Shown here in pieces: positions 1 to 64,000 of a stretch of DNA of 64,000 bases. Under the pieces are notes generated by a model. It searched no databases. It was given only the letters and a program-made list of their open reading frames with translations, and had not been told where the DNA came from. Origin of the DNA: Candidatus Eiseniibacteriota bacterium (GTDB taxonomy: Bacteria > Eisenbacteria > RBG-16-71-46); NCBI GenBank assembly GCA_031370785.1, contig JANMQY010000023.1, positions 1 to 64,000 on the forward strand, given 5' to 3'. The translations under genes were made by a program, and so were the position numbers. Numbering within the stretch: the first letter of the stretch is position 1; every line of letters starts with the position of its first letter.

Positions 1-375
1 ATCTCGTTCTCGCCACGGGTTCGCTTCCGGCTCCGTCCGCACTTCACGCTCGGTGCGGGCCCCGAAATGCGGTGGCTCCTGCGCGCGAGCTCGAGGATCT
101 CGACCGAGTTCCGGCCGGTCGCCGGCTCGCCGTCGCGCCACGCGCGACCGGCCGCGCAGATCTTCGAGGACCTCAGCGAGCCGTTCGACGTCACCGGCGC
201 GTACGAGCGGCTCAGTATGGCCGTCTCGGGCGGCGCGGGATTCATCTGGCCGCTGCATGCGCACGAGGTTCGTATGGACGCGGAGTGGCTCGAAGGAGTG
301 ACGGACGTGGTCAAGTCCTCGAGCAACTCGCGCCGCCCGCGGGCGGCGCGGCTGTCGTTCGGGCTGGCGTGGTGA
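1..375 (+). CDS. Outer-membrane beta-barrel protein (PorT/OMP_b-brl-like), 5'-truncated by the window edge
   Basis: Frame 1 is open from base 1 (ISFSPRVRFRLRPHFTLGAGPEMRWLL...). It shows amphipathic beta-strands and a C-terminal aromatic beta-signal (LSFGLAW*). Confidence 0.55.
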   Translation: MSFSPRVRFRLRPHFTLGAGPEMRWLLRASSRISTEFRPVAGSPSRHARPAAQIFEDLSEPFDVTGAYERLSMAVSGGAGFIWPLHAHEVRMDAEWLEGVTDVVKSSSNSRRPRAARLSFGLAW

Positions 376-468
376 GATCGGGCGGCGCCGCGCTTGCGCG
401 CTCGCGGGCCCTTGCCTAGAGTCGCGCGATCTTGTGACACATGCTGCGCACCACTCGAGGACGATGCG

Positions 469-915
469 ATGCTGAAGGAACTGGCCACGGGGCTCGGCGT
501 CACGCTCGAGAACCTGTTCAAGAAGCCGTTCACCGTGCACTACCCGGACGAGAAGCTCGAGATGTTCCCTCGCTTCCGCGGCCTGCACATCCTCGCCCGA
601 CACGAGGACGGCCTCGAGCGCTGCGTGGGTTGCGAGCTGTGCGCGGTGGCGTGCCCGGCGGACGCGATCTTCGTGAAGGCCGCCGAGAACGACCCGGCGC
701 ACCCGGTGTCGCACGGCGAGCGCTACGCCGAGCGCTACGAGATCAACATGCTGCGCTGCATCTTCTGCGGCATGTGCGAAGAGGCCTGCCCGGAAGACGC
801 GATCTACCTCGAGAAGGACTACGAGCTGTCCGACTATGATCGCGATGCCTTCATCTACACCAAGGACGAGCTGCTGGTGGGGCCCGAGAAGTCCGGTTAC
901 TTGCCGGCGCGCTGA
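469..915 (+). CDS. nuoI: NADH-quinone oxidoreductase subunit I
   Basis: Motifs: TVHYP..K..FPRFRG, two 4Fe-4S motifs ([24 protein letters not shown]) and [15 protein letters not shown] precedes ATG 469. Confidence 0.93.
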
Positions 916-967
916 GGCGGAACGCTTCCGGCGTGGGGCATCGGGCGGGCCCATCGGCCCGCCTTTC

Positions 968-1957
968 TCATGAAGTGACGGCTCGCGTCGCGGCCACTCC
1001 GAGCTGCGCCAGCAGCTTCTCCGCCAGCCGATCCCAGCTCCAGCGCGCGGCCTCGGGCGGGCCGGCTGCGGCGAGGCGGCCGCGCAGCACACTGTCGCTG
1101 AGCGCGCGGCCGATCGCGGCCCGCAGAAACCAGGGATGGCGGACCGCGACCAGCGCGTTGTCGCCGTTGCGCGCGAAGTCCGCGGTGCCGCTCGACGTGC
1201 ACACCACGGCGCAGCCGCACGCCATCGCCTCGAGCGCGGTGTTGCACCAGCCCGCCTTGCGCTCCGCCGCGACGAACACGTCCGCCGACTGGTAGAGCGC
1301 GACCAGCTCGTCCTGGGTGGGGTTGAGCACGAAGCGCGCGTTCGCGGGCAGCGGCGCACCGTCCCTCGGATCCTGCCGGTTGTGCTGGTCCACGTGATCG
1401 AACAGCACCAGCTCGAACTCGGGCACCCGCCTCAGGCCCCGCGTCGCCTCGAGCACGAGGTTGGTGCCCTTCTTGGCGCGCGAGCGGCGGCCGTTGGCCA
1501 GCACGCGCAGCGGGGCCGCGCGGTGCCGGGCAGGATCGGGAATGAACTGGTCCGGGTTGATTCCTCCGGCGCCATCCAGAACCGCAAGCCGGGTGCGTCG
1601 CGCCAGCGACCGGCGCAGCGCACTCGAGTTGGCCGCCAGCCGGGCGGAGACATCGCGCGCGCGCGCGACCCCGGGGTCGTTCTCGATCACGCAGTAGTAG
1701 AGGTGGATTCCGGCGCGGTGCGCGGCGAAGGCCTCGAGCGTGTGCGGATCGGCGCTGATCGCGAGATCGGCGCGCCCGCTCGCCGATTCGGCCAGCGGGC
1801 GCGTCTGTCCGCGATAGGGCAGCCATGATGGGGGCTCGCCGCCCGGATGGTAGAGGGTCACCTCGTGACCCATCCGCGACCAGGAGTTCCCCAGCTCGAT
1901 GAAGCGGCGGACGCCTCCGAACACTCCGACGTGAGGCAGAAAAGTGCTGATACGCAT
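968..1957 (-). CDS. Glycosyltransferase family 4 (GT-B)
   Basis: N-terminal GVFGGVRRF, central KKG, and the GT4 C-terminal signature LYQSADVFV...NTALEAMACGCAVV. Confidence 0.85.
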   Translation of the reverse strand: MRISTFLPHVGVFGGVRRFIELGNSWSRMGHEVTLYHPGGEPPSWLPYRGQTRPLAESASGRADLAISADPHTLEAFAAHRAGIHLYYCVIENDPGVARARDVSARLAANSSALRRSLARRTRLAVLDGAGGINPDQFIPDPARHRAAPLRVLANGRRSRAKKGTNLVLEATRGLRRVPEFELVLFDHVDQHNRQDPRDGAPLPANARFVLNPTQDELVALYQSADVFVAAERKAGWCNTALEAMACGCAVVCTSSGTADFARNGDNALVAVRHPWFLRAAIGRALSDSVLRGRLAAAGPPEAARWSWDRLAEKLLAQLGVAATRAVTS

Positions 1958-2153
1958 TGCCGGGCACGCTAGCAGAGGGGGCTCGGCGCGCGCGAATCGT
2001 CGGCATGTGCAACGCAGGACAGCGGACGACGTTCTCCATTGAAACAGGCGAATGATTCGATTCGACACAGGGACTCGTATGCGATCTCGCATCCCAGATG
2101 AGGTGGCTCACCCAAATGGTTGAGCCGCATCCATATGGCTCCGAGCGGCGGGA

Positions 2154-2170
2154 TTGGTACGCGACCTGCT
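2154..2170 (+). promoter_or_regulatory. Candidate sigma-54 (-24/-12) promoter of hsp20-dnaK
   Basis: TTGGTACGCGACCTGCT has GG-N10-GC spacing and is close to the TGGCACG-N4-TTGCW consensus. It lies 100 nt before hsp20. Confidence 0.6.
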
Positions 2171-2269
2171 ATTGCGCGAGCGTCGGCATGATTCAACTGC
2201 GGTGCGCGCCGCGCGCCGCGCAACCCAACCGAGCGCCTCGGTCAGGCGCAGTTCAGGGAGGTAGTCGAG

Positions 2270-2722
2270 ATGAGACTCATGCGTTGGACCCCAGTCAGTC
2301 CCACCCGGGAAATGTTCAACCTGCAGGATGAAGTCCACCGGCTGTTCGGTGATCTGGCAACCCATTCCCCGCTCCGCGGTGATGTGGCTCCTCTGTTTGC
2401 GCCTCCCGTGGATATCCACGAGACTGCCGAGGCGTTTGTGATCCGGATGGACCTGCCTGGAGTCTCGCCAAAAGATGTGAAGGTCAGCCTGCTTGGCGAT
2501 ACCCTCACCATCCGTGGTGAGCGGACGCAGCAGTTCGACGAGTCGAATGGGAACGCTCAGCGTCTGGAGCGCGTTTACGGCGCCTTTGAACGTTCGTTCA
2601 GCCTCGACTCCGCGGTGCGCGGCGACAACGTCAAGGCGAATTACCGCGACGGAGTGCTCGAGGTCCAGGTCGCGAAGGCCGAACAGGCCCGCGTCCACGA
2701 CATCGAAGTTCAGGCCGGCTAG
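2270..2722 (+). CDS. Hsp20/alpha-crystallin small heat shock protein
   Basis: PPVDIHET, DLPGV, LTIRGER, ERVYGAFERSF, ANYRDGVLEV; SD GGGAGGT. Confidence 0.95.
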   Translation: MRLMRWTPVSPTREMFNLQDEVHRLFGDLATHSPLRGDVAPLFAPPVDIHETAEAFVIRMDLPGVSPKDVKVSLLGDTLTIRGERTQQFDESNGNAQRLERVYGAFERSFSLDSAVRGDNVKANYRDGVLEVQVAKAEQARVHDIEVQAG

Positions 2723-2813
2723 AGTTCGGAATCGATTTCATTTTTGGACGGCCCACGATCCCTGAGTCCTCGGGGACGTGGGCGTTGTCCTTGAACACAA
2801 AAGGAAGGATCAA

Positions 2814-4733
2814 ATGGGCAAAGTCATCGGCATCGATCTCGGAACCACCAATTCGTGCGTGGCGGTCATGGAGGGCGGCGAGCCGAAGGTGATCCCCAAC
2901 GCGGAAGGTTTCCGAACCACTCCATCGGTGGTGGCGTTCTCCAAGAATGGAGAGCGACTGGTCGGACTGGTCGCCCGCCGTCAGGCCGTGACCAACCCCA
3001 CAAACACGGTTTACTCGATCAAGCGTTTCATGGGCCGCAAGTACGACGAGGTGCAGAGCGAGCTGAAGCTCGTGCCCTACACGGTCGTGCGCGGCGAGAA
3101 CGGCGATTGCCGGATCAAGATCGGCTCCGAGGAGTTCTCGCCACCCGAGATCTCGGCGATGATCCTGCAGAAGATGAAGCAGACCGCCGAGGACTATCTC
3201 GGTGAGAAGGTCACCGAGGCCGTGATCACGGTGCCGGCGTATTTCAACGACAGTCAGCGCCAGGCCACCAAGGATGCCGGCCGCATCGCCGGTCTCGACG
3301 TGAAGCGTATCATCAACGAGCCGACCGCGGCCGCTCTGGCCTACGGCCTCGACAAGAAGAAGGACGAGAAGATCGCGGTCTTCGACCTCGGCGGCGGAAC
3401 GTTCGACATCTCCGTGCTCGAGATCGGCGACGGCGTGTTCGAGGTGCGCTCGACCAATGGCGACACCCACCTCGGCGGCGACGACTTCGACCAGCGGGTG
3501 ATCGACTGGCTCGCCGAGGAATTCAAGAAGCAGGAAGGCATCGATCTGCGCAAGGACGCCATGGCGCTTCAGCGGCTCAAGGAAGCCGCCGAGAAGGCCA
3601 AGATGGAGCTGTCCGGCACGCTCGAGACCGACGTCAACCTGCCGTTCATCACCGCCGATCAGAACGGCCCCAAGCACCTCAACATCAAACTCACCCGCGC
3701 CAAGCTCGAGCAGCTCGTCGCGGATCTGATCGAGCGCTGCCGCGGCCCGGTGTTGCAGGCGCTCAAGGACGCCGGCCTTTCCGCTTCGCAGATCGACGAA
3801 GTCGTGCTGGTGGGTGGCGCGACGCGCATGCCCAAGGTGCAGGAGCTGGTGCGGCAGATCTTCGGGAAGGAGCCGCACAAGGGCGTCAATCCCGATGAAG
3901 TGGTTGCGATCGGCGCCGCCATCCAGGGCGCGGTACTGACCGGCGATGTGCGCGACGTCGTGCTGCTCGACGTGACCCCGCTCTCGCTCGGGATCGAGAC
4001 CAAGGGTGGGGTGATGACCACGATGATTCCGCGCAACACCACGATCCCGACCCGCAAGATGGAGGTGTTCTCGACCGCGGCGGACAACCAGACCACGGTC
4101 GAGGTGCACGTGCTGCAGGGCGAGCGGCCGATGGCCAGCGGCAACAAGACCATCGGCAAGTTCCATCTGGACGGCATTCCGCCGGCACCGATGGGAGTCC
4201 CGCAGGTCGAGGTCGCGTTCGACATCGACGCCAACGGCATCCTGCACGTCTCTGCCAAGGACCGCGCGACCGCGAAGGAGCAGAGCATTCGCATCGAGGC
4301 ATCGAGCGGGCTCAGCGAGCGCGACATCCAGCAGATGGTGACCGACGCCGAGGTGCACGCGGCCGAGGATCGCAAGCGCAAGGAGGCGGTCGAGGTCCGC
4401 AACAACGCGGACAGCCTGGTCTACGAGGTCGAGAAGAATCTCAAGGAGCATGCGGACAAGATCGACGGGGCGCTCAAGACTCGCATCGAAGCTGCGCTCG
4501 GCACGCTGCGCGACGCGCTCAAGGGCGAGGATGTCGATGCGATCCGCACCGCGACCGAGGCTCTCAGCACGGTGTGGCACGAGGCCGCGGCGGCGATGTA
4601 TCAGGCCACCGGGGCACAGGGAGGGCAGGGTGCCGGGGATGCGAGCCAGCCGGGGCAGGAATCAGGGGCCGGACGCGGGAAGGGCAAGGGCGGCGACGGC
4701 GCCGTGGACGCGGATTTCGAAGTGGTCAACTAG
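2814..4733 (+). CDS. dnaK: Molecular chaperone DnaK (Hsp70)
   Basis: [25 protein letters not shown] and C-terminal [18 protein letters not shown] before ATG 2814. Confidence 0.98.
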
Positions 4734-4799
4734 GCAGGCGTCCAGGGTCGGGCCGGCTTTTCGAGCCGGCGCGTGCCCCGCGCTGGAGAATCGGGAATC

Positions 4800-4834
4800 G
4801 GCGGCGTCGGACTCTCGGTCCGCGCCGCCTTTTT
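4800..4834 (+). terminator. Rho-independent terminator after dnaK
   Basis: GGCGGCGTCGGAC-TCTCG-GTCCGCGCCGCC hairpin followed by TTTTT. Confidence 0.7.
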
Positions 4835-4887
4835 CGTTGCGCTGGGTGAGGGCGCGAAACTAGATTGGCCTCGCCTTGTTCCCGACC

Positions 4888-6396
4888 ATGAATGCGCTCC
4901 CGAGCCCGACCTTTCCAGCGCCTCTGTTGTGGGCGCAGGGCGCGGCGATGCTCGCGTACGGCCTTGCCCAGGCCCTGATCGTTCTCTACTCCTCGCACCG
5001 CTGGCTGATCCTGTGGCGCCTCCGGCGGGGCGTCAAAGCCCTCACGCAGCATCGGCCGATCGATCCGGCGCAGCTTCCGTCGGTCACGGTGCAGCTGCCG
5101 GTCTTCAATGAGCGGAGCGTGGTCGGGCGGCTGATCGACGCGGTGGCGGCCCTCGATTATCCGGCCGATCGCCTCGAGATCCAGGTGCTCGACGATTCGA
5201 CCGACGAGACTCGCGCGATCGCCGCGGCCGCCGCCCGGCGCCACCGCGCGCGTGGCGTAAACGTCGTGCATCGGCATCGCGCCCGGCGCGACGGCTTCAA
5301 GGCCGGCGCGCTCTCCGAGGGGCTGGCCCACGCGCGCGGCGAGCTGATCGCGGTGTTCGATGCCGACTTCGTCCCGCACCCGGACTTCCTGCGCCGCACG
5401 GTGCCGCACTTCGACGATCCGGCGGTGGGCATGTGTCAGGCCCGGTGGGGGCATCTCAACCGCGACGAATCGCTGCTGACCCGCGCGCAGGCGGTCATGC
5501 TCGATGCGCACTTCCTGCTCGAGCACGAGGCGCGCATGCGCGGCGGGCTGTTCTTCAACTTCAACGGAACCGCGGGGGTGTGGCGTCGCGCGTGCATCGA
5601 AGCGGCGGGGGGCTGGCAGCACGACACGCTGACCGAAGATCTGGATCTCAGCTACCGCGCGCAGCTCGCGGGCTGGCGATTCGTGTTCGATCGGGAGGTG
5701 GTCGCGCCCGCGGAGCTGCCCGCGGACATCGAGGCGCTCAAGTCGCAGCAACGGCGCTGGGCCAAAGGCTCGATCCAGACCGCACGCAAGCTGCTGCCCG
5801 CGCTGCTGCGGGCGCCATTGCCCGCGCGGGTCAAGCTCGAGGGCTTCCTCCATCTGACCGGCAACGTCGCCTACCCGCTGTTGCTCGCGCTCGGGCTGCT
5901 GTTGCTCCCGTTGCTGCTCGGCACCGCCGCCGTGCGCCCGGAGCTGGTGTGGACGTTGCAGGCCGTCGTCGTTCTGCTCGGCGTCGTGCCGGTCACGGTG
6001 TTTCTCGCTGCGGGGCAGCACGCGGCGGGCCTTCGCGGTCCGCGAATGGTGCGGGACGTGCTCGCGGCCCTCGTGCTCGGGGTCGGGCTGTCGGTGAACA
6101 ACGCGCGCGCGGTGGCAGAAGGGCTGGGCTCGCAGGTGGGAGGATGGGAGCGCACTCCCAAGGCGGGAAGCTCACGCGCTCCGGGCCAGATGCAGGCCTA
6201 CCTTTCGGCGAGCGGCCCGAGCGGGCGGAGTGAAGCAGTGCTGGCAACCTGGTTCGGATTGCTCGGCGCCTTTGCCGCGCTGGCCGGCCACTATCGCGCG
6301 GTGCCGTTCCTTGCGCTGCTCGCGATCGGATTCGGATCGGTCGGCCTGGGCTCGATCCGGGCCAGCGCGCCGGAGCGGCGCGCCCCTAGAGCCTGA
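4888..6396 (+). CDS. Membrane glycosyltransferase family 2 (cellulose-synthase-like, D,D,D,QxxRW). Start is 4876 (TTG) or 4888 (ATG).
   Basis: VTVQLPVFNE, VLDDSTD, FKAGAL, FDADF, TEDLDL, QQRRW and C-terminal TM helices. Confidence 0.88.
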   Translation: MNALPSPTFPAPLLWAQGAAMLAYGLAQALIVLYSSHRWLILWRLRRGVKALTQHRPIDPAQLPSVTVQLPVFNERSVVGRLIDAVAALDYPADRLEIQVLDDSTDETRAIAAAAARRHRARGVNVVHRHRARRDGFKAGALSEGLAHARGELIAVFDADFVPHPDFLRRTVPHFDDPAVGMCQARWGHLNRDESLLTRAQAVMLDAHFLLEHEARMRGGLFFNFNGTAGVWRRACIEAAGGWQHDTLTEDLDLSYRAQLAGWRFVFDREVVAPAELPADIEALKSQQRRWAKGSIQTARKLLPALLRAPLPARVKLEGFLHLTGNVAYPLLLALGLLLLPLLLGTAAVRPELVWTLQAVVVLLGVVPVTVFLAAGQHAAGLRGPRMVRDVLAALVLGVGLSVNNARAVAEGLGSQVGGWERTPKAGSSRAPGQMQAYLSASGPSGRSEAVLATWFGLLGAFAALAGHYRAVPFLALLAIGFGSVGLGSIRASAPERRAPRA

Positions 6397-7723
6397 CGAT
6401 CTTCTCGCTCCTGCGACCCTTGAGGGCGTTGCGCGTGTCCACCACCGCCTTGGAGTGCTTGAGCACCGAGGCGTAGGACACGCCGGAGTGCGCGGTCGCG
6501 ATCACCGCGCAGTCGAAGCGCCTGAGGTTGCTCGACGAGAGCGGCACGCTCTTCAGCCTGCGTCCGGCGAACTGCAGCTCGGGCACGAACGGATCGCTGT
6601 ACTCGATGCGCGCGCCGCGCTCGCGCAGCGTCTCCATGATGTCGAGCGAGGGGCTCTCGCGCGTGTCGTCGATCTCGGCCTTGTAGGCCACGCCGAGCAC
6701 CAGCACGCGTGAGCCGCGCACCGCCTTGCCGCGGCGATTGAGCGCCTCGGCGACGAGATTCACCACGTGCTCGGGCATCTGGCCGTTGACGTGTCCGGCC
6801 AGCTCGATGAAGCGCGCTTCGAACCCGCTGGCCCGCGCCTTCCACGAAAGGTAGAAGGGATCGATCGGGATGCAGTGCCCTCCCAGGCCCGGGCCGGGAT
6901 AGAACGGCATGAAGCCGAACGGCTTGGTCGCCGCCGCAGTAATGACTTCCCATACATCGATGCCGAGCCGCGAACACATCAGCGCCAGCTCGTTCACGAG
7001 CCCGATGTTGACGCTGCGGAACGTGTTCTCGAGCAGCTTCACCATCTCGGCGACCTGGGTCGAGGAAACCGGGACCACGGTCTCGAGGCGCTGGCGATAG
7101 AGCTTGACCGCGACTTCGGTGCAGGCCGGCGTGACTCCGCCCACCACCTTCGGGATATTGCGCGTGTTGAAATGCGGGTTGCCGGGGTCGACCCGCTCCG
7201 GCGAGAAGGCGAGGAAGAAGTCCTTTCCGACCTTCATGCCGGTCTCTTCGAGCAGCGGCAGGATCAGCTCGTCGGTGGTTCCGGGATAGGTCGTGCTCTC
7301 GAGGATCACCAGCATGCCGGGGTGCAGGAACTTCGCCACCTGCTTGGACGCCGCCACGATGTAGGAGACGTCGGGGTCGCGCTGCTTGGAAAGGGGAGTC
7401 GGCACGCACACGTTCACCGCATCCACCTTCTTGAGTATCCCGAAGTCGGTGGTGGCCTGCAGATGGCCGGAGCGGGTCAGGGCGCGCACGTCGGCAGTCG
7501 GAACGTCCTGAATGTAGGAGCGGCCCTGCTGCAGATTGCGGACCCGACCCTCGTCGATGTCGATGCCGTGCACGTGGAAGCCGGCCTGGCCGAACTCGAC
7601 CGCGAGCGGCAACCCCACGTAACCCAGGCCGATCACAGCCAGGTTCGCGGTGCGATCTTCGATCTTTCGGGAGAGCTTTTCGACGGAAGAGGAGCCCGCC
7701 GATCGTCTGGATTGGGTCGACAT
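6386..7723 (-). CDS. Nucleotide-sugar dehydrogenase (UDP-glucose/GDP-mannose dehydrogenase family, WbpA/WecC-like)
   Basis: GLGYVGLPLA, CVPTP, ESTTYPGTT, SPERVDPGN, GGHCIPIDP. Confidence 0.93.
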   Translation of the reverse strand: MSTQSRRSAGSSSVEKLSRKIEDRTANLAVIGLGYVGLPLAVEFGQAGFHVHGIDIDEGRVRNLQQGRSYIQDVPTADVRALTRSGHLQATTDFGILKKVDAVNVCVPTPLSKQRDPDVSYIVAASKQVAKFLHPGMLVILESTTYPGTTDELILPLLEETGMKVGKDFFLAFSPERVDPGNPHFNTRNIPKVVGGVTPACTEVAVKLYRQRLETVVPVSSTQVAEMVKLLENTFRSVNIGLVNELALMCSRLGIDVWEVITAAATKPFGFMPFYPGPGLGGHCIPIDPFYLSWKARASGFEARFIELAGHVNGQMPEHVVNLVAEALNRRGKAVRGSRVLVLGVAYKAEIDDTRESPSLDIMETLRERGARIEYSDPFVPELQFAGRRLKSVPLSSSNLRRFDCAVIATAHSGVSYASVLKHSKAVVDTRNALKGRRSEKIVRL

Positions 7724-7991
7724 AGACGCCGGAGGCTATCAGAGCGTCGAAACGGCCGTCAACGCAGCCTGGCTCGACGGCCACGAACTGCAGGAGAATC
7801 CGCTTGACCCGCGCGCCGAGTGCTTCGAAACTTCCGCCTCGATCACGCGAGGTTGCCTGTTCGACCCGTGATGCTGACTACCCTCGCCGTTGTGAAGCGA
7901 TTCGGACGTGCCATCGTTTCCGCCTCAGGGTATTCGACCACGGACGGCAATGGGGAACCTCGCGCTTTTTTTCCTTGAGCCTCGTGGCCCC

Positions 7992-8794
<803 letters not shown>

Positions 8795-8798
<4 letters not shown>

Positions 8799-10402
8799 GC
8801 ACAGCGCCGCTGCTGGTCGTGAATGGCAGGCTGTGGGACGGCGTTCCGCTCGCGCACGACGCACTCTGCGCGGTCGATGACCGGATCGTCGCGCTCGGGA
8901 CCACGGCGGGGCTGCGCGAGCGCTTCGGTTCATCGCGTGACGCGACCGTGATCGACGCCGCGGGCTCGAGCGTCACTCCGGGGCTGTGCGATGCGCACAT
9001 TCATCTCCTGGCGTGGGCCCGCTCGCAGAGCGAGGTGGCGCTGCTCGGATCGAAGAGCCGCGCCGAAGCGCTCGCGCGGGTGACTGCATTCCTCGCCGAG
9101 CGGCCCGGCACTGGAGTGATCGTGGGCCGTGGCTGGGAGGCTTCGACCTGGCGGGAGCCGCCCGAGCGTGCCGCGCTCGATGCGCTGGCCGCGGATCGCC
9201 CGGTGCTGCTCCACAGCAAGGATTTCCACACGCTGTGGGTGAACGGCGCGGCGCTGCGCGCGGCCGGCGTGTCGCGCCACACGCCCGATCCCGAAGGCGG
9301 CGTGATCGAACGCGACGCGACCGGCGAGCCCACCGGCATCCTGCGCGAGAACGCGGTGCGGCCCTTCGAGCGGCTGCAGGCCGATGCCGGGCTCGCGGCG
9401 GGCTCGGAGGATGCGCAGCTCGCCGCCGCGGCGCGCGCGCTGCACGCATTGGGTATCACCCAGGTGCACGACTTCGAGCGCGGTAAGGTGACGCTTCACG
9501 CGATGCGCCGGTTCGCCACCGGCACGGGACCACGGGTGCGGGTGCTGCAGAGTCTGGGGCTGCCCGAACTGGAGCGCGCGCTCGAGATGGGGCTCGAGAG
9601 CGGGATCGGCGACGACTGGTTTCGCATCGGGCATATCAAGCTGTTCGCCGACGGGACGCTCGGGTCGCGCACCGCGGCGATGCTCGAGCCCTACGAGGGC
9701 ACGACCGACCTCGGCCTGGAGACCCTGACCCCCGCCGAGGTGCGCGAGATGGTCGGACGCGCCGCGCGTGGAGGACTCGCGGTCGCGATCCACGCGATCG
9801 GCGACCGTGCGTGTCGCACCGCCCTCGATGCGTTCTCGGCCGCCGGGAATGCGCTGCGAGTGCCTTCACTTCCTCCGCGCATCGAGCACGCCCAGCTCGT
9901 GGCGGAAGGGGACCTTTCGCGCTTCGCCGCGCTCGGGGTCGCGGCCAGCATGCAGCCCGTGCACTGCGTCTCGGACGCGGCGCAGGCGAGGCTCGGCTGG
10001 GGGAAGCGCTGCGCCGGTTCGTACGCATGGCGCACGCTGCTGGATCGCGGCGCGTTGCTCGCGTTCGGCTCGGACGCCCCGGTCGAATCGCCCGCCCCGG
10101 GCGCCGCGCTCGAGGCCGCGCTCACCCGGCGCGATGAGCATGGGGCGCCCTTCTTTCCCGGGCAGTGCATCGATCTGGATCAAGCGCTCGCTGCATACAC
10201 CCGCGGCCCCGCCTTGCTGGCCGGAGCGGCCGGACGTCTCGGCACGCTCGCGCCCGGCGCGGCGGCGGATGTAGTGGTCTGGGACCGGGATCTGCACCGC
10301 ACGCCGGCGAATCGTTTGCATGAAGCCGGAGCTTCATGCACCGTAGTTGGCGGTCAAGTGGTGCATGGGGCCGGCCGAGCAGCCGCCCCGGCCCGGCGCT
10401 GA
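8795..10402 (+). CDS. Metal-dependent amidohydrolase (Amidohydro_3/YtcJ-like)
   Basis: PGLCDAHIH, KLFADG, HAIGD, RIEHAQ, GSDAP; GTGA overlap with the upstream stop. Confidence 0.88.
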
Positions 10403-10418
10403 CCCAGGGGAGCGTTCC

Positions 10419-11039
10419 GTGAAGACGGTCGAATACAGAACCCAGACCGACGAAGAGCTGGTGCGCCTCGGCCAGGCCGGGGACACGCGCGCCTTCGACG
10501 AGCTGGTGGATCGCTACCGCGACAAAGTCTTCCGCCTGTCGTTCAAGATCCTGCGGCACGAGGAGGACGCCGCCGAGGCGATGCAGGACGCATTCCTCTC
10601 GGCATTCCGCGGTCTCAAGAACTTCAAGATCGAATCCACGTTCTCGACCTGGCTGTATCGGATCGCGACCAACGCGGCGCTCATGAAGTACCGCAAGCGG
10701 CGCGACGGGCACGTCTCGCTCGAGCAGTCCCAGAGCTCGAACGAGGACGCCGAGCCGATGCAGATCACCGACTGGTCCACGCAGCCGGTGCAGGATCTGC
10801 TCGACTCCGAGACCCGCGACGTGATGGAAGAGGGCATCCAGAGCCTCTCCGAGGAGCTGCGCACCGTGTTCGTGCTGCGCGACGTCGAGGGATTGTCCAA
10901 CACCGAGGTCGCGGAGGTGCTCCACCTTTCGGTGGCCGCGGTGAAGTCGCGCCTGCACCGCGCTCGTCTCGAGCTGCGCGGGCGCCTCAACCGCTACTTC
11001 GCGGACAAGCTCACCCGCCGGGAGCGCGGACGGGCCTGA
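10419..11039 (+). CDS. ECF sigma-70 family RNA polymerase sigma factor
   Basis: Region 2 (AFDELVDRY, DAAEAMQDAF, FSTWLYRIATN) and region 4 HTH (EGLSNTEVAEVL...VKSRLHRAR). Confidence 0.93.
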   Translation: MKTVEYRTQTDEELVRLGQAGDTRAFDELVDRYRDKVFRLSFKILRHEEDAAEAMQDAFLSAFRGLKNFKIESTFSTWLYRIATNAALMKYRKRRDGHVSLEQSQSSNEDAEPMQITDWSTQPVQDLLDSETRDVMEEGIQSLSEELRTVFVLRDVEGLSNTEVAEVLHLSVAAVKSRLHRARLELRGRLNRYFADKLTRRERGRA

Positions 11040-11046
11040 CCGCGAA

Positions 11047-11832
11047 TCAGCTCCGCAGCAGGACGATCACGAGCAGCAGGGCGAGCGCGGCGCGGTACGC
11101 GAAGAACGCGAGGAACCCGCCGCGGCTCAGCCAGCGCAGCAGGCCGCGGATGGCAAGGAGGCCGACGATGGCGGCGGTGATCATTCCGGCGGCGAGTGTC
11201 GTCACCGGCAGGTCCGGACTCAGGTGGCGCAGCTCGAGCAGGCCGGCCCCGAAGGTGATCGGGGTCGCGAGCAGGAATGAGAAGCGAGCTGCCTCCACCC
11301 GATCGACCGCGGCCGCGCGCCCCGCGGTGATGGTGACGCCGGAGCGTGAGACGCCGGGCACCAGCGCCAGCGCCTGCGCCACTCCCATCAGCAACGCCGC
11401 GCCCCAGCCCGGCGGCCCCTCGCGCTGCGGGCGCACCCGATCCACCCACCACAGCAGGAAGCCGAACACGAACAGCATGGCGGCCTGGAGCGCGAGGTTG
11501 CGCAGCAGCGTTTCGGCCGCGTCCTTGAGCAGCAGGCCCGCGATCGCGGCGGGGACCGAGCACACGATCAGCTGGAGCCATGTGGTGCGGACTCGCGCAC
11601 GTTCTTCCGCGCTGCCTCGGAAAACGCCCTGCACCAGCGCCCACCAGTCGGCGCGGAACGCGAGCAGCAGCGCGAACAGCGTGCCCCAGTGCAGAGCGAC
11701 ATCGAACGCGAGCCCGGCGTACGTCCAGCCCAGCAGGCGCGGCACGATGAACAGGTGCGCGCTGCTCGACACCGGCAGGAATTCGGTGAGGCCCTGCACC
11801 GCTCCGAGCACGATCGCCTGGAAGAGGGACAT
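11047..11832 (-). CDS. uppP: Undecaprenyl-diphosphate phosphatase
   Basis: QGLTEFLPVSSSAH and PGVSRSG motifs, multiple TM helices. Confidence 0.93.
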   Translation of the reverse strand: MSLFQAIVLGAVQGLTEFLPVSSSAHLFIVPRLLGWTYAGLAFDVALHWGTLFALLLAFRADWWALVQGVFRGSAEERARVRTTWLQLIVCSVPAAIAGLLLKDAAETLLRNLALQAAMLFVFGFLLWWVDRVRPQREGPPGWGAALLMGVAQALALVPGVSRSGVTITAGRAAAVDRVEAARFSFLLATPITFGAGLLELRHLSPDLPVTTLAAGMITAAIVGLLAIRGLLRWLSRGGFLAFFAYRAALALLLVIVLLRS

Positions 11833-11889
11833 GGGCACGCAAGCTAGCACGCGCCGCCCTGTCCGACCAGGCCCGCGGGGCGCACGCGG

Positions 11890-13494
11890 GTGAACGAAGA
11901 GCGCAGGGTCGCGCGCAACGCCGGCACCGTCGGGTCGGCGACGCTGCTGTCACGGGTGCTGGGCCTGATCCGCGAGCAGGTGATGGCGAATCTGTTCGGC
12001 GCCGGGTTCGCGACCGATGCCTTCAACGTCGCGTTCCGCATTCCCAACCTGCTGCGTGACCTGTTCGCCGAAGGCGCGATGAGCTCGGCCTTCGTGCCGA
12101 CCTTCACCGAGTATCACCACCACCGGGGCCAGGCCGAAGCCTGGGCGCTGGGCCGCCAGCTCATGGTCTCGCTGTTCGCGGTCACGCTCGCGATCGTCGT
12201 GATCGGGTGGCTCGGCGCCGACTGGCTGGTGCGCGCGTTCGCATCCGGCTTCGCGCGAGTGCCGGGCAAGCTCGAGCTGACCGTGACGCTCACCCGCGTG
12301 ATGCTGCCGTTCCTGCCGATGGTGGCTCTGGCCGCGGCGGCGATGGGCATGCTCAACGCGCGCGGACAGTTCGCGGTGCCGGCGATGGCGCCCGCGCTGA
12401 TGAATCTCGGCATGGTCGTATTCGGAGTCGGCCTGATCCCCGTTTGCCGCGCGTTCGGCCAGCCCCCCATTCTCGCCATGGCGCTCGGGGTGGTGATCGG
12501 CGGCGCGCTCCAGTTCGCGGTGCAGCTTCCATCGCTCTACCGGCTCGGCTTTCGGTTGCGCTTCGAATGGCCGAGGGCCCACCCGGGCGTGCTGCGGGTC
12601 GCCGCCCTCATGGGTCCGGCCACGCTCGGCCTCGCCGCCACCCAGATCAATCTTCTGGTCAGCACCCAGATCGCGAGCCTGCTCCAGCAGGGCAGCGTCT
12701 CGTGGCTCTGGTACGCGTTCCGGCTGATGCAGCTCCCGATCGGTGTATTCGGCGTGGCGCTGGCCACGGTCAGCCTGCCGGCGCTTTCGCGCGCCGCGAT
12801 CGAGAAGGACATGCCCTCGCTCAAGGCGACGGTCTCGGCCACGCTGCGCCTGGTGTTCCTGCTCACGGTTCCGGCCGCGCTGTGGATGGCGGTGATGTCG
12901 CAGCCGATCATCGCACTCCTGTACCAGCACGGCCGGTTCCATGCGTTCGACACCGTGCAGTCGGCGAGCGCGCTGGTGATGTACTGCATCGGCCTGCCGG
13001 CATTCGCCGCGGTCGGCGTGCTGACCAGGACCTTCTACGCGCTGGGGGAGACTCGCGTGCCGGTGCAGGCCAGCTTCGTCTCGGTGCTGCTGAACCTGGT
13101 ACTGAACCTTCTGTTCATCGGCCCGCTCAAGGGTCTCGGGCTCGGCCACAACGGTCTCGCGCTCGCCGCTTCGGCGACTGCGATCGGCAACCTGATCCAG
13201 CTCTCGCTGTACCTGCGCAGGCGAGTCGGCGGATTCGAGGGGCGACGCATCGCGCGCACGCTTCTCCGCGTCGCTTTCGCCTCGGTGCTGGTATGCGGCG
13301 CCCTGTTCGCAGCGCTGGTTGCGCTCCACGGACGCTGGCACGGCGGCATCGTGCCCGAGGGCATCACCGTGTTCGTCGCATTCGTGTTCGCGGTCGTGGC
13401 GGGGTACGGGGTGATGAAGCTGCTGCGCGTCGAAGAGCTGGAGACCGTCGAGTCGCTGGCCGGATCGCTGCGCCGCCGTCTGCTCGGTCGCTAG
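11890..13494 (+). CDS. murJ: Lipid II flippase MurJ (MviN)
   Basis: SRVLGLIRE, DAFNVAFRIPNLLRDLFAEGA, RLMQLPIG; many TM helices. Confidence 0.95.
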   Translation: MNEERRVARNAGTVGSATLLSRVLGLIREQVMANLFGAGFATDAFNVAFRIPNLLRDLFAEGAMSSAFVPTFTEYHHHRGQAEAWALGRQLMVSLFAVTLAIVVIGWLGADWLVRAFASGFARVPGKLELTVTLTRVMLPFLPMVALAAAAMGMLNARGQFAVPAMAPALMNLGMVVFGVGLIPVCRAFGQPPILAMALGVVIGGALQFAVQLPSLYRLGFRLRFEWPRAHPGVLRVAALMGPATLGLAATQINLLVSTQIASLLQQGSVSWLWYAFRLMQLPIGVFGVALATVSLPALSRAAIEKDMPSLKATVSATLRLVFLLTVPAALWMAVMSQPIIALLYQHGRFHAFDTVQSASALVMYCIGLPAFAAVGVLTRTFYALGETRVPVQASFVSVLLNLVLNLLFIGPLKGLGLGHNGLALAASATAIGNLIQLSLYLRRRVGGFEGRRIARTLLRVAFASVLVCGALFAALVALHGRWHGGIVPEGITVFVAFVFAVVAGYGVMKLLRVEELETVESLAGSLRRRLLGR

Positions 13495-14663
13495 CGAGGA
13501 GCTTTCGGCCGGTTGCCCAGACTCCATAGCCGCGGCAGCGCACCGAACGCGCGCAGCCGGCCGGGGCGCCACAGCGCCGAGAGGATCTCGAGCGCCAGCC
13601 ACGCCGCATAGATCACGCACACTTCCTCGCGCCACTCCGGGCGCAGGAACTGGGCGAACCACAGCGCGAACAGGCCGAGCGCCTCGTACGCGTGGAAGTT
13701 CAGGTTCGAGAGCAGCACGATGCCGAGCACGCTCTGCAGCAGCGTGAGGAGCAGCTCCATCCGGTGCTCGGCGATCGGGACCGCCGTGATCTGTCCCAGC
13801 GAGAGCGAATAGACGATCGGGATCATCGCGGCCAGCACCGTCCACTGATTGATGTTGGAAGAGACCATGTTCATCAGCGCCATGCCGGCCTTGCCCCGGC
13901 CCTGCGCCCAGTAGAACGTGGTGGTGAACTCCGGGAACTCCGAGAGGAACGGCGCGACCCACTGGACGAACACGAATTGCGAGATGCCGAGCCAGGTCGC
14001 CATCCCGATCATGCTGTGCAGGAACGGACCCGCGCTGAAGTAGAGCGCGATCCCGCCGGCCACGAACATCCCGATGATCACGATCGGACGCCACGGCAGC
14101 CTGAGTCGCAGCACCGCGCGCGGCACGCCGGCCACGTCCTCGATCTCCTCGTGCTGCCGTGGTGGGATGCGCTGCACCAGCGTCAGGTAGGCGGCGTAGA
14201 GCGCGAGCAGCACGCCTGAGTCCACGCAGTCGAGCGTGCCCTTGGCGGTGATCCAGCCGAAGTAGAGGAGCGGCGGCGTCATGCCGATCACCTCGGCCGC
14301 GTGTTCCTCCTCGAGTTCGATCGCGGTCCAGAACCCGGACTCACCGCGCCGCCGGCGCGCGATCGCATGCATGGTCCAGATCATCGGCCAGCCGAGTCCG
14401 GTGAGCAGACGCAGCGCGCCGGTGAAGTTCGCGGTCATGAGCGCCACGTCGCGGTGCCATGCGATCACGGCTTCGACCGCGAATTCGGGCAGCACCTGGA
14501 TCCACGCGAGCAGCGCGAGCGCGAGCCCCTGCGAGACGTAGAACTGTGCCGCCTCGGCGCCCCATGCCACCACGAACGCACTCGCGAGAATCGACGGGAA
14601 GGTCCACACCGCCTGCAGTGCGGCGCGCCGCGCTTCCTCGGGCGGAATCTCGAGCGGGGTCAC
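13491..14663 (-). CDS. Sodium/calcium-exchanger-related membrane protein (CaCA superfamily); start uncertain
   Basis: Two alpha-repeat-like motifs (LPEFAVE...ANFTGA and SEFPEF...SSNINQWT) in a multi-TM protein. Confidence 0.7.
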   Translation of the reverse strand: MTPLEIPPEEARRAALQAVWTFPSILASAFVVAWGAEAAQFYVSQGLALALLAWIQVLPEFAVEAVIAWHRDVALMTANFTGALRLLTGLGWPMIWTMHAIARRRRGESGFWTAIELEEEHAAEVIGMTPPLLYFGWITAKGTLDCVDSGVLLALYAAYLTLVQRIPPRQHEEIEDVAGVPRAVLRLRLPWRPIVIIGMFVAGGIALYFSAGPFLHSMIGMATWLGISQFVFVQWVAPFLSEFPEFTTTFYWAQGRGKAGMALMNMVSSNINQWTVLAAMIPIVYSLSLGQITAVPIAEHRMELLLTLLQSVLGIVLLSNLNFHAYEALGLFALWFAQFLRPEWREEVCVIYAAWLALEILSALWRPGRLRAFGALPRLWSLGNRPKAPR

Positions 14664-14746
14664 GCGGGGAGCCGGGTCGGCCGCACGCGGCGATTCGCGC
14701 CGGGTCGCGCGAGAAGGAGAGGGTCGGCAGCGTTGGTGACGGGCAC
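14660..14746 (-). CDS. Putative 28-aa upstream ORF coupled to the exchanger gene
   Basis: SD GGAGGT then GTG gives MPVTNAADPLLLARPGANRRVRPTRLPA*. Its TGA overlaps the exchanger GTG (GTGA). Confidence 0.3.
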   Translation of the reverse strand: MPVTNAADPLLLARPGANRRVRPTRLPA

Positions 14747-15044
14747 GAGACCTCCGGCGCGAAGGGTGAACGACTTGTGAGCTGAAAAGCGCGCCGATAC
14801 TCTGGCACGCGGATGAGAGCGTCAAGATCGAAGCGACAGACGGCACTGGCGTCGCTGCTGGTTTTCGCCGCGGCGATGGCCGCGCGCGACCCGAGCTCCG
14901 CGGCGCTGGCCCGGACGCGCCGGTCGCGCGAGGGCACGCCGGCCCGCGCCGACGCTCGTGCGCGCTCAGCGTGCGAGCGGGTATGGCGCGAAGCCGACAT
15001 GGCCGGGACCTCCGCCGCCCGGGCGGCATCGAAAACGCGCCATG

Positions 15045-15073
15045 TTGACCGACCGAACGCTCCCGCCTAGGAT
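15045..15073 (+). promoter_or_regulatory. Sigma-70-type promoter of the bsh operon
   Basis: TTGACC (15045-50), 17 nt spacer, TAGGAT (15068-73). Confidence 0.65.
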
Positions 15074-15083
15074 GCTGCCTTCC

Positions 15084-15152
15084 ATGCTCATTCCGTGTTG
15101 CGCCGTTCTTCACGGCGAGGCCCCGCTCCGGTGTCGGAAGCCGTGCGCCTGA
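15084..15152 (+). CDS. Putative Cys-rich leader peptide MLIPCCAVLHGEAPLRCRKPCA
   Basis: ATG lies 10 nt after the -10 box; 4 of 22 residues are Cys; the stop overlaps the bshC ATG (TGATG). Confidence 0.45.
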   Translation: MLIPCCAVLHGEAPLRCRKPCA

Positions 15153-16768
15153 TGAGCCGTTCGCTCGCCGTGCGCGCGCGGGTCCGCCCACGCCTCGAGC
15201 CTCCGCTCGATCGCTTCCACGACGCTCTGATCGACGATCTCACCGCCGCCGGGCCGCTGTCCCGCGAGCGCTTCACCACGGCATGGAGCGACACCGACGC
15301 GCTGCGCAGGCTGGCCGAGTCCAAGCGCGCGCCGCTCCCGCCCGCTCTCGCGGCCGCCATGGTCGAACAGCATCGCAGGCTCGGGGCGTCGCCTGAGTCC
15401 CTCCGCGGGCTCGAGCGTCTGGCGCGCGGCGAAGCGGTGTGCGCGGTCGCGGGGCAGCAACCGGCGCCGCTCGGCGGGCCGCTCTACTCCCTGCACAAGA
15501 CCGCGGCCACGGTCGGCCTCGCGGCTTCGATCGAGGCGCGCACCGGCGTGCGATGCGTGCCGATGTTCTGGGTGCACGGCGAGGACTCCGATTTCAACGA
15601 GATCCGGGGCGCGACGATCGCGGACGCTTCGCTGGCGCTGCACGAACTCGCGCTGCCCGAAAGCGCCCATCGCGGAGGAGAGCTGGTGGGCAACGTCGCG
15701 CTGGCCCCCCTCGACGCGCTCGAGCGCGAGGCGCTGGCGCTGTGGAGCGGGCTGCCCGGTGCGCCGGAGGTTGCCGCGCTGCTCGAGAGCGCGCGCGGCG
15801 CGGCGCGCGATCTCGGCGAAGCGAGCGCGGCGCTGATGCTGCGCCTGTTCGACGGTGCTGGACTCGTGGTCGTGGATCCGAGGTTGCCGGCGTTTCGCGA
15901 TGCGGCGCGCCCGATCCTCGACCGCTACCTCGCGAACGCCGAGGAACTCTCCGCGCACGCGCGCCGCGCAGGTGCGCTGCTTCAGCAGCGCATCGGACGC
16001 CAGCCGCTGAGCGAAGCCTCGCTCGACTCGTTCGTATTCGCGGTGGACGACGGTGTGCGGCGCAAGATCTCGCCGGATGAGGCGCGGGCGCGCGACCGCT
16101 CGCTGCCGCTGTCGCCGAGCGTGGCGCTCAGGCCCGTGGTGCAGGACGGTGTGTTTCCCACGGTCGCGATGGCGTGCGGACCGGGCGAGATCGCGTACCT
16201 CGCCCAGCTGCGCGAGGTGTTCGAAGGCGTGGGCATTCAGCCGGCCTGCCCGGTGGCGCGGCTCAGCGTGACCTGGCTTCCGCCCTCCGCGGTCGAGCTG
16301 CTCGAGGTCTCGGGTGCGGACCCGGCGACCCTCATCGGGAACGTGGATACCGTGCTGCGCACGCTGGCCGAGCGCCAGACACCTGAGGCGGCGCGCGCGG
16401 CGCTGGCCAGCGCGCGTGCCGAAGCCATGCGCGGGCTCGAACGCCTGAGCGAGGCGGCGAAGCGCGTGGATGCGAGCCTCGCGCAGCTGGTCGAGTCGGC
16501 CCGCGGCAAGGTGGAGTTCCAGTACGCGCGCCTCGACGAAGGCATCGCCGGCAAGGTGCGCCAGAAGCTCGAGCGCGTGCACCCGGAATGGCCGCGCCTG
16601 CGCTACTACCTCATGCCCGGCGAGAAGACTCAGGAGCGGCGACTGGCTTCGCTCGAGCCGGTGGCGCGACGCGGGCCCGGTGTGGGCGAAGGTCTGTGCG
16701 AGCTGGCAATCGAGCATGCGACGCGCCTCGCCGAGAAATGCTACGAGCACCTGGTGGTGGACCTGTGA
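15152..16768 (+). CDS. bshC: Bacillithiol biosynthesis cysteine-adding enzyme BshC
   Basis: AGQQ..GGPLYSLHK, FWVHGEDSDFNEI, SPSVALRPVVQD..P, GPGEIAYLAQL, QERR; adjacent to bshB1 and bshA. Confidence 0.88.
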   Translation: MSRSLAVRARVRPRLEPPLDRFHDALIDDLTAAGPLSRERFTTAWSDTDALRRLAESKRAPLPPALAAAMVEQHRRLGASPESLRGLERLARGEAVCAVAGQQPAPLGGPLYSLHKTAATVGLAASIEARTGVRCVPMFWVHGEDSDFNEIRGATIADASLALHELALPESAHRGGELVGNVALAPLDALEREALALWSGLPGAPEVAALLESARGAARDLGEASAALMLRLFDGAGLVVVDPRLPAFRDAARPILDRYLANAEELSAHARRAGALLQQRIGRQPLSEASLDSFVFAVDDGVRRKISPDEARARDRSLPLSPSVALRPVVQDGVFPTVAMACGPGEIAYLAQLREVFEGVGIQPACPVARLSVTWLPPSAVELLEVSGADPATLIGNVDTVLRTLAERQTPEAARAALASARAEAMRGLERLSEAAKRVDASLAQLVESARGKVEFQYARLDEGIAGKVRQKLERVHPEWPRLRYYLMPGEKTQERRLASLEPVARRGPGVGEGLCELAIEHATRLAEKCYEHLVVDL

Positions 16769-17493
16769 GCACGCTGGATGCGGTGTTCTTCGGCGCTCAT
16801 CCGGATGACATCGAGCTGACCTCGGGCGGACTCGCCGCGCTGCTCGCCAGCCACGGCCACCGCGTCGGGCTGGTGGATCTGACGCGGGGCGAGGGCGCGA
16901 GCCGGGGGACCATCGAAGAGCGAAACGCCGAGGCACAGGCCGCGGCGCGACTGCTCGGCGTGACCTCGCGCGAGACCCTCTCGCTCCCGGACCTGGGGCT
17001 GGACCGCTCCGATCGCGCGCAGCTGCGCGCGGTGGTGACCTGCCTGCGCGCGCACACGCCGCGGCTGGTGGTCGCGCCCGGCCGCGACGACGATCACCCA
17101 GACCACGTCGAAGCCCATCACCTGGTGAGTCGCGCGTGCTACCTCGCGGGGCTGGTGCGCTTCGATGCGCCCGGTGCGCGCCATCGGCCCGACCGCGTGC
17201 TCTACGCGCTGTATCGCGGCGCCGCGCGCGCTCACCTGGTGGTGGACGTGAGCGCGGTGTGGGAGCGGCGCGTCGCGGCGCTCGCCGCGCACCGCTCCCA
17301 GCTCGATCCGGCGGCGGGACCGTCGACCTATCTCACCGCTCCGGGGTTTCTCGGCGAGGTCGAGGCGCGCGCGCGGCTGTGGGGCGCCTCGATCGGCGCG
17401 CGCTATGGCGAAGGCTATCGCACGCGCGGCCCGCTCGCGCTCACCGACGCGCGCGCGCTGCTGGCGCCGGTGCTCGACGGGGCGCCGGCTTGA
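16765..17493 (+). CDS. bshB1: GlcNAc-malate deacetylase BshB1 (PIG-L family)
   Basis: GAHPDDIE, DLTRGE, HPDH, HRSQ; GTGA coupling to bshC. Confidence 0.88.
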   Translation: MSTLDAVFFGAHPDDIELTSGGLAALLASHGHRVGLVDLTRGEGASRGTIEERNAEAQAAARLLGVTSRETLSLPDLGLDRSDRAQLRAVVTCLRAHTPRLVVAPGRDDDHPDHVEAHHLVSRACYLAGLVRFDAPGARHRPDRVLYALYRGAARAHLVVDVSAVWERRVAALAAHRSQLDPAAGPSTYLTAPGFLGEVEARARLWGASIGARYGEGYRTRGPLALTDARALLAPVLDGAPA

Positions 17494-18770
17494 AGGCGCG
17501 CGGGACCAGGCGCCGCGCCGGCACCTCGCGCGGCAGCGGCGCGCCGAGCAGGCGGGCACCGAAGACGCGTGCCGCACGCACGGCGAAGGTCGGACGTATG
17601 GCGAAGGTCGCACGCGCGAGCAGGGTCGTGCCGGCGCGCGTGGCCCGCGTGAAGCGGAGGCGCCGGATCGGCATCACCTGCTACTCGCACTTCGGCGGGA
17701 GCGGCGTGGTCGCGACCGAGCTCGGGCTCGCTCTCGCGCGCCGCGGATTCGAAGTGCACTTCATCGCGCACCGGCTTCCGTTCCGGCTGCGCAGCTTCGA
17801 GTCGAATGTGTTCTTCCACGAAGTGATGGCCGCGAACTATCCGGTGTTCGAGCAGGCCCCCGCGAATCTCGCGCTCACCACCAAGATGGTGGAGGTGGTC
17901 GAGAACTACGATCTCGACGTGCTGCACGTCCATTACGCGATGCCGTTCGCGGCCAGCGCGTACCTCGCACGCCAGCTGCTGCTGCCCCGCCAGCTCGGCG
18001 TGGTGACGACCCTGCATGGCACCGACATCACCGTGGTCGGAGTGGAGCCGGCGTTCTTCCGCGTCACCCAGTTCAGCATCCAGTCGAGTGACCGGTTGAC
18101 CGCGGTGAGCCGCTTTCTCAAGGACCGCGCCGAGTCCACCTTCGGAATCACGCGACCGATCGAGGTGATCTACAACTTCGTGGATCCGGAAGTGTTCGCG
18201 CCGCGGCGCCGCGCCGGACTGCGCCTGGCTTCGCCCGACACCCGGATCCTGATGCATGCTTCCAACTTCCGCCCGGTCAAGAATATCCCGACAGTGGTTC
18301 ACGTGTTCGCCGAGGTGCGCAAGCGCCTTCCGTCCAAGCTGGTGATGGTCGGGGACGGCCCGGAGAAGGCGCCGGCCGAGGCGCTGGCGCGCGAGCTGGG
18401 CGTGGAGCGCGACGTGCTGTTCCTCGGGAATCAGGATTGCATGGAGGAATTGCTGCCTCTGGCCGATGTTTTTCTCCTGCCGAGCTCCTCGGAGAGTTTT
18501 GGTCTGGTCGCGCTCGAAGCCATGAGCGCCGAGGTGCCGGTGGTCACGTCGAATGCCGGCGGACTGCCCGAAGTGGTGGAGCACGGTGTCACCGGCTTCC
18601 TCCACGATCCGGAGCACGTCTCCGGCTTCGTCACCTCGGTGATGAAGCTGCTGACCAACGAGCCCCTGCGCCGCACCATGGGTCGGCGCGGTCGTCGCGA
18701 AGCGAAGCGCCGCTTCAGCGTGGACGAGATGGTCGGACGCTACATCCAGGTCTATGACTCGCTGAGTTGA
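17490..18770 (+). CDS. bshA: N-acetyl-alpha-D-glucosaminyl L-malate synthase BshA. Start is TTG 17490, or ATG/GTG up to 17649.
   Basis: IGITCY..GGSGVVATELG, HVHYAMP, TTLHGTDIT, HASNFRPVK, ESFGLVALEAM. Confidence 0.93.
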   Translation: MKARGTRRRAGTSRGSGAPSRRAPKTRAARTAKVGRMAKVARASRVVPARVARVKRRRRIGITCYSHFGGSGVVATELGLALARRGFEVHFIAHRLPFRLRSFESNVFFHEVMAANYPVFEQAPANLALTTKMVEVVENYDLDVLHVHYAMPFAASAYLARQLLLPRQLGVVTTLHGTDITVVGVEPAFFRVTQFSIQSSDRLTAVSRFLKDRAESTFGITRPIEVIYNFVDPEVFAPRRRAGLRLASPDTRILMHASNFRPVKNIPTVVHVFAEVRKRLPSKLVMVGDGPEKAPAEALARELGVERDVLFLGNQDCMEELLPLADVFLLPSSSESFGLVALEAMSAEVPVVTSNAGGLPEVVEHGVTGFLHDPEHVSGFVTSVMKLLTNEPLRRTMGRRGRREAKRRFSVDEMVGRYIQVYDSLS

Positions 18771-18774
18771 GCCC

Positions 18775-19881
18775 ATGCTCGGGAAACGTCGACGACTCGC
18801 GCTGCTTGCCGAAGGTTGCTTCGCCCCGATGGATGCGAAGACCGCCGTCGGCATTCTGCGCTACTGCGAAGGCGAGGTCTCGGCGGTGATCGACTCGACG
18901 CGAGCCGGGCAGACCGCCGCTGCATGCGTCGGGGTGGGCGGCATGGTTCCGGTGGTCGCCGATCTCGCCGGCGCCGCGGCGCGTGGCGCCGACAGCCTGC
19001 TGATCGGCATCGCGCCGCAGGGCGGCGACCTGCCCGCTGCGTGGCGCGACATGGTGCGCGACGCGCTCGGGCGCGGATGGGACGTGCTCTCCGGTCTGCA
19101 CGCGTTCCTCGATGACGATCCCGAGTTCCACGCGCTGGCGGCCGAGCGCGGCGCGCGCATCTTCGACGCGCGACGCCCGCCGCGCGCCCGACATCTCTCG
19201 GCCGGCCGGGCCGCCGCGCTGGACGCACTGGTGGTGCTGACCGTGGGCAGCGACTGCAACGTCGGGAAGATGACCACCACGCTCGAGCTGCGACGCGATC
19301 TGATCGCGCGCGGATTACGCGCCGCGTTCGTCGCGACGGGCCAGACCGGGATCTTTGTCGCCGATCGCGGGGTCGCGGTGGACGCGGTGCCCGCCGACTT
19401 CGTGGCCGGCGCGGTCGAACGCCTGGTGATGGACGCGGCCCGCGACGCCGACATCGTTCTGGTCGAGGGCCAGGGCGCGCTGCACCATCCGGCCTATTCG
19501 GGCGTCACGCTGGCGCTGCTGCACGGCGCCGCGCCTGCCGTGCTGGTGCTGTGTCACCAGGCGGGGCGCGAACGCATCCGGATCTCTGCGGTGATGGGAG
19601 CCGGGCGTCCGATCCCTTCACTCGCGCGGCTGCGCAACGACTACGAGCAGGCCGCGGCATGGGTCGAGCCGGCGAAGGTCGTCGGGCTGTCGCTCAACAC
19701 GCTCGGGCTCGAGGACGCCGCGGCGCGCGAGGCGGTCAGCGGCGGCGCCCGCGAGCTGGGCGTGCCCGCCTGCGATCCGGTGCGCTTTGGTGCGAAGGCG
19801 ATTGCGGATGCAGTGGTCGAAGCGCTGGCCGCGCGGCGGGCAGTGCGTGGAGCGGGGAGGTCGCGTGCGACTTCGGCATGA
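18775..19881 (+). CDS. DUF1611 family P-loop protein (DgcN-like)
   Basis: AKTAVG, IGIAPQGG, GLH, VGSDCNVGKMTT, ATGQTG, EGQG..HPAYS. Confidence 0.88.
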   Translation: MLGKRRRLALLAEGCFAPMDAKTAVGILRYCEGEVSAVIDSTRAGQTAAACVGVGGMVPVVADLAGAAARGADSLLIGIAPQGGDLPAAWRDMVRDALGRGWDVLSGLHAFLDDDPEFHALAAERGARIFDARRPPRARHLSAGRAAALDALVVLTVGSDCNVGKMTTTLELRRDLIARGLRAAFVATGQTGIFVADRGVAVDAVPADFVAGAVERLVMDAARDADIVLVEGQGALHHPAYSGVTLALLHGAAPAVLVLCHQAGRERIRISAVMGAGRPIPSLARLRNDYEQAAAWVEPAKVVGLSLNTLGLEDAAAREAVSGGARELGVPACDPVRFGAKAIADAVVEALAARRAVRGAGRSRATSA

Positions 19882-20893
19882 GCCGCTCGAGCTGACCACC
19901 ACCTTCGAGTTCCGGATCGCGCACAGTGGCGCGCGGCTGGGACGCGCCAACACTCTGGTCCGCATCGAGCACGAAGGCATCGAGGGCCTCGGCGAAGCGT
20001 CTCCGGCGCACTACTACGGAGAGAACCGCGCGCTGGTCGAGGCCGCGCTCGAGGCGTGGGCCCCGACGCTGGGCGACGACCCGTTCGCGCTCGACGCGAT
20101 CGAAGCGCGGATGGACGCGGTGCTGCGCGGGAACGGCGCGGCCCACGCGGCAATCGACATGGCGCTCCACGACTGGATCGGCAAGAAGCTGGACCTTCCG
20201 GTATGGAAGCTGCTCGGCCTCGACCCCGCGCGCACCCCGCTGTCGTGCGTCACACTCGGAATGGCCGCACCCGAGGAGATGGAGCGGAAGCTCGAGAGCG
20301 TGATCGATTTTCCGATCCTCAAGGTGAAGCTCGGCGGTCCCGGCGACGTGGACAATCTCAAGCGTATTCGCTCGCGCTACAAGGGCGTGCTGCGGGTGGA
20401 CGCGAACGCGGCGTGGAACGCGGCCGACGCGATCCGTGTGCTGCGCGCGATCGAGCCGCTCGACATCGAGCTGGTGGAACAGCCGGTCGCACGCGAGGAC
20501 CTGGACGGCCTGGCGCGAGTCAGATCGCGCATCGGCATCCCGGTGTTCGCGGACGAGAGCGCGCACCATCTGGGCGACATCGCGAATCTCGCGAACCGGG
20601 TGGATGGTGTCAATCTCAAGCTCATGAAGTCGGGCGGCCTGCGCGAGACGCTGCGCATGATTCACGCCGCCCACGCGCACGGGCTTCAGGTGATGCTCGG
20701 CTCGATGGTCGAGTCGAGCCTCGCGCTCTCGGCCGCGGCGCAGCTCGCCCCGCTGGTGGATCATCTCGATCTGGATGGCCACTGGCTGCTACAGCACGAC
20801 CCGTTCGCGGGAGCGCCGGCCGAGCGCGGCCGCATCGTGCTCGGGATGCGCCCGGGCCTCGGAGTGCAGTGGGTGGCGGAGGCGCGCGCATGA
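19865..20893 (+). CDS. Dipeptide epimerase / N-acylamino acid racemase (enolase superfamily, MLE subgroup)
   Basis: KVKLG, RVDAN, EQP, ADES, NLKLMKSGG, DLDG. Confidence 0.9.
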   Translation: MRLRHEPLELTTTFEFRIAHSGARLGRANTLVRIEHEGIEGLGEASPAHYYGENRALVEAALEAWAPTLGDDPFALDAIEARMDAVLRGNGAAHAAIDMALHDWIGKKLDLPVWKLLGLDPARTPLSCVTLGMAAPEEMERKLESVIDFPILKVKLGGPGDVDNLKRIRSRYKGVLRVDANAAWNAADAIRVLRAIEPLDIELVEQPVAREDLDGLARVRSRIGIPVFADESAHHLGDIANLANRVDGVNLKLMKSGGLRETLRMIHAAHAHGLQVMLGSMVESSLALSAAAQLAPLVDHLDLDGHWLLQHDPFAGAPAERGRIVLGMRPGLGVQWVAEARA

Positions 20894-22320
20894 CCCTGCG
20901 CCTGCGGGTGTTCCTCTTCGCGGTGGTGCTGGTCGCATGTGCGCTGCTGGCGTTCGAGGCTCCACACGATCTGCGCGCGCATGCGATGGATTACGCGCTG
21001 TGGATCGCGGTGTGCGTCCTCTCCGAGATGATGGTGGTGCCGACGATCTCGGGCGAGGGGACGACCAGCATGGCCTCGACCGCGAACCTGGCGATCGCGA
21101 TGCTGTGGGGGCAGGGCCCTTCGATGTGGATCGCGGCGCTCAGCACGCTGCTCGCGGAACGGGTGGTGGTTCGCAAGCGCAAGCCCTGGGTGCGCGCGAT
21201 CTTCAACGCCGCGCAGACCGCGATCACGCTGTGGGCCGCGACCTGGACGTTCGCGCTGCTGGGCGGACCGCGCAACGGCCTCCAGAACGCCGGGGTTCCT
21301 CCCGGCACCACGCTCGCCACGCTCAAGCTCGCGGTGCCGGTTCTCGGGCTGGCGGTCGCCTATCTGCTCGTGAGCCGCGCGCTGGTCTCGGTGGCGGTCG
21401 CGTGGTCCACCGACCGGCGCTTCATCCGCGTGCTGCGCGAGGACTGGCTGCATGCCGAACGCATCATCGAGGACACCGCGGCCTTCCTGCTCGCGCCGCT
21501 CATGGTGATCTCGTTCCGCGCCATCCACTACTTCGGGGTCGGTCTGTTCTACGCGCCGTTGTACATGATCTACCTGTCGTCGAAGCGCTTCATCGAGCTC
21601 AAGAACGCTCAGAGCCAGATGATCCAGCGCGAGCGCATGGCGGCGCGAGGCGAGATGGCCGCGGGCATCGGCCACAACATGCGTCAGCAGCTGACCGCGA
21701 TCAGCGCCCGCGCGCAGATGCTGCTGAAGGGCGTCGAGACCAACACCTTCGACAAGGTCGAGCATCACTCGCGCATCATCCTCGACCAGTCGCGCAGCCT
21801 CGAGCGCCTGAGCAAGGCGATCATGGACTTCTCTCAGACCAAGCTGAAGATCGAGCGCATGGACATGAACAACCTGATCCAGCGCTCGATCGAGCTGGTG
21901 CGGACGCAGAAGCAGTTCAACGGAGTGGAATGGGTGGTCGAGCTGCAGGACCGCATGCCCGAGTTGCGCGCCGATCCCGGCCAGCTGCAGCAGGTGCTGC
22001 TCAACCTGATGATCAACGCGGCCGACGCCATGCAGGAGCACGCCTCTCCGGTGAAGAAGCTGAGCGTCTCCAGCCGCTTCGATGAGGCGGCGAAGCTGGT
22101 GCGGGTGGCGGTGAGCGACACTGGGCCGGGCATCAGCCCGGAGAATCTGAACAAGGTGTTCGAGCCCCAGTTCACCACCAAGCCGACCGGCCATGGATTC
22201 GGACTCTCGACTTCCTACACCATCGCGGTCAATCACGGTGGCAAGCTGGCGGTCGAGAGCGTGCTGGGTCATGGCGCGAAGTTCACGCTCAGCCTGCCGC
22301 CCGGCACCGGTGGAGACTGA
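20890..22320 (+). CDS. Membrane sensor histidine kinase (multi-TM N-terminal sensor)
   Basis: About 7 TM helices, H-box GIGHNMRQQL, N-box QVLLNLMINAADA, DTGPG, FTTK, GHGFGL. Confidence 0.88.
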   Translation: MTLRLRVFLFAVVLVACALLAFEAPHDLRAHAMDYALWIAVCVLSEMMVVPTISGEGTTSMASTANLAIAMLWGQGPSMWIAALSTLLAERVVVRKRKPWVRAIFNAAQTAITLWAATWTFALLGGPRNGLQNAGVPPGTTLATLKLAVPVLGLAVAYLLVSRALVSVAVAWSTDRRFIRVLREDWLHAERIIEDTAAFLLAPLMVISFRAIHYFGVGLFYAPLYMIYLSSKRFIELKNAQSQMIQRERMAARGEMAAGIGHNMRQQLTAISARAQMLLKGVETNTFDKVEHHSRIILDQSRSLERLSKAIMDFSQTKLKIERMDMNNLIQRSIELVRTQKQFNGVEWVVELQDRMPELRADPGQLQQVLLNLMINAADAMQEHASPVKKLSVSSRFDEAAKLVRVAVSDTGPGISPENLNKVFEPQFTTKPTGHGFGLSTSYTIAVNHGGKLAVESVLGHGAKFTLSLPPGTGGD

Positions 22321-22340
22321 GACGCACGCCCGAGGCGCAC

Positions 22341-23285
22341 ATGTCGGTGCCTGAGGCGGGGCCTCGTTTCGAAGCGACCGTCGCCCGCGTCGACTTCGCC
22401 TCGCTCACCGTGATCGGCGACGACGGCGCCGCATGCGAAGTCACCGTGCGCGCGCGGCTGATGGGCCGGTCCAAGGCGCTTGGCAATGCGGTCGTGGTCG
22501 GAGACCGCGTGTACTGCGCGCGCGAGGGCGAGCGTCTGCTGGTCGATGAAGTGGCGCCGCGACGCAACGCGTTTTCGCGACGCGCCTCGGGCGAGCGCCC
22601 GGTAGAGCAGGTGGTGGCCGCCAATCTCGATCAGGTGGTGCTCGTCGCCTCGATCCTCGACCCGGAGTTCCGCGCCGGGCTCGCCGATCGCGTGCTCGGG
22701 CAGGCCGAGCATGCCGGCATTCCCGCACGACTCGTGCTCAACAAGGTGGACTTGGACGATGCGCATCTGGCGGATGCGATCATCGAGGACTACCAGCACG
22801 CCGGCTACGCGGGACACCTCATGAGCGCGCGCACCGGCTTCGGACTCGAGGCGCTGCGGCTCGCGTGCCACGGGCGGCGCAGCCTGTTCGTCGGACATTC
22901 GGGCGTGGGCAAGAGCAGCCTGATGAATGCGCTCGCGCCCGAGCTCGAACTGATCGCCGGCCGGGTCAACGCGAAGACCGGAAAGGGACGTCACACCACG
23001 ACCGCAGCGTGGCTGGTGCACACCGCCGACGGACTCGAGCTGATCGACACTCCCGGCGTGCGCGTGTTCGGGATGTGGGGAATCGGACCGCGCGATCTCG
23101 AGCAGGCCTACCCCGAGTTCCGGCGCCATCTCGGCGGCTGCCGCTTCGGCGACTGCCACCACGACGCCGAGCCGGGTTGCGCGCTGCGCGCGGCGGTCGA
23201 ATCCGGTGCGGTCGCGCCGCGACGCTTCGCGTCGTTCCTGCAGCTGCGCGCCGAGCTCGCGGCCGAGGAGGGGCGCGGCCGATGA
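22341..23285 (+). CDS. rsgA: Ribosome small subunit-dependent GTPase A
   Basis: VVGD, ANLDQ, NKVD, GHSGVGKSS, GRHTTT, DTPG, and the C-terminal Zn finger CRFGDCHH..EPGC. Confidence 0.95.
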   Translation: MSVPEAGPRFEATVARVDFASLTVIGDDGAACEVTVRARLMGRSKALGNAVVVGDRVYCAREGERLLVDEVAPRRNAFSRRASGERPVEQVVAANLDQVVLVASILDPEFRAGLADRVLGQAEHAGIPARLVLNKVDLDDAHLADAIIEDYQHAGYAGHLMSARTGFGLEALRLACHGRRSLFVGHSGVGKSSLMNALAPELELIAGRVNAKTGKGRHTTTAAWLVHTADGLELIDTPGVRVFGMWGIGPRDLEQAYPEFRRHLGGCRFGDCHHDAEPGCALRAAVESGAVAPRRFASFLQLRAELAAEEGRGR

Positions 23286-24487
23286 AGCCGGCCGCGGTCT
23301 TCAACCCGAACCTGCTCGGATTCGAATGCCCGGCGTGCAACACTGAGTGCGATCTCTCCGCGCCGCGCAGCGTGTGTCCCTCCTGCCGCAAGCCGCTGGT
23401 CGCGCGCTACGATCTGGCGCGTATCGCAGGTCAGGTTTCGCGCAACGATCTCGCGCGCTTCGGCTCGGACCTGTGGCGCTATCGCGCGGTGCTGCCGTTC
23501 GCGGCGGACTACCCGCTGGTGCGCCTGGGGGAGGGCGGTACGCCGCTGCTTCCGGCGCCGCGACTCGGTGCCGAAGCGGGTGTGGCTGCGCTCTGGATCA
23601 AGGAGGAGTCGCCCAACCCCACCCAGTCGTTCAAGGCGCGCGGGCTCGCGCTGGCGGTGAACGGCGCAATCGCGTTCGGAATGAGCGCGATCGCGCTGCC
23701 TTCGGCCGGCAACGCGGGCAGCGCGGCGGCGGCCTACGCGGCCGCGGCCGGGATCCGCTGCCGCATCACCGTCCCCGAGGACACACCCGAATCGTTCGTG
23801 ACCGAGCAGCGCGCCTTCGGAGCGGAGGTCCGGCTCGTGCCCGGCACCATCGCAGAGGCGGGACGCGCGCTCGCCGACTGGGCGCCCGCGCCCGAGTGGT
23901 GGAACGTCGCGACCTTCAAGGAGCCCTTCCGCCTCGAGGGCAAGAAGACGCTGGGCTGGGAGATCGCCGAGCAGTGCGGCTGGCGGTTGCCCGACGTGAT
24001 CCTCTATCCGACCGGCGGCGGAACTGGTCTGGTGGGCATGCACCGCGCATTCGCGGAGCTGCGGGAGCTGAAGTGGGTCGAGGGTCCGGTGCCGCGGCTG
24101 GTCGCGGTGCAGGCGCGGGGCTGCGCCCCGGTGGTGCGCGCCTTCGAGTCCGGAGCGAGCCGCGCCGAGCCGTGGAAGGATGCGACCACCCTCGCCCTGG
24201 GACTGCGTGTGCCCTCCCCATTCGCAGACGAGCTGATTCTGGAGGCGGTGCGCTCGAGTGGCGGCACCGCGCTGGCGGTGAGTGAGGAAGAGCTGCTCGA
24301 CGGCATGAACGCGCTGGCCGTCGAGGAGGGCCTGTTCGCCTGCCCCGAAGGCGGCGCCAGCGTTGCCGGATTGCGCCAGCTGCGCGCCAGCGGCGAGGTG
24401 GGGCCCACCGATCGCGTGGTGGTCTACAATACCGGCAGTGGGCTCAAGTACCCCGAGGCATGGCGTCTCGCGCTCGCGCGACGTTGA
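23282..24487 (+). CDS. thrC: Threonine synthase family PLP enzyme with N-terminal Zn ribbon
   Basis: CxxC...CxxC, LGEGGTPL, NPTQSFKARG, SAGNAG, EGKKT, PTGGG, NTGSGLKY. Confidence 0.82.
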   Translation: MKPAAVFNPNLLGFECPACNTECDLSAPRSVCPSCRKPLVARYDLARIAGQVSRNDLARFGSDLWRYRAVLPFAADYPLVRLGEGGTPLLPAPRLGAEAGVAALWIKEESPNPTQSFKARGLALAVNGAIAFGMSAIALPSAGNAGSAAAAYAAAAGIRCRITVPEDTPESFVTEQRAFGAEVRLVPGTIAEAGRALADWAPAPEWWNVATFKEPFRLEGKKTLGWEIAEQCGWRLPDVILYPTGGGTGLVGMHRAFAELRELKWVEGPVPRLVAVQARGCAPVVRAFESGASRAEPWKDATTLALGLRVPSPFADELILEAVRSSGGTALAVSEEELLDGMNALAVEEGLFACPEGGASVAGLRQLRASGEVGPTDRVVVYNTGSGLKYPEAWRLALARR

Positions 24488-24516
24488 GCGCGGGTGACTC
24501 CCCTGGAGGTGTGCGA

Positions 24517-25857
24517 ATGAAGCTCATCGCCGTACGTGGCGCTCGCGCTCGCGCCCTCGCCGGGACCGTTGCGTTCCTCACCGCCTGCATCGCGCTGTCC
24601 GTCGCGCACGCGGCCGCGACGCGACGGCCCGCCGGTGAGGGAAGGATCCTGGTGGCGAACCTCGAAGGTCCGGTCTCGCCGATCATGGCCGAGGCGCTCA
24701 CCTCGGCGGTCCGGCGCGCCGAGCACGAGTCTTACAGCGCGGTCGTGTTCACGCTCGATACGCCGGGCGGGCTCGAGACCAGCATGCGCGACATGATCAA
24801 GGTGCTGCTCGCATCCGGCGTGCCGGTGATCGTGTGGGTGAGTCCCGGCGGCGCGCGTGCCGCTTCGGCGGGGGTGTTCGTGACCATGGCCGCCGACGTC
24901 GCCGCGATGGCGCCCGGCACCAACATCGGCGCGGCGACCCCGATCCACATGCAGGGGCCGATGGACTCGACGCTCGCGCGCAAGGCCACCAACGACGCTG
25001 CGGCCTTCGCGCGCACCATCGCCGCGCAGCGCGGGCGCAACATCCAGTGGGCCGAGCAGGCGGTGCGCCAGGCGGTGGCGGTCAACGAGACCGAAGCGGT
25101 GGAGCTGCATGTGGTGGACTTCACCGCCTCGACCCTCGAGGAGCTGCTCGCGAAGGCGGACGGGCGGACCTGGAGGCGCGACCAGGAGTCCCGGGTGATG
25201 CACACCCGCGGGCAGCCGCTCGACCATATCGACACCGGATTCCGGCTTCGGCTGCTCGCGCTGATCGCCGACCCGAACATCGCCTACATCCTGCTCATGC
25301 TCGGCTTCTACGGGTTGCTGTTCGAGCTGCAGAACCCCGGCGCGGTGCTGCCGGGAGTGGTCGGTGGGATCAGCCTGATCCTGGCGTTCCTCGCGCTCTC
25401 GACGCTGCCGGTCAATTACGCGGGCATCGCGCTGATCCTGCTCGCGGTGGTGTTCTTCATCGCCGAGGTCAAGGTCGCGAGCCACGGCCTGCTCGCGGCC
25501 GGAGGGATCATCGCCATGCTGCTCGGCTCGATGATCCTGTATCGCGGCGAGGGCTCGCGCCTCGCGTGGCCGGTGCTGCTCGGCGTCACCGCCTCGACCG
25601 CGCTGTTTTTCCTGGCTGTGGTGGGCGCGGGCCTGCGCGCGCAGCGGCGCACGGTCACGACCGGCATCGGCGGCATGGTGGGCCGGCGAGCGCGGGTGGT
25701 GGAGCGTCTCGCGCCGCGCGGCCGGGTCGAGCTCCTCGGTGAATTGTGGAATGCGGTTTCGGATGAGATGGTGGAGGCGGGTATGGAAGTGGAAGTCATG
25801 GGTGCCGAGCGGCTGACGCTGCGCGTTCACCCGGTCGCCAAGGAGGCTAGGTCATGA
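24517..25857 (+). CDS. nfeD: NfeD long-form membrane-bound serine protease
   Basis: [23 protein letters not shown] region and C-terminal OB fold (GELWNA). Confidence 0.92.
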
Positions 25858-26651
25858 ACATCGGCTGGTACGGGCCGTTCATCTTCTTTCTGGTGTTCCT
25901 CGGAATCGTCATCCTCGCGAACTCGATCCGCATCGTACGCGAGTACGAGCGGCTGGTCGTGTTCCGGCTGGGTCGGCTGATCGGCGAGGCCGGCCCCGGA
26001 CTGGTGCTGCTCATCCCGATGGTGGACCGTGCGGTCAAGGTCGGGCTGCGCACCGTCACCATGGACGTGCCGCCGCAGGACATCATCACCAAGGACAACG
26101 TCTCGGTGAAGGTGAACGCGGTGATCTACTTCCGGGTGGTGAGTGCCAAGGAGGCCGTCGTGCAGGTCGAGAACTTCCTGTACGCGACCTCCCAGATTGC
26201 GCAGACCACGCTGCGCTCGATCCTCGGTCAGCAGGAGCTGGACGAGCTGCTCAGCGAGCGCGAAAAGCTCAATCAGGCGCTGCAGCAGGTGATCGATCGC
26301 CAGACCGAGCCGTGGGGCGTCAAGGTGAGCACCGTCGAGGTCAAGAACGTCGACCTGCCGCAGGAGATGCAGCGCGCGATCGCGCGCCAGGCCGAGGCCG
26401 AGCGCGAGCGCCGCGCCAAGGTGATCAATGCCGAGGGCGAGTACCAGGCCGCGGGGCGGCTGGCCGAGGCGGCCGCGGTAATCTCGCGTGAGCCGGCGGC
26501 GCTTCAGCTGCGCTACCTGCAGACGCTTGCAGAGATCGCGACCGAGAACAACTCCACGACCATCTTTCCGGTGCCGATCGACTTCCTCAGGGCATTCATG
26601 GGGACGATGGAGAAGGGCGCGGGAGAGAAGATGCTGGAGAAGAAGTCGTAG
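25854..26651 (+). CDS. Slipin/stomatin (SPFH, band 7) protein
   Basis: [45 protein letters not shown]. Confidence 0.95.
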
Positions 26652-26709
26652 CTCGAGCCGAGAGGCCCGGCGCGCGCCGGGCCGCCCGCGCCGCGATCCG
26701 GAAGACGCG

Positions 26710-27651
26710 ATGAGCGGAACGAGACCCGATGGGACCGGCGCGACGGCCGTGCTGGTCACCGGCGCGGGAGGGCTGCTGGGCACGCCGCTGGTTTCGCGGC
26801 TGCATGCCGCCGGGCGGCGCGTGCTGCGCCTCGTCCGGCGTGATCCGCGCGCGGCGGACGAGATCGCGCTCGATCCCGCGCGCGGCACGTTCGCGGATGG
26901 GGCGCTCGATGGCGTGGGCGCGGTCGTGCACCTGGCCGGGGAACCGGTGCCGGGACGCTGGACCGCCGAGAAACGTCGGCGCATCGTCGAGAGCCGCTCG
27001 GCCGCCACGGCCCGGCTGTGCGAGGCGCTCGCGGCGCTTCCCGCTCCGCCGGGCACGCTGGTCGCCGCCTCCGCAGTCGGCTTCTACGGTGATCGCGGCG
27101 ATGAGCTGCTGGATGAGACCTCGGGCGCCGGCACCGGATTCCTGGCCGAGGTCGCGACCGCATGGGAGGCGGCGTGCGCGCCCGCGGCCCGCGCCGGAAT
27201 CCGCGTGGTGAACCTGCGGTTCGGCATGGTGCTGGCCCGGCGCGGCGGCGCGCTCGAGCCCCTTCTTGCGGTGTTCCGGCTCGGTCTCGGCGGAAAATTC
27301 GGCAACGGGCGGCAATGGATGAGCTGGATCGCGCTCGAGGACGCATTGGCCGCGATCGAGTGGGCGCTCGAGACCCCGGCCCTGCGCGGACCGATCAACA
27401 CGGTCGCGCCGGGCATGGTACGCAATCGCGAATTCGCGCGAACGCTCGGCCGCGTGCTCGGGCGGCCCGCGCTGTTCCCCGCTCCGGCGTTTGCCATGCG
27501 CGTGCTGCTCGGACCGATGGCGGACGAGCTGCTGCTCGCATCTCAACGCGCGGTGCCGCGTCGTCTGAGCGAGAGCGGCTTCCGATTCCGAACTCCCGAG
27601 CTCGAGGCGACGCTGCGCCGCCTGCTGGGCCGCGAAGTGCTCACCGCGTGA
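26710..27651 (+). CDS. TIGR01777 family NAD-dependent epimerase/oxidoreductase
   Basis: VTGAGGLLG, HLAGE, ASAVGFYG, WE, GNGRQWMSWI, SQRAVP. Confidence 0.9.
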   Translation: MSGTRPDGTGATAVLVTGAGGLLGTPLVSRLHAAGRRVLRLVRRDPRAADEIALDPARGTFADGALDGVGAVVHLAGEPVPGRWTAEKRRRIVESRSAATARLCEALAALPAPPGTLVAASAVGFYGDRGDELLDETSGAGTGFLAEVATAWEAACAPAARAGIRVVNLRFGMVLARRGGALEPLLAVFRLGLGGKFGNGRQWMSWIALEDALAAIEWALETPALRGPINTVAPGMVRNREFARTLGRVLGRPALFPAPAFAMRVLLGPMADELLLASQRAVPRRLSESGFRFRTPELEATLRRLLGREVLTA

Positions 27652-27759
27652 CCTTTGGCGATGGCGGATTCGCATCACGGCGAATCCGATGCTAGGCTCG
27701 GCGCCTCCCCGACAAGGCTCCCCATGGGCGAAATCGAATCCCACCTGCAGGAGATCTCC

Positions 27760-28113
27760 ATGTCCTCGCGTATGCGAAACGTCGTCGTGCTTCCGCTGCT
27801 TGCGCTCGTGCTGCTCGCCGGATGCAAGGACGTCAAGACCACTCCGATCAAGACGCTGCTCGACGACCCGGGCCGTTTCGACGGCAAGACCGTCGCGGTG
27901 GAGGGGGACGTGACGCGGGCCTACGGCGCGTTCGGCTACGGCGTCTATCAGCTCAACGACGGCACCGGATCGCTGAACGTGGTGACGCGCACCCAGGGAG
28001 CGCCACGCACCGGAGCGCACGTCGGCGCGATGGGCACCTTCCGTTCGGCGTTCACCCTCGGCACCGAGTCCATGGTCGTGCTGGAGGAGACGAAGCGGAT
28101 GACGCCCAGGTGA
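27760..28113 (+). CDS. Small lipoprotein with probable OB fold
   Basis: Lipobox LLAGC, FDGKTVAVEGDV, YQLNDGTG; SD CAGGAG. Confidence 0.7.
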   Translation: MSSRMRNVVVLPLLALVLLAGCKDVKTTPIKTLLDDPGRFDGKTVAVEGDVTRAYGAFGYGVYQLNDGTGSLNVVTRTQGAPRTGAHVGAMGTFRSAFTLGTESMVVLEETKRMTPR

Positions 28114-28235
28114 GGCCGGGCGCTGGCTGCTGCGCGAACCACCGCCCGACGGCGGCGGTTCGCGCCCCGGGATCGGGTTCGAAGGCGGGTCGCGAGTTCT
28201 TGACGCCGCTTTCGCCGGCCGTCTAGTCTGCCCGG

Positions 28236-28859
28236 GTGCGCGTTCTCCCGCTGCTCCTGACTGGCTCGCTCGCCCTGGCCGCGCTGGCCGGTTGCGGCTC
28301 GGCCCCGCCGCCCCAGAGCGTGGCGCAACCCGCTGCGCCTGCCACCGACCCGGACACGCTGGGCTCGGTGCCCTCCTCGGTCGATGCGCTCTACAAGTAC
28401 CACATCCGGCAGGTCGAGCCGGCCAGCGACCGGTTCACGTTCCAGGACCGCGAGCTGTCGTTCTATTTCCGCCCGGCCCCAGATGCGCTCCACATGCAGG
28501 TGGAGAACCGGCAGGGCCGCGTGGTGTGGATCGACTGGGATCGCTGCGAGTTCATCGACCCGGACGGCAACCGCGGCAGGCTGGCGCATGCGACCACGCG
28601 CTGGGTGGACCGCTTCAGCGTGCAGTCCTCGACGCAGATCATGGGCCTTCAGCGCTACTCGGACGACCTGCTGCCGCTCGACTATCTGATCGACCCCGGC
28701 ACTTCCGACCAGCAGATGCACCGTCCGCTGTTGCCCGAGGGCGCCAGCGCCCCGCAGTACAGCGGACGCGACTTCGGCGTGGACCTCGTGTTCCGGATCG
28801 ACAGCCAGCCGCGCACCTACTCGTTCCGATTCCGGGTCGTCAGCGTCCTGCCCCGCTGA
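28236..28859 (+). CDS. Hypothetical lipoprotein
   Basis: Lipobox LAGC, Pro/Ala linker and a beta-rich domain. The GTG is 6 nt after TTGACG-N18-TAGTCT. Confidence 0.7.
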   Translation: MRVLPLLLTGSLALAALAGCGSAPPPQSVAQPAAPATDPDTLGSVPSSVDALYKYHIRQVEPASDRFTFQDRELSFYFRPAPDALHMQVENRQGRVVWIDWDRCEFIDPDGNRGRLAHATTRWVDRFSVQSSTQIMGLQRYSDDLLPLDYLIDPGTSDQQMHRPLLPEGASAPQYSGRDFGVDLVFRIDSQPRTYSFRFRVVSVLPR

Positions 28860-31210
28860 TGCGCGGCGCGTGGCTCGGTTTCGCCGCGCTGCTGGCGTGC
28901 GCGGCGAGCAACGCCCTCGCGTTCCAGCCCCAGCCGCCGCGCTACACGCGCGAGCAGATGGAGGCGCAGCTCGGCGAGGCGGATCGATTCGTGTTCGTCT
29001 ACGGCACACAGCGCGCAGCCTCGACGTCGATCCTGCGCGAGCGCACCTTCGCGATCGCGCGCCGTCTGTTCGGCGGTGACAGCAGCCAGGTCATGGCGGA
29101 TCGCGACGCCACCGAGGAATCCCTCTCGCACCGCTCGATCCTGCTGGTGGGCGGACCGGACGAGAACCTGTGGACGCGCCGACTCTCCCCGTCGTTGCCG
29201 GTGACCTTCACCGCGCGGGGCTTCCGCTGGTTCGGACGCGACTACGAGCGAGCGCGCGACGTGCTTCACCTGTCGTACCCGAGCCCGCTCGATTCCCGCC
29301 GGTTCGTTCTGCTGATCGTCGCCAACTCGCCGGAAACATTCACCCGCCGTGGCGGTGGATTCTTCTTCGGCGGAGACGACTGGCGAATCGAGCGTGACGG
29401 CGAGGTGGTTCGCTCCGGCCGCTTCGCCCAGAGCGGCGCTCAGCCGTGGCGCTACGATCCGGCGCTGGACCGCGACCGCGAGCGCGAGCGGGCGCGCTTC
29501 GAACAGGACCTGCGCGGCGCGGCCTCGGGAGCGCTGATGGTTCGCGCGCCGGCCGAGCTTGCGGAAGGAGAGGCGGTGCGCGCACGCGTGCGCACGCTGC
29601 TCGCGAGTCTGGATGCGCGCGGGCTGACCGACGCCGCCGGTTCCCGCCCGGCGTCACTCACGCTCTACCGATCGCTCGAACAGAAGGGCCTGATCGCGCG
29701 TAACACCCGGCCCGAACATCTCGAGACGGACGGGTCCGCACATGCTGCTCTGCCCGCCGGGCGAACCGAGCTCGACCTGTGGTCGGTAGCGGCGCAGCGC
29801 CTGGTGAGACTTGGTGCCGCGCACGATTCGCCGCTGCTCGAGCCGGCGGGGGCGTGGCTCACCGGCAGGCTCGAAGGCGAGCCGCTCGAGCGCGCGATCG
29901 CCCGACTCTACTTTGCGCGTCTGCTGCCCACCGCGCGTGCCGCGGCCGTCGCCAACACCACGTGGCGATCGCCACTCATCGACGTGCCGGCGCGCTCGAT
30001 CCTGGTGCGCGCGCTGTTCGAGAGCGCTGGCACCCGCGGCCGGCGCGCGCTGCTCGCAGCCCTGGCTCCCGGGGCCCCGGGAACGCTCGACAGCCTGTGC
30101 CGCAGAGCAGGCGTCGACGCACGGACTCTCGAGCATCGTTACTCCGATCTCGCGGATTCGCTCGCGCGCTCCGGGCAGCGCTCGCTCGCGGGCTGGCAGG
30201 CGCAGCCCTGGCGTCCCCGCGACGGCTTCCAGCGCGGCGTGTGCGTGGCGCACTCGGTGAGCCTCGAGAGAGGCTACCTGTCCGCGGCCTGCGCGCGCGA
30301 GCTGGCCGCGCTCAAGGGCATGGGAGCGAACTGGGTCTCGATCACTCCGTTCGGGTATCTGCCTTCACTGAACACTCCCGAAATCCGCTCGGGCGCGCAG
30401 GGCGGGGTGGACGAGGAGACCGACGAGTCCGTATGCGAAGCCGCCGCGCGGGCCCGGGCGCTCGGGCTCAGGGTGTGGCTGAAACCGCACCTCTGGACAC
30501 GAGGCTGGGTCGGGCAACTGGATTTCGTCGCAGGGGATTGGCCGAGGTTCTTCGAGCAGTACCGGAACTTCGCGCTGCACTACGCGCTGCTCGCCGCACG
30601 CGAGCGCATGGACGGATATTTCGTAGGTCACGAGCTGACCAGCGCCACTCTCGCGTTCCCCGACCGCTTCCGCGCGCTCATCGGTGACGTGCGTCGCGTC
30701 TACCCGGGAACGCTCAGCTACGAGGCGAACTGGGATCGCGAGGTCGAAGGCATCGCGTTCTGGGACGCCCTCGACCTGGTGAGCGTCTCGTTCTACTTTC
30801 CGCTGGCCTCGGCGCCCGACGCGGGCCCGCAGGTGCTGGTCGCGGGAGCGGCGAAGGCGCTCGTCACGCTGCGCGCGATCGCGCAGCGCACGGGCAGGCC
30901 CGTGCTGCTCGGCGAAGTCGGATACGCCCCGGTCGCTTCGGCGCCGGTCAGGCCATGGGAGGAGTCGCGCACCGGCCCCTCGTCGCCCGAGACTCAGCGC
31001 GCGTGCTATGAAGCGGTCGTGCGCGCGCTCGATCCGGTTGACTGGGTGGCGGGCGCGTTCTGGTGGAAGTGGCACACGAGCGACGAGACCGGCGGCGCCA
31101 ACGACCGGTCCTTCACTCCGCGCGGGAAGCCCGCGCAGGCGGTGATGGCGCGCGCGCTTCGCGCTTGGGAAGGCCGGCCGGTGCGCGTACTCAAGGCTGC
31201 AACCCGCTGA
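28859..31210 (+). CDS. Secreted multidomain protein with C-terminal glycoside hydrolase family 113-like TIM barrel
   Basis: Signal peptide; GANWVSITPF, LKPHLW, GHEL, YEANW, FWDALD, LGEVGY, FWWKW; TGATG coupling to the upstream gene. Confidence 0.75.
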   Translation: MRGAWLGFAALLACAASNALAFQPQPPRYTREQMEAQLGEADRFVFVYGTQRAASTSILRERTFAIARRLFGGDSSQVMADRDATEESLSHRSILLVGGPDENLWTRRLSPSLPVTFTARGFRWFGRDYERARDVLHLSYPSPLDSRRFVLLIVANSPETFTRRGGGFFFGGDDWRIERDGEVVRSGRFAQSGAQPWRYDPALDRDRERERARFEQDLRGAASGALMVRAPAELAEGEAVRARVRTLLASLDARGLTDAAGSRPASLTLYRSLEQKGLIARNTRPEHLETDGSAHAALPAGRTELDLWSVAAQRLVRLGAAHDSPLLEPAGAWLTGRLEGEPLERAIARLYFARLLPTARAAAVANTTWRSPLIDVPARSILVRALFESAGTRGRRALLAALAPGAPGTLDSLCRRAGVDARTLEHRYSDLADSLARSGQRSLAGWQAQPWRPRDGFQRGVCVAHSVSLERGYLSAACARELAALKGMGANWVSITPFGYLPSLNTPEIRSGAQGGVDEETDESVCEAAARARALGLRVWLKPHLWTRGWVGQLDFVAGDWPRFFEQYRNFALHYALLAARERMDGYFVGHELTSATLAFPDRFRALIGDVRRVYPGTLSYEANWDREVEGIAFWDALDLVSVSFYFPLASAPDAGPQVLVAGAAKALVTLRAIAQRTGRPVLLGEVGYAPVASAPVRPWEESRTGPSSPETQRACYEAVVRALDPVDWVAGAFWWKWHTSDETGGANDRSFTPRGKPAQAVMARALRAWEGRPVRVLKAATR

Positions 31211-31232
31211 GAGCGGAAACCTGGGAGGAACG

Positions 31233-33674
31233 ATGCGGGGAACTTCGGCAGCATTGCTCGGCGTGGTGCTGCTCTGCGTGCCGCTCGGCTCGAACGCCGC
31301 GGCGCCCGAGGCGCCCTCGACCATCGCGGCGCGCGGCGCGGGCCTCACGCGTCATGACGGGTTCGTGGCGTGGTACTGGGATGAGCGCAAGGGCCAGCTC
31401 TTGATCGAGATCTCGAAGTGGGACGAGCCGTTTCTCTACAGCGCCGGGCTTTCGAGCGGCGCCGGCACGATCGAAGCTTCGCTCGATCGCGGCCAGCTCG
31501 GCGCGCTCGCGCTGTGCCGCTTCCGCCGCGTGGGCCCGCGCGTTCTGCTGATCGAGGATCAGACCGGGCAGCGCAGCGGCGTCGCCGACTCCGAGCGCAG
31601 TCGCGTGATCGCCGAATCGTTTCCGCTCTCGGTTCTCGCCGCGCTACCGATCGTGGCCGAGAGCGGCTCGCGCGTGCTGGTGGATGCGACCGAGTTCCTG
31701 CTGCGTGACACTCAGGTCGCGGCCGAGCTCGACCGTGCGGGCGAGGGTAAGTGGAGCCAGGACCCGGCGCGATCGGCGTTCGCACTCGAGCGCAGCGGCG
31801 CATTCCCGCGCAACACCGAGATCGAGGCGCTGCTCACCTTCTCGTGCGACAAGCCGGCCGCGGACGTGGCCGCCGTGCTGCCCGACGGCCACACCCTGAG
31901 CGTCACCGTGCACCACACCTTCCTCGAGCTGCCAGAGGCCGGCTACACGCCGCGCGCGGCGGATCCACGGGTCGGCTACTTCACCCAGTCGTTTCGCGAC
32001 CACGCCGCGCCGTTCACCGAGCCGCTCGAGCGCGCGCTGATCTGTCGCTGGCGGCTCGAAAAGAAAAGCCCCGAGGCCGCTGTGAGCGAGCCGCGCGAGC
32101 CGATCGTCTTCTACCTCGATCGCGGCATGCCCGAGCCCGAGCGCACGACGGTGCGGGCCGCGGCCCTGTGGTGGAATCGCGCATTCGAGCAGGCCGGGTT
32201 CCGCGACGCGATCGTGATCCGCGATCTGCCGCAGGGCGCCACGTTCCTCGACGCGCGCTACTCCGGCATCCAGTGGACCAGCCGCGCCGAGCGCGCATGG
32301 TCCATCGGTCAGAGTCAGACCGACCCACGCACGGGAGAGATCCTGCACGCGGTGGTGATCCTGGATTCGCACCGCCGCCGCACCACCTCGCGCATCTGGC
32401 AGGATCTGGTCCCGCCTTCGCCGCGGGGCGCGGGTCGCGCGCCGTGTCGTGCGCCCGATGCAGCCGACCCCGCGCTCGACGATCCCAATAGTCCCGAGTC
32501 GACGCTGGTGCTGGCGCGCCTCTCCTACCTCTCGGCGCACGAGGTCGGGCACACGCTCGGGCTCGAGCACAACATGGCCGCCACCACGTTCGGCTGGGGG
32601 TCGGTGATGGACTACCTCGCGCCTCACGTGATGCTGCGCGAGGGACGCTTCGATCTCTCGGACGCCTACCCCCGGGACATCGGGGAGTACGACCGGCTCG
32701 CCATTCGCTGGGGATACACGCCGCACACCGACCCCGCGACCCTCGATCGCATGGTGCGCGAGGCGCAGGCTCGCGGCGTGGTCTACCCGCATCCGAGCGA
32801 CGTGCGCTGGAACGAGTACGACTGGGGCCCGGATCCGGTTCTCTGGCTCCCGGCGACCATGGAGGTGCGCCGCGAGATGTTGCGCCGGTTCGGCATCGGG
32901 CAGCTCAGGGAGGGCGAGCCGGTCTACGACCTGCAGCGCCGCTTCTCGCTCGCCTACCTCTACCACCGATACGCGATCCAGGCGGCGCAACGCGCGATCG
33001 GCGGCCGGTACGTGACCAACGCGCTTGCCGGGGATGGGCAGGTGCCGATCGCCGACGTGCCCGCCGCGAAGCAGCGCGAGGCGCTGGAGCATCTGCTCGA
33101 GGCGCTCGCGCCGTCCGCGCTCATCGTGCCCGCGAACGCCGCGAGCGTGCTGGTGCCCGCGCCCTCGACCATGGAGCCGACTCGCGAGCGCTTCGCCTCC
33201 GAGGCCGGAGACCTGTTCAGCCCGCTCACTGCGGCGCGGGTGCTGGCCGGACTCATCGTGCGTCCGCTTCTCGACCCCGAGCGCGCCGCGCGCCTCACGC
33301 TCGCGGAAGGCGCCGACGCACTCACCCTCGATCGCCTGCTGTCGCGACTGATCGCCGCGACCTGGGGCGTGGGGGGTGGCGCGGAGCGCCCCGAGCTGCG
33401 GACGCTCCGGCACATCGGGCAGCGTGTCACGCTGGATGCGATGCTCGGCCTGGCGGCCCGCACGGACGCGGCACCCGAGGTGCGCGGCGCGGTGCTGGCG
33501 CGGCTCGAAGCGCTGCGCGCCGATCTCGCGCGAAGGAATGCAACCGATCCGGCGACGCGTGCGCACGTGAGGCTTGCGGCGCGCGATCTGGCGGAGTTCC
33601 TCGACCGGCCCGAGACCCGCGCCGCTCGCCCGCCCACGCTACCGGTGCCGCCGGGGCGGCCGATCGGCCACTGA
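31233..33674 (+). CDS. Secreted zinc metalloprotease (metzincin; DUF5117/DUF4953, EcxA-like)
   Basis: Signal peptide, DPRVGYF, DPRTGEIL, HEVGHTLGLEH and Met-turn SVMDY. Confidence 0.88.
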   Translation: MRGTSAALLGVVLLCVPLGSNAAAPEAPSTIAARGAGLTRHDGFVAWYWDERKGQLLIEISKWDEPFLYSAGLSSGAGTIEASLDRGQLGALALCRFRRVGPRVLLIEDQTGQRSGVADSERSRVIAESFPLSVLAALPIVAESGSRVLVDATEFLLRDTQVAAELDRAGEGKWSQDPARSAFALERSGAFPRNTEIEALLTFSCDKPAADVAAVLPDGHTLSVTVHHTFLELPEAGYTPRAADPRVGYFTQSFRDHAAPFTEPLERALICRWRLEKKSPEAAVSEPREPIVFYLDRGMPEPERTTVRAAALWWNRAFEQAGFRDAIVIRDLPQGATFLDARYSGIQWTSRAERAWSIGQSQTDPRTGEILHAVVILDSHRRRTTSRIWQDLVPPSPRGAGRAPCRAPDAADPALDDPNSPESTLVLARLSYLSAHEVGHTLGLEHNMAATTFGWGSVMDYLAPHVMLREGRFDLSDAYPRDIGEYDRLAIRWGYTPHTDPATLDRMVREAQARGVVYPHPSDVRWNEYDWGPDPVLWLPATMEVRREMLRRFGIGQLREGEPVYDLQRRFSLAYLYHRYAIQAAQRAIGGRYVTNALAGDGQVPIADVPAAKQREALEHLLEALAPSALIVPANAASVLVPAPSTMEPTRERFASEAGDLFSPLTAARVLAGLIVRPLLDPERAARLTLAEGADALTLDRLLSRLIAATWGVGGGAERPELRTLRHIGQRVTLDAMLGLAARTDAAPEVRGAVLARLEALRADLARRNATDPATRAHVRLAARDLAEFLDRPETRAARPPTLPVPPGRPIGH

Positions 33675-33677
33675 AGC

Positions 33678-35033
33678 TCAGCTTGCCTTGCGCCGGCCTT
33701 CGATCACGCGCAGCCCACTTGCGCTCGTACGGGCGCGGCGGCGCAGGTCTTCGAACCCGGCGGCGGCGAGCAGCACCACCAGCGGTTCGATCGGCAAGCG
33801 CAGGCGCAACGAGCCCCAGAACACCACGCTGCCGAGCGTGAAGTAGAGGATGGTCAGCAGGGCCAGCGACTGGAACCAGCGTCGCGGGCCGCGCAGCGTG
33901 CGCACGCCGCCCCACAGCGCGAGCGGGAGGATCACCAGCGACCAGAGCAGCAGCGGATCGATCCGGCGGGCAATCGCGGCAAGCGGAGATCCGCTGCGCT
34001 GCCAGCCACCGTTGGCGCCGATCTCGGCGCCGAGCCGCCAGAACCGGCCGAGCTTGGCAAGCGCCATCGCTGGCCACTCGGCGGAGTGAGCGCGCAGGAA
34101 GTCCAGCGCGTGTGCGCGGGCGAGCGCATCGGCCTCGGGTTCGCTCCGGCCGCGGAACTCGCCGGACAGGGTCTCGAGCGCGTATCGGCTGTCCGCGCCG
34201 CCGCGCAGCGCGGGGTCGCCCCACACGATCGGATTGTTGCTGTCGAGCAGCGCACGCCCGCCGCCGGTCGTGACCGGGACGAAAGCGTGCATCACCGCGG
34301 CGTTGCGCAGCGTCCACGGTCCGACCACCAGCGCGACGCCGAGCAGAAGAAGCGCGCACTGCCGGATCCGGTCGCGGGTCGCGACCGTCAGGCCGAGCGG
34401 CGCCCACGCCCAGCCGAGCACCACCAGCGGCAGCAGCAGCGCGGGCGGCCGGGCCAGAGTGGCGAGCCCCCACAGGAGCCCGACGCCGAACGCTCGCCCC
34501 GGACGCGGCGTCTTGATCCACTCGACGCTCGCGAGCAGCGCGGTCACCAGCACCAGGCAGAACAGGGTCTCGGTCAGCAGGTAGCCGCAGAAGAAGATCA
34601 GCAGCGGATGCACCACCGCGAGCCATCCCGCGATGCGCCCGACGTTCCCGCCGAAGACCGCCGCCCCGAGCGAGGCGAGCATCACCGGAGCGAGCGCGCC
34701 GATAAAGCATTGGAAGAGGAGAGCCGCGAAGTACTGATGTCCCGCAACGCGATAGACGAGACTCACCAGCCAGGGGAGGAGCGGCGGCACAAAGGCGGTC
34801 GGATACGCCCCGCTGCCAATCCCGAGGGAGAATCCGGCGCCGCGCGCGAGATTCCACGCCACGGCGTCGTACTCGGCAGGGTCGGAGTACGGGGTGGCGC
34901 CCGGTCCCGAGGCAAGCCAGGCGTAGGCCGCGCGCAGCACGAATGCCACCGCGAACATGAGCAGCCACGGTCCGGCCGCTCCGCCCGAACCGGCGGCGGG
35001 TCTGCGCGGGGTGATGTCGGCACGCTGGATCAT
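33678..35033 (-). CDS. GT-C membrane glycosyltransferase (ArnT/PMT-like)
   Basis: SDPAEY loop motif, PPLLP, LLTETL, PWTLRN, many TM helices. Confidence 0.75.
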   Translation of the reverse strand: MIQRADITPRRPAAGSGGAAGPWLLMFAVAFVLRAAYAWLASGPGATPYSDPAEYDAVAWNLARGAGFSLGIGSGAYPTAFVPPLLPWLVSLVYRVAGHQYFAALLFQCFIGALAPVMLASLGAAVFGGNVGRIAGWLAVVHPLLIFFCGYLLTETLFCLVLVTALLASVEWIKTPRPGRAFGVGLLWGLATLARPPALLLPLVVLGWAWAPLGLTVATRDRIRQCALLLLGVALVVGPWTLRNAAVMHAFVPVTTGGGRALLDSNNPIVWGDPALRGGADSRYALETLSGEFRGRSEPEADALARAHALDFLRAHSAEWPAMALAKLGRFWRLGAEIGANGGWQRSGSPLAAIARRIDPLLLWSLVILPLALWGGVRTLRGPRRWFQSLALLTILYFTLGSVVFWGSLRLRLPIEPLVVLLAAAGFEDLRRRARTSASGLRVIEGRRKAS

Positions 35034-35219
35034 GGTCGCGAAGTGTAGCAGAGGGTCCGCGCGTGTCCGGGCAAGGGCTTCGTGCGGAACCCTGCGCCGG
35101 CCAGGAATCGGCCGGGCTTTCTGCATTTTGCCCGCCCGCGCATCAGGCCTTGCCATGCAGGCGTCGCTGCAACTGCCGCGCCTTCAACAGCCGCACCTGC
35201 ACAGAGCCGCTTCGGATGG

Positions 35220-35235
35220 CGGCAGGACTGTTGCT
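35220..35235 (+). promoter_or_regulatory. Candidate sigma-54 promoter
   Basis: CGGCAGGACTGTTGCT has GG-N10-GC spacing with a TTGCT -12 box, about 110 nt before the gene at 35344. Confidence 0.5.
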
Positions 35236-35343
35236 AGTGGTGGGCTCCGTTTCGCGTGAGTCCTCACGGCATGCGGCAGAAATCCGGCGCGCTGAACGGG
35301 CCGGGAGCGTCGCAAACCTTTCCGAAAGAGGCACGAGCGCAGC

Positions 35344-35868
35344 ATGGACCACTACATTCCCAAGCGCCGGATTCCCGTCACCCTCTGGTCGCACGATCGT
35401 CAGGGATTTCCCTGCCAGATCTTCCTCGACCTCGACGCCGAGGGGCACCGGCATCAGACCGTGCTCGAGAAGCTCTCCGAGTCCAGCAGGTTCCTGCCGG
35501 TCGCGGTGGGCGAGGAGGGTCGCATCCACCTCTTCAACAAGAGCCGGATCCTGCGCGTCACCGCCGGCCGTCAGGTGATCCAGAGCGACGTCTTCGCTCG
35601 CGGCTTCGAGCCGTGGCGCGAGGAGGAATGCGAGTTCACGCAGCTCGACGGCACGACGCTGATGGGGCGGGTGTGGATGCCGCTTCAGCGCGAGACCCAG
35701 CGCCTGTCCGACTTCATGAACGGCACGGGCGGCGGATTCTTCGTGCTGCTGACCGGCTCCGCGGTGCACGTCGTGAACGCCGCGGGCGTGATGGAGATGA
35801 AGCTCTCCGAGAGCGCCGGCATGTCGGTCGCTGCGCAGGACCCGGAAGGCAATCTGCGCATCGCCTAG
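35344..35868 (+). CDS. Hypothetical protein with internal duplication (DUF6812-like)
   Basis: Two similar halves (LEKLSESSRFLPV...HLFNK and LSDFMNGTGGGFFVL...HVVNA); typical codon usage. Confidence 0.65.
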   Translation: MDHYIPKRRIPVTLWSHDRQGFPCQIFLDLDAEGHRHQTVLEKLSESSRFLPVAVGEEGRIHLFNKSRILRVTAGRQVIQSDVFARGFEPWREEECEFTQLDGTTLMGRVWMPLQRETQRLSDFMNGTGGGFFVLLTGSAVHVVNAAGVMEMKLSESAGMSVAAQDPEGNLRIA

Positions 35869-35914
35869 GTCACGCCGCTTGTCTCATCGGCCCTGAACCC
35901 GCTACGGTGCGCAC

Positions 35915-36811
35915 GTGGCGGGTTTTCGAGTGGCATTCGTGCAGGCAAGGCCGCGCTTCGGGCGCACGGCCGAGAATCTCGAGCGCGGGCTGGCGCTGGC
36001 CGATTCGGTCGAGGCCGACCTGGTCGTGCTTCCCGAGCTGTGGTCCTCGGGTTATGTGTTCTCATCGCACGCCGAGGTCGAGGCGCTGGCGGAGGACGCG
36101 ACGCGCGGACCGACCGCGCGCGCACTGAGCGCCGCCGCCCGCCGCCGTCGCCGGCACTACGTGGCCGGGTTCCCCGAGAGCCATCGAGGGCGGTTCTACA
36201 ACAGCGCCCTGCTGGTTGGCCCGACCGGAGTACGCGCGGTCTACCGCAAGCTCCACCTGTTCGAGCGCGAGCAGGTCTGGTTCGAGCCCGGCAACCTGCC
36301 GCTCGCAGTGCACCGCGTGGGGCCGGCGCGGGTCGGGCTGATGATCTGCTTCGACTGGCGTTTTCCGGAAGCGACGCGCGTGCTCGCGCTGCTCGGTGCC
36401 GACCTGATCGCGCATCCCTCGAATCTGGTGTTCCCTCAGGCCCAGCGCGCCATGATCACGCGCTCGATCGAGAACCGCGTGTTCACCGTGACTGCGAACC
36501 GGACCGGAGCGGATGTGCGCCCGGACGGTACGGTGCGCTTCACCGGACGCAGCCAGATCACCGATCCGGCGGGTCACGTGCTGGCCAGTGCCGGCGTGCG
36601 CGCCGAGATCGCGCGCGCCGCGTCCTGCGATCTGGCGGCTGCGCGCGATAAGTCGCTCACCGCCCTGACCGATCTGTGGGCCTCGCGCCGCCCCGAGTTC
36701 TATCGCGCGCTCACGGTTCGCACCGGCGCGAAAGCCGCGCGCCCGTCGCGACGCACAGGCGCACGCGCGACCCGGCGCACGCGCACGCGGAGCGAATCCC
36801 GGCGCACCTGA
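35915..36811 (+). CDS. Nitrilase-superfamily carbon-nitrogen hydrolase
   Basis: Catalytic E-K-C triad: LPEL, YRKLHLF, ICFDWRFPE. Arg-rich C-terminal tail. Confidence 0.92.
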   Translation: MAGFRVAFVQARPRFGRTAENLERGLALADSVEADLVVLPELWSSGYVFSSHAEVEALAEDATRGPTARALSAAARRRRRHYVAGFPESHRGRFYNSALLVGPTGVRAVYRKLHLFEREQVWFEPGNLPLAVHRVGPARVGLMICFDWRFPEATRVLALLGADLIAHPSNLVFPQAQRAMITRSIENRVFTVTANRTGADVRPDGTVRFTGRSQITDPAGHVLASAGVRAEIARAASCDLAAARDKSLTALTDLWASRRPEFYRALTVRTGAKAARPSRRTGARATRRTRTRSESRRT

Positions 36812-36968
36812 AACCGGCTTGCCGGAAGCACGCACTCCGCGGTTGAGTCTCCCGGACTTTCTCCCGTATATTCCTGGGCGTGCCGGGCCGCACTCACCTT
36901 CCCGGCCTCTCCGATAGGCCGCCCCCACCGCGCCTCGCCATTCACGACCTGCCCCGCAAGGAGTGTGT

Positions 36969-38609
36969 GTGGAGAATGCCCGAGCGAATTCGGAGGAGCG
37001 CGCCCGTGCGCTATCGAAGTTCATCGACGAGCTCGTACAGGAGCTCGAACCCATGCAGCGCGAGTTCAACGAGCTGACCTGGCAGGCGAACATCACCGGA
37101 AGCCCCGAGCACGAGCAGGCCAGCGCCAGGCTCGATGCGCAGATCCGCGTGCTGTTCTCGAAGCGCGAACCCTACGAGTTCCTGCGAGGGATCGAGAAGT
37201 CCGGAGACCTCCACGACCCGGCGCTGGCGCGCCAGCTGAAGCTGCTGCTGAATACCTATCGCGCCCATCAGATCCCCCCGGCCACCATCGAGCGCATGGT
37301 GGCGATCGAGAAGTCGCTGGAGAGCCGCTTCAACAACTTCCGCGCGCTGCTCGGGGGCGAGCGCGTCAGCGACAATCACATCCGGCAGGTGCTGCATCGC
37401 TCGGAGGACGTGAGCGAGCGTCGCGCGGCGTGGGAAGCCTCCAAGCAGATTGGCGCCGAAGTGGCCGCCGATCTGATCGAGCTGGTGAAGATCCGCAACG
37501 CGGCGGCGCGGGGCCTGGGCTTCGCGAACTACTACTCGATGGCCCTCACCCTCGATGAGCTCGACGAGGACGAGCTGTTCGAGCTGCTCGACGAGCTGGA
37601 TCGCGGCACGCGCCCGCTGTTCGACCGCTACCGCGCGGACCTGGATGCACGGATCTCGAAGCGCTTCGGAATCTCGCCGCGCGAGGTTCGTCCATGGCAC
37701 ATGAGCGATCCGTTCTTCCAGGAGGCGCCGACTGCCGAGGTGGATCTCGATCCCTTCTTCAACGAGCGCCCGCTCGAGGAGCTGAGCGCAACGTACTTCC
37801 GCTCGATCGGGCTCGAGATCGAGGATCTCCTGAAGCGCGCCGACCTGTACGAGAAGCCGGGCAAGAGCCAGCATGCGTTCTGCCTGCAGGTGGACCGCAA
37901 TCGCGACATCCGCGTGCTATGCAACCTGCGCCCCAACGAGCAGTGGATGAGCACACTGCTCCACGAGCTCGGCCACGCCGTGTACGACCAGCACGTCGAC
38001 CTCGAGCTGCCCTACCTGCTGCGGACCGCTTCGCACACGCTCACCACCGAGGCGAGCGCCATGCTGTTCGGCCGGCTGAGCAAGAACGCCGAGTGGCTGC
38101 ACCGCTACGCTGGCCTCGACCGCGCCCAGGCGACCAGGGCCGGCGAGAAGTTCGCCCGTGCCATCCGCGAGCAGCTGCTGGTGCAGACCCGCTGGTGCCT
38201 GGTGATGTGCCACATGGAGCGCGCGCTGTACCGCGACCCGGATCAGGATCTCGACACGCTGTGGTGGGATCTGGTCGAGCGCTTCCAGAAGGTCTCGCGT
38301 CCCGACGGGCGTCGCGCGCCCGACTGGGCGAGCAAGATCCACTTCAGCGTGGCGCCGGTCTACTACCAGAACTACATGCTCGGCGAGATCATGGCCTCGC
38401 AGCTCCAGCGCCATATCCTGGCTCGTGTGCTCGGCGGCGGCGCCGACGCGTGGGAGCGCTACGTCTCGAGCCCCAAGGTGGGCCAGTTCCTGATCGTGAG
38501 CCTGTTCCGCAGCGGCAAGGCGCTCGACTGGCGCGGCACCATCCGGCAGGCGACCGGCGCGCCGCTTCACACCGATGCGTTCGTGAGCGAGCTGGCGGGG
38601 CTCCACTGA
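36969..38609 (+). CDS. M2/M3-type zinc metallopeptidase
   Basis: HELGH, TEASA, KPGKSQHAFC, YYQNY; SD AAGGAG. Confidence 0.88.
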   Translation: MENARANSEERARALSKFIDELVQELEPMQREFNELTWQANITGSPEHEQASARLDAQIRVLFSKREPYEFLRGIEKSGDLHDPALARQLKLLLNTYRAHQIPPATIERMVAIEKSLESRFNNFRALLGGERVSDNHIRQVLHRSEDVSERRAAWEASKQIGAEVAADLIELVKIRNAAARGLGFANYYSMALTLDELDEDELFELLDELDRGTRPLFDRYRADLDARISKRFGISPREVRPWHMSDPFFQEAPTAEVDLDPFFNERPLEELSATYFRSIGLEIEDLLKRADLYEKPGKSQHAFCLQVDRNRDIRVLCNLRPNEQWMSTLLHELGHAVYDQHVDLELPYLLRTASHTLTTEASAMLFGRLSKNAEWLHRYAGLDRAQATRAGEKFARAIREQLLVQTRWCLVMCHMERALYRDPDQDLDTLWWDLVERFQKVSRPDGRRAPDWASKIHFSVAPVYYQNYMLGEIMASQLQRHILARVLGGGADAWERYVSSPKVGQFLIVSLFRSGKALDWRGTIRQATGAPLHTDAFVSELAGLH

Positions 38610-39763
38610 GCGCAGATGCGGCGCAGCCGCTCGAGGGCCTGATGGTCCTCGACCTGTCGAGGGTGCTGGCCGGGCCGTACGCGACGCAGCTGCTCGGGGA
38701 CCTGGGCGCGGAGGTGTGGAAGATCGAGCGCCCCGGCACCGGCGATGAGACCCGCGCATGGGGTCCGCCGTTCGTGGCCGGCGAGTCGACCTACTTCCTG
38801 TCGGTCAACCGCAACAAGCGGAGCGCCGCGCTCGATTTCGAGGACGCCGGCCATTGCGCGGCGCTTCGCCGGGCCGCGGCCGCCGCCGACATTGTGGTCG
38901 AAAACTTCCTGCCCGGAGACCTCGCCCGATTCGAACTGGACGCGGCCTCCCTGCGGAGAGCCAAGAGCGATCTCGTCACCTGCTCGATCACCGGCTACGG
39001 GCAGGACGGCCCCTACGCGATGTTCCCGGGATACGACGCGGTGCTGCAGGGGTTCACCGGGCTGATGAGCATCACCGGTGAGGCCGGAGAAAAGCCGCTC
39101 AAGGTGGGAGTGGCGCTGGTCGATGTGCTCACCGGCGTGCACGCGGCGGCCGCGATGCTCTCAGGCCTGATCGGGCGCCTGCGCGGGCGTGGCGGCTCCT
39201 CGATCGACATCGCCCTTTTTGAAGTGGGTGTGGCCTCGCTGGTCAACGTCGCCCAGGCCGCGCTCGCGACCGGCGAGCCCGCGCGGCGCCACGGCAACGC
39301 GCATCCGCACATCGTGCCCTACCAGACCTTCGAGGCGGCGGACGGCGCCATGGTGATCGCGGTCGGCAACGACGCGCAGTGGCGCCGGCTGTGCGAGGCG
39401 CTCGAGCTTGGGGCCCTGGCAGCGAATGGGCGGCTCGCCGCGAACCCCGGGCGCGTCTCGGCGCGCGCCGAGGTGACCGGCGCGATCGCGGCGCGGCTCG
39501 TGTCGGGAACGCGCGCGCACTGGCTCGAGCGCCTGCGGAAGGCTCGCGTTCCGGCCGGGCCGGTGCGCGATCTGCACGAGGCGGTGCGGGACCCGGCGCT
39601 GCGCGAGCGCGGCATGGTGCACGGCGCGCCGCCGGCGGGCGGGGGAGTCTCCTCCGAGCTGTTCGCCCTGCCGTGGCTGGCCGACGGCGCGCGCGCGCCG
39701 CTGCGCCTGAAGCCACCCGCGCTCGGTGCACACACCTCGGAGTTCCTCGCGCGTTTCGGGTAA
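38606..39763 (+). CDS. CoA-transferase family III (CaiB/BaiF). Probable CTG start overlapping the upstream stop; first ATG is 38642.
   Basis: PLEGLMVLDLSRVLAGP, GDETRAWGPPF, NRNKRS, ENF, GYD. Confidence 0.88.
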   Translation: MSADAAQPLEGLMVLDLSRVLAGPYATQLLGDLGAEVWKIERPGTGDETRAWGPPFVAGESTYFLSVNRNKRSAALDFEDAGHCAALRRAAAAADIVVENFLPGDLARFELDAASLRRAKSDLVTCSITGYGQDGPYAMFPGYDAVLQGFTGLMSITGEAGEKPLKVGVALVDVLTGVHAAAAMLSGLIGRLRGRGGSSIDIALFEVGVASLVNVAQAALATGEPARRHGNAHPHIVPYQTFEAADGAMVIAVGNDAQWRRLCEALELGALAANGRLAANPGRVSARAEVTGAIAARLVSGTRAHWLERLRKARVPAGPVRDLHEAVRDPALRERGMVHGAPPAGGGVSSELFALPWLADGARAPLRLKPPALGAHTSEFLARFG

Positions 39764-39775
39764 GATGCCCGGTCG

Positions 39776-41071
39776 ATGCGCACCCCGACACCCCATCCTC
39801 GAGAAACCGCGGGACCGATGAACCGAACAGCGGCGAAAGCGCCCCGCGCCGGCGCTCGATCCCGGCTGGCGCCCACTGCGTTCGCTCTCGCGGCCGTGCT
39901 CGCCTTCACGGTTGCGACCTCCGCGCGAGCCGATGTCACGTTCGCCAACTCCGACAGCGTCTACCTGGTCGGCGAGTTCGTGGACCCGGTGTGCCTGTTC
40001 CAGCACAACATGCACGGCGCCTCGGCGAAGCAGTGCGCGATGGTGCGCGGCCGGGTCGAGCAGGGGATGGGCTTCCTCGACATTCGCCGCCGCCAGTTCT
40101 TCACCGTGGTGGGCCAGAACCACTGGCAGGATCCACGCGCCGGCTTCCTCGATGCGCTCGGGGAAACTCTGGTGATCAAGGCGCGGGTATGGAATCGCGA
40201 CGGTGCGGCCGCGATCATGGTGAACTCGGTCTACCCGCTCGAAAGCCAGCCGCTGGCCGCCTACGCGTGGTGGCCGTGGCGCTTCGAGTGGAGCGTGGTT
40301 GCCGGCTGCGCCATTCTCGCGCTGCTCTACCTGCTCGCGCTCACCCGCTGGCGCACCGCGCTCGGCGGCAGCGGACGGTTCGAGCGCGGCCGCGCGGCGC
40401 TGTTCCTCGCGGGTCTGGCGGTGGTCCTCGTGGCGCTGAACGGGCCGCTTCACGATCTGAGCGATGCCTACCTCTTCAGTACCCACATGATCCAGCACCT
40501 GCTGCTCTCGCAGGTCTTCCCGCCGCTTTTCCTGCTCGGACTCCCGCGCTGGCTGGCGCGCCGGGTGACCGCGTGGCCCCCGATTCGAAGGCCCTGGCGC
40601 TTCCTCTCCGGCATTCCGATCGGGTTTGCGATCTACACGCTGGTGTTCACCCTGTGGCACGTGCCGGCGCTGTATGACCTGATGATGCGCGTCCACGGCT
40701 TCCACATCGCGATGCACCTGATGGTCATGGCGAGCGCGATCCTGATGTGGTGGCCGGTCGCGGGAGGGGCCGCGGTCGAGAAGCCGCTCGGCGCGCCGGC
40801 GCAGATCCTCTATCTGGCGGTGATCGGAATTCCGATGATGCCGATCGCGGCGCTCATCACCTTCGCGGCACAACCGCTCTACGAGTGGTACGCGCTCGCT
40901 CCGCGCGCATTCGCTTCGCTGTCCGCGCTCGAAGACCAGCGCCTGGGCGGCCTGATCATGTGGGTGCCGGGGACACTGTTCTGGGTCCTTCCGATCACGG
41001 TGATCTACTTCCGGTACGCCGGCAGTGGGTCGCACTCCAACGACACGCTGGTGATCCCAACCGTCTCGTGA
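39776..41071 (+). CDS. CtaG-type (caa3) cytochrome c oxidase assembly protein with an extra N-terminal periplasmic domain
   Basis: LFSTHMIQHLLL, WHVPALYD, DQRLGGLIMWVPG, preceded by a signal peptide and a GEFVDPVC...KQC domain. Confidence 0.8.
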   Translation: MRTPTPHPRETAGPMNRTAAKAPRAGARSRLAPTAFALAAVLAFTVATSARADVTFANSDSVYLVGEFVDPVCLFQHNMHGASAKQCAMVRGRVEQGMGFLDIRRRQFFTVVGQNHWQDPRAGFLDALGETLVIKARVWNRDGAAAIMVNSVYPLESQPLAAYAWWPWRFEWSVVAGCAILALLYLLALTRWRTALGGSGRFERGRAALFLAGLAVVLVALNGPLHDLSDAYLFSTHMIQHLLLSQVFPPLFLLGLPRWLARRVTAWPPIRRPWRFLSGIPIGFAIYTLVFTLWHVPALYDLMMRVHGFHIAMHLMVMASAILMWWPVAGGAAVEKPLGAPAQILYLAVIGIPMMPIAALITFAAQPLYEWYALAPRAFASLSALEDQRLGGLIMWVPGTLFWVLPITVIYFRYAGSGSHSNDTLVIPTVS

Positions 41072-41206
41072 GCACGCGAGAGCGCGAGCCGCGGCCCCTC
41101 GCCGCATGCGCGGCCCCCCGGCGCACCCGGTTTGCGCGCCGCGCGCCGCCGGTGCGATAGTCGCGGAGAATTCCAAACCACCTCCGACTCCCGAAAGGAG
41201 CCCTGC

Positions 41207-42352
41207 ATGACCTCCGGAACCCCCGCGCCCGCACGCCGCGGTCTCGACGGCGTGGTCGCGGCCCAGACCCGCATGAGCCACGTGAACGGCACCGCGGGAG
41301 AGCTGATCATCGCCGGCTACGAGCTGAAGGAGCTGGCCGGACGCGTCAGCTTCGAGGAAGCGGCGTGGCTGCTGTGGCACGGTGCGCTGCCCAACCCGAG
41401 CGAGCTGGCGGGCATGCGCCGTGAGATCGCGGCCCAGCGCGCGATCGGCGTCACCACCCTCGACGTGATCCGCGCCGGATCCAAGGCTCCCCCGATCGAC
41501 GTGCTGCGCATGGCCTGTGCGACGCTGTCGCTCGACCTCGAGAGTCCGGACGACATCAGCCCCGCGGCCGACGCGAAGGATGCGATGCTGCTCACCGCGC
41601 GCTTTCCGACCATCGTCGCGGCCCACGCGCGAATCGCGGCGGGCAAGGACCCGATCCCGCCGCGTGCCGACCTCGGTCTGGCCGCGAACTTCCTGTACAT
41701 GGTGCACGGCAAGGAGCCGGATCCGATCGCCGCAAAGGCGCTCGACACCTACTGGGTGACGGTGATCGACCATGGCATGAACGCCTCGACCTTCGCCGCC
41801 CGCGTGATCGCCAGCACGCGGTCCGACATGGTGAGCGCGGTCACCGGCGCAATCGGCGCACTCAAGGGCCCGCTCCACGGCGGAGCGCCCGGCCCGGTGC
41901 TCGACATGCTGGTCGAGATCGGCACCGCGGAGAACGCCGAGAAGTGGATCCGCAAGGAGCTGGCCGAGGGGCGGCGGATCATGGGCTTCGGGCATCGCGT
42001 CTACAAGGTGCGCGACCCGCGCGCCGAGGTGCTGAGCAAGATGGCCGAGGAGATGGGCAAGGCGCACCTCGAGGATCGCCGCCTGTTCGACCTGGCGCGC
42101 ACCGTCGAACAGACCGCGCTCCGCGTGCTCGACGAGGTCAAGCCCGGGCGGAACCTGAAGACCAACGTCGAGTTCTACACCGCGCTCGTGCTGCAGTCGC
42201 TCGGACTCAAGCCGCGTGGCTTCGTCGCGATGTTCGCGTGCGGGCGCGTGGCCGGCTGGTGCGCGCACGTCATCGAGCAGCACGCGGAGGACCATCTGAT
42301 CCGCCCGCAGTCCGAGTACGTGGGGCCGCGCGGATTGAAGGTTGGGCGCTAG
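41207..42352 (+). CDS. Citrate (or methylcitrate) synthase, short CitA-type
   Basis: GLDGVVAAQT, DHGMNAST, GPLHGGA, MGFGHRVY, NVEFY (Glu at the usual Asp position, as in the CitA subgroup). Confidence 0.92.
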   Translation: MTSGTPAPARRGLDGVVAAQTRMSHVNGTAGELIIAGYELKELAGRVSFEEAAWLLWHGALPNPSELAGMRREIAAQRAIGVTTLDVIRAGSKAPPIDVLRMACATLSLDLESPDDISPAADAKDAMLLTARFPTIVAAHARIAAGKDPIPPRADLGLAANFLYMVHGKEPDPIAAKALDTYWVTVIDHGMNASTFAARVIASTRSDMVSAVTGAIGALKGPLHGGAPGPVLDMLVEIGTAENAEKWIRKELAEGRRIMGFGHRVYKVRDPRAEVLSKMAEEMGKAHLEDRRLFDLARTVEQTALRVLDEVKPGRNLKTNVEFYTALVLQSLGLKPRGFVAMFACGRVAGWCAHVIEQHAEDHLIRPQSEYVGPRGLKVGR

Positions 42353-43292
42353 CCCAGAGACCAAGGACGACCGGCGCGAGAAGCGCCAGCGTCGTCGCCG
42401 CCCGGGGCAGGGCGGCCTGCGGCACGCGCTGGTGTTCTTCTCGACCGGACTGATGATCTTCGTCATCGGCTCGACGTGGCTCGGGCTCTATCCGCCGGTA
42501 CCCATCGATCTGGGCGGGCTGCCCAACCTGGACTCGCGCGCCGAGCGCGTGAGCATTCCGGTCGGCGAGGATGACCACCTCGATGCATGGCTGCTTCCCG
42601 GCCGCCGGCCCGCGCTGGTGATTCTGCTCCATGGGTACGGGCGCGACCACACCAGCATGTGGTGCTACGCGCATTTTCTCCACGACGCGGGATATACCGT
42701 GCTCGCCGCGGACTTCCGATCGTCGCGTATCCGCGACCGCAAGCCGACCACGCTCGGATTCTGGGAGCAGAACGACGCGCGCGCGATCCTGGCCTGGGTG
42801 GCCCGACAGCCCGGCCTGCGCGAGGACCGGATCGGAATGATGGGCGAGTCGCTGGGCGGGAGCGTCGCGCTCTCGATCGCGCCCTCGCATCCGGAGGTGC
42901 GAGCGCTGGTGGTGGACAGCCCGTTCGCCACCGGGCATCGTGCCCTGTCGGATGGAGCGGAGCGCTTCTTCCACGTGGCTCACGAGCCGTTTGCGGCGCT
43001 CGCCCGATTCGCGACCATCGCGATCACCCACCACGATCCCTATGCGCTCGACTGCATCGCCGCCTGCGAGAGCCTGACCACGCGCCCGGTGTTCTTCATC
43101 CACTCGCTGCGCGACGACCGGCTGTCGCCCGATCAGAGCCGCGACCTGTGGCGCGCGACCGGTTCGAACGGAACTCTGTGGGTGGTACCCGTGGCCGGAC
43201 ACACCCAGGCCTGGGTCCGCCACCGCGCCGAGTACGAGCGCCGCGTGCTCGCGTTCTTCGCCGGGCCGCTCGGTTCCGGAGCAAGGAGATGA
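42342..43292 (+). CDS. Membrane-anchored alpha/beta hydrolase
   Basis: N-terminal TM helix, LLHGY, GESLGG nucleophile elbow, Asp in RDD, and AGH. Confidence 0.85.
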   Translation: MGASPETKDDRREKRQRRRRPGQGGLRHALVFFSTGLMIFVIGSTWLGLYPPVPIDLGGLPNLDSRAERVSIPVGEDDHLDAWLLPGRRPALVILLHGYGRDHTSMWCYAHFLHDAGYTVLAADFRSSRIRDRKPTTLGFWEQNDARAILAWVARQPGLREDRIGMMGESLGGSVALSIAPSHPEVRALVVDSPFATGHRALSDGAERFFHVAHEPFAALARFATIAITHHDPYALDCIAACESLTTRPVFFIHSLRDDRLSPDQSRDLWRATGSNGTLWVVPVAGHTQAWVRHRAEYERRVLAFFAGPLGSGARR

Positions 43293-44086
43293 GTGCGGAG
43301 GTCCGGCTCGGCACCCAGGGCTGGGCGTACCCGGACTGGATCGGCGTGTTCTACCCGCCCGGCGCGAAGCAGGAGGACTATCTCCCGTTCTACTCCCAGA
43401 TCTTCGACACGGTCGAGCTGGACACCACGTTCTACCATCCGCCGAAGAAGGCGGTCGTGCGCTCGTGGGAGAAGCGCGTACCGGCGCACTTTCGCTTCGC
43501 CGCCAAGCTGCCGCGCGCGATCACGCACGACGCACTGCTGCGCGGTGTGGCCGAGGAGCTCGCCGAATTCGTGCGCTCGCTCGAGCCGCTCGGGGAGAAG
43601 CTGGGGCCATTGCTCGCCCAGATGCCGGCCGAATTCACACGCGAACCGGACAGCGTCGCGACCCTGCGCTCGTTCCTCGAAAGCGTGCCGGAGGGGGTCA
43701 GGCTCGCGGTCGAGTTCCGCCACGCTTCGTGGCACGTGGCGGAAACCTGGGACGTGCTCAGAGTCAGTCGCGCGGCGGTGGCGTGGACCTCGTGGCGCGA
43801 GCTGCCGCGCGTGACCGAGGTGACCGCCGATTTTCTCTACCTGCGCTGGCTGGGCGACCGCAGGGAGATCGAGAAGTACGATCGCGTGCAGGTCGACCGC
43901 TCGGATGAATTCGAAGCGTGGAAGCCGGATCTCGAGCGCGTGCTGCCCGAGGTGCGCGAGATCTACGGGTACTTCAACAACCACTGGGCCGGCCACTCGC
44001 CGGCCAGCGCCAACGAGATGAAGCGGCGCCTCGGACTGATCTCGGTGGAGGCGAAGGAACGCTGGCCGCAGCGCGAGATCTGGTAG
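43289..44086 (+). CDS. DUF72 family protein
   Basis: GTQGWAYPDW, VELDTTFY, QMP, AVEFRH.SW, YLRWLG, YFNNH. Confidence 0.92.
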   Translation: MSAEVRLGTQGWAYPDWIGVFYPPGAKQEDYLPFYSQIFDTVELDTTFYHPPKKAVVRSWEKRVPAHFRFAAKLPRAITHDALLRGVAEELAEFVRSLEPLGEKLGPLLAQMPAEFTREPDSVATLRSFLESVPEGVRLAVEFRHASWHVAETWDVLRVSRAAVAWTSWRELPRVTEVTADFLYLRWLGDRREIEKYDRVQVDRSDEFEAWKPDLERVLPEVREIYGYFNNHWAGHSPASANEMKRRLGLISVEAKERWPQREIW

Positions 44087-44089
44087 TCG

Positions 44090-44770
44090 CTAGCGGTTTC
44101 CCGCCTGGACCCGTCCGCCGCTCAGCGCCCTGACCGCATCCGGCGCCTGACACGACGCGTCACCGTAGTCGACCCGCACCCGGCCGAGGGCGGTCGCGAC
44201 CCCGAGGGCGGTACGCTTGAGCGCCGGGTTTCGCGAGCCGATTGCGATCAGAGCGTTGTTCATCGCTTCCTTCACCCAGTTCTCCTCGTGTTGCAGCCGG
44301 CGCTGGATGCCGGCGAGGTAGGGAATGAACCATGCGTTGGCGAGGGCCGTCTCGCTCTTCGCGAGCGATTCGAGCAGGGACCAGCCGGCACGGCGCACAT
44401 GATCGTCGGGGCTGCGGGTCCACGTCTCGAGCCTGGCCTGCGCGAAGGGCGTCTTCACGACCAGCTCCGAGACGAACTGGTCGGTGAGCAACCAGTAGGT
44501 GCAGTCGGTCACCCAGCGATCGATCAGCTCCTCGCTCATGAGGGAGGGATCGGCCACGAAGGTGGCCAGCAACCGGGCATCGAAGATGCCGCTGTCCCAC
44601 AGCGCGATCGCGAGCGCGTGATTCCTTCCCAGCTTCTTCGCGTACGCGTGAATCGGGGTGAGCCCGACGCCGTAGAAGCGCGAGGTGTCCATGCCGAGCT
44701 TCTTCCAGACCGCGATCGCGCGCGAATCGCCGAGCGCCTTGAGCTCTTCGAGAACCGCTTCAACCTTCAT
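44090..44770 (-). CDS. DNA alkylation repair protein (AlkD-like HEAT-repeat family)
   Basis: YGV, LAIALWDSGIFDARLLA, W..D, VKEAMNNALIAIG, VDYGDASC. Confidence 0.8.
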   Translation of the reverse strand: MKVEAVLEELKALGDSRAIAVWKKLGMDTSRFYGVGLTPIHAYAKKLGRNHALAIALWDSGIFDARLLATFVADPSLMSEELIDRWVTDCTYWLLTDQFVSELVVKTPFAQARLETWTRSPDDHVRRAGWSLLESLAKSETALANAWFIPYLAGIQRRLQHEENWVKEAMNNALIAIGSRNPALKRTALGVATALGRVRVDYGDASCQAPDAVRALSGGRVQAGNR

Positions 44771-44822
44771 GTCAGCACTCCCTGGCCAGGGAAAGGCAGG
44801 CCCCCGGGCGGCACACCGGGAA

Positions 44823-45461
44823 CTAGTTGCCTCCGCCCTTCGATTCGCGGCCGGTGACGGTCTGAATGGCACGCACGGCGGCGTCGCGCGCGGCGTCGAT
44901 CTGCGCCTCGGGACCGGACAGATAGAGCCGTCCGTAGGCGCCGAAAAGTGAAGCATCGATGAGCTTGACCCGCGCGGCCTTGAGTGCCTCGTTGGCGGCA
45001 AACGCGACGTAGCCGGCGGGCTCGGTCTCGAAGATGAAGAGAGACTCGCCGGCCAGGAGCATATCGCCGTAGCGGCTCTTGTTGATGACCTGCGCGTGAT
45101 AGGACTCGACTCCCCGGATGATCTGGTCCGAAACCACGCGCGGCTTGACCCGGTCGGATTCTCCGATGCCGAGATGAGCGAGCACCGACTGCCCCGCGAT
45201 CTGCACCTGGCCCTTGTCGCCGTGGTGAAATTCGAGCAGACCGAACGCGCGCTCGACTACCATGATCGCGGGCGTCACCTGGGTGGCCTTGAGCGCCACG
45301 TCGGTGATCCGGTTGATGATCAGGCCGGGCGCGGTCTCGATGAACATCGAGGCGTCGCCGGGCACGGGCAGGAAGCCGCGTGCGGTCGTGCCGATGAACG
45401 CGGCGAGCTGGGACTGCAGACTGTCGAGAAAAACGTAGGTGCGCAGGGTCACGTCTGCCAT
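44823..45461 (-). CDS. Bacterial microcompartment shell protein, circularly permuted tandem-domain BMC-T (CcmP/CsoS1D-like)
   Basis: [64 protein letters not shown]. Confidence 0.9.
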
Positions 45462-45470
45462 AGGCGGCCG

Positions 45471-45499
45471 ACCTTAGCGGCGGCGGTCGCAGGCGTCAA
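45471..45499 (-). promoter_or_regulatory. Sigma-70-type promoter of the BMC-T gene (near-leaderless)
   Basis: Minus strand reads TTGACG-N17-TAAGGT, then 9 nt to ATG 45461, with no SD. Confidence 0.65.
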
Positions 45500-45533
45500 T
45501 GGCGGCGGCCCCGGATGGGTGCCGAGTCCGGCC

Positions 45534-45562
45534 TTGACGCTCCGGGGGCGCCGGAGCATATT
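45534..45562 (+). promoter_or_regulatory. Sigma-70-type promoter of satD-DUF3307
   Basis: TTGACG (45534-39), 17 nt spacer, CATATT (45557-62). The -10 box overlaps palindrome box 1. Confidence 0.6.
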
Positions 45563-45608
45563 CGCCCTCTGAAGGGCGAATCCCTGAATTCGCCCCCTGG
45601 AGGGTGAA
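45561..45608. repeat. Double-palindrome unit 1 (20+8+20 bp) upstream of satD
   Basis: TTCGCCCTCTGAAGGGCGAA-TCCCTGAA-TTCGCCCCCTGGAGGGTGAA, ending 3 nt before GTG 45612. Confidence 0.9.
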
Positions 45609-45611
45609 CGC

Positions 45612-46319
45612 GTGGAACCGCGAATCTGGCAGGTGCTGGTCGCCGATCTCCGATCCTCTCGCCGGATCCCGGACCGGCAGCGCCCGAGAATCGACAAGGC
45701 ACTGCAGCGCGCCGCGGCGCGAGTGGTCCACCGTTACGGAGACCACTTCCGTCTCAAGCCGCAGGTGCTGAAAGGCGACGAGCTGCAGGCGGTGCTGCGC
45801 GCGGATGCGCCGGCGCTCCATGTGGTGACCTATCTCCGGGCCCAGCTCGCGATCGCCGCCGGGATCCGGGTCGAGCTGCGCGCCGGGCTCGGGCGCGGCG
45901 AGATCCGGCGCCTGAGTACGAGCGGCCCGTTCGCCTCGGAGGGAGTCGCGTTTCACCGAGCGCGCACCGCGCTCGAGCAGGCGAAGCAGTCGGGAGGCGA
46001 TCGGCTCACCGCGTGGGTGTCGGGCGATCCGTTCTTCGACGAGCTCGCCGCGACGGTTCTCGCTCTGACCGACGCGTTTGCTTCGCGCTGGACGGTGCCG
46101 CAGTGGGAGGCAATCGCCGGGCGGATCGAAGAGAAGGCGCTGCAGGCGATCGCCCGCGACGCCGGCGTTGGCTTCCAGTCGGTCTCCAAGCGTCTGCGCG
46201 CGGCCTCGTGGAACGAAGTGGGCCAGGGCTATGCGCTGCTCGAGAAGATCGCGACGGTGGTCGGCAGCGGGCCCCGGGCCGGAGCCGCCCGCGCGACCAC
46301 TTCGCCGTCCAGAGGCTGA
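45612..46319 (+). CDS. SatD family protein (nucleotide-cyclase-like palm domain plus C-terminal HTH)
   Basis: VLVADLRSSR, KGDELQ, RAGLGRG, GVAFHRAR, WT..QWE, and HTH LQAIARDAGVGFQSVSKRL. Confidence 0.82.
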   Translation: MEPRIWQVLVADLRSSRRIPDRQRPRIDKALQRAAARVVHRYGDHFRLKPQVLKGDELQAVLRADAPALHVVTYLRAQLAIAAGIRVELRAGLGRGEIRRLSTSGPFASEGVAFHRARTALEQAKQSGGDRLTAWVSGDPFFDELAATVLALTDAFASRWTVPQWEAIAGRIEEKALQAIARDAGVGFQSVSKRLRAASWNEVGQGYALLEKIATVVGSGPRAGAARATTSPSRG

Positions 46320-46348
46320 ATCCGGGATTTCGCCCTCAGGAGGGTGAA
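46301..46348. repeat. Double-palindrome unit 2 (20+8+20 bp) spanning the satD stop and upstream of the DUF3307 gene
   Basis: TTCGCCGTCCAGAGGCTGAA-TCCGGGAT-TTCGCCCTCAGGAGGGTGAA, ending 3 nt before ATG 46352; 37/48 identical to unit 1. Confidence 0.9.
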
Positions 46349-46351
46349 GCG

Positions 46352-47101
46352 ATGAACCTGCCCGCGCCGCTGCTGCTCAAGCTGCTGACCGCCCACCTGG
46401 TCGGGGACTACCTGTTCCAGACCGATTGGGTCGCGGCACGCAAGCGCCGCTGGCCGGTGCTCGCGCTTCACGGGCTCGGGCACGCCGCACTCCTCGCCGG
46501 CGTGGTCCTCACCGAGCCCCGCGGTCCACGACTGATGCTGGCGCTGGCTCTCCTGCTGCTCGCGCACCTCGCGATCGACGCATGGACCAGCCGCAGCCGG
46601 AGCGAGGGCACGCTCACGCTTCTGCTCGATCAGAGCCTGCATGCGGCGACGATCCTCGCGGCGGTCGCCCTTGCACGTCCGTCGGAACTGGCCGGACTCG
46701 GCGACACGATCGGAGTCTGGCTCCAGGACGGCAGGACGTTCGCGGTGATCGCCGGCTTCGTCGCCGCGGTGTGGATGGGAGCGGTCGTGGTCGGACGCTG
46801 GGTGAAGCCGTTCGCGGATCGCATCACCGACGGGACCGTCGAGGGCAGGAGCGGGCTCAAGAACGCGGGGCGCGCGATCGGCATCCTCGAGCGTGGCCTG
46901 ATCTTCATCGCGATCCTCGTCGGTCTCGAGGCCCTGGTCGGATTCGTGGTCGCGGCGAAGGCGCTGCTCCGCCTGCCCGAAGCGCGTGAGCGCGCGAGCC
47001 GCGAGCTGTCCGAGTACTACCTGGTCGGCACGCTGGCCAGCGTGTTCTGGGCGGTGATGGTGAGCCTTCTCACGCGCTGGGCGGTGCGCGGCTCGCCATG
47101 A
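46352..47101 (+). CDS. DUF3307 family membrane protein (SatE-like)
   Basis: AHLVGDYLFQ, HGLGH, HLAID, DQSLH, AGRAIGILER, EYYLVGTL. Confidence 0.85.
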   Translation: MNLPAPLLLKLLTAHLVGDYLFQTDWVAARKRRWPVLALHGLGHAALLAGVVLTEPRGPRLMLALALLLLAHLAIDAWTSRSRSEGTLTLLLDQSLHAATILAAVALARPSELAGLGDTIGVWLQDGRTFAVIAGFVAAVWMGAVVVGRWVKPFADRITDGTVEGRSGLKNAGRAIGILERGLIFIAILVGLEALVGFVVAAKALLRLPEARERASRELSEYYLVGTLASVFWAVMVSLLTRWAVRGSP

Positions 47102-48717
47102 CCGGTCCGGCGCAGGCGGGGGGGCCGACGCCCACGACGCGGCGGGCGCGGCCGGCGCCGACGCTCCCCGCGCTGCTGCTGCTCGGCGCGTTCACGCTGG
47201 TGGTGCGCCTCATGTGTCTGCCCGCGGTGCGCGAGGACAATCTCACTCCCGATGGCGCGCGCTTCCTCAACATCGCGCGCTGCATCACGCGCGGCGAAGG
47301 GTTCTCGACGCCCGAGGCGTGGCCGGCGTGGATGAATCCCGAGCGTCTGCCGGCCCCCGAAACCTTCAAGGAGCCGGGCTACCCGTTCGCGATCGCGGCG
47401 CTCACGCCGCTGGTGCAGGGCCCGTTCCGCGCCGGGCAATGGATTTCGCTGCTCGCCGGGCTGCTGCTGCCGTTCGCCGTGTACGCGCTCGGGCGAAGGC
47501 TCGACCCCGATCCGTGGGTGGGAATCGTCGCGGGCGCATTGAGCGCCGCGAGCCCGGTGCTGATCGCGCAATCAGTGTACGTCATGGCCGAGTCGGCGTT
47601 CGCGCTTGCTCTGACGGTGGCGTTCCTCGCCGCCGCTCCGGCGACCGATTTCGGCGGGAGGAAGGTGTCTCCCGAGGCGCCACCGGCGCTCGATCTGATC
47701 GCTGGCATGCTGTTCGGGCTCGCGTTCCTGGTACGCGCCCAGGCGCTGGTCGCATTTCCCGCGCTTGCGCTGCTGCTGATCGCCGGGCGCACGTGGCGCG
47801 TGCGCCTGGGTCGGGTGGCGCTGGCGGCTGCCGGCGCACTGATCGCCATCACCCCTCTGATCGTGCGCAACCTGCGCCTGTTCGGCGAGCCGCTGCACAG
47901 CGATGTCACGGCGTTCGGACTGTGGCCGTACGTCGATCAGTTCGCGTTCACCCATTTCCTCGAGCGGCCGCCCTCGGCGGCAGGCTATGCGCTCTCCCAC
48001 CTGCCCCAGGTGATGGCTCATGCGCGGAGCACGCTCGCGAGCTTCCTGCGCTTCACGCTGCCACACGACCTCCTCGGGCACGGCGTGCTGATCTTCCCGC
48101 TCGTGATCGGCGCGTGGATCGCGACGCAGCGCGCCCGGGTGTGGAGCTTTGCGCTCCTCTACCTTTCGTGCACCGCGATATTCATCCTGAGTCTCAACTG
48201 GGTGGCGCGCTATTTCGCGAGCGCGGCTCCATTGCTGTGCCTGCTCGCGGCGCTCGGGGCGGTCTGGATCGCGCGACGTGTGGAGCCGGTGCCGCGGCCG
48301 AGAGGATTCAGCCTCGCGCGCATGATGGCGCTCGTGCTCGTGCTGCTGATGGTGGCGATCGCCGTACGGACGGTGCGCAGCGTCGCCCCACCGACCATGC
48401 CCGATCTGGCCGCCGCCCGGGCCGAAGCGCCATTTCTGCGCGCACATCTTGCGCCGGGCGAGGCGGTGATGGCCGAGACCACTTCATACTGGGCGTGGTT
48501 CACCGATCGTCCCGCGGTCCATCCGGTGGTAGCCGACATCCCGACATTCGAATCCGTGATGCGCAGGCTGCGCGTGCACTACGCCGCGCTGCCGACCAGC
48601 CGTCTCGCGGAGTTCGCGGCCCGCTATCCGGGCGGCAAGCTGCCGGACGCGCTGGTTCGCGACCACGAGAACGCGGTCTGCGACATCACCGTGTTCGAAG
48701 TGCGCGTACCGCGCTAG
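47098..48717 (+). CDS. GT-C membrane glycosyltransferase (ArnT/PMT-like)
   Basis: PDGARF loop, EPGYP, MAES, PLIVRN, many TM helices and a periplasmic C-domain; ATGA coupling to the DUF3307 gene. Confidence 0.72.
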   Translation: MTGPAQAGGPTPTTRRARPAPTLPALLLLGAFTLVVRLMCLPAVREDNLTPDGARFLNIARCITRGEGFSTPEAWPAWMNPERLPAPETFKEPGYPFAIAALTPLVQGPFRAGQWISLLAGLLLPFAVYALGRRLDPDPWVGIVAGALSAASPVLIAQSVYVMAESAFALALTVAFLAAAPATDFGGRKVSPEAPPALDLIAGMLFGLAFLVRAQALVAFPALALLLIAGRTWRVRLGRVALAAAGALIAITPLIVRNLRLFGEPLHSDVTAFGLWPYVDQFAFTHFLERPPSAAGYALSHLPQVMAHARSTLASFLRFTLPHDLLGHGVLIFPLVIGAWIATQRARVWSFALLYLSCTAIFILSLNWVARYFASAAPLLCLLAALGAVWIARRVEPVPRPRGFSLARMMALVLVLLMVAIAVRTVRSVAPPTMPDLAAARAEAPFLRAHLAPGEAVMAETTSYWAWFTDRPAVHPVVADIPTFESVMRRLRVHYAALPTSRLAEFAARYPGGKLPDALVRDHENAVCDITVFEVRVPR

Positions 48718-48727
48718 GTACCAGGGG

Positions 48728-50074
48728 TCAACGCAGGACCGGGAAACGTGCGCTGCGTACCGCGTGGGCGGTGCGCAGCACCGCGAAGTAGACACCGGCG
48801 GGAACGTCGCGGCCCGCCTCATCGCGTCCGTCCCACTCGAGCCGCGTGATTCCCGCCGGCAGATCGCGGTCCGCGAGCGCGCGGACGCGCCGGCCGCCGG
48901 GATCGATCATCTCGATCCGCGCATGCGTGGCTGTCGGAGCGCTCACCTCGAGCCGCCAGCGCCGGGCTCCGGGAGAACCGGGCACGAAGCGCAGCTGCAG
49001 GGCGCCCGAGACGTCGTGCGGCGTCGGCCCAACCGCGACGAGGTTGGGCTCGGCGAACCGGAAATGGGGAGGATCGGTCCAGACGATCTCCCGGATCTGG
49101 ATGGTGCCGAGATCGCCTTCCGGGGCGCAGAAGTAGTCGTGCCCCGCGAACCGAAAGATCTCTGGCCCGAACCACTGGTCGGTGTTCTCGGTGGTGATCT
49201 CGCCGCTGAGATTTATCTGGCCGCTCCATGCGGTCGAGTCCGCAGTCGGATCGAGACTGGTTTCGAACTTGATCGCATGCCCCGAATTGGTCGTGTAGAA
49301 CAGGTACCAGAGGCCGTTGTGATCGATCATCGCGGGCGATTCGATCTTGGGATTGTAGTAACCCGTGTTCCACATCGGCTTGAGATCCGTCCAGACCCTG
49401 AAATCGCCGTCGGAGCGCGCGAGCTCGAGCACCATCTGATCCGGGTTCGCGGCCGGGCGCGTGGCGTTGTACATGAGCCAGCTGCCAGGGCTGGTGGGGT
49501 CGGGCATCAGGAACGGATCGCGGAAGTCGCCACCCATGGCGCTCGAAGAATCGCACAGCACCCACGGGACCTGATTGCAGCCGAAGATCGGATCCGCTTC
49601 GCGCGTCCACTCCATGAGATCCGGCGAAGTCGCGAGCCCGACGCGCTGGTACAGGGCGTAGGCCGGAGGTCCGCGGGTGACGCCGGTGTAGAACAGCGCC
49701 CAGTCATTGGCGCGCCGGATCACCTGCGGCGACCACACGTGGAAGTTGTCCCAGGACGACGGCCGGATCGGAAGGACCGGGTCGAGCTCGGTCCAGTTCT
49801 GAAGATCGTTCGAGACCGCATGCCCGAGGTCGCGCTCGGTGGAGTCGTCGAGCACGAAATATCGATGCTTGATATAGAACATGTGGAACAGCTCGCCGTC
49901 GTGGACGATCGTGCATTCCTTGGGGCGAAACGGGAACTGCGGGAGGAAGAAAGCGGCGTGCGCACGGAGCGGGGCGCCGAACAGAAGGGCGACGACAAGC
50001 GGGAGCGCCGCGGTCGCGCCATGGCAGACGCGGCACGCTCGGGGATGGGACGAGGAAGCGGCGGCCGGCGTCAT
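48728..50074 (-). CDS. Secreted five-bladed beta-propeller glycosidase (GH32/GH43-like) with FlgD/T9SS-like C-terminal domain
   Basis: Signal peptide, FHMFY, GHAVS.DL..W Asp-box, WSP, FRDP, ESP, and C-terminal GRRVRAL...WDGRD..G..VPAGVYF. Confidence 0.75.
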   Translation of the reverse strand: MTPAAASSSHPRACRVCHGATAALPLVVALLFGAPLRAHAAFFLPQFPFRPKECTIVHDGELFHMFYIKHRYFVLDDSTERDLGHAVSNDLQNWTELDPVLPIRPSSWDNFHVWSPQVIRRANDWALFYTGVTRGPPAYALYQRVGLATSPDLMEWTREADPIFGCNQVPWVLCDSSSAMGGDFRDPFLMPDPTSPGSWLMYNATRPAANPDQMVLELARSDGDFRVWTDLKPMWNTGYYNPKIESPAMIDHNGLWYLFYTTNSGHAIKFETSLDPTADSTAWSGQINLSGEITTENTDQWFGPEIFRFAGHDYFCAPEGDLGTIQIREIVWTDPPHFRFAEPNLVAVGPTPHDVSGALQLRFVPGSPGARRWRLEVSAPTATHARIEMIDPGGRRVRALADRDLPAGITRLEWDGRDEAGRDVPAGVYFAVLRTAHAVRSARFPVLR

Positions 50075-50192
50075 CAGTCGAGAGCCTCCAGTCGATACGA
50101 ATGACCCTCACTGGGGCAATGAGCATGATCGATGCCCGCTCGAGCGTCAACGTCCGAGTCGCAGCGCCTTCATGCAACTCCTGTGACCCGCT

Positions 50193-51812
50193 CTAGCGGA
50201 CGAAGATGCGAAGCGGGGTAGGGTGCGGGATGCGCGAACTCACCTCCGCGGTGATCTCCCGCGTCGAAGACTCGAGCCGTCGCACCATCGCCGAGTCGGG
50301 CCAGCCGCCGTAGAGCGACTGCCCGGCATCCACGATGAAGACGTGGATCGAAGAGTCGGCCTCGAAGGCCGCGCCACGTTCCGGAGTCCACGCGAGTCCC
50401 GGAGTGCTCCAGTAGAGCCCGGTGCGGAACAGGTAGAAGCCGAGCACCGGCACCTCGGGACCGACGAAGCACACCCGGTTGGGCGGTGCGGCCGCCAGAT
50501 ACGGCGCGAGAGCACTGGTCATCGACCGATAGCCGATCTGGTGATATCGAAGCGGCAGTCGCTGCGCGTCGCGAACGATCGCGGCGCAGATCACGAGAGC
50601 GGCGAGTGTGGCCGCGGTGGCTCCGCTCCAGCGCGGCCTCCATGCGAGCACGAGCTGCGTCCCCGCGAACAGAAGCCATACGCCGAGCCAGAGCACGAAC
50701 GGGAGCGATGGTCCGCCTAGTCGCTGGATGATCCACGGAAACGTGAGGCCAGCGCCGAGTACGAATCCCCTCGGTCCGAGTCGACGGCCTTCGGCAAGAT
50801 CCGAGAAGCCGAGTGCCGCGACCGACACCCACGCGGGCAGCACCACGTAGGCGTATCCACCCGTCTTCACCCGAAAGCACGACAGGATCAGGATCCCGAG
50901 GGCCCAGATCAGGAGCGCCCGCGGCACCGGCTCATTCCGCCGTCGCCACGCCGCGGAAATTCCCTGCGCGACGAACGGGATCAGGAGCAGCAGCGCATGG
51001 CTGAGCACGCCCCAGTAGTAGATGGGAGGCTTGATCCAGTACGAGGCATAGCCCGCGCCCCCCATGCGCGCCGCGAACGCGCCTTGGAAGTAGATCGAGA
51101 GCCAGTGCGCGAGATCGGAGGGGGAGAAGAGCGCGACCGCGAGAAGGTGAAGCGGGGCGATGACGAGCGCGCCGAGGGCCAGCGCGAGCAGCCTTCGCAG
51201 GCGGTCTTCGCGGGCGGAAGCGACGAGGCTGGCCACCGGAATCGCGACCAGCACGACGAGCCAGAGCTTGCACAGAAAAGCCAGCCCGAGCAGGAGTCCC
51301 GCGAAGAACGCATGCCGGCGGCTCGGGCGCTCGCTTGAGACCAGCATCATCGCGCAGGCGCCGAGCGCGGTGAGCGGCAGCTCGGCTCCAACCACCCGTG
51401 ACCCGTCGGTGAACCACGGCAGCGTCATCAAAAGCGCGGCAGCGAGTACTCCGGCTGTAGCGCCCGCGGCCCGCTTCACGAGTATTGCGCAGCACGCCGC
51501 AATGATTGCCGCCGCCACGATGGAAATCCAGCGCAGCGCGATCTCGCTCGCACCCAGGATGCGGATCGAGAGCGCGAGCAGAGCGGGGTAGAGCGGAGGC
51601 TTGTCTCCCGGGACTCCCAGCGGCGAGAGCGAGGGCGAGATCAGATAGCGAGAGGAGGCGAGAATGTTCTTCGCCATGATCCCGTAATAGCCCTCGTCTC
51701 CGCCCACCAGGTCGTTTACGCCCAGCGGCGACCACCAGAGCCAGGCTGAGAGGCCGGCGAGCGTGACCGCGAGCACCATTGCCGGAAACGCGGAGCCAGG
51801 GAGGCGCCTCAT
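50193..51812 (-). CDS. GT-C membrane glycosyltransferase (ArnT-like)
   Basis: GDEGYY, DKPPLY, LR, GLAFLCK, many TM helices. Confidence 0.8.
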   Translation of the reverse strand: MRRLPGSAFPAMVLAVTLAGLSAWLWWSPLGVNDLVGGDEGYYGIMAKNILASSRYLISPSLSPLGVPGDKPPLYPALLALSIRILGASEIALRWISIVAAAIIAACCAILVKRAAGATAGVLAAALLMTLPWFTDGSRVVGAELPLTALGACAMMLVSSERPSRRHAFFAGLLLGLAFLCKLWLVVLVAIPVASLVASAREDRLRRLLALALGALVIAPLHLLAVALFSPSDLAHWLSIYFQGAFAARMGGAGYASYWIKPPIYYWGVLSHALLLLIPFVAQGISAAWRRRNEPVPRALLIWALGILILSCFRVKTGGYAYVVLPAWVSVAALGFSDLAEGRRLGPRGFVLGAGLTFPWIIQRLGGPSLPFVLWLGVWLLFAGTQLVLAWRPRWSGATAATLAALVICAAIVRDAQRLPLRYHQIGYRSMTSALAPYLAAAPPNRVCFVGPEVPVLGFYLFRTGLYWSTPGLAWTPERGAAFEADSSIHVFIVDAGQSLYGGWPDSAMVRRLESSTREITAEVSSRIPHPTPLRIFVR

Positions 51813-51878
51813 CGTCGGATCAGGGGAAGTCGATCGACACGGTCAGGCGCGGCGCTTCGAGAACCGAGGGCATGGCGC

Positions 51879-53831
51879 TCAGCCCAGCTCGCCGATGCGC
51901 TGCCACAGAGATTCCAGCTCGGCGCGGGTACGTTCGTATTCGCCGACCAGTCCCTTCGCCTTCGCGCCGTCGTGGTAGACGTCGGGGTCGGCAAGCTGCG
52001 CCTCGAGCAACTTGACCCGCGCTTCGCGCGACTCGATCTCCTTTTCGAGCGTCGCGATCTGCTTCTCGCGCTTCCGATCGCTCAGGTCCTGCTTCGCGCC
52101 CGGGCTTCCCGCGCCCTTGGCCGCGCGCGGCTTGCCTGCATCGCCCCGGGTCTGCGGCGTGTTCGCCGCCGCGGCCGCGACCGGCACCCGGATCGGCTCG
52201 CCGCCGGGAGCATTGAGCCGTGCGATGCGCGTGCTCTCGTAGTCATCGTAGCCGCCGGGATAGAGCACGACCTTGCCGTCGTTCACCTCGATCACGCGCG
52301 AAGCGACGCGCGCCATGAGCGAACGATCGTGGGTGACCACCACGACCGAGCCGGGGTACTGCTCGAGCGCGTCCTCCAGCACCTCCTTGCCGGCGAGGTC
52401 CAGGTGATGGGTGGGCTCGTCGAGCAGGATCAGGTTGGTGGGCGACATGAGAAGCCGGGCCAGCGCCACGCGCTGGCGCTCTCCGCCCGAGAGCACGCGA
52501 CAGATCTTGAACACGTCGTCGCCCTGGAACAGGAAGTTGCCGAGCAGCGAGCGCAGCCGCGGACGCCACTCGGCCGGAGCGACCTCTTCCAGCGCCTGGA
52601 GCACGGTGAGCGAGGGCTCGAGCGTCTCGGCGGCATGCTGCGCGAAGTAGGCTAGCTTTGTATGAGGCCAGGTCTCGCGCTCGCCTTCGCGCGGCGCGAG
52701 CTGTCCGGCGAGCACGCGCAGCAGCGTGGTCTTGCCCGCGCCGTTGGCGCCGACGATCGCGACCTTGTCGCCACGCTCCAGCTCGACCCGCGCATGTCCG
52801 AAGATGTCGCGCGACCTGTCGTAGCCGAACGCCACGTCCTTGAGCCGCACCAGTGTGCGCCCGGCGTGAGGCGGGTTGGGGAAGTGGAAGCGAATGCGCT
52901 GCGCCTTGCGCGGGATCACCATCCGCTGATCCTTCAGACGGGCGATCTGCTTTCGCTTGCTCTGCGCCTGGGCCGCCTTGGTGTTCTTCGCGCCGAATCG
53001 CTCGACGAAGCGGGAAAGCTGCGCGATCTTGGCGTCGAGCTGCACGTTCTGCGATTCCATCTGCTCGCGACGCAGCTCCTTCTCCTCGAGATAGCGCGTG
53101 AACTTCATCGGATAGTCCGCGAGCTCGCCGCGGTCGAGCTCGCGGATCTCGGTGGCGACCCGGTCGAGGAACACGCGATCGTGTGAGACCACCACCAGCC
53201 CGCCGTGAAAGTCCTCGAGATAGTCCTCGAGCCACTCCATCGCGGGCAGATCCAGATGGTTGGTGGGCTCATCGAGAAACAGCAGGGTGGGATCGGTCAG
53301 CAGCAGCGCCGCCAGCGCGGCGCGCATGCGCCAGCCGCCCGAGAACTCGGCCAGCGGCCGGACCTGATCGACGGTCGAGAAACCGAGGCCCGAGAGCACG
53401 CGCCGCGCCTCCGGCTCGAGCGTGTGCTCGTCGTTCAGCTCGAGATGATGCTGCAGCTCTCCGACCCGCTCGAGCAGGGATTCGAGATGCGGATCATCCT
53501 GGGTGATGCCGCTCAGGCGCTGGTGGAGCGCGTCCAGCTCCTCGCGCATCCCGATCAGGTGCCGATGTGCCTCCATCGCCCGTTCGAGCACGGTGCCGTC
53601 GTAGCGCTCGGCCGCCTCCTGCGGCAGGTAGCCGAGACGCGTGCCGCGGGCGAGGACGCGGGCACCCACCTCGGGCGTGTACTCGCCGAGCATGACCCTG
53701 AGAAGGGTGGTCTTGCCCGCGCCATTGGGGCCGACCAGCGCGATCCGGTCGCCGGGGGACAGTACCCAGTTGAGGTCCGAGAAAAGGACCCGGTCGCCGA
53801 TCGAATACTTGAGGTTCTGAAGCTGGATCAA
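51879..53831 (-). CDS. ABC-F family ATP-binding protein
   Basis: Two ABC domains (GPNGAGKTT/FSGGW/LDEPTNHLD and GANGAGKTT/LSGGE/LDEPTHHLD), no TM helix, C-terminal coiled coil; TTG start after SD CAGGAG. Confidence 0.95.
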   Translation of the reverse strand: MIQLQNLKYSIGDRVLFSDLNWVLSPGDRIALVGPNGAGKTTLLRVMLGEYTPEVGARVLARGTRLGYLPQEAAERYDGTVLERAMEAHRHLIGMREELDALHQRLSGITQDDPHLESLLERVGELQHHLELNDEHTLEPEARRVLSGLGFSTVDQVRPLAEFSGGWRMRAALAALLLTDPTLLFLDEPTNHLDLPAMEWLEDYLEDFHGGLVVVSHDRVFLDRVATEIRELDRGELADYPMKFTRYLEEKELRREQMESQNVQLDAKIAQLSRFVERFGAKNTKAAQAQSKRKQIARLKDQRMVIPRKAQRIRFHFPNPPHAGRTLVRLKDVAFGYDRSRDIFGHARVELERGDKVAIVGANGAGKTTLLRVLAGQLAPREGERETWPHTKLAYFAQHAAETLEPSLTVLQALEEVAPAEWRPRLRSLLGNFLFQGDDVFKICRVLSGGERQRVALARLLMSPTNLILLDEPTHHLDLAGKEVLEDALEQYPGSVVVVTHDRSLMARVASRVIEVNDGKVVLYPGGYDDYESTRIARLNAPGGEPIRVPVAAAAANTPQTRGDAGKPRAAKGAGSPGAKQDLSDRKREKQIATLEKEIESREARVKLLEAQLADPDVYHDGAKAKGLVGEYERTRAELESLWQRIGELG

Positions 53832-53894
53832 GGGTTCTCCTGTGTCCGTCGCGGGCCCTGCCGCATTCGAGCGCAAGCCCTGGCGCGGACAGCG

Positions 53895-53924
53895 TTGACA
53901 CTGCCGAGGGGCGGGCCGGATAAT
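53895..53924 (+). promoter_or_regulatory. Sigma-70-type promoter
   Basis: TTGACA-N18-GATAAT, about 70 nt before TTG 53996. Confidence 0.6.
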
Positions 53925-53995
53925 CCCTCCGGCTCCGCGACCACCTCGTGCCTGTTCCTCATTGCCTTCGCAACCGCCGGGAAAGGACCCCACCC

Positions 53996-56662
53996 TTGCG
54001 CCGAAAGCTTCGCAATGGGTGGTCCATTCTGCTGACCCTGGCTGCGCTGCTGATCGCGCTGCCGGGTCCGGCCCTCGCGGCCTGGATGCAGGCCCCTGCG
54101 CCCTATCGGCCCAAGGACTTCACGATCATCAAGAAGGATGGTCTCTACCATCTCTTCTACATCCGGCGCAATGTGACCCTGCCCATGGCCCAGACCGAGA
54201 GGGACTTCGGGCACGCGGTTTCACCGGACCTGTACAACTGGCAGCAGCTGGCGCCGGTGCTCACGGTTCGCGACTCGGCGTGGGACAACCTGCACGTGTG
54301 GGCGCCCTCGGTGATCGAGAGGGACGGAGTCTACTACCTCTTCTATACCGGGGTCAGCGACGTTCCCGGGCTGTACAACTCCTATCAACGCATGGGCGTC
54401 GCGACCTCGACCGATCTCATGACCTGGAACCGGGTCGACCCGCCGATCTTCAGCTGCGATCAGGTGCCGTGGGCGTTCTGCGATTCGCTCGAGGCCCTCA
54501 ACGCGTTCCGCGATCCGTTCGTGATGCCGGATCCCGCTCAGCCCGGGCGCTTCCTCATGTACTACACGGGCAACCTCGCCCACGATTCGACACGGACCGT
54601 GGTCGGGGTGGCGGGATCGAACGGCGATCTCACCCAGTGGTCCGACATCAAGCCGCTGCTCGCCACGCACCAGAGCTACTCGGGCAACACGCTCACCGAA
54701 TCCCCGCATCTGTTCCAGCACGACGGCACCTGGTACATGCTGTTCACGACCGGCGCGACGCAGCCGCTCTCATACGCGACCAGCCCCGATCCCACCGGCG
54801 ATCCCGCGAGCTGGACCTATCGCGGCCGGCTCGGCACCATGCTCGGAGGGAACACGGGCGCGTGGTTCGCGTCCGAGTACCTGCGTGACGGACTGAACGA
54901 CCTGCTTGCGTTCGTGAACTCGGATCGCGTCCAGATCAACCGCATCGTCTGGCATCCCGATGGAACGTTTCACCTCGTCCAGCCCGATCTGTTCCACGTG
55001 GTGAAAATGAGCTGGGGACAGGACACTGTGCCGAGCGGGCACCCGGTGCAGCTGAAGTTCGTGGCTGCGAATGGCACCGGTCGGGTCGCCTTGCTCGAGG
55101 CCGCCGTGCTCGGCTCCAACGGAGTCGAGACTCCGGCGCCGCTCGATTCGCTCGGCCTGCCCGCATCCTTCACGCTGCCGCGGGACACCTGTTCGTTCAC
55201 GTGGTACGCGCGGCGCTGGCCGAGCACGGGGCTGGAGCCGAGTCGGGTGATCGTGCGCCTGGTCGATCACACCGCACGCACGGTCACGCCGATTGTCGTG
55301 CTGCCCGATACGACCACTCCGCCTCCTTTCCGGGTCACGAGTCTCGACTGGCAGTCGTCGCTGGTGATGCGGTACGAGGACGTCCCGATCATCATCAACG
55401 CGATCGCAGGCGTGGGGCATGTCGCGCCGATCGAGGCATTCACGCTGGATTCGACCGGGACCGAGACCCTCGCGCCGCTCGATTCGCTCGGGCTGCCCGC
55501 CAGCATCGCGCTCACGGCCGACACCACGGTGTTTCACTGGACGGCGCAGATCTATCCGTCGGGGACGCCGCCGCGCGAAATGCGGCTCCGGCTGCGCCTG
55601 GCCGGGGACACGCTCGCGACCGGCGTCATCCGGGTGGTGCCCGACACGATCCCGGTCTTCGACACCTTCCGGGTGGAAAGCATGCAGTGGAGCGCGGACC
55701 AGGCACTCATCGGAACGCAGGTGACGCTGAAGATCGTCTCGCACCTGAGCGGCGGACAGGTGATCACCCTGATCCCCTATGTGCTCGACTCGCTCGACAC
55801 TGAAGTCGAGGTTCGTTCCGATTCGGTCTCGCTGCCTTTCGAAATCTCGCTCGTATCCGACACGACCAGTATCGAGTGGACGGCGCGCATCTACCCGTTC
55901 GACCACCCGAAAATGCGGATGCGGGTCCGTCTCGACTCGGACACTCTGGGGGCGCAGCTGATCACGGTGCGGCGCGACACGACCGTCGCGCCGCCGCCCG
56001 AGACGCTCCAGATCACGCGCTTCGACTGGGCCGCGGACAGTGTCCGGCGCCGCCGGGTTCTGCCGCTCGAGATCGTTGCCCGCGACTGGGGAGGGCGCTT
56101 CGCGCGCCTCGCCGCGTTCACCGTGGACATGGAGGGTACGGCGTCGGCGGCGCCGCTCGAGCCGCTCGGGCTTCCCGACTCGGTCGCGCTGGTCGCGGAC
56201 ACGACGCGCTTCGAGTGGACCGCGGCCACCTGGCCGGACACGACTCAGCTCACACGCCTGCGCCTGCAGGTGGTCGGCGATACACTGATGACCCGAGTGC
56301 TGAGCGTGCTTCCGGACAGCGTCACCGCGGTCGAGCCGCCGCTGACCGGCCCCGAGGGCGGCGCCGATCCGACCGGACCGACCGAAGAGCGCGTGAAGCT
56401 TCGTAGCCAGCGGCACGGAATGTCCTGCTCGATCGGTTTTGTGATCGAGCTCGAGGCGCCGACGCCCGCGCGGCTCGAAGTGTTCGACATCGCGGGACGA
56501 CGCGTCCGCCTGATCGCGAACCGCACGCTCCCCAGGGGGGCGACCGTGCTGCCATGGGATGGCCGCGACGGCTCGGGGCTCGCCGCGGACGCAGGCGTCT
56601 ACTTCGTGCGCCTGACGACTCCGCGCGTGACGCGCCTGATGCGCACCGTGGTGCTGCGCTGA
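53996..56662 (+). CDS. Secreted beta-propeller glycosidase (GH32/GH43-like) with 4 tandem beta-rich repeats and a FlgD/T9SS-like C-terminal domain
   Basis: Signal peptide, RPKDF..YHLFY, GHAVSPDL..W, WAP, FRDP, ESP; repeats; EVFDIAGRRVR...WDGRD..G...AGVYFVRL. Confidence 0.78.
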   Translation: MRRKLRNGWSILLTLAALLIALPGPALAAWMQAPAPYRPKDFTIIKKDGLYHLFYIRRNVTLPMAQTERDFGHAVSPDLYNWQQLAPVLTVRDSAWDNLHVWAPSVIERDGVYYLFYTGVSDVPGLYNSYQRMGVATSTDLMTWNRVDPPIFSCDQVPWAFCDSLEALNAFRDPFVMPDPAQPGRFLMYYTGNLAHDSTRTVVGVAGSNGDLTQWSDIKPLLATHQSYSGNTLTESPHLFQHDGTWYMLFTTGATQPLSYATSPDPTGDPASWTYRGRLGTMLGGNTGAWFASEYLRDGLNDLLAFVNSDRVQINRIVWHPDGTFHLVQPDLFHVVKMSWGQDTVPSGHPVQLKFVAANGTGRVALLEAAVLGSNGVETPAPLDSLGLPASFTLPRDTCSFTWYARRWPSTGLEPSRVIVRLVDHTARTVTPIVVLPDTTTPPPFRVTSLDWQSSLVMRYEDVPIIINAIAGVGHVAPIEAFTLDSTGTETLAPLDSLGLPASIALTADTTVFHWTAQIYPSGTPPREMRLRLRLAGDTLATGVIRVVPDTIPVFDTFRVESMQWSADQALIGTQVTLKIVSHLSGGQVITLIPYVLDSLDTEVEVRSDSVSLPFEISLVSDTTSIEWTARIYPFDHPKMRMRVRLDSDTLGAQLITVRRDTTVAPPPETLQITRFDWAADSVRRRRVLPLEIVARDWGGRFARLAAFTVDMEGTASAAPLEPLGLPDSVALVADTTRFEWTAATWPDTTQLTRLRLQVVGDTLMTRVLSVLPDSVTAVEPPLTGPEGGADPTGPTEERVKLRSQRHGMSCSIGFVIELEAPTPARLEVFDIAGRRVRLIANRTLPRGATVLPWDGRDGSGLAADAGVYFVRLTTPRVTRLMRTVVLR
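54992..56320 (+). repeat. Four tandem 112-113-aa protein repeats
   Basis: Units start at 54992, 55328, 55667 and 56006 and share F-x-V-x2-(M/L)-x-W ... PLDSLGLP-x-S-x2-L-x2-DT-x2-F-x-W-x-A-x2-(W/Y)P ... PDT. Confidence 0.85.
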
Positions 56663-56669
56663 GCCGCGA

Positions 56670-57788
56670 CTAGGAAGTCAGTCGCTCCGGGTTCAGCCCT
56701 TCCAGATCGGGGACCACGAAGCGGCCGTCCTTGCGCACCAGCTCGCCGTCGAACCGGATCTCTCCGCCGCCGTAGTCCGGCCGCTGAATGAGCACCAGGT
56801 CCCAGTGGATCTGCGAGCGGTTGCCGTTGTCGGCGATGGTATAGGCCTGGCCGGGCGTGAAGTGCAGCGATCCTGCGATCTTCTCGTCGAACAGCGTGTC
56901 CTTCATCGGCGTCGTGATGTACGGATTGAATCCCAGCGAGAACTCGCCGATGTAGCGCGCGCCCTCGTCGGTGTTCAGCAGATCGTCGAGCCGGCCCTGC
57001 GGGCTTCCGACCGCCTTCACGATGCGCCCCCCTTCGAAGGTGAAGGCCAGGTTCTCGAAGGTGGTGCCGAGGTAGAGCGACGGCGTGTTGTAGGCGATGG
57101 TTCCCTGGACCGAGTCGCGCACCGGTGCGGTGAAGCACTCGCCGTCGGGCAGGTTGCGGCGGCCCTCGCAGGGAACCACCCCGATTCCCTTGATGCTGAA
57201 CGAGAGGTCCGTGCCCGGGCCGTGGATCTGCACGCGGTCGGTGCGGGCCATGCGGGCCTCCAGCGGCTTCATCGCGTCGCTCATGCGCGCGTAGTCGAGC
57301 GTGCACACCCGGTAGTAGAGATCCTCGAACTGTTCGGTGCTCATGTTCGCCATCTGCGCCATCGAGGGCGTGGGATAGCGCAGCACGACCCAGCGCGTGT
57401 GATTGACTCGATAGTCGAGATGGACCGGCTGCGCGACCAGCCGGGTGTAGAGCCCCATGCGATCGACGGGCACGTCGGAGAGCTCGGAGCTGTTTTCGGC
57501 GCCGCGCAGACCGACGTAGGCCTGGACCTTCTGCATCTGGAACAGCTCGAGCTCGCTCTGAAGCTGGAACTGGGCTTCGTTGCCGCCGGCGATCAGGCTC
57601 CGATTCACCACGTTGCTGCGCAGGAACACGACTGGGATCGCGCCGGCGCGCTGCGCTTCCTCGACCAGATCGAGCACCAGCCCGTCCGCAACGTCGAAAG
57701 CTTCGATCAGCACGCGCTCGCCGGGCTCGAGCCGGGTGGAGTGGTGCACGACCACCTTGGCGAGGCGGGCATTACGTGGGTCGCGCAT
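56670..57788 (-). CDS. Aminopeptidase, M29 (AmpS/aminopeptidase T) family
   Basis: NLPDGECFTAP, GEFSLG, LFDEKIAGSLH, G.AY, NRSQIHWDLV; SD GGAGGT. Confidence 0.92.
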   Translation of the reverse strand: MRDPRNARLAKVVVHHSTRLEPGERVLIEAFDVADGLVLDLVEEAQRAGAIPVVFLRSNVVNRSLIAGGNEAQFQLQSELELFQMQKVQAYVGLRGAENSSELSDVPVDRMGLYTRLVAQPVHLDYRVNHTRWVVLRYPTPSMAQMANMSTEQFEDLYYRVCTLDYARMSDAMKPLEARMARTDRVQIHGPGTDLSFSIKGIGVVPCEGRRNLPDGECFTAPVRDSVQGTIAYNTPSLYLGTTFENLAFTFEGGRIVKAVGSPQGRLDDLLNTDEGARYIGEFSLGFNPYITTPMKDTLFDEKIAGSLHFTPGQAYTIADNGNRSQIHWDLVLIQRPDYGGGEIRFDGELVRKDGRFVVPDLEGLNPERLTS

Positions 57789-57951
57789 GAGACCTCCGGA
57801 GCGTCTGTGCGTCGGATCGAGATCGAAGTGGAGCGTCAGGCAGGGCGGGAAATCTATCACAGCCGGGCATCGGTTTGACGCAGCGCCGCACGGCGCGGCA
57901 CTCTCGCGATTCACTGCTCCCGCCCGGCCATCCCGCTTTCCCGGAGGCTTC

Positions 57952-59040
57952 ATGTCGCGCGTTCGCGTGGGCCTACTCGGTACTTCCTTCGGCCGTCTCG
58001 TGCAGGCGGCCGCCTTTCAGCGCCATCCGGGCTTCGAGCTGGTCGCGATCGCCGGATCGAACGAGGAGAAGACGCGGCGCATCGCCGGCGAGCTCGGCCT
58101 GGCGCAGGCGTTCGGAGACTGGCGGCGCCTGCTCGCCGAGGTGAAGCCGGATCTGGTGAGCATCGCGACGCCGGTCGACCTCCACCATCCCATGATGCTC
58201 GCGGCGCTCGAGGCGGGAGCGCACGTCCTGTGCGAGAAGCCGACCGCGCTCCACCGCTTCCAGGCCCTGGAGATGCGCGACGCCGCGAGCGCCCGCGGCC
58301 GGGTCGCCGCGATCAATCACGAGTTTCGGTTCTTCCCGGCGCGTCGGCTCGCGCTCGAGATCGTGCGAGCGGGCGGCATCGGCGTGCCGCGTCGGGGCGA
58401 GATTCTCGGGCGTTATCCGATCTGGGCGACGCCCGGCTCGCGCGGGATGAGCTGGCTCTCGGACCGCGCGCGCGGCGGCGGCATTCTCGGCGCGCTCGGC
58501 TCGCACCACACCGACTGCCTGCGCACGTTCTTCGGCGAGCCCCAGAGCGCGCTGGCCTCGGTGCGCGTGGACCAGCCCCGGCGCGGACCGACCCCTTCCG
58601 ATCCGTCGAGCGCTCTGGCGACCGCCGACGATTCGTGCACGGTGCAGTACGCCTTCGCCGGCGGCGCGACCGCGCTCATCGACCTGAGCGGGTGCACGCC
58701 CTACCGGTGGGAGCGTTTCGAGATTCACGGCAGTGAAGCGTCCCTGCGCTGGGATGAGACCGGCTACCATCTGTGGCGGCTCGCGGTGGGGAAGGAGCCC
58801 GAGGAGTTGCCGATCCCGGCCGCGCTCGCCCTCGCGCCGCGCGAGGGCGATCCGGCATTGGTCGCGCCGTTCGGCGCCCTGATCGAGCGGCTTCACCGCG
58901 CGATCACCGAACGCGTGCCGATGGAGCCCAGCTTCGACGATGCGGTCGCGGTCCAGTGTGCGCTCGATGCGGCGCGCGCCTCGAGCGACGCCGGGACGAG
59001 GATCTCGGTGGATCATCCGGTTCCGGCCGCGCGCGAGTGA
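57952..59040 (+). CDS. Gfo/Idh/MocA family oxidoreductase
   Basis: RVGLLGT, IATP..LH, HVLCEKP, NHEFRF, GGG.L...GSH..D. Confidence 0.9.
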   Translation: MSRVRVGLLGTSFGRLVQAAAFQRHPGFELVAIAGSNEEKTRRIAGELGLAQAFGDWRRLLAEVKPDLVSIATPVDLHHPMMLAALEAGAHVLCEKPTALHRFQALEMRDAASARGRVAAINHEFRFFPARRLALEIVRAGGIGVPRRGEILGRYPIWATPGSRGMSWLSDRARGGGILGALGSHHTDCLRTFFGEPQSALASVRVDQPRRGPTPSDPSSALATADDSCTVQYAFAGGATALIDLSGCTPYRWERFEIHGSEASLRWDETGYHLWRLAVGKEPEELPIPAALALAPREGDPALVAPFGALIERLHRAITERVPMEPSFDDAVAVQCALDAARASSDAGTRISVDHPVPAARE

Positions 59041-59185
59041 GTGAAAGCGCCGGCTCGGCGAACCGAGCGGCGAAAGCCTCGAGCGCGGCGTGGCGGGTTG
59101 GACCCTGCTTGCGCCGGCCTCTATACTGCTTGCGCAACTAAGGTTTCACAGCACGCCACAGCACCGGCCGAGGAGGGAGTCCGTC

Positions 59186-59914
59186 ATGGCTGACTGGGAT
59201 GTGATCGCCAAGCAGCGCCTGACCGAAGACTGGACCACGCTGCGTGCCGCGTATCTGCCGCTGAATCAGGCGATGCGCCGCACGGTGGAGTTCCTCGAGA
59301 AGGGCGACGGAAGCTTCTCCGACCTGCTGGTGCTCTCCCGCGAGCGCCTCGAAGGATCGCTCAAGAACCTGACCGCGCTGTGCAACCGTCGCTCGCCGTG
59401 GGTGCGGCTCGAGGCGATCCGGAACCTGCGCGTGCTCGGCACCGGGCTCAAGGGCGCCGCCAACGACGACCCGCGCGCGCTCCTGCGTTATCTGTTCGCG
59501 CTGAGCGAGCTGCTCACCAACGTGTGGAAGGACGCGCCGACCGAGGCGCGCGTCACCGAGCACCTGAAGGTGGTCGGCACGCCGGACTTCTGGTTCGGCT
59601 GCGACTGCTGCGCGGTCGGCATCCTCAAGCCGATCGCCCCCGACGACCCGCCCGATCTGGTGCGAGGCAAGGAAGTGCGGCTGGTGTGGGAAGTGGACGC
59701 GCTGTTCGCCTGGACGCTCGATGAGTTCGAGGACTACCTGGCGAGCGAACGCTACACGCTGCCGACCACCGCGAAGATCGCGGCCACCGATGACCTCGGC
59801 GTGCCGGTCGTGGACGTTCCTTCGGAGAGTCTGCGCCGCGGCGGCGAATGGTTCGAGGGTCAGGGTGGAGGGCTGTTCGGCCCGCTCGATCTCAAGTATC
59901 TCGACCTCGGCTGA
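59186..59914 (+). CDS. Hypothetical protein with a CDCC motif
   Basis: Strong SD (AGGAGGGAG) and GC3-biased codons; no family recognised. Confidence 0.7.
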   Translation: MADWDVIAKQRLTEDWTTLRAAYLPLNQAMRRTVEFLEKGDGSFSDLLVLSRERLEGSLKNLTALCNRRSPWVRLEAIRNLRVLGTGLKGAANDDPRALLRYLFALSELLTNVWKDAPTEARVTEHLKVVGTPDFWFGCDCCAVGILKPIAPDDPPDLVRGKEVRLVWEVDALFAWTLDEFEDYLASERYTLPTTAKIAATDDLGVPVVDVPSESLRRGGEWFEGQGGGLFGPLDLKYLDLG

Positions 59915-59996
59915 GTTGGTCGTACCAGTCACAGCAACGCTCGGGCGGGTGAGGGCCGTGCCCCGCCGGACGCATTCACACAAGGAGGGTTACATC

Positions 59997-60401
59997 ATGA
60001 AGGGTTTCCTTACGGTCGCCATTCTCGGCGCGCTGACCCTTTTCGCGGTGTATGCGATCGCCGACGAGAAGATGAGCGACATGAAGATGAAAGCCACCTC
60101 GTCCAGGTCGTGGACGGGCGAGGTCGTGGACACCGGCTGCTATCTCGCGCAAGAAGCCAGGGGCGCGAAGCACAAGGAGTGCGGAACCAAGTGTGTCGCG
60201 AACGGCATGCCGATGGGCCTGCTGACCAATGACGGCAGGCTCTACCTGCTGACGATGGATCACGACAATGCCGATCCCTACAACCAGCTCAAGGAGTGGG
60301 TGGGTTCGATGGTCGTGGTCACGGGCACGCAGCTCGAGCGTTCCGGAATGAAAGCGATCGATGTGACCGGAGCCAAGCCGGTCGCGGTGAAAGCGAAGTA
60401 G
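59997..60401 (+). CDS. Secreted small protein with a C-x10-H-x2-C-x3-C motif (probable metal-binding beta-barrel)
   Basis: SD AAGGAGG, signal peptide, GEVVDTGCYL...HKECGTKC...GMPMGLL. Confidence 0.75.
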   Translation: MKGFLTVAILGALTLFAVYAIADEKMSDMKMKATSSRSWTGEVVDTGCYLAQEARGAKHKECGTKCVANGMPMGLLTNDGRLYLLTMDHDNADPYNQLKEWVGSMVVVTGTQLERSGMKAIDVTGAKPVAVKAK

Positions 60402-60417
60402 CACGCGGCGGAACGGA

Positions 60418-61203
60418 GTGAAGAGGCGGGACCGCCTCTCACTCCGTTTCCGTTTCCCGCACGTGCGCAGACTCATCGGGGTCGTCGTCGCGCTGATCGC
60501 GCTGTTCATGGCGTGGCGCACCGTGAAGCCGGATCTTCCCGCCGCCGAGCGCGGCCGCCGGCTCGCGGAGCGTCTCGGCTGTTTCGGCTGTCACGGCCCC
60601 GAGGGCACCCGCGGCGCGTTCAATCCCGGCCGCCTCGACAAGACCGTTCCCACCTTCGAAGGCGACGTCATGATGTACGCGAAGACGCCCGCCGAGATCC
60701 GCGAGTGGATCGAGAACGGTTCGACTGCGCGCAAGCGCGAGAGCCGGACCTGGCGCGAGCAGCGCGAGAGGGGCGTGCTGCGGATGCCCGCCTTCAAGGA
60801 CCGGCTCGGACGGCGCCAGATCGATGACCTGGTCGCATTCGTTTGGGCGATGGCCGGCGCCGAGATCGCCGACTCGCTGGCCAGGGCCGGACTCGAGCGC
60901 AGCGAGAAGCTGGGCTGCGCGGGATGCCACGGTCCGGGCGGAAGGCTGGCGCGCCGCAATCCGGGCTCGCTCAAAGGCTACGTGCCGTCGTGGGACCGGG
61001 ACGACTTCGCGGACCTGGTGCGCGACAGCTCGGAGTTCCGCCAGTGGGTCGAGCACGGGGTCAGCGACCGCTTCGATCGCAACCCGATCGCGAAGTCGTT
61101 CCTTCGCCGAGCGGTGCTCAAGATGCCGGCCTACGAGAAGCACCTCGAGCCCGGCGATGTTCCGGCCCTGTGGGCCTACGTGAAGTGGCTCCGAAAGAGC
61201 TAA
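60418..61203 (+). CDS. Membrane-anchored diheme cytochrome c
   Basis: N-terminal TM helix and two duplicated domains, each with CxxCH (CFGCH, CAGCH) and a distal MPA(F/Y). Confidence 0.88.
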   Translation: MKRRDRLSLRFRFPHVRRLIGVVVALIALFMAWRTVKPDLPAAERGRRLAERLGCFGCHGPEGTRGAFNPGRLDKTVPTFEGDVMMYAKTPAEIREWIENGSTARKRESRTWREQRERGVLRMPAFKDRLGRRQIDDLVAFVWAMAGAEIADSLARAGLERSEKLGCAGCHGPGGRLARRNPGSLKGYVPSWDRDDFADLVRDSSEFRQWVEHGVSDRFDRNPIAKSFLRRAVLKMPAYEKHLEPGDVPALWAYVKWLRKS

Positions 61204-61249
61204 GCCGGCCTTGGGGTTATGGCGGCCGGCAGATGCGTTCGCTGCCGGT

Positions 61250-61351
61250 CTAGCGGCGGCGGGTCTTCTTGAGCGCGCGGGCTTTGTCCTTCTTCTTGCG
61301 CTGCGAATCCTTGGCGCGCTTACGACGCTGGCGGTGCTTGAAGGAGGTCAT
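61250..61351 (-). CDS. 33-aa highly basic small protein
   Basis: MTSFKHRQRRKRAKDSQRKKKDKARALKKTRRR; SD AGAGGA; own promoter TTGCGG-N17-TAAGGT (61429-61401). Confidence 0.6.
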   Translation of the reverse strand: MTSFKHRQRRKRAKDSQRKKKDKARALKKTRRR

Positions 61352-61527
61352 GAACGTCCTCTTGTGAAGGGAACCGGGCGCCGGATGGGCGCGGCAGCGG
61401 ACCTTAGCCAAGATCGCTTCAAACCGCAAGAAGCGCGCGGGCATCTCGAATGCTGCGGACCGTTCCCGCCCGGTCCGAGCCATCGACACTCTCGCCACCG
61501 CGGTCCCCTTGCCGCGAGGAGAACGAC

Positions 61528-62409
61528 ATGAGTCCGAGCAAGAGCACAGCCGAAGTACTGGTCACGCCCGAATGGGCTGAACAGCATCTGGGCGATCCCG
61601 ACGTCCGCTTCATCGAAGTCGACGTCGACACGACCGCGTATGCGAAGGGCCATCTGCCCGGCGCGGTCTCGTTCAACTGGACCTCGCAGCTGCAGGACCC
61701 GCTTCGCCGCGACATTCTCGACAAGGCACAGTTCGAGGCGCTCGCCTCCGCCGCCGGGCTCGAGCCCGCAACCACGGTGGTCCTGTACGGCGACAACAAC
61801 AACTGGTTCGCGGCGTACGCATTCTGGCTGTTCAAGCTCTACGGTCACCGCGACGTGCGCATCATCGACGGCGGCCGCAAGAAGTGGGAGCTCGACAATC
61901 GCACGCTGACGCGCGACAAGCCGGCTCTCGAGCCGACCCAGTACAAGATCGGCTCGACCGACCCGTCGCTGCGCGCTCTGCGCGAGGAAGTGTTGAGCGG
62001 GCTCGAGAAGAAGGACCGCGTGCTGGTGGACGTGCGCTCGCCGCAGGAATTCAGCGGCGAGGTCATCGCGCCGCCCGGCATGACCGAGACCGCGCAGCGC
62101 GCCGGGCACATCCCCGGCGCGAAGAGCATCCCGTGGTCGCAGGCGGTGCGTGAGGACGGCACCTTCAAGCCGGCCGACGAACTGCGTGCGCTCTATGCGA
62201 AGAACGGCGTGACCGACGAGAAGGACGTGATCGCCTACTGCCGCATCGGCGAGAGGTCGTCACACACGTGGTTCGTGCTGCGCCACCTGCTCGGTTTCCC
62301 CAAGGTGCGCAACTACGACGGCTCCTGGACCGAGTGGGGCTCATCGATCGGGCTGCCGATCGAGAATCCGACGGCAAAGGTGCCGGATACGTCCGAGGTC
62401 TGCGCCTAG
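61528..62409 (+). CDS. Sulfurtransferase (double rhodanese, SseA/CysA-like)
   Basis: GHLPGAV, YGD.NNWFAAY, DVRSP.EF.G, GHIPGA, active site YCRIGERSS, YDGSWTEW. Confidence 0.95.
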   Translation: MSPSKSTAEVLVTPEWAEQHLGDPDVRFIEVDVDTTAYAKGHLPGAVSFNWTSQLQDPLRRDILDKAQFEALASAAGLEPATTVVLYGDNNNWFAAYAFWLFKLYGHRDVRIIDGGRKKWELDNRTLTRDKPALEPTQYKIGSTDPSLRALREEVLSGLEKKDRVLVDVRSPQEFSGEVIAPPGMTETAQRAGHIPGAKSIPWSQAVREDGTFKPADELRALYAKNGVTDEKDVIAYCRIGERSSHTWFVLRHLLGFPKVRNYDGSWTEWGSSIGLPIENPTAKVPDTSEVCA

Positions 62410-62429
62410 GCTCGCCTGCCAAAGAACAG

Positions 62430-62457
62430 CGCCCGGCTCGAACGAGCCGGGCGTTTT
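62430..62457 (+). terminator. Rho-independent terminator after the sulfurtransferase
   Basis: CGCCCGGCTCG-AA-CGAGCCGGGCG followed by TTTT. Confidence 0.75.
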
Positions 62458-62477
62458 CGTTGCGGCAGAACTCGAGG

Positions 62478-62936
62478 TCAGGCGGCGCGGGTGCTGAGCA
62501 CCTTGAGCGCGAGCGATTCGGCATTCGAGCCGGACGCAACCTCTGCGGCCGCGGCGGTCTGCACGTAGATGCGCTCGTTGTTGCTGCCCGGGTCGGCCGG
62601 GAAGATGATGAAACCCTGACGATCGGGGGCGTAGGTCAGCGAGTAGCCGCAGATCAGCTCTCCATCGCGGAACCTTACCGCGAGCTTCTTACCCTGCTGG
62701 GTTTCCCCTGGAGCGGTGATGAAACCGCGCAGATCCTGTCGCTTGGAGTTGCCGGCGTAGTCCCTGACGAAGAAGAGTGCCTTGATCTCCTTGCAGCGCA
62801 CCTCGATCTCCGGACCATTCGGCTGATCGACCGCCTGAATGTGGAACAACGGACGCTGGGGGAAAAAGTCCCGCGTCGTTCCCTTGATGACCTTGCCGCT
62901 GATGAAGTGCGCAACGATTTTGTTATTGTCGGACAC
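62478..62936 (-). CDS. Hypothetical protein with internal duplication (DUF6982-like)
   Basis: KIVAHF.SGKVIKGTTRDFFP, KALFFVRD, V.FRDGELICG, GF.IFPADP.SNNER; SD GGGAGGA before GTG. Confidence 0.75.
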   Translation of the reverse strand: MSDNNKIVAHFISGKVIKGTTRDFFPQRPLFHIQAVDQPNGPEIEVRCKEIKALFFVRDYAGNSKRQDLRGFITAPGETQQGKKLAVRFRDGELICGYSLTYAPDRQGFIIFPADPGSNNERIYVQTAAAAEVASGSNAESLALKVLSTRAA

Positions 62937-63151
62937 CGAGTCCTCCCGATGCTTCGCGGCGGCGCTGAGTCGCGGTACGGAGCCACACGCACGGCGCGAC
63001 GCTTCGCGAGGGTTTTCGGCAGGTGGGAAGGCGGACTTGAGCGCTTCGAGGGCTTGTTTCCGCCCAATCCTGAGGCTAGTCTGCGTCCGCTTGGCCGAGG
63101 CGCGGAACCGCCGCGTCCTCATCGAGTGACTGCTGCCCCTGGGAGGGTGAG

Positions 63152-63559
63152 ATGCGGATATTTCCACGGACGCTGCGCTTCTGGACCGCCTTGATCGTGC
63201 TCGCGTGGTGGTGCGCCCTGCAGACCACACCGGCTGTGGCCGGGCTCGTCCACTCGAGGACGTCGGCCGCCACCACCTCGATCGCCTCCTCGCGCGACGC
63301 CGATCTCATCGTCGTGCAGCGTGCGCTCGAGAACCGGGTGGTCGCCCAGAAGCTGCGCGACTACGGAGTCTCGCAGGGGGACGTACAGCTCAAGCTGGCG
63401 AGCGCTTCCGATCACGACCTGCATACGCTGGCCACCGCGTCCCGCGGATTGCCGAGTGGCGGCGATGATGCCGTCGGACTTCTGATCGGCGTGCTGCTCA
63501 TCGTGATTCTCGTGATCGTGATCCTCAAGCTCATGAACAAGGAGATCGTGGTTCGCTGA
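63152..63559 (+). CDS. PA2779-family protein
   Basis: Signal peptide, V.QKL.DYGV...L...SD..L..LA, then PSGG followed by a hydrophobic C-terminal helix. Confidence 0.8.
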   Translation: MRIFPRTLRFWTALIVLAWWCALQTTPAVAGLVHSRTSAATTSIASSRDADLIVVQRALENRVVAQKLRDYGVSQGDVQLKLASASDHDLHTLATASRGLPSGGDDAVGLLIGVLLIVILVIVILKLMNKEIVVR

Positions 63560-64000
63560 TGCCCGCTTTCATGGCGACGCTGACTCTGATTGCATTGCTG
63601 GCTTCGGCGCCGCCCAGGCTGGAGACCGGTGTCACGCTCGCGGTACCGGTCATCAAGCAGGCGCGCGAGCGTTGCGGTCCGACCGCGCTCGAGATGGTCT
63701 TTCGTTTCTATGGAGCAGACTCGAGCGCGGCGATCGCATCTTCGGCGTACGACCCGGTGCTGCGGGGTTCCCTCATCACCGATCTCGCCGCCGCCGCGCG
63801 GCGCGCCGGATTCCAGGCGACGGTGGACGCTCTCGACGACACGGCGCTGGTGGCGCTGCTGCGCGAGGGCGTCCCGCCGATCGTGCTCTACCAGAACGGC
63901 ACGGGCCCGGTCACACTTCCTCACTTCGCCGTGGTGGCGGGCTGGGATCCCAAGTCCCGCGCCTTCCTGCTCAACGACGGCACCACGCGCCAGCGCACCA
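63559..64000 (+). CDS. C39-like cysteine peptidase (PA2778-like), 3'-truncated by the window edge
   Basis: Not in the ORF track. My translation is MPAFMATLTLIALLA...VPVIKQARERCGPTALEMV...PHFAVVAGWD...LLNDG, with catalytic Q, C, H and D. TGATG coupling to the upstream gene. Confidence 0.85.
   Translation, partial: MPAFMATLTLIALLASAPPRLETGVTLAVPVIKQARERCGPTALEMVFRFYGADSSAAIASSAYDPVLRGSLITDLAAAARRAGFQATVDALDDTALVALLREGVPPIVLYQNGTGPVTLPHFAVVAGWDPKSRAFLLNDGTTRQRT

Follow-up and report, generated by a model that had tools for sequence, protein, structure and literature searches.

Why is bshC, the first of three bacillithiol synthesis genes, preceded by a 22-codon ORF with four Cys codons whose stop codon overlaps the start of the gene? 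The locus lies in the window that we analyzed, a 64,000-nucleotide stretch of DNA from a Candidatus Eiseniibacteriota bacterium (genome G000). An earlier note on this DNA proposed that the upstream ORF (uORF) is a cysteine-sensing attenuator.

The uORF and its neighborhood

The promoter, the ATG, the 4-Cys ORF of 22 codons, and the TGA/ATG overlap are exactly as the earlier note described them, and we confirmed their coordinates (Table 1). The uORF begins with an ATG at 15084, which is 10 nt past the predicted -10 box, and its peptide is MLIPCCAVLHGEAPLRCRKPCA. Its TGA (15150-15152) overlaps the ATG of bshC by one base. The TTGACC/TAGGAT pair is the sole promoter-like match in 14500-15400 (the mean for 50 shuffles was 0.0). 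The genes behind the uORF are linked to cysteine metabolism: bshC, bshB1, and bshA each score above their NCBIfam cut-offs.

Table 1. Features of the bshC locus, in coordinates of the window.
Feature	Position	Strand	Remarks
-35 box TTGACC	15045..15050	+	predicted
-10 box TAGGAT	15068..15073	+	predicted; 17-nt spacer from the -35 box
near-leaderless uORF, 22 codons	15084..15152	+	+1 frame relative to bshC; frame kept in family and metagenome loci
Cys5-Cys6 (TGT TGC)	15096..15101	+	5' peak of Cys in the family is at codon 5
in-frame GTG	15131..15133	+	possible alternative bshC start; creates the Cys17 codon of the uORF (15132-15134)
Cys21 (TGC)	15144..15146	+	overlaps the GTG at 15143 in the bshC frame
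stop/start junction CTGATG	15149..15154	+	TGA of the uORF; ATG of bshC at 15152
bshC	15152..16768	+	TIGR03998, 266.6 bits (cut-off 265.8); N-termini align from the junction
bshB1	16765..17493	+	TIGR04001, 236.9 bits, over cut-off; its GTG overlaps the bshC stop
bshA	17634..18770	+	TIGR03999, 488.9 bits, over cut-off; start coordinate provisional

G000 contains 82 short intergenic ORFs with near-leaderless ATG starts, and these have 2.9% Cys overall. Just three of the 82 contain four Cys codons, and the bshC uORF is the Cys-densest of the three. Another 4-Cys ORF in G000 was ruled out because it overlaps the N-terminal coding region of the downstream gene, which is presumably a gamma-glutamyltransferase. 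When we looked for a Cys regulon in G000, we found no other convincing Cys-rich near-leaderless uORF.

Some other features of this region are worth recording. Genes that are dgcN-like and dgcA-like (below cut-off) lie 3' of bshA on the same strand (18775-20893), with short or no gaps. A GCATC motif recurs about 15-45 nt 5' of the -35 box (at 15027-15031 here, and in many relatives, by eye). On the minus strand, a Cys-free ORF of 28 codons with an SD-like GGAGG (14660-14746) ends in GTGA, which overlaps the likely start of a divergent gene that is similar to calcium/cation antiporters.

Conservation of the frame and the overlap

BshC is found in 78 of the 89 genomes from the family, and we examined the upstream regions of all 78. 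A promoter with a TA..AT-type -10 box is present at 74 of the 78 loci, and TTGACC or a near match is found at the same spacing in most of them. (One of the -10 boxes, in L076, was found via a relaxed motif; this locus has a frameshift artefact near the start.) At 70 of the 74 promoter-bearing loci, a +1-frame ORF of 15-34 codons stops on the start of bshC. At the other four, the uORF is fused in frame to bshC, and the third frame is never used. The remaining 4 of the 78 loci are masked (L003), reach the end of the contig (L038), or have a full-size upstream gene that overlaps bshC (L015 and L066).

Among 80 metagenome loci, some of which duplicate the family genomes, there were 69 coupled uORFs, 7 fused alleles, one uORF that is disrupted by a repeat, and 3 loci that were unscorable. 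Before counting distinct uORFs, we dropped L003, L038, L015, and L066; L231, L248, and L257 (too short or with no promoter in reach); and duplicate peptides. The disrupted locus, L247, is counted among the 80 and was left out of the uORF statistics. There, expansion of a short tandem repeat breaks the first ORF 5' of bshC, which might be an assembly artefact. The resulting 119 distinct uORFs have 15-35 codons. Coupled uORFs are conserved across 25 genera of Eisenbacteria, and fused alleles are rare (11 of 150 scorable loci from genomes and metagenomes).

Since 70 of the 74 loci with a promoter retain both the frame and the overlap, the bshC uORF is more than a chance ORF. The peptide, on the other hand, is largely free to change: pN/pS, as computed from ungapped pairs of the same length that are not independent of each other, is 0.37/0.46 overall and is close to 1 or higher in 8 of 13 groups defined by genus and length. 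In genus g22, a value of 0.63 points to some purifying selection. The retention of the frame over many changes in length is strong but indirect evidence that the uORF is translated.

The fused alleles look to be derived from uORF-bearing ones by a one-base change of frame. In a quick tree (107 columns; the 7 fused rows from metagenomes were left out), they nest among the uORF-bearing rows, and two of the 11 fused alleles (L047 and L207) still read the old-frame ORF that ends at the junction.

Two metatranscriptome runs from one study contained 0.10 of the words, as long contigs of a relative that are uninformative as to the TSS or expression. Among the differences listed for the relative in one of the runs (18 of 23), 1 lies in the uORF and 12 lie in 14976-15052.

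Outside of the family, just 1 of 26 bshC loci that we sampled from the phylum (in sets of 6 and 20) has a coupled uORF, which speaks against phylum-wide conservation. At 8 of 20 outside loci, bshC instead overlaps a full-size upstream gene (by eye), as it does at two loci from genus g24 within the family. At L015, L066, L027, and L029, the place of the uORF is taken by a full gene, before or overlapping bshC, which resembles the carboxymuconolactone decarboxylase/AhpD family. In other families, the genes directly 5' of bshC at L300, L301, L305, L307, L308, L309, L311, L312, and L313 have similar C-terminal sequences; these genes resemble SAM-dependent methyltransferases, possibly for N-methyl-bacillithiol.

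The start codon of bshC

The earlier note saw no obvious SD before bshC, and this is true of most of the family: GGAG precedes the overlap in 11 of 70 family loci. The junctions of the 119 distinct uORFs are GTGA (81), TTGA (18), CTGA (12), ATGA (7), or GTAA (1). In other words, 88 have a strict RTGA stop/start overlap, and 30 have TTGA or CTGA.

A start of bshC at the upstream GTG at 15131 would, according to the earlier note, undermine its proposal. This start is a live possibility: L002 and L195, which are relatives at the level of the same genus, have an ATG in its place, so bshC may start at 15131. If bshC starts inside the uORF, then the 3' Cys codons would be the other-frame reading of the N-terminus of BshC, and the uORF would mainly unfold or feed an internal start site. 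(There is a weak GAGG at 15117-15120.) In L002 and L195, the ATG is followed by the same seven residues in the bshC frame, and 49 of the 119 uORFs contain an in-frame ATG within their last 10 codons. But the other 70 do not, and yet 118 of the 119 uORFs stop on an NTG codon. Furthermore, the N-termini of BshC align from the junction codon, and 8 of 70 leaders contain a stop codon in the bshC frame. We view an internal start as possible but doubtful. It is compatible with the delivery of ribosomes by the uORF, for which it changes only the site of restart, and also with control by the supply of cysteine.

Enrichment of cysteine codons

The richness in Cys that drew the earlier note's attention extends to the whole set. 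The 119 distinct uORFs contain 199 Cys codons, while 87.9 are expected from shuffles (2.26-fold), and 103 of them contain at least one Cys (62 expected). In the genome set, Cys makes up 7.1% of the uORF frame, 2.5% and 1.4% of the other two frames, and 0.8% of the proteome; out-of-frame bshC sequence already has 4.2% Cys. With one uORF per genus, Cys is about 5-fold more common than in control uORFs (5.4% vs. 1.1%; the Fisher p values had a median of 3.5e-4 and a maximum of 0.009), although the controls are few (4 Cys in 372 codons) and four of them are G000's own candidates. By both comparisons, Cys is enriched specifically at the bshC uORFs.

The excess is concentrated near the ends of the uORF. 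Codons 2-7 have 2.7 times as many Cys as shuffles, while the middle of the uORF has no excess (1.26). Cys is found within codons 2-7 of 59 of the 119 uORFs, versus 5 of 139 leaderless-type genes in G000, and it is at codon 5 in 39 uORFs (28 TGT and 11 TGC). With promoter gaps of 9, 10, or 11 nt, a Cys codon lies at +12 from the ATG in 9/21, 27/74, or 3/10 cases. Because this codon tracks the ATG and not the promoter, a promoter-linked DNA motif is out as its source.

These patterns bring up the possibility that the uORF was kept because its Cys codons, chiefly codon 5, tie the delivery of ribosomes to bshC to the supply of charged tRNA-Cys. While a ribosome waits at codon 5, no other could initiate at the 5' AUG behind it, and the waiting ribosome might drop off or expose the transcript to Rho. 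When cysteine is scarce, less bacillithiol would be made, and cysteine would be spared for protein synthesis, all without an RNA switch. Given the geometry of the stop/start overlap, Cys sensing, if present, would lower expression at low cysteine. Besides the excess over shuffles and controls, several other observations fit. UORFs with the CTG context (a non-canonical start) also have 2.3-fold more Cys than shuffles. TGT accounts for 104 of the 199 Cys codons (52%, versus 11% genome-wide), and it is also preferred in the poly-Cys leaders of cysK that are described below (30/35). N-terminal Cys has a scattered distribution, with 27 changes across many clades in the quick tree of 107 columns, and in 6 of 11 fused alleles, a stop occupies the place of the old-frame Cys codon. 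The uORF from outside of the family (L310) has a Cys as well, at codon 3. Finally, G000 encodes Rho and has a single tRNA-Cys(GCA). (As a separate observation, G000 also has tRNA-SeC.)

Other observations argue against this explanation. When the bshC upstream regions are aligned, as the earlier note had suggested, the overlap is conserved and Cys is enriched, but 16 of the 119 uORFs have no Cys, 47 have just one, and consecutive CC is found in 9 (2.6 expected) and is absent from G001, which is from the same genus. The 3' excess is largely explained by alternative starts. Family-wide, ATGs in the bshC frame are 12-fold enriched within the last 10 codons of the uORF, and wherever a pyrimidine follows NTG in the bshC frame, the uORF frame has a Cys codon. 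These near-stop ATGs give Cys and Trp in a ratio of 38:20, as expected from composition, so a large part of the 3' excess can arise without selection for Cys. In the window, Cys17 and Cys21 both sit on bshC-frame GTGs. Deep dereplication makes the 5' excess borderline: with BshC clustered at 75%, 65%, or 55% identity, p = 0.0005, 0.064, or 0.073, and p = 0.59 when the clusters were single-linkage at 65% and the three final codons were excluded. These tests also overstate independence. Also, Lys, Met, and Ile are enriched over shuffles in the uORFs, and BshC itself has 6 Cys codons. By eye, the Cys counts of the uORFs showed no link to cysK: genomes that have a strong cysK and genomes that lack one have similar counts. 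Overall, it seems unlikely to us that the Cys codons are why the uORF was kept. The same judgment applies to the idea of a structure-free negative cysteine sensor, in which a generic delivery uORF has acquired slowly read TGT codons for Cys, both at codon 5 and close to its stop.

RNA structure, the peptide, and the leaders of cysK

In classical leader-peptide attenuators, a terminator/antiterminator separates the leader ORF from the first gene. At bshC, there is no terminator in 14500-15400 and no gap between the uORF and the gene. More generally, an attenuator of the classical or the mycobacterial poly-Cys type would require that an RNA structure opens when ribosomes stall at Cys codons and that the expression of the bsh genes rises as a result. 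The uORF in the window does contain CC, which is the minimal criterion in the accessible part of Canestrari et al. (10.1101/834739), and poly-Cys attenuators are likely used at cysK in the same family. But the predicted fold of the leader has a z-score of -0.43, and across the 70 family loci that we folded, the mean is +0.32, with just one below -2; these leaders share no conserved stable fold or terminator. A search of the bshC leader against Rfam gave no match at E ≤ 1. The locus has neither a spacer nor an SD that could be sequestered, CC is not conserved (9/119), and in one lineage the uORF is fused to bshC. An attenuator that works by RNA structure is thus very improbable, and the kinship with mycobacterial poly-Cys attenuators that the earlier note suggested finds no support. 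What survives of its proposal is a conserved, coupled uORF that is enriched in Cys, without the design of an attenuator.

The earlier note also considered that the peptide might bind metal. Three Cys positions are common to L001, L194, L002, and L195, including a C-terminal CxxxC, and the pN/pS of genus g22 might be taken as a sign of a functional peptide. However, the family shares no motif or length, and a conserved stretch of the bshC frame also yields the CxxxC when it is read in the other frame. Because the sequence of the peptide is not conserved, metal binding is unlikely, and we give almost no credence to any action of the peptide in trans.

The leaders of cysK in this family show a different arrangement. 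In 9 of the 20 cysK loci that we fetched (L275, L278, L279, L282, L283, L285, L286, L287, and L293, from genera g2 and g21), a near-leaderless ORF of 27-31 codons with 2-5 consecutive Cys codons lies about 200-260 nt upstream. The Cys codons of these leaders are 30 TGT and 5 TGC. The ORF is followed by a conserved hairpin, by a strong terminator-like stem (mostly with a T-rich run next to it), and by an SD-like site before cysK. In predicted folds with a ribosome at the run of Cys codons, the terminator stem is retained, and these folds gave no sign of an antiterminator. The cysK leader is likely to be a classical cysteine attenuator, and we group the cys leader peptides of Actinobacteria, as described in the accessible part of PMC1262725, with these leaders. 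(In G000, the best match to cysK/M scores 343 bits, which is below the cut-off, and lies in an open frame of 509 residues.)

The bshC uORF resembles the cysK leaders in the geometry of its near-leaderless start and in its preference for TGT. In contrast, a fixed run of 2-5 consecutive Cys codons, a hairpin and terminator, a long spacer, and a gene led by an SD are seen only at cysK. To judge from these sequences, near-leaderless uORFs can serve this family for reading cysteine, but the design of the cysK leaders is missing at bshC.

Predicted leaderless starts and coupled uORFs at other genes

With a home-made gene caller, we identified 2697 genes in G000. The numbers of gene-start ATGs at 6, 7, 8, 9, and 10 nt after an intergenic TANNNT are 38, 18, 28, 38, and 16, versus 0-11 for each other gap from 0 to 29 nt. 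Because of this pile-up, leaderless or near-leaderless initiation looks to be common in G000, and the 10-nt gap of the bshC uORF is within the range. The distribution has two peaks, at 6 nt and at 9 nt, which could reflect a longer discriminator or a short leader (about 3 nt).

A scan of G000 turned up other near-leaderless ORFs that end on the start of a gene. We fetched 8 control regions and searched for 4 of them in relatives. Across 93 loci of mutS, ligA, an M32 peptidase, and one other gene, we found 15 similar coupled uORFs. (We take two of these genes to be mutS and ligA based on their N-termini.) They include L094, L104, L118, and L120 for mutS and L164, L165, L167, L168, L176, L183, and L185 for ligA. 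Most of the mutS and ligA loci without a uORF have a full upstream gene or a leaderless start. Where a promoter replaces the upstream gene, the start is leaderless or there is a +1-frame uORF with an overlapping stop. The sequences of these uORFs are unrelated, and they are present where the upstream partner in the operon is missing. This suggests that "placeholder" uORFs arose repeatedly, and we infer that they stand in for the lost partner.

Comparison to known systems

By its predicted architecture, the bshC uORF fits with the mycobacterial class of coupled leaderless small ORFs. In the accessible part of Shell et al. 2015 (PMC4633059), the linkage of these small ORFs is conserved and the peptide is not; they are proposed to deliver ribosomes, with modulation of delivery by the peptide as a speculation. 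The class is also described in the accessible part of a review (PMC12548453). As in PMC4633059, so far as accessible, the bshC uORF is a small ORF, predicted to lie at or near the 5' end of its transcript, with a TGA that overlaps the downstream start, its architecture is kept while its peptide is not, and its length (22 codons here and 15-35 in the family) is within the 5-50 codons used there. It differs from what is described there in that its start mostly lies 9-11 nt past the -10 box, which may leave a few leader bases; its junctions often have TTG or CTG; it is biased towards Cys; and it is found in 25 genera of Eisenbacteria.

The attenuators of the Ms5788A class are leaderless poly-Cys small ORFs, and in the accessible part of 10.1101/834739, the mshA operon is among the loci that they regulate. 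Expression of the class rises upon cysteine limitation, and at Ms5788A, a stable duplex sequesters the downstream SD. The bshC uORF is likewise a near-leaderless ORF with Cys codons before a cysteine-consuming pathway, and the mshA operon is a direct analogue. Compared to that partial description, it lacks a conserved CC, a spacer, and an SD-sequestering duplex, and the sign of any response would be the opposite. In Bacillus and Staphylococcus, the same bsh genes are under transcriptional control by Spx in disulfide stress, and the accessible part of PMC5790435 does not mention a uORF. In a literature search that covered mainly freely accessible papers, we found no report of a uORF before bshC.

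Ribosome delivery as the most probable explanation

We think that the bshC uORF is probably a ribosome-delivery ORF, and that its Cys codons are secondary rather than the reason that it exists. Ribosomes would load at the AUG near the 5' end, translate the uORF, and then begin again on bshC, either at 15152 or at 15131. (We infer both the translation of the uORF and the dependence of bshC on it.) The uORF may have replaced a full-size upstream gene to which the ancestral bshC was coupled. The Cys codons in its 3' half would be, in part, a by-product of alternative start codons for bshC. The Cys at codon 5 may be inherited or weakly selected, and it could lower output when Cys-tRNA is scarce; the surplus Cys codons may tune the output of bshC to the cysteine supply.

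Delivery accounts for the conservation of position, frame, and overlap while the length and the peptide vary. However, delivery alone does not predict the excess of Cys. A fusion would also deliver ribosomes, yet fusions are rare, which hints that the layout with two cistrons is kept for some further reason.

If the bias towards Cys is functional, then the flux of ribosomes along a coupled uORF could serve to sense an amino acid without an RNA switch, and this would lower the expression of a cysteine-consuming pathway. We did not find such logic in the literature that we searched. Together with a poly-Cys attenuator that activates cysK, a throttled bacillithiol pathway would form a two-signed, ribosome-read cysteine circuit. 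As for delivery itself, about 140 orthologous loci keep the frame and the overlap as the peptide drifts, the fusions provide a natural mutant, and the same device is found at mutS and ligA. This suggests how bacteria with many leaderless genes might keep SD-less genes that were once internal to operons translated after rearrangements.

Follow-up and report, generated by a model that had tools for sequence, protein, structure and literature searches.

The SatD and SatE families, whose names are said to come from the sat operon paper of Kremer in 2001, have been catalogued as a gene pair. The locus described here lies in a 64,000-nucleotide stretch of a Candidatus Eiseniibacteriota genome (JANMQY010000023.1:1-64000, hereafter the window) and encodes the same Pfam families in the same gene order as the Streptococcus mutans sat operon, SatD (PF16264) followed by SatE (DUF3307, PF11750). 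Compared to that operon, the window pair stands alone, away from ffh, and possesses two putative operator pairs. In the accessible text of three reports, SatD is labelled acid tolerance and nothing more (PMC10326533, PMC13492114, PMC12077213). Among the sources covered by our literature search, which include few subscription papers, we found none on SatD operators, DNA binding, cyclase activity, SatE toxicity or SatD as a regulator. To the catalogued pair, the locus adds paired units at the promoter and at the gene junction, a tree-tested code between recognition helix and half-site, and antitoxin-like genetics. The feature is real, and our best reading of it is a self-repressing, toxin-antitoxin-like operon with a cyclase-fold regulator.

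Type II toxin-antitoxin systems, such as hipBA of Escherichia coli, are autorepressed through multiple operators. Similar to hipBA, the window operon is a tight two-gene unit in which an antitoxin-like helix-turn-helix (HTH) gene comes first and several palindromes lie over the promoter; these palindromes are matched to the HTH by comparative evidence, and their binding is predicted. It differs from hipBA in that SatD has 235 residues with a cyclase-like palm, the partner is a polytopic membrane protein, and an extra operator pair lies between the genes. Class III nucleotidyl cyclases (Rv1900c, Ma1120, bPAC and Pycsar PycC) form their active sites between two palms of a head-to-tail dimer, using base-selecting residues and Asn/Arg transition-state residues. 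SatD has their fold and their D-x-x-x-S and GD motifs, but it is fused to an HTH and its modelled dimer is formed via other helices. The CdaR/PucR-type regulators (GGDEF-like plus HTH), such as Rv2242, also have a palm-like domain followed by an HTH, with a full-length Foldseek E-value of 7.6e-5. However, the superposition is poor (TM 0.28, RMSD 14.7), SatD lacks an N-terminal sensor and keeps both Asp residues, and the PucR HTH architecture is missing from the top 25 Pfam families found for 125 SatD homologues. In the Panoptes pair OptS (mCpol)-OptE, a palm with two Asp residues at catalytic positions likewise sits beside a membrane protein, and loss of the first gene is harmful according to the accessible text (PMC12657218). 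Compared to Panoptes, SatD has an HTH and putative operators, and SatE, with about six hydrophobic segments, does not match OptE-type models.

Overall organization of the satD-satE locus

The locus and its flanking genes comprise the following features:

44823..45461, minus strand, BMC-domain gene in divergent orientation, in this clade usually the neighbour on the left, which occurs without satD too
45534..45562, plus strand, sigma-70-type promoter of satD (TTGACG-17-CATATT) from a promoter search, with TTGAC kept in the clade
45561..45580, no strand, box 1, putative operator overlapping the promoter -10 and the expected transcription start
45589..45608, no strand, box 2, putative operator holding the satD Shine-Dalgarno GGAGGG (45599-45604)
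45612..46319, plus strand, satD, 235 residues, with a class III cyclase-like palm (about 1-159), dimer helices and a C-terminal HTH (about 162-197)
46301..46320, no strand, box 3, putative operator within the 3' end of satD, including its stop codon (46317-46319)
46329..46348, no strand, box 4, putative operator holding the satE Shine-Dalgarno (46339-46344)
46352..47101, plus strand, satE (DUF3307), 249 residues, modelled as an all-helical membrane protein with an N-domain and a C-domain
47098..48717, plus strand, PMT_2 glycosyltransferase overlapping the satE stop with its start, which flanks the module and is not a conserved part of it

The first-pass annotation had described four 20-bp palindromic boxes in two 20-8-20 units, and we reproduced their coordinates: the units lie 740 nt apart and are identical at 37 of 48 positions (77%). 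They form both the top direct and the top inverted repeat of 45000-47600. Each box is self-complementary at 12-16 of its 20 positions, and the boxes are identical to one another at 14-18 of 20. As had also been described, each unit ends 3 nt upstream of a start codon (GTG at 45612 and ATG at 46352) with GGAGGG in its second box, and the satD promoter overlaps box 1, the overlap being the first 2 nt of the box. This promoter is the sole promoter-like site in 45300-47300 (shuffle mean 0.1), and a search 5' of unit 2 found no -35 element. Because 28 bp correspond to about 2.7 helical turns, the paired boxes do not lie on the same face of the DNA.

Among named organisms, the closest relatives of the window SatD and SatE proteins belong to Candidatus Eisenbacteria. 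Of 24 same-family genomes, 22 keep a lone BMC-domain gene, and no other microcompartment genes were found among the neighbours examined. In one same-genus genome (G001, locus L096), the BMC gene is followed directly by the glycosyltransferase, with a promoter-like site of its own. Downstream of satE, the stretch 47098-56662 of the window encodes two PMT_2 glycosyltransferases, two GH43/GH32 proteins with FlgD-like tails and an ABC-F protein; the first glycosyltransferase is coupled to the stop codon of satE and might be controlled by SatD. In two of three expression runs, all from one study and with small shares, the whole stretch of a relative appeared as a single flat contig that may stem from DNA; start site and level are not readable from it.

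The boxes are specific to the locus and conserved with satD

Scored across the 3.44-Mb genome with a matrix built from the same boxes, the four boxes reach 26.6-30.0 bits, compared to 17.5 for the next site, and no further box pair was found. With a matrix built from unit 1 of the clade, the window's two boxes included, the four boxes are still the top sites and the only strong pairs genome-wide. The outcomes that the first-pass annotation had named as counting against it include a genome-wide REP-like repeat and palindromes missing from homologous loci. The four boxes are confined to one locus in the genome, which rules out a REP/BIME-like repeat, and homologous loci keep the palindromes.

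We sampled 30 distinct close loci, namely the window and relatives with SatD identity of 43-78%, leaving out the near duplicates L017 and L041. Of the 28 clade loci with upstream DNA, 27 have unit 1, and TTGAC lies 24-28 nt 5' of box 1 in all 27. Unit 2 was recovered at 19 of 29 loci and has decayed at the other 10; 22 loci keep one strong box or more, and TTGAC precedes unit 2 in none. The consensus of the clade boxes is TTC[AG][AC]CC-N6-GG[GT][TC]GAA, in which the arms are kept and the centre and spacer are variable. Relative to the satD stop, unit 2 begins anywhere between 53 nt upstream and 17 nt downstream, and it occurs in two frames; this variation in position and frame indicates a constraint on the DNA and not on the tail of the SatD protein. 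The 17 unit-to-unit distances (700-807 bp) are not helically phased (Rayleigh p 0.26-0.94), a test that is uninformative at about 700 bp, and they give no support for the DNA looping that had been suggested.

In a motif-free test, a locus had to beat all 40 of its dinucleotide shuffles. The test was passed at 39 of 60 satD upstream regions (close 25/29, distant 14/31) and at 23 of 60 satD-satE junctions (close 19/31, distant 4/29), related loci not being independent; control gene starts passed in 0 of 150 and 2 of 100 cases. Some passes were GC-rich or micro-repeat sequences and not boxes (upstream L018, L033 and L056; junction L025), and the true counts are slightly lower. Eleven later loci, found via SatE, passed upstream in seven cases and at the junction in seven, indicating that the junction unit is not limited to the clade of the window. 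Moreover, among 21 BMC-gene loci with inspectable DNA, boxes occur in 5 of 5 with satD and in 0 of 16 without it. Distant SatD loci, haloarchaea included, also carry tandem palindromes. On haloarchaeal plasmids, satD (L079 and L080) has two separate box pairs, both on its upstream side, in a region about 140 nt from the gene. An apparent third unit in L048 was dropped, as it lies on a fold-back chimeric contig.

The distribution of satD is patchy, with 23 of 151 genomes of the phylum carrying it; it is found on plasmids as well, and satD and satE were gained and lost together in the genomes compared. One Fusobacterium record of 2.1 Mb (L092) carries the label plasmid but is likely to be a chromosome. 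Neither viral contigs searched with the alignment of close homologues nor phage records yielded a phage-borne satD. Four viral contigs (L075:2501-2547, L076:2501-2547, L077:2501-2547 and L078:1032-1078) contain an exact intergenic double TCAACC-N6-GGTTGA with a SatD-like period, and no satD in their fetched DNA. These may be operators of phage repressors with a like geometry, or they may be bound by a SatD of the host.

Another conceivable origin of the repeats is a mobile satD cassette, whose ends of recombination or insertion they would mark, or a REP-like family. In its favour, the units lie on either side of satD as direct and inverted repeats, and in a same-genus genome the BMC gene directly adjoins the glycosyltransferase. 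Nevertheless, we regard such an origin as extremely improbable: the boxes are single-locus in the genome, empty sites lack any box, satD and satE come and go together, no recombinase was found among the neighbours examined, and no joints were found in the contigs.

Half-sites co-vary with the HTH recognition helix

A co-variation between half-site and HTH recognition helix had been predicted, and it is borne out by pairings that recur in non-sister clades. We placed 41 SatD proteins on a tree from which the HTH columns had been removed; it was built by a quick method and has several long branches, and some half-site labels were assigned by eye. Helices of the Gln189 type (Q-[AS]-V-x-K) pair with CAACC/CACCC in three separate clades (the window clade, L049-051 and L091), S/A-T-x-x-K helices with TAGCC in two (L052-058 and the Vibrionaceae L093-094), and S-x-V-S-E-S helices with TCGCC/TCGGT in two (L059-061 and haloarchaea). 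In addition, loci without Lys193 tend to have AGC in place of ACC (L037, L162 and L144), and newly found loci with HQNV[ST]KR and STVSR helices had boxes as expected. L008 is an exception to the pairing. Judged from these sequence comparisons, the four boxes are very probably SatD operators.

Alternatively, the boxes might act not as operators but at the RNA level, as hairpins by which the Shine-Dalgarno is masked or exposed in translational coupling. Each unit indeed places one Shine-Dalgarno inside a box, and the units fold with z of -4.5 (unit 1) and -2.4 (unit 2), although tandem palindromes of any kind fold. Inner half-sites show 20 G-U against 8 A-C mismatches; within boxes the counts are 26 against 20 and 18 against 16, with no G-U bias. 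Half-site covariation reaches a z of up to 5.6 for RNA-pairable combinations, the outer pairing of unit 1 being strongest, compared to up to 3.6 for non-pairable ones. However, the outer pairing of unit 2 has a z of -0.8, and co-variation is seen also between direct repeats that cannot pair. A protein complex with two-fold symmetry on the 48 bp accounts for the outer-pairing signal more simply. Also against hairpins, transcription is expected to start downstream of the left arm of box 1, the arrays of distant loci lie well upstream of the Shine-Dalgarno, the box sequence tracks the HTH helix, and the Rfam search gave no match near threshold, only a sub-threshold chance match. Taken together, we consider the hairpin reading very unlikely compared to SatD operators.

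Structure of SatD

The assignment of satD by the first-pass annotation agrees with the profile of PF16264 (E-value 8.5e-13, 48.9 bits against a cut-off of 29), a family of considerable size in that 4375 clusters at 50% identity match the SatD profile. The proposed cyclase-like palm with Asp motifs and an HTH was also recovered, with Asp12 and Asp56 invariant. In a model with a pLDDT of 93, residues 1-159 resemble class III cyclases, GTP cyclohydrolase III, Cas10 palms and GGDEF domains. Structural comparison with a class III cyclase gave a Foldseek E-value of 1.5e-5 and a VIA Z of 11.5, with an RMSD of 3.2 over 143 aligned residues, and the D-x-x-x-S and GD motifs of SatD align with the class III Asp motifs. 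The SatD profile aligns with that of a class III cyclase at a hhalign probability of 74% (E-value 2.8e-5), the alignment stopping at residue 107, and its last third matches HTH proteins. Asp12, Ser16, Asp56 and Gly111 are invariant in 125 of 125 diverse homologues, while His115 and Arg118, found in 80 and 105 of the 125, lie on a helix matching that of the cyclases. The homologues L056 and L058 have a Gln/Glu-rich insertion of 40-60 residues following the palm.

The homodimer model of SatD scores 0.53, compared to 0.00 for the best control; the runs agree on at least 95% of contacts, and the pLDDT is at least 88. The mark it passes is passed by 20 of 30 solved homodimers and by 1 of 23 single chains. 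The modelled interface consists of residues 144-156 and 199-209, with the palm strands outside it, and a shared active site is not built. The palms are thus left free in this dimer, and since class III active sites form between two palms, contacts of this kind could arise between neighbouring dimers bound to DNA.

SatE and its pairing with SatD

The assignment of satE to DUF3307 likewise agrees with its profile (PF11750, E-value 4.5e-15, 56.2 bits against a cut-off of 23). SatE is modelled as two helical halves, and a window scan gives six hydrophobic segments. In the N-domain, His15, Asp19, His40, His72, Asp76, Asp93 and His97 are each kept in 114-116 of 116 homologues; the marked residues of the C-domain are Glu180, Arg181, Lys203, Arg207, Glu221 and Tyr222. 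The His/Asp motifs had been read as suggesting a metal-dependent hydrolase or effector. The conserved His/Asp cluster holds, but the second His of the HxxxH motif (His44) is present in just 55 of 116 homologues, and the fold search gave no match: none at a Foldseek E-value of 0.001 or below, and a best VIA Z of 8.7 to generic helical bundles only. A search of SatE in the Atlas returned DUF3307 alone, and six proteins searched against NCBIfam and PADLOC gave no match.

The C-terminal half of SatE is the constant partner of SatD, present at 42 of 46 satD loci compared to 33 of 46 for the His-rich DUF3307 half. It is the sole partner part at 10 of the 46, which makes the His-motif domain the dispensable half of the partner. 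This C-terminal half (46730-47098 of the window) lies outside every Pfam model; the His-rich half was found alone without satD in three of three such loci. Conversely, of 43 distinct loci encoding the SatE C-domain, 38 have satD upstream. The remaining five comprise three at contig edges, one with a weak partial match and one orphan, in genome G425. The orphan satE (L166:1492-2178) is full-length and intact, with a TTGACA-17-TATGAT promoter of its own, and satD was not found across the G425 genome, for which completeness is not given. It is a counter-example to a strict toxicity of SatE.

Transposon genetics and a model for SatD function

Transposon data are available for streptococci, whose genes are tied to those of the window by family name only. 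According to the accessible text of an S. pyogenes pangenome study, satD is the single essential accessory gene and occurs in 178 of 249 genomes; it is essential in 8 of 8 data sets, and its only operon partner, also accessory, is non-essential in 8 of 8 (PMC11323703). A second report, as far as its accessible part goes, gives satD as essential, the overlapping satE as non-essential and the next gene, gid, as non-essential or unclear (PMC4440532). In the available portion of a third, satD is essential and satE dispensable in S. agalactiae, the satD orthologue and satE are both non-essential in S. equi, and repressors and antitoxins are noted to score as essential, with eqbA as an example of a de-repressed operon (PMC5452409). 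For S. mutans, the accessible data give ratios of 0.41/0.21/0.21 for satD compared to 1.46/1.31/1.66 for satE; satC and satE have ratios above 1.2 in vitro, and satD is judged against 0.001 for dnaA (PMC5806208).

An essential satD with a dispensable satE is the signature of an antitoxin or repressor, and is seen in some streptococci. As in hipBA-like operons, the first gene is essential and the second dispensable in S. pyogenes and S. agalactiae; S. mutans follows partially and S. equi does not. An insertion in the first operon gene could silence satE too, and the essentiality of satD therefore needs read-through or an effect at the protein level. The first-pass annotation had missed this public pattern, while its palindromes, HTH link and cyclase-like palm hold.

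The conservation, specificity and co-variation of the boxes, the fold of SatD and the gene pairing are the basis of our best explanation, in which SatD binds the boxes as operators, represses its own operon and restrains a harmful SatE; as a whole, we consider it reasonably likely. With high confidence, a SatD dimer would bind each 20-bp palindrome via its HTHs, two dimers occupying each pair with its 28-bp period. From its position, unit 1 would probably block the satD-satE promoter, which amounts to autorepression. The promoter-less unit 2 would probably act as a second brake at the satD-satE junction, as a roadblock or auxiliary operator, lowering satE relative to satD. The purpose would be, on a balance of evidence that tips only slightly this way, to restrain SatE, a membrane protein harmful when unchecked, with SatD resembling the antitoxin and repressor of a toxin-antitoxin-like pair. 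A further step is tentative: the palm may bind Mg-NTP via Asp12 and Asp56, and palm-palm contacts of neighbouring dimers, whose palms are free in the model, might fix the 28-29-bp period and render repression nucleotide-dependent.

A more ordinary account is that SatD represses the operon as a regulator sensing an NTP or metabolite, that SatE is a benign membrane enzyme or transporter, and that the Tn-seq essentiality reflects a mild cost of overexpression or is peculiar to some streptococci. This is the reading expected from the intact orphan satE of G425, the stable BMC-gene synteny in the clade and the missing PADLOC match. It also fits the non-essential satD of S. equi, the partial depletion of satD in S. 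mutans and the eqbA example, in which de-repression can make a plain repressor look essential, as given in the accessible text of these reports (PMC5452409, PMC5806208). However, satD is the only essential accessory gene of the S. pyogenes pangenome, at least in the accessible text (PMC11323703), its distribution is patchy (23/151 genomes of the phylum) and extends to plasmids, and satE has a putative operator pair of its own. On these grounds, a benign operon is a less probable alternative, though one to be taken seriously.

Another alternative is inverse signalling similar to Panoptes, in which SatD, as an active cyclase, constantly makes a nucleotide that keeps SatE inactive, and loss of the signal, for instance to a phage sponge, frees SatE and lifts repression. 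It overlaps with the steps of our best explanation on SatE restraint and a nucleotide-dependent palm. Both metal-binding Asp residues are invariant (125/125), a palm enzyme sits beside a membrane protein, and a protein-level antidote accounts for the essentiality of satD without read-through. OptE, according to the accessible text, is toxic alone and rescued only by catalytically active OptS (PMC12657218). Nevertheless, SatD is nearer to class III cyclases (hhalign 74%) than to mCpol (1.8%, to one mCpol), and mCpol PF18182 has no match in the window SatD, nor in the SatD-bearing genomes G158 and G172. Moreover, the modelled SatD dimer has no shared active site, SatE is not a 2TM effector, PADLOC gave no match, and the clade shows no defence-island context. 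We therefore hold inverse signalling to be unlikely.

Returning to SatD as operator-bound repressor, an extension that we regard as speculative and rather improbable is that SatD is a one-component switch, a cyclase-fold antitoxin-repressor whose DNA-bound dimers are joined palm to palm in an array with a 28-29-bp period. Active or nucleotide-bridged sites would then arise on the operator and nowhere else, and a single nucleotide signal would govern transcription as well as the activity of SatE as a membrane toxin. If true, this would explain satD as the lone essential accessory gene of S. pyogenes, in a family that spans bacteria and haloarchaea.

Implications for the SatD family

The boxes give SatD, annotated only as 'acid tolerance', a concrete predicted DNA target and a readable code from helix to half-site. 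The Tn-seq pattern bears on an open observation in streptococcal genetics and raises the question whether the loss of satE makes satD dispensable. If the palm is active or binds a ligand, SatD would be a case in which a cyclase-fold domain serves directly as a repressor switch.
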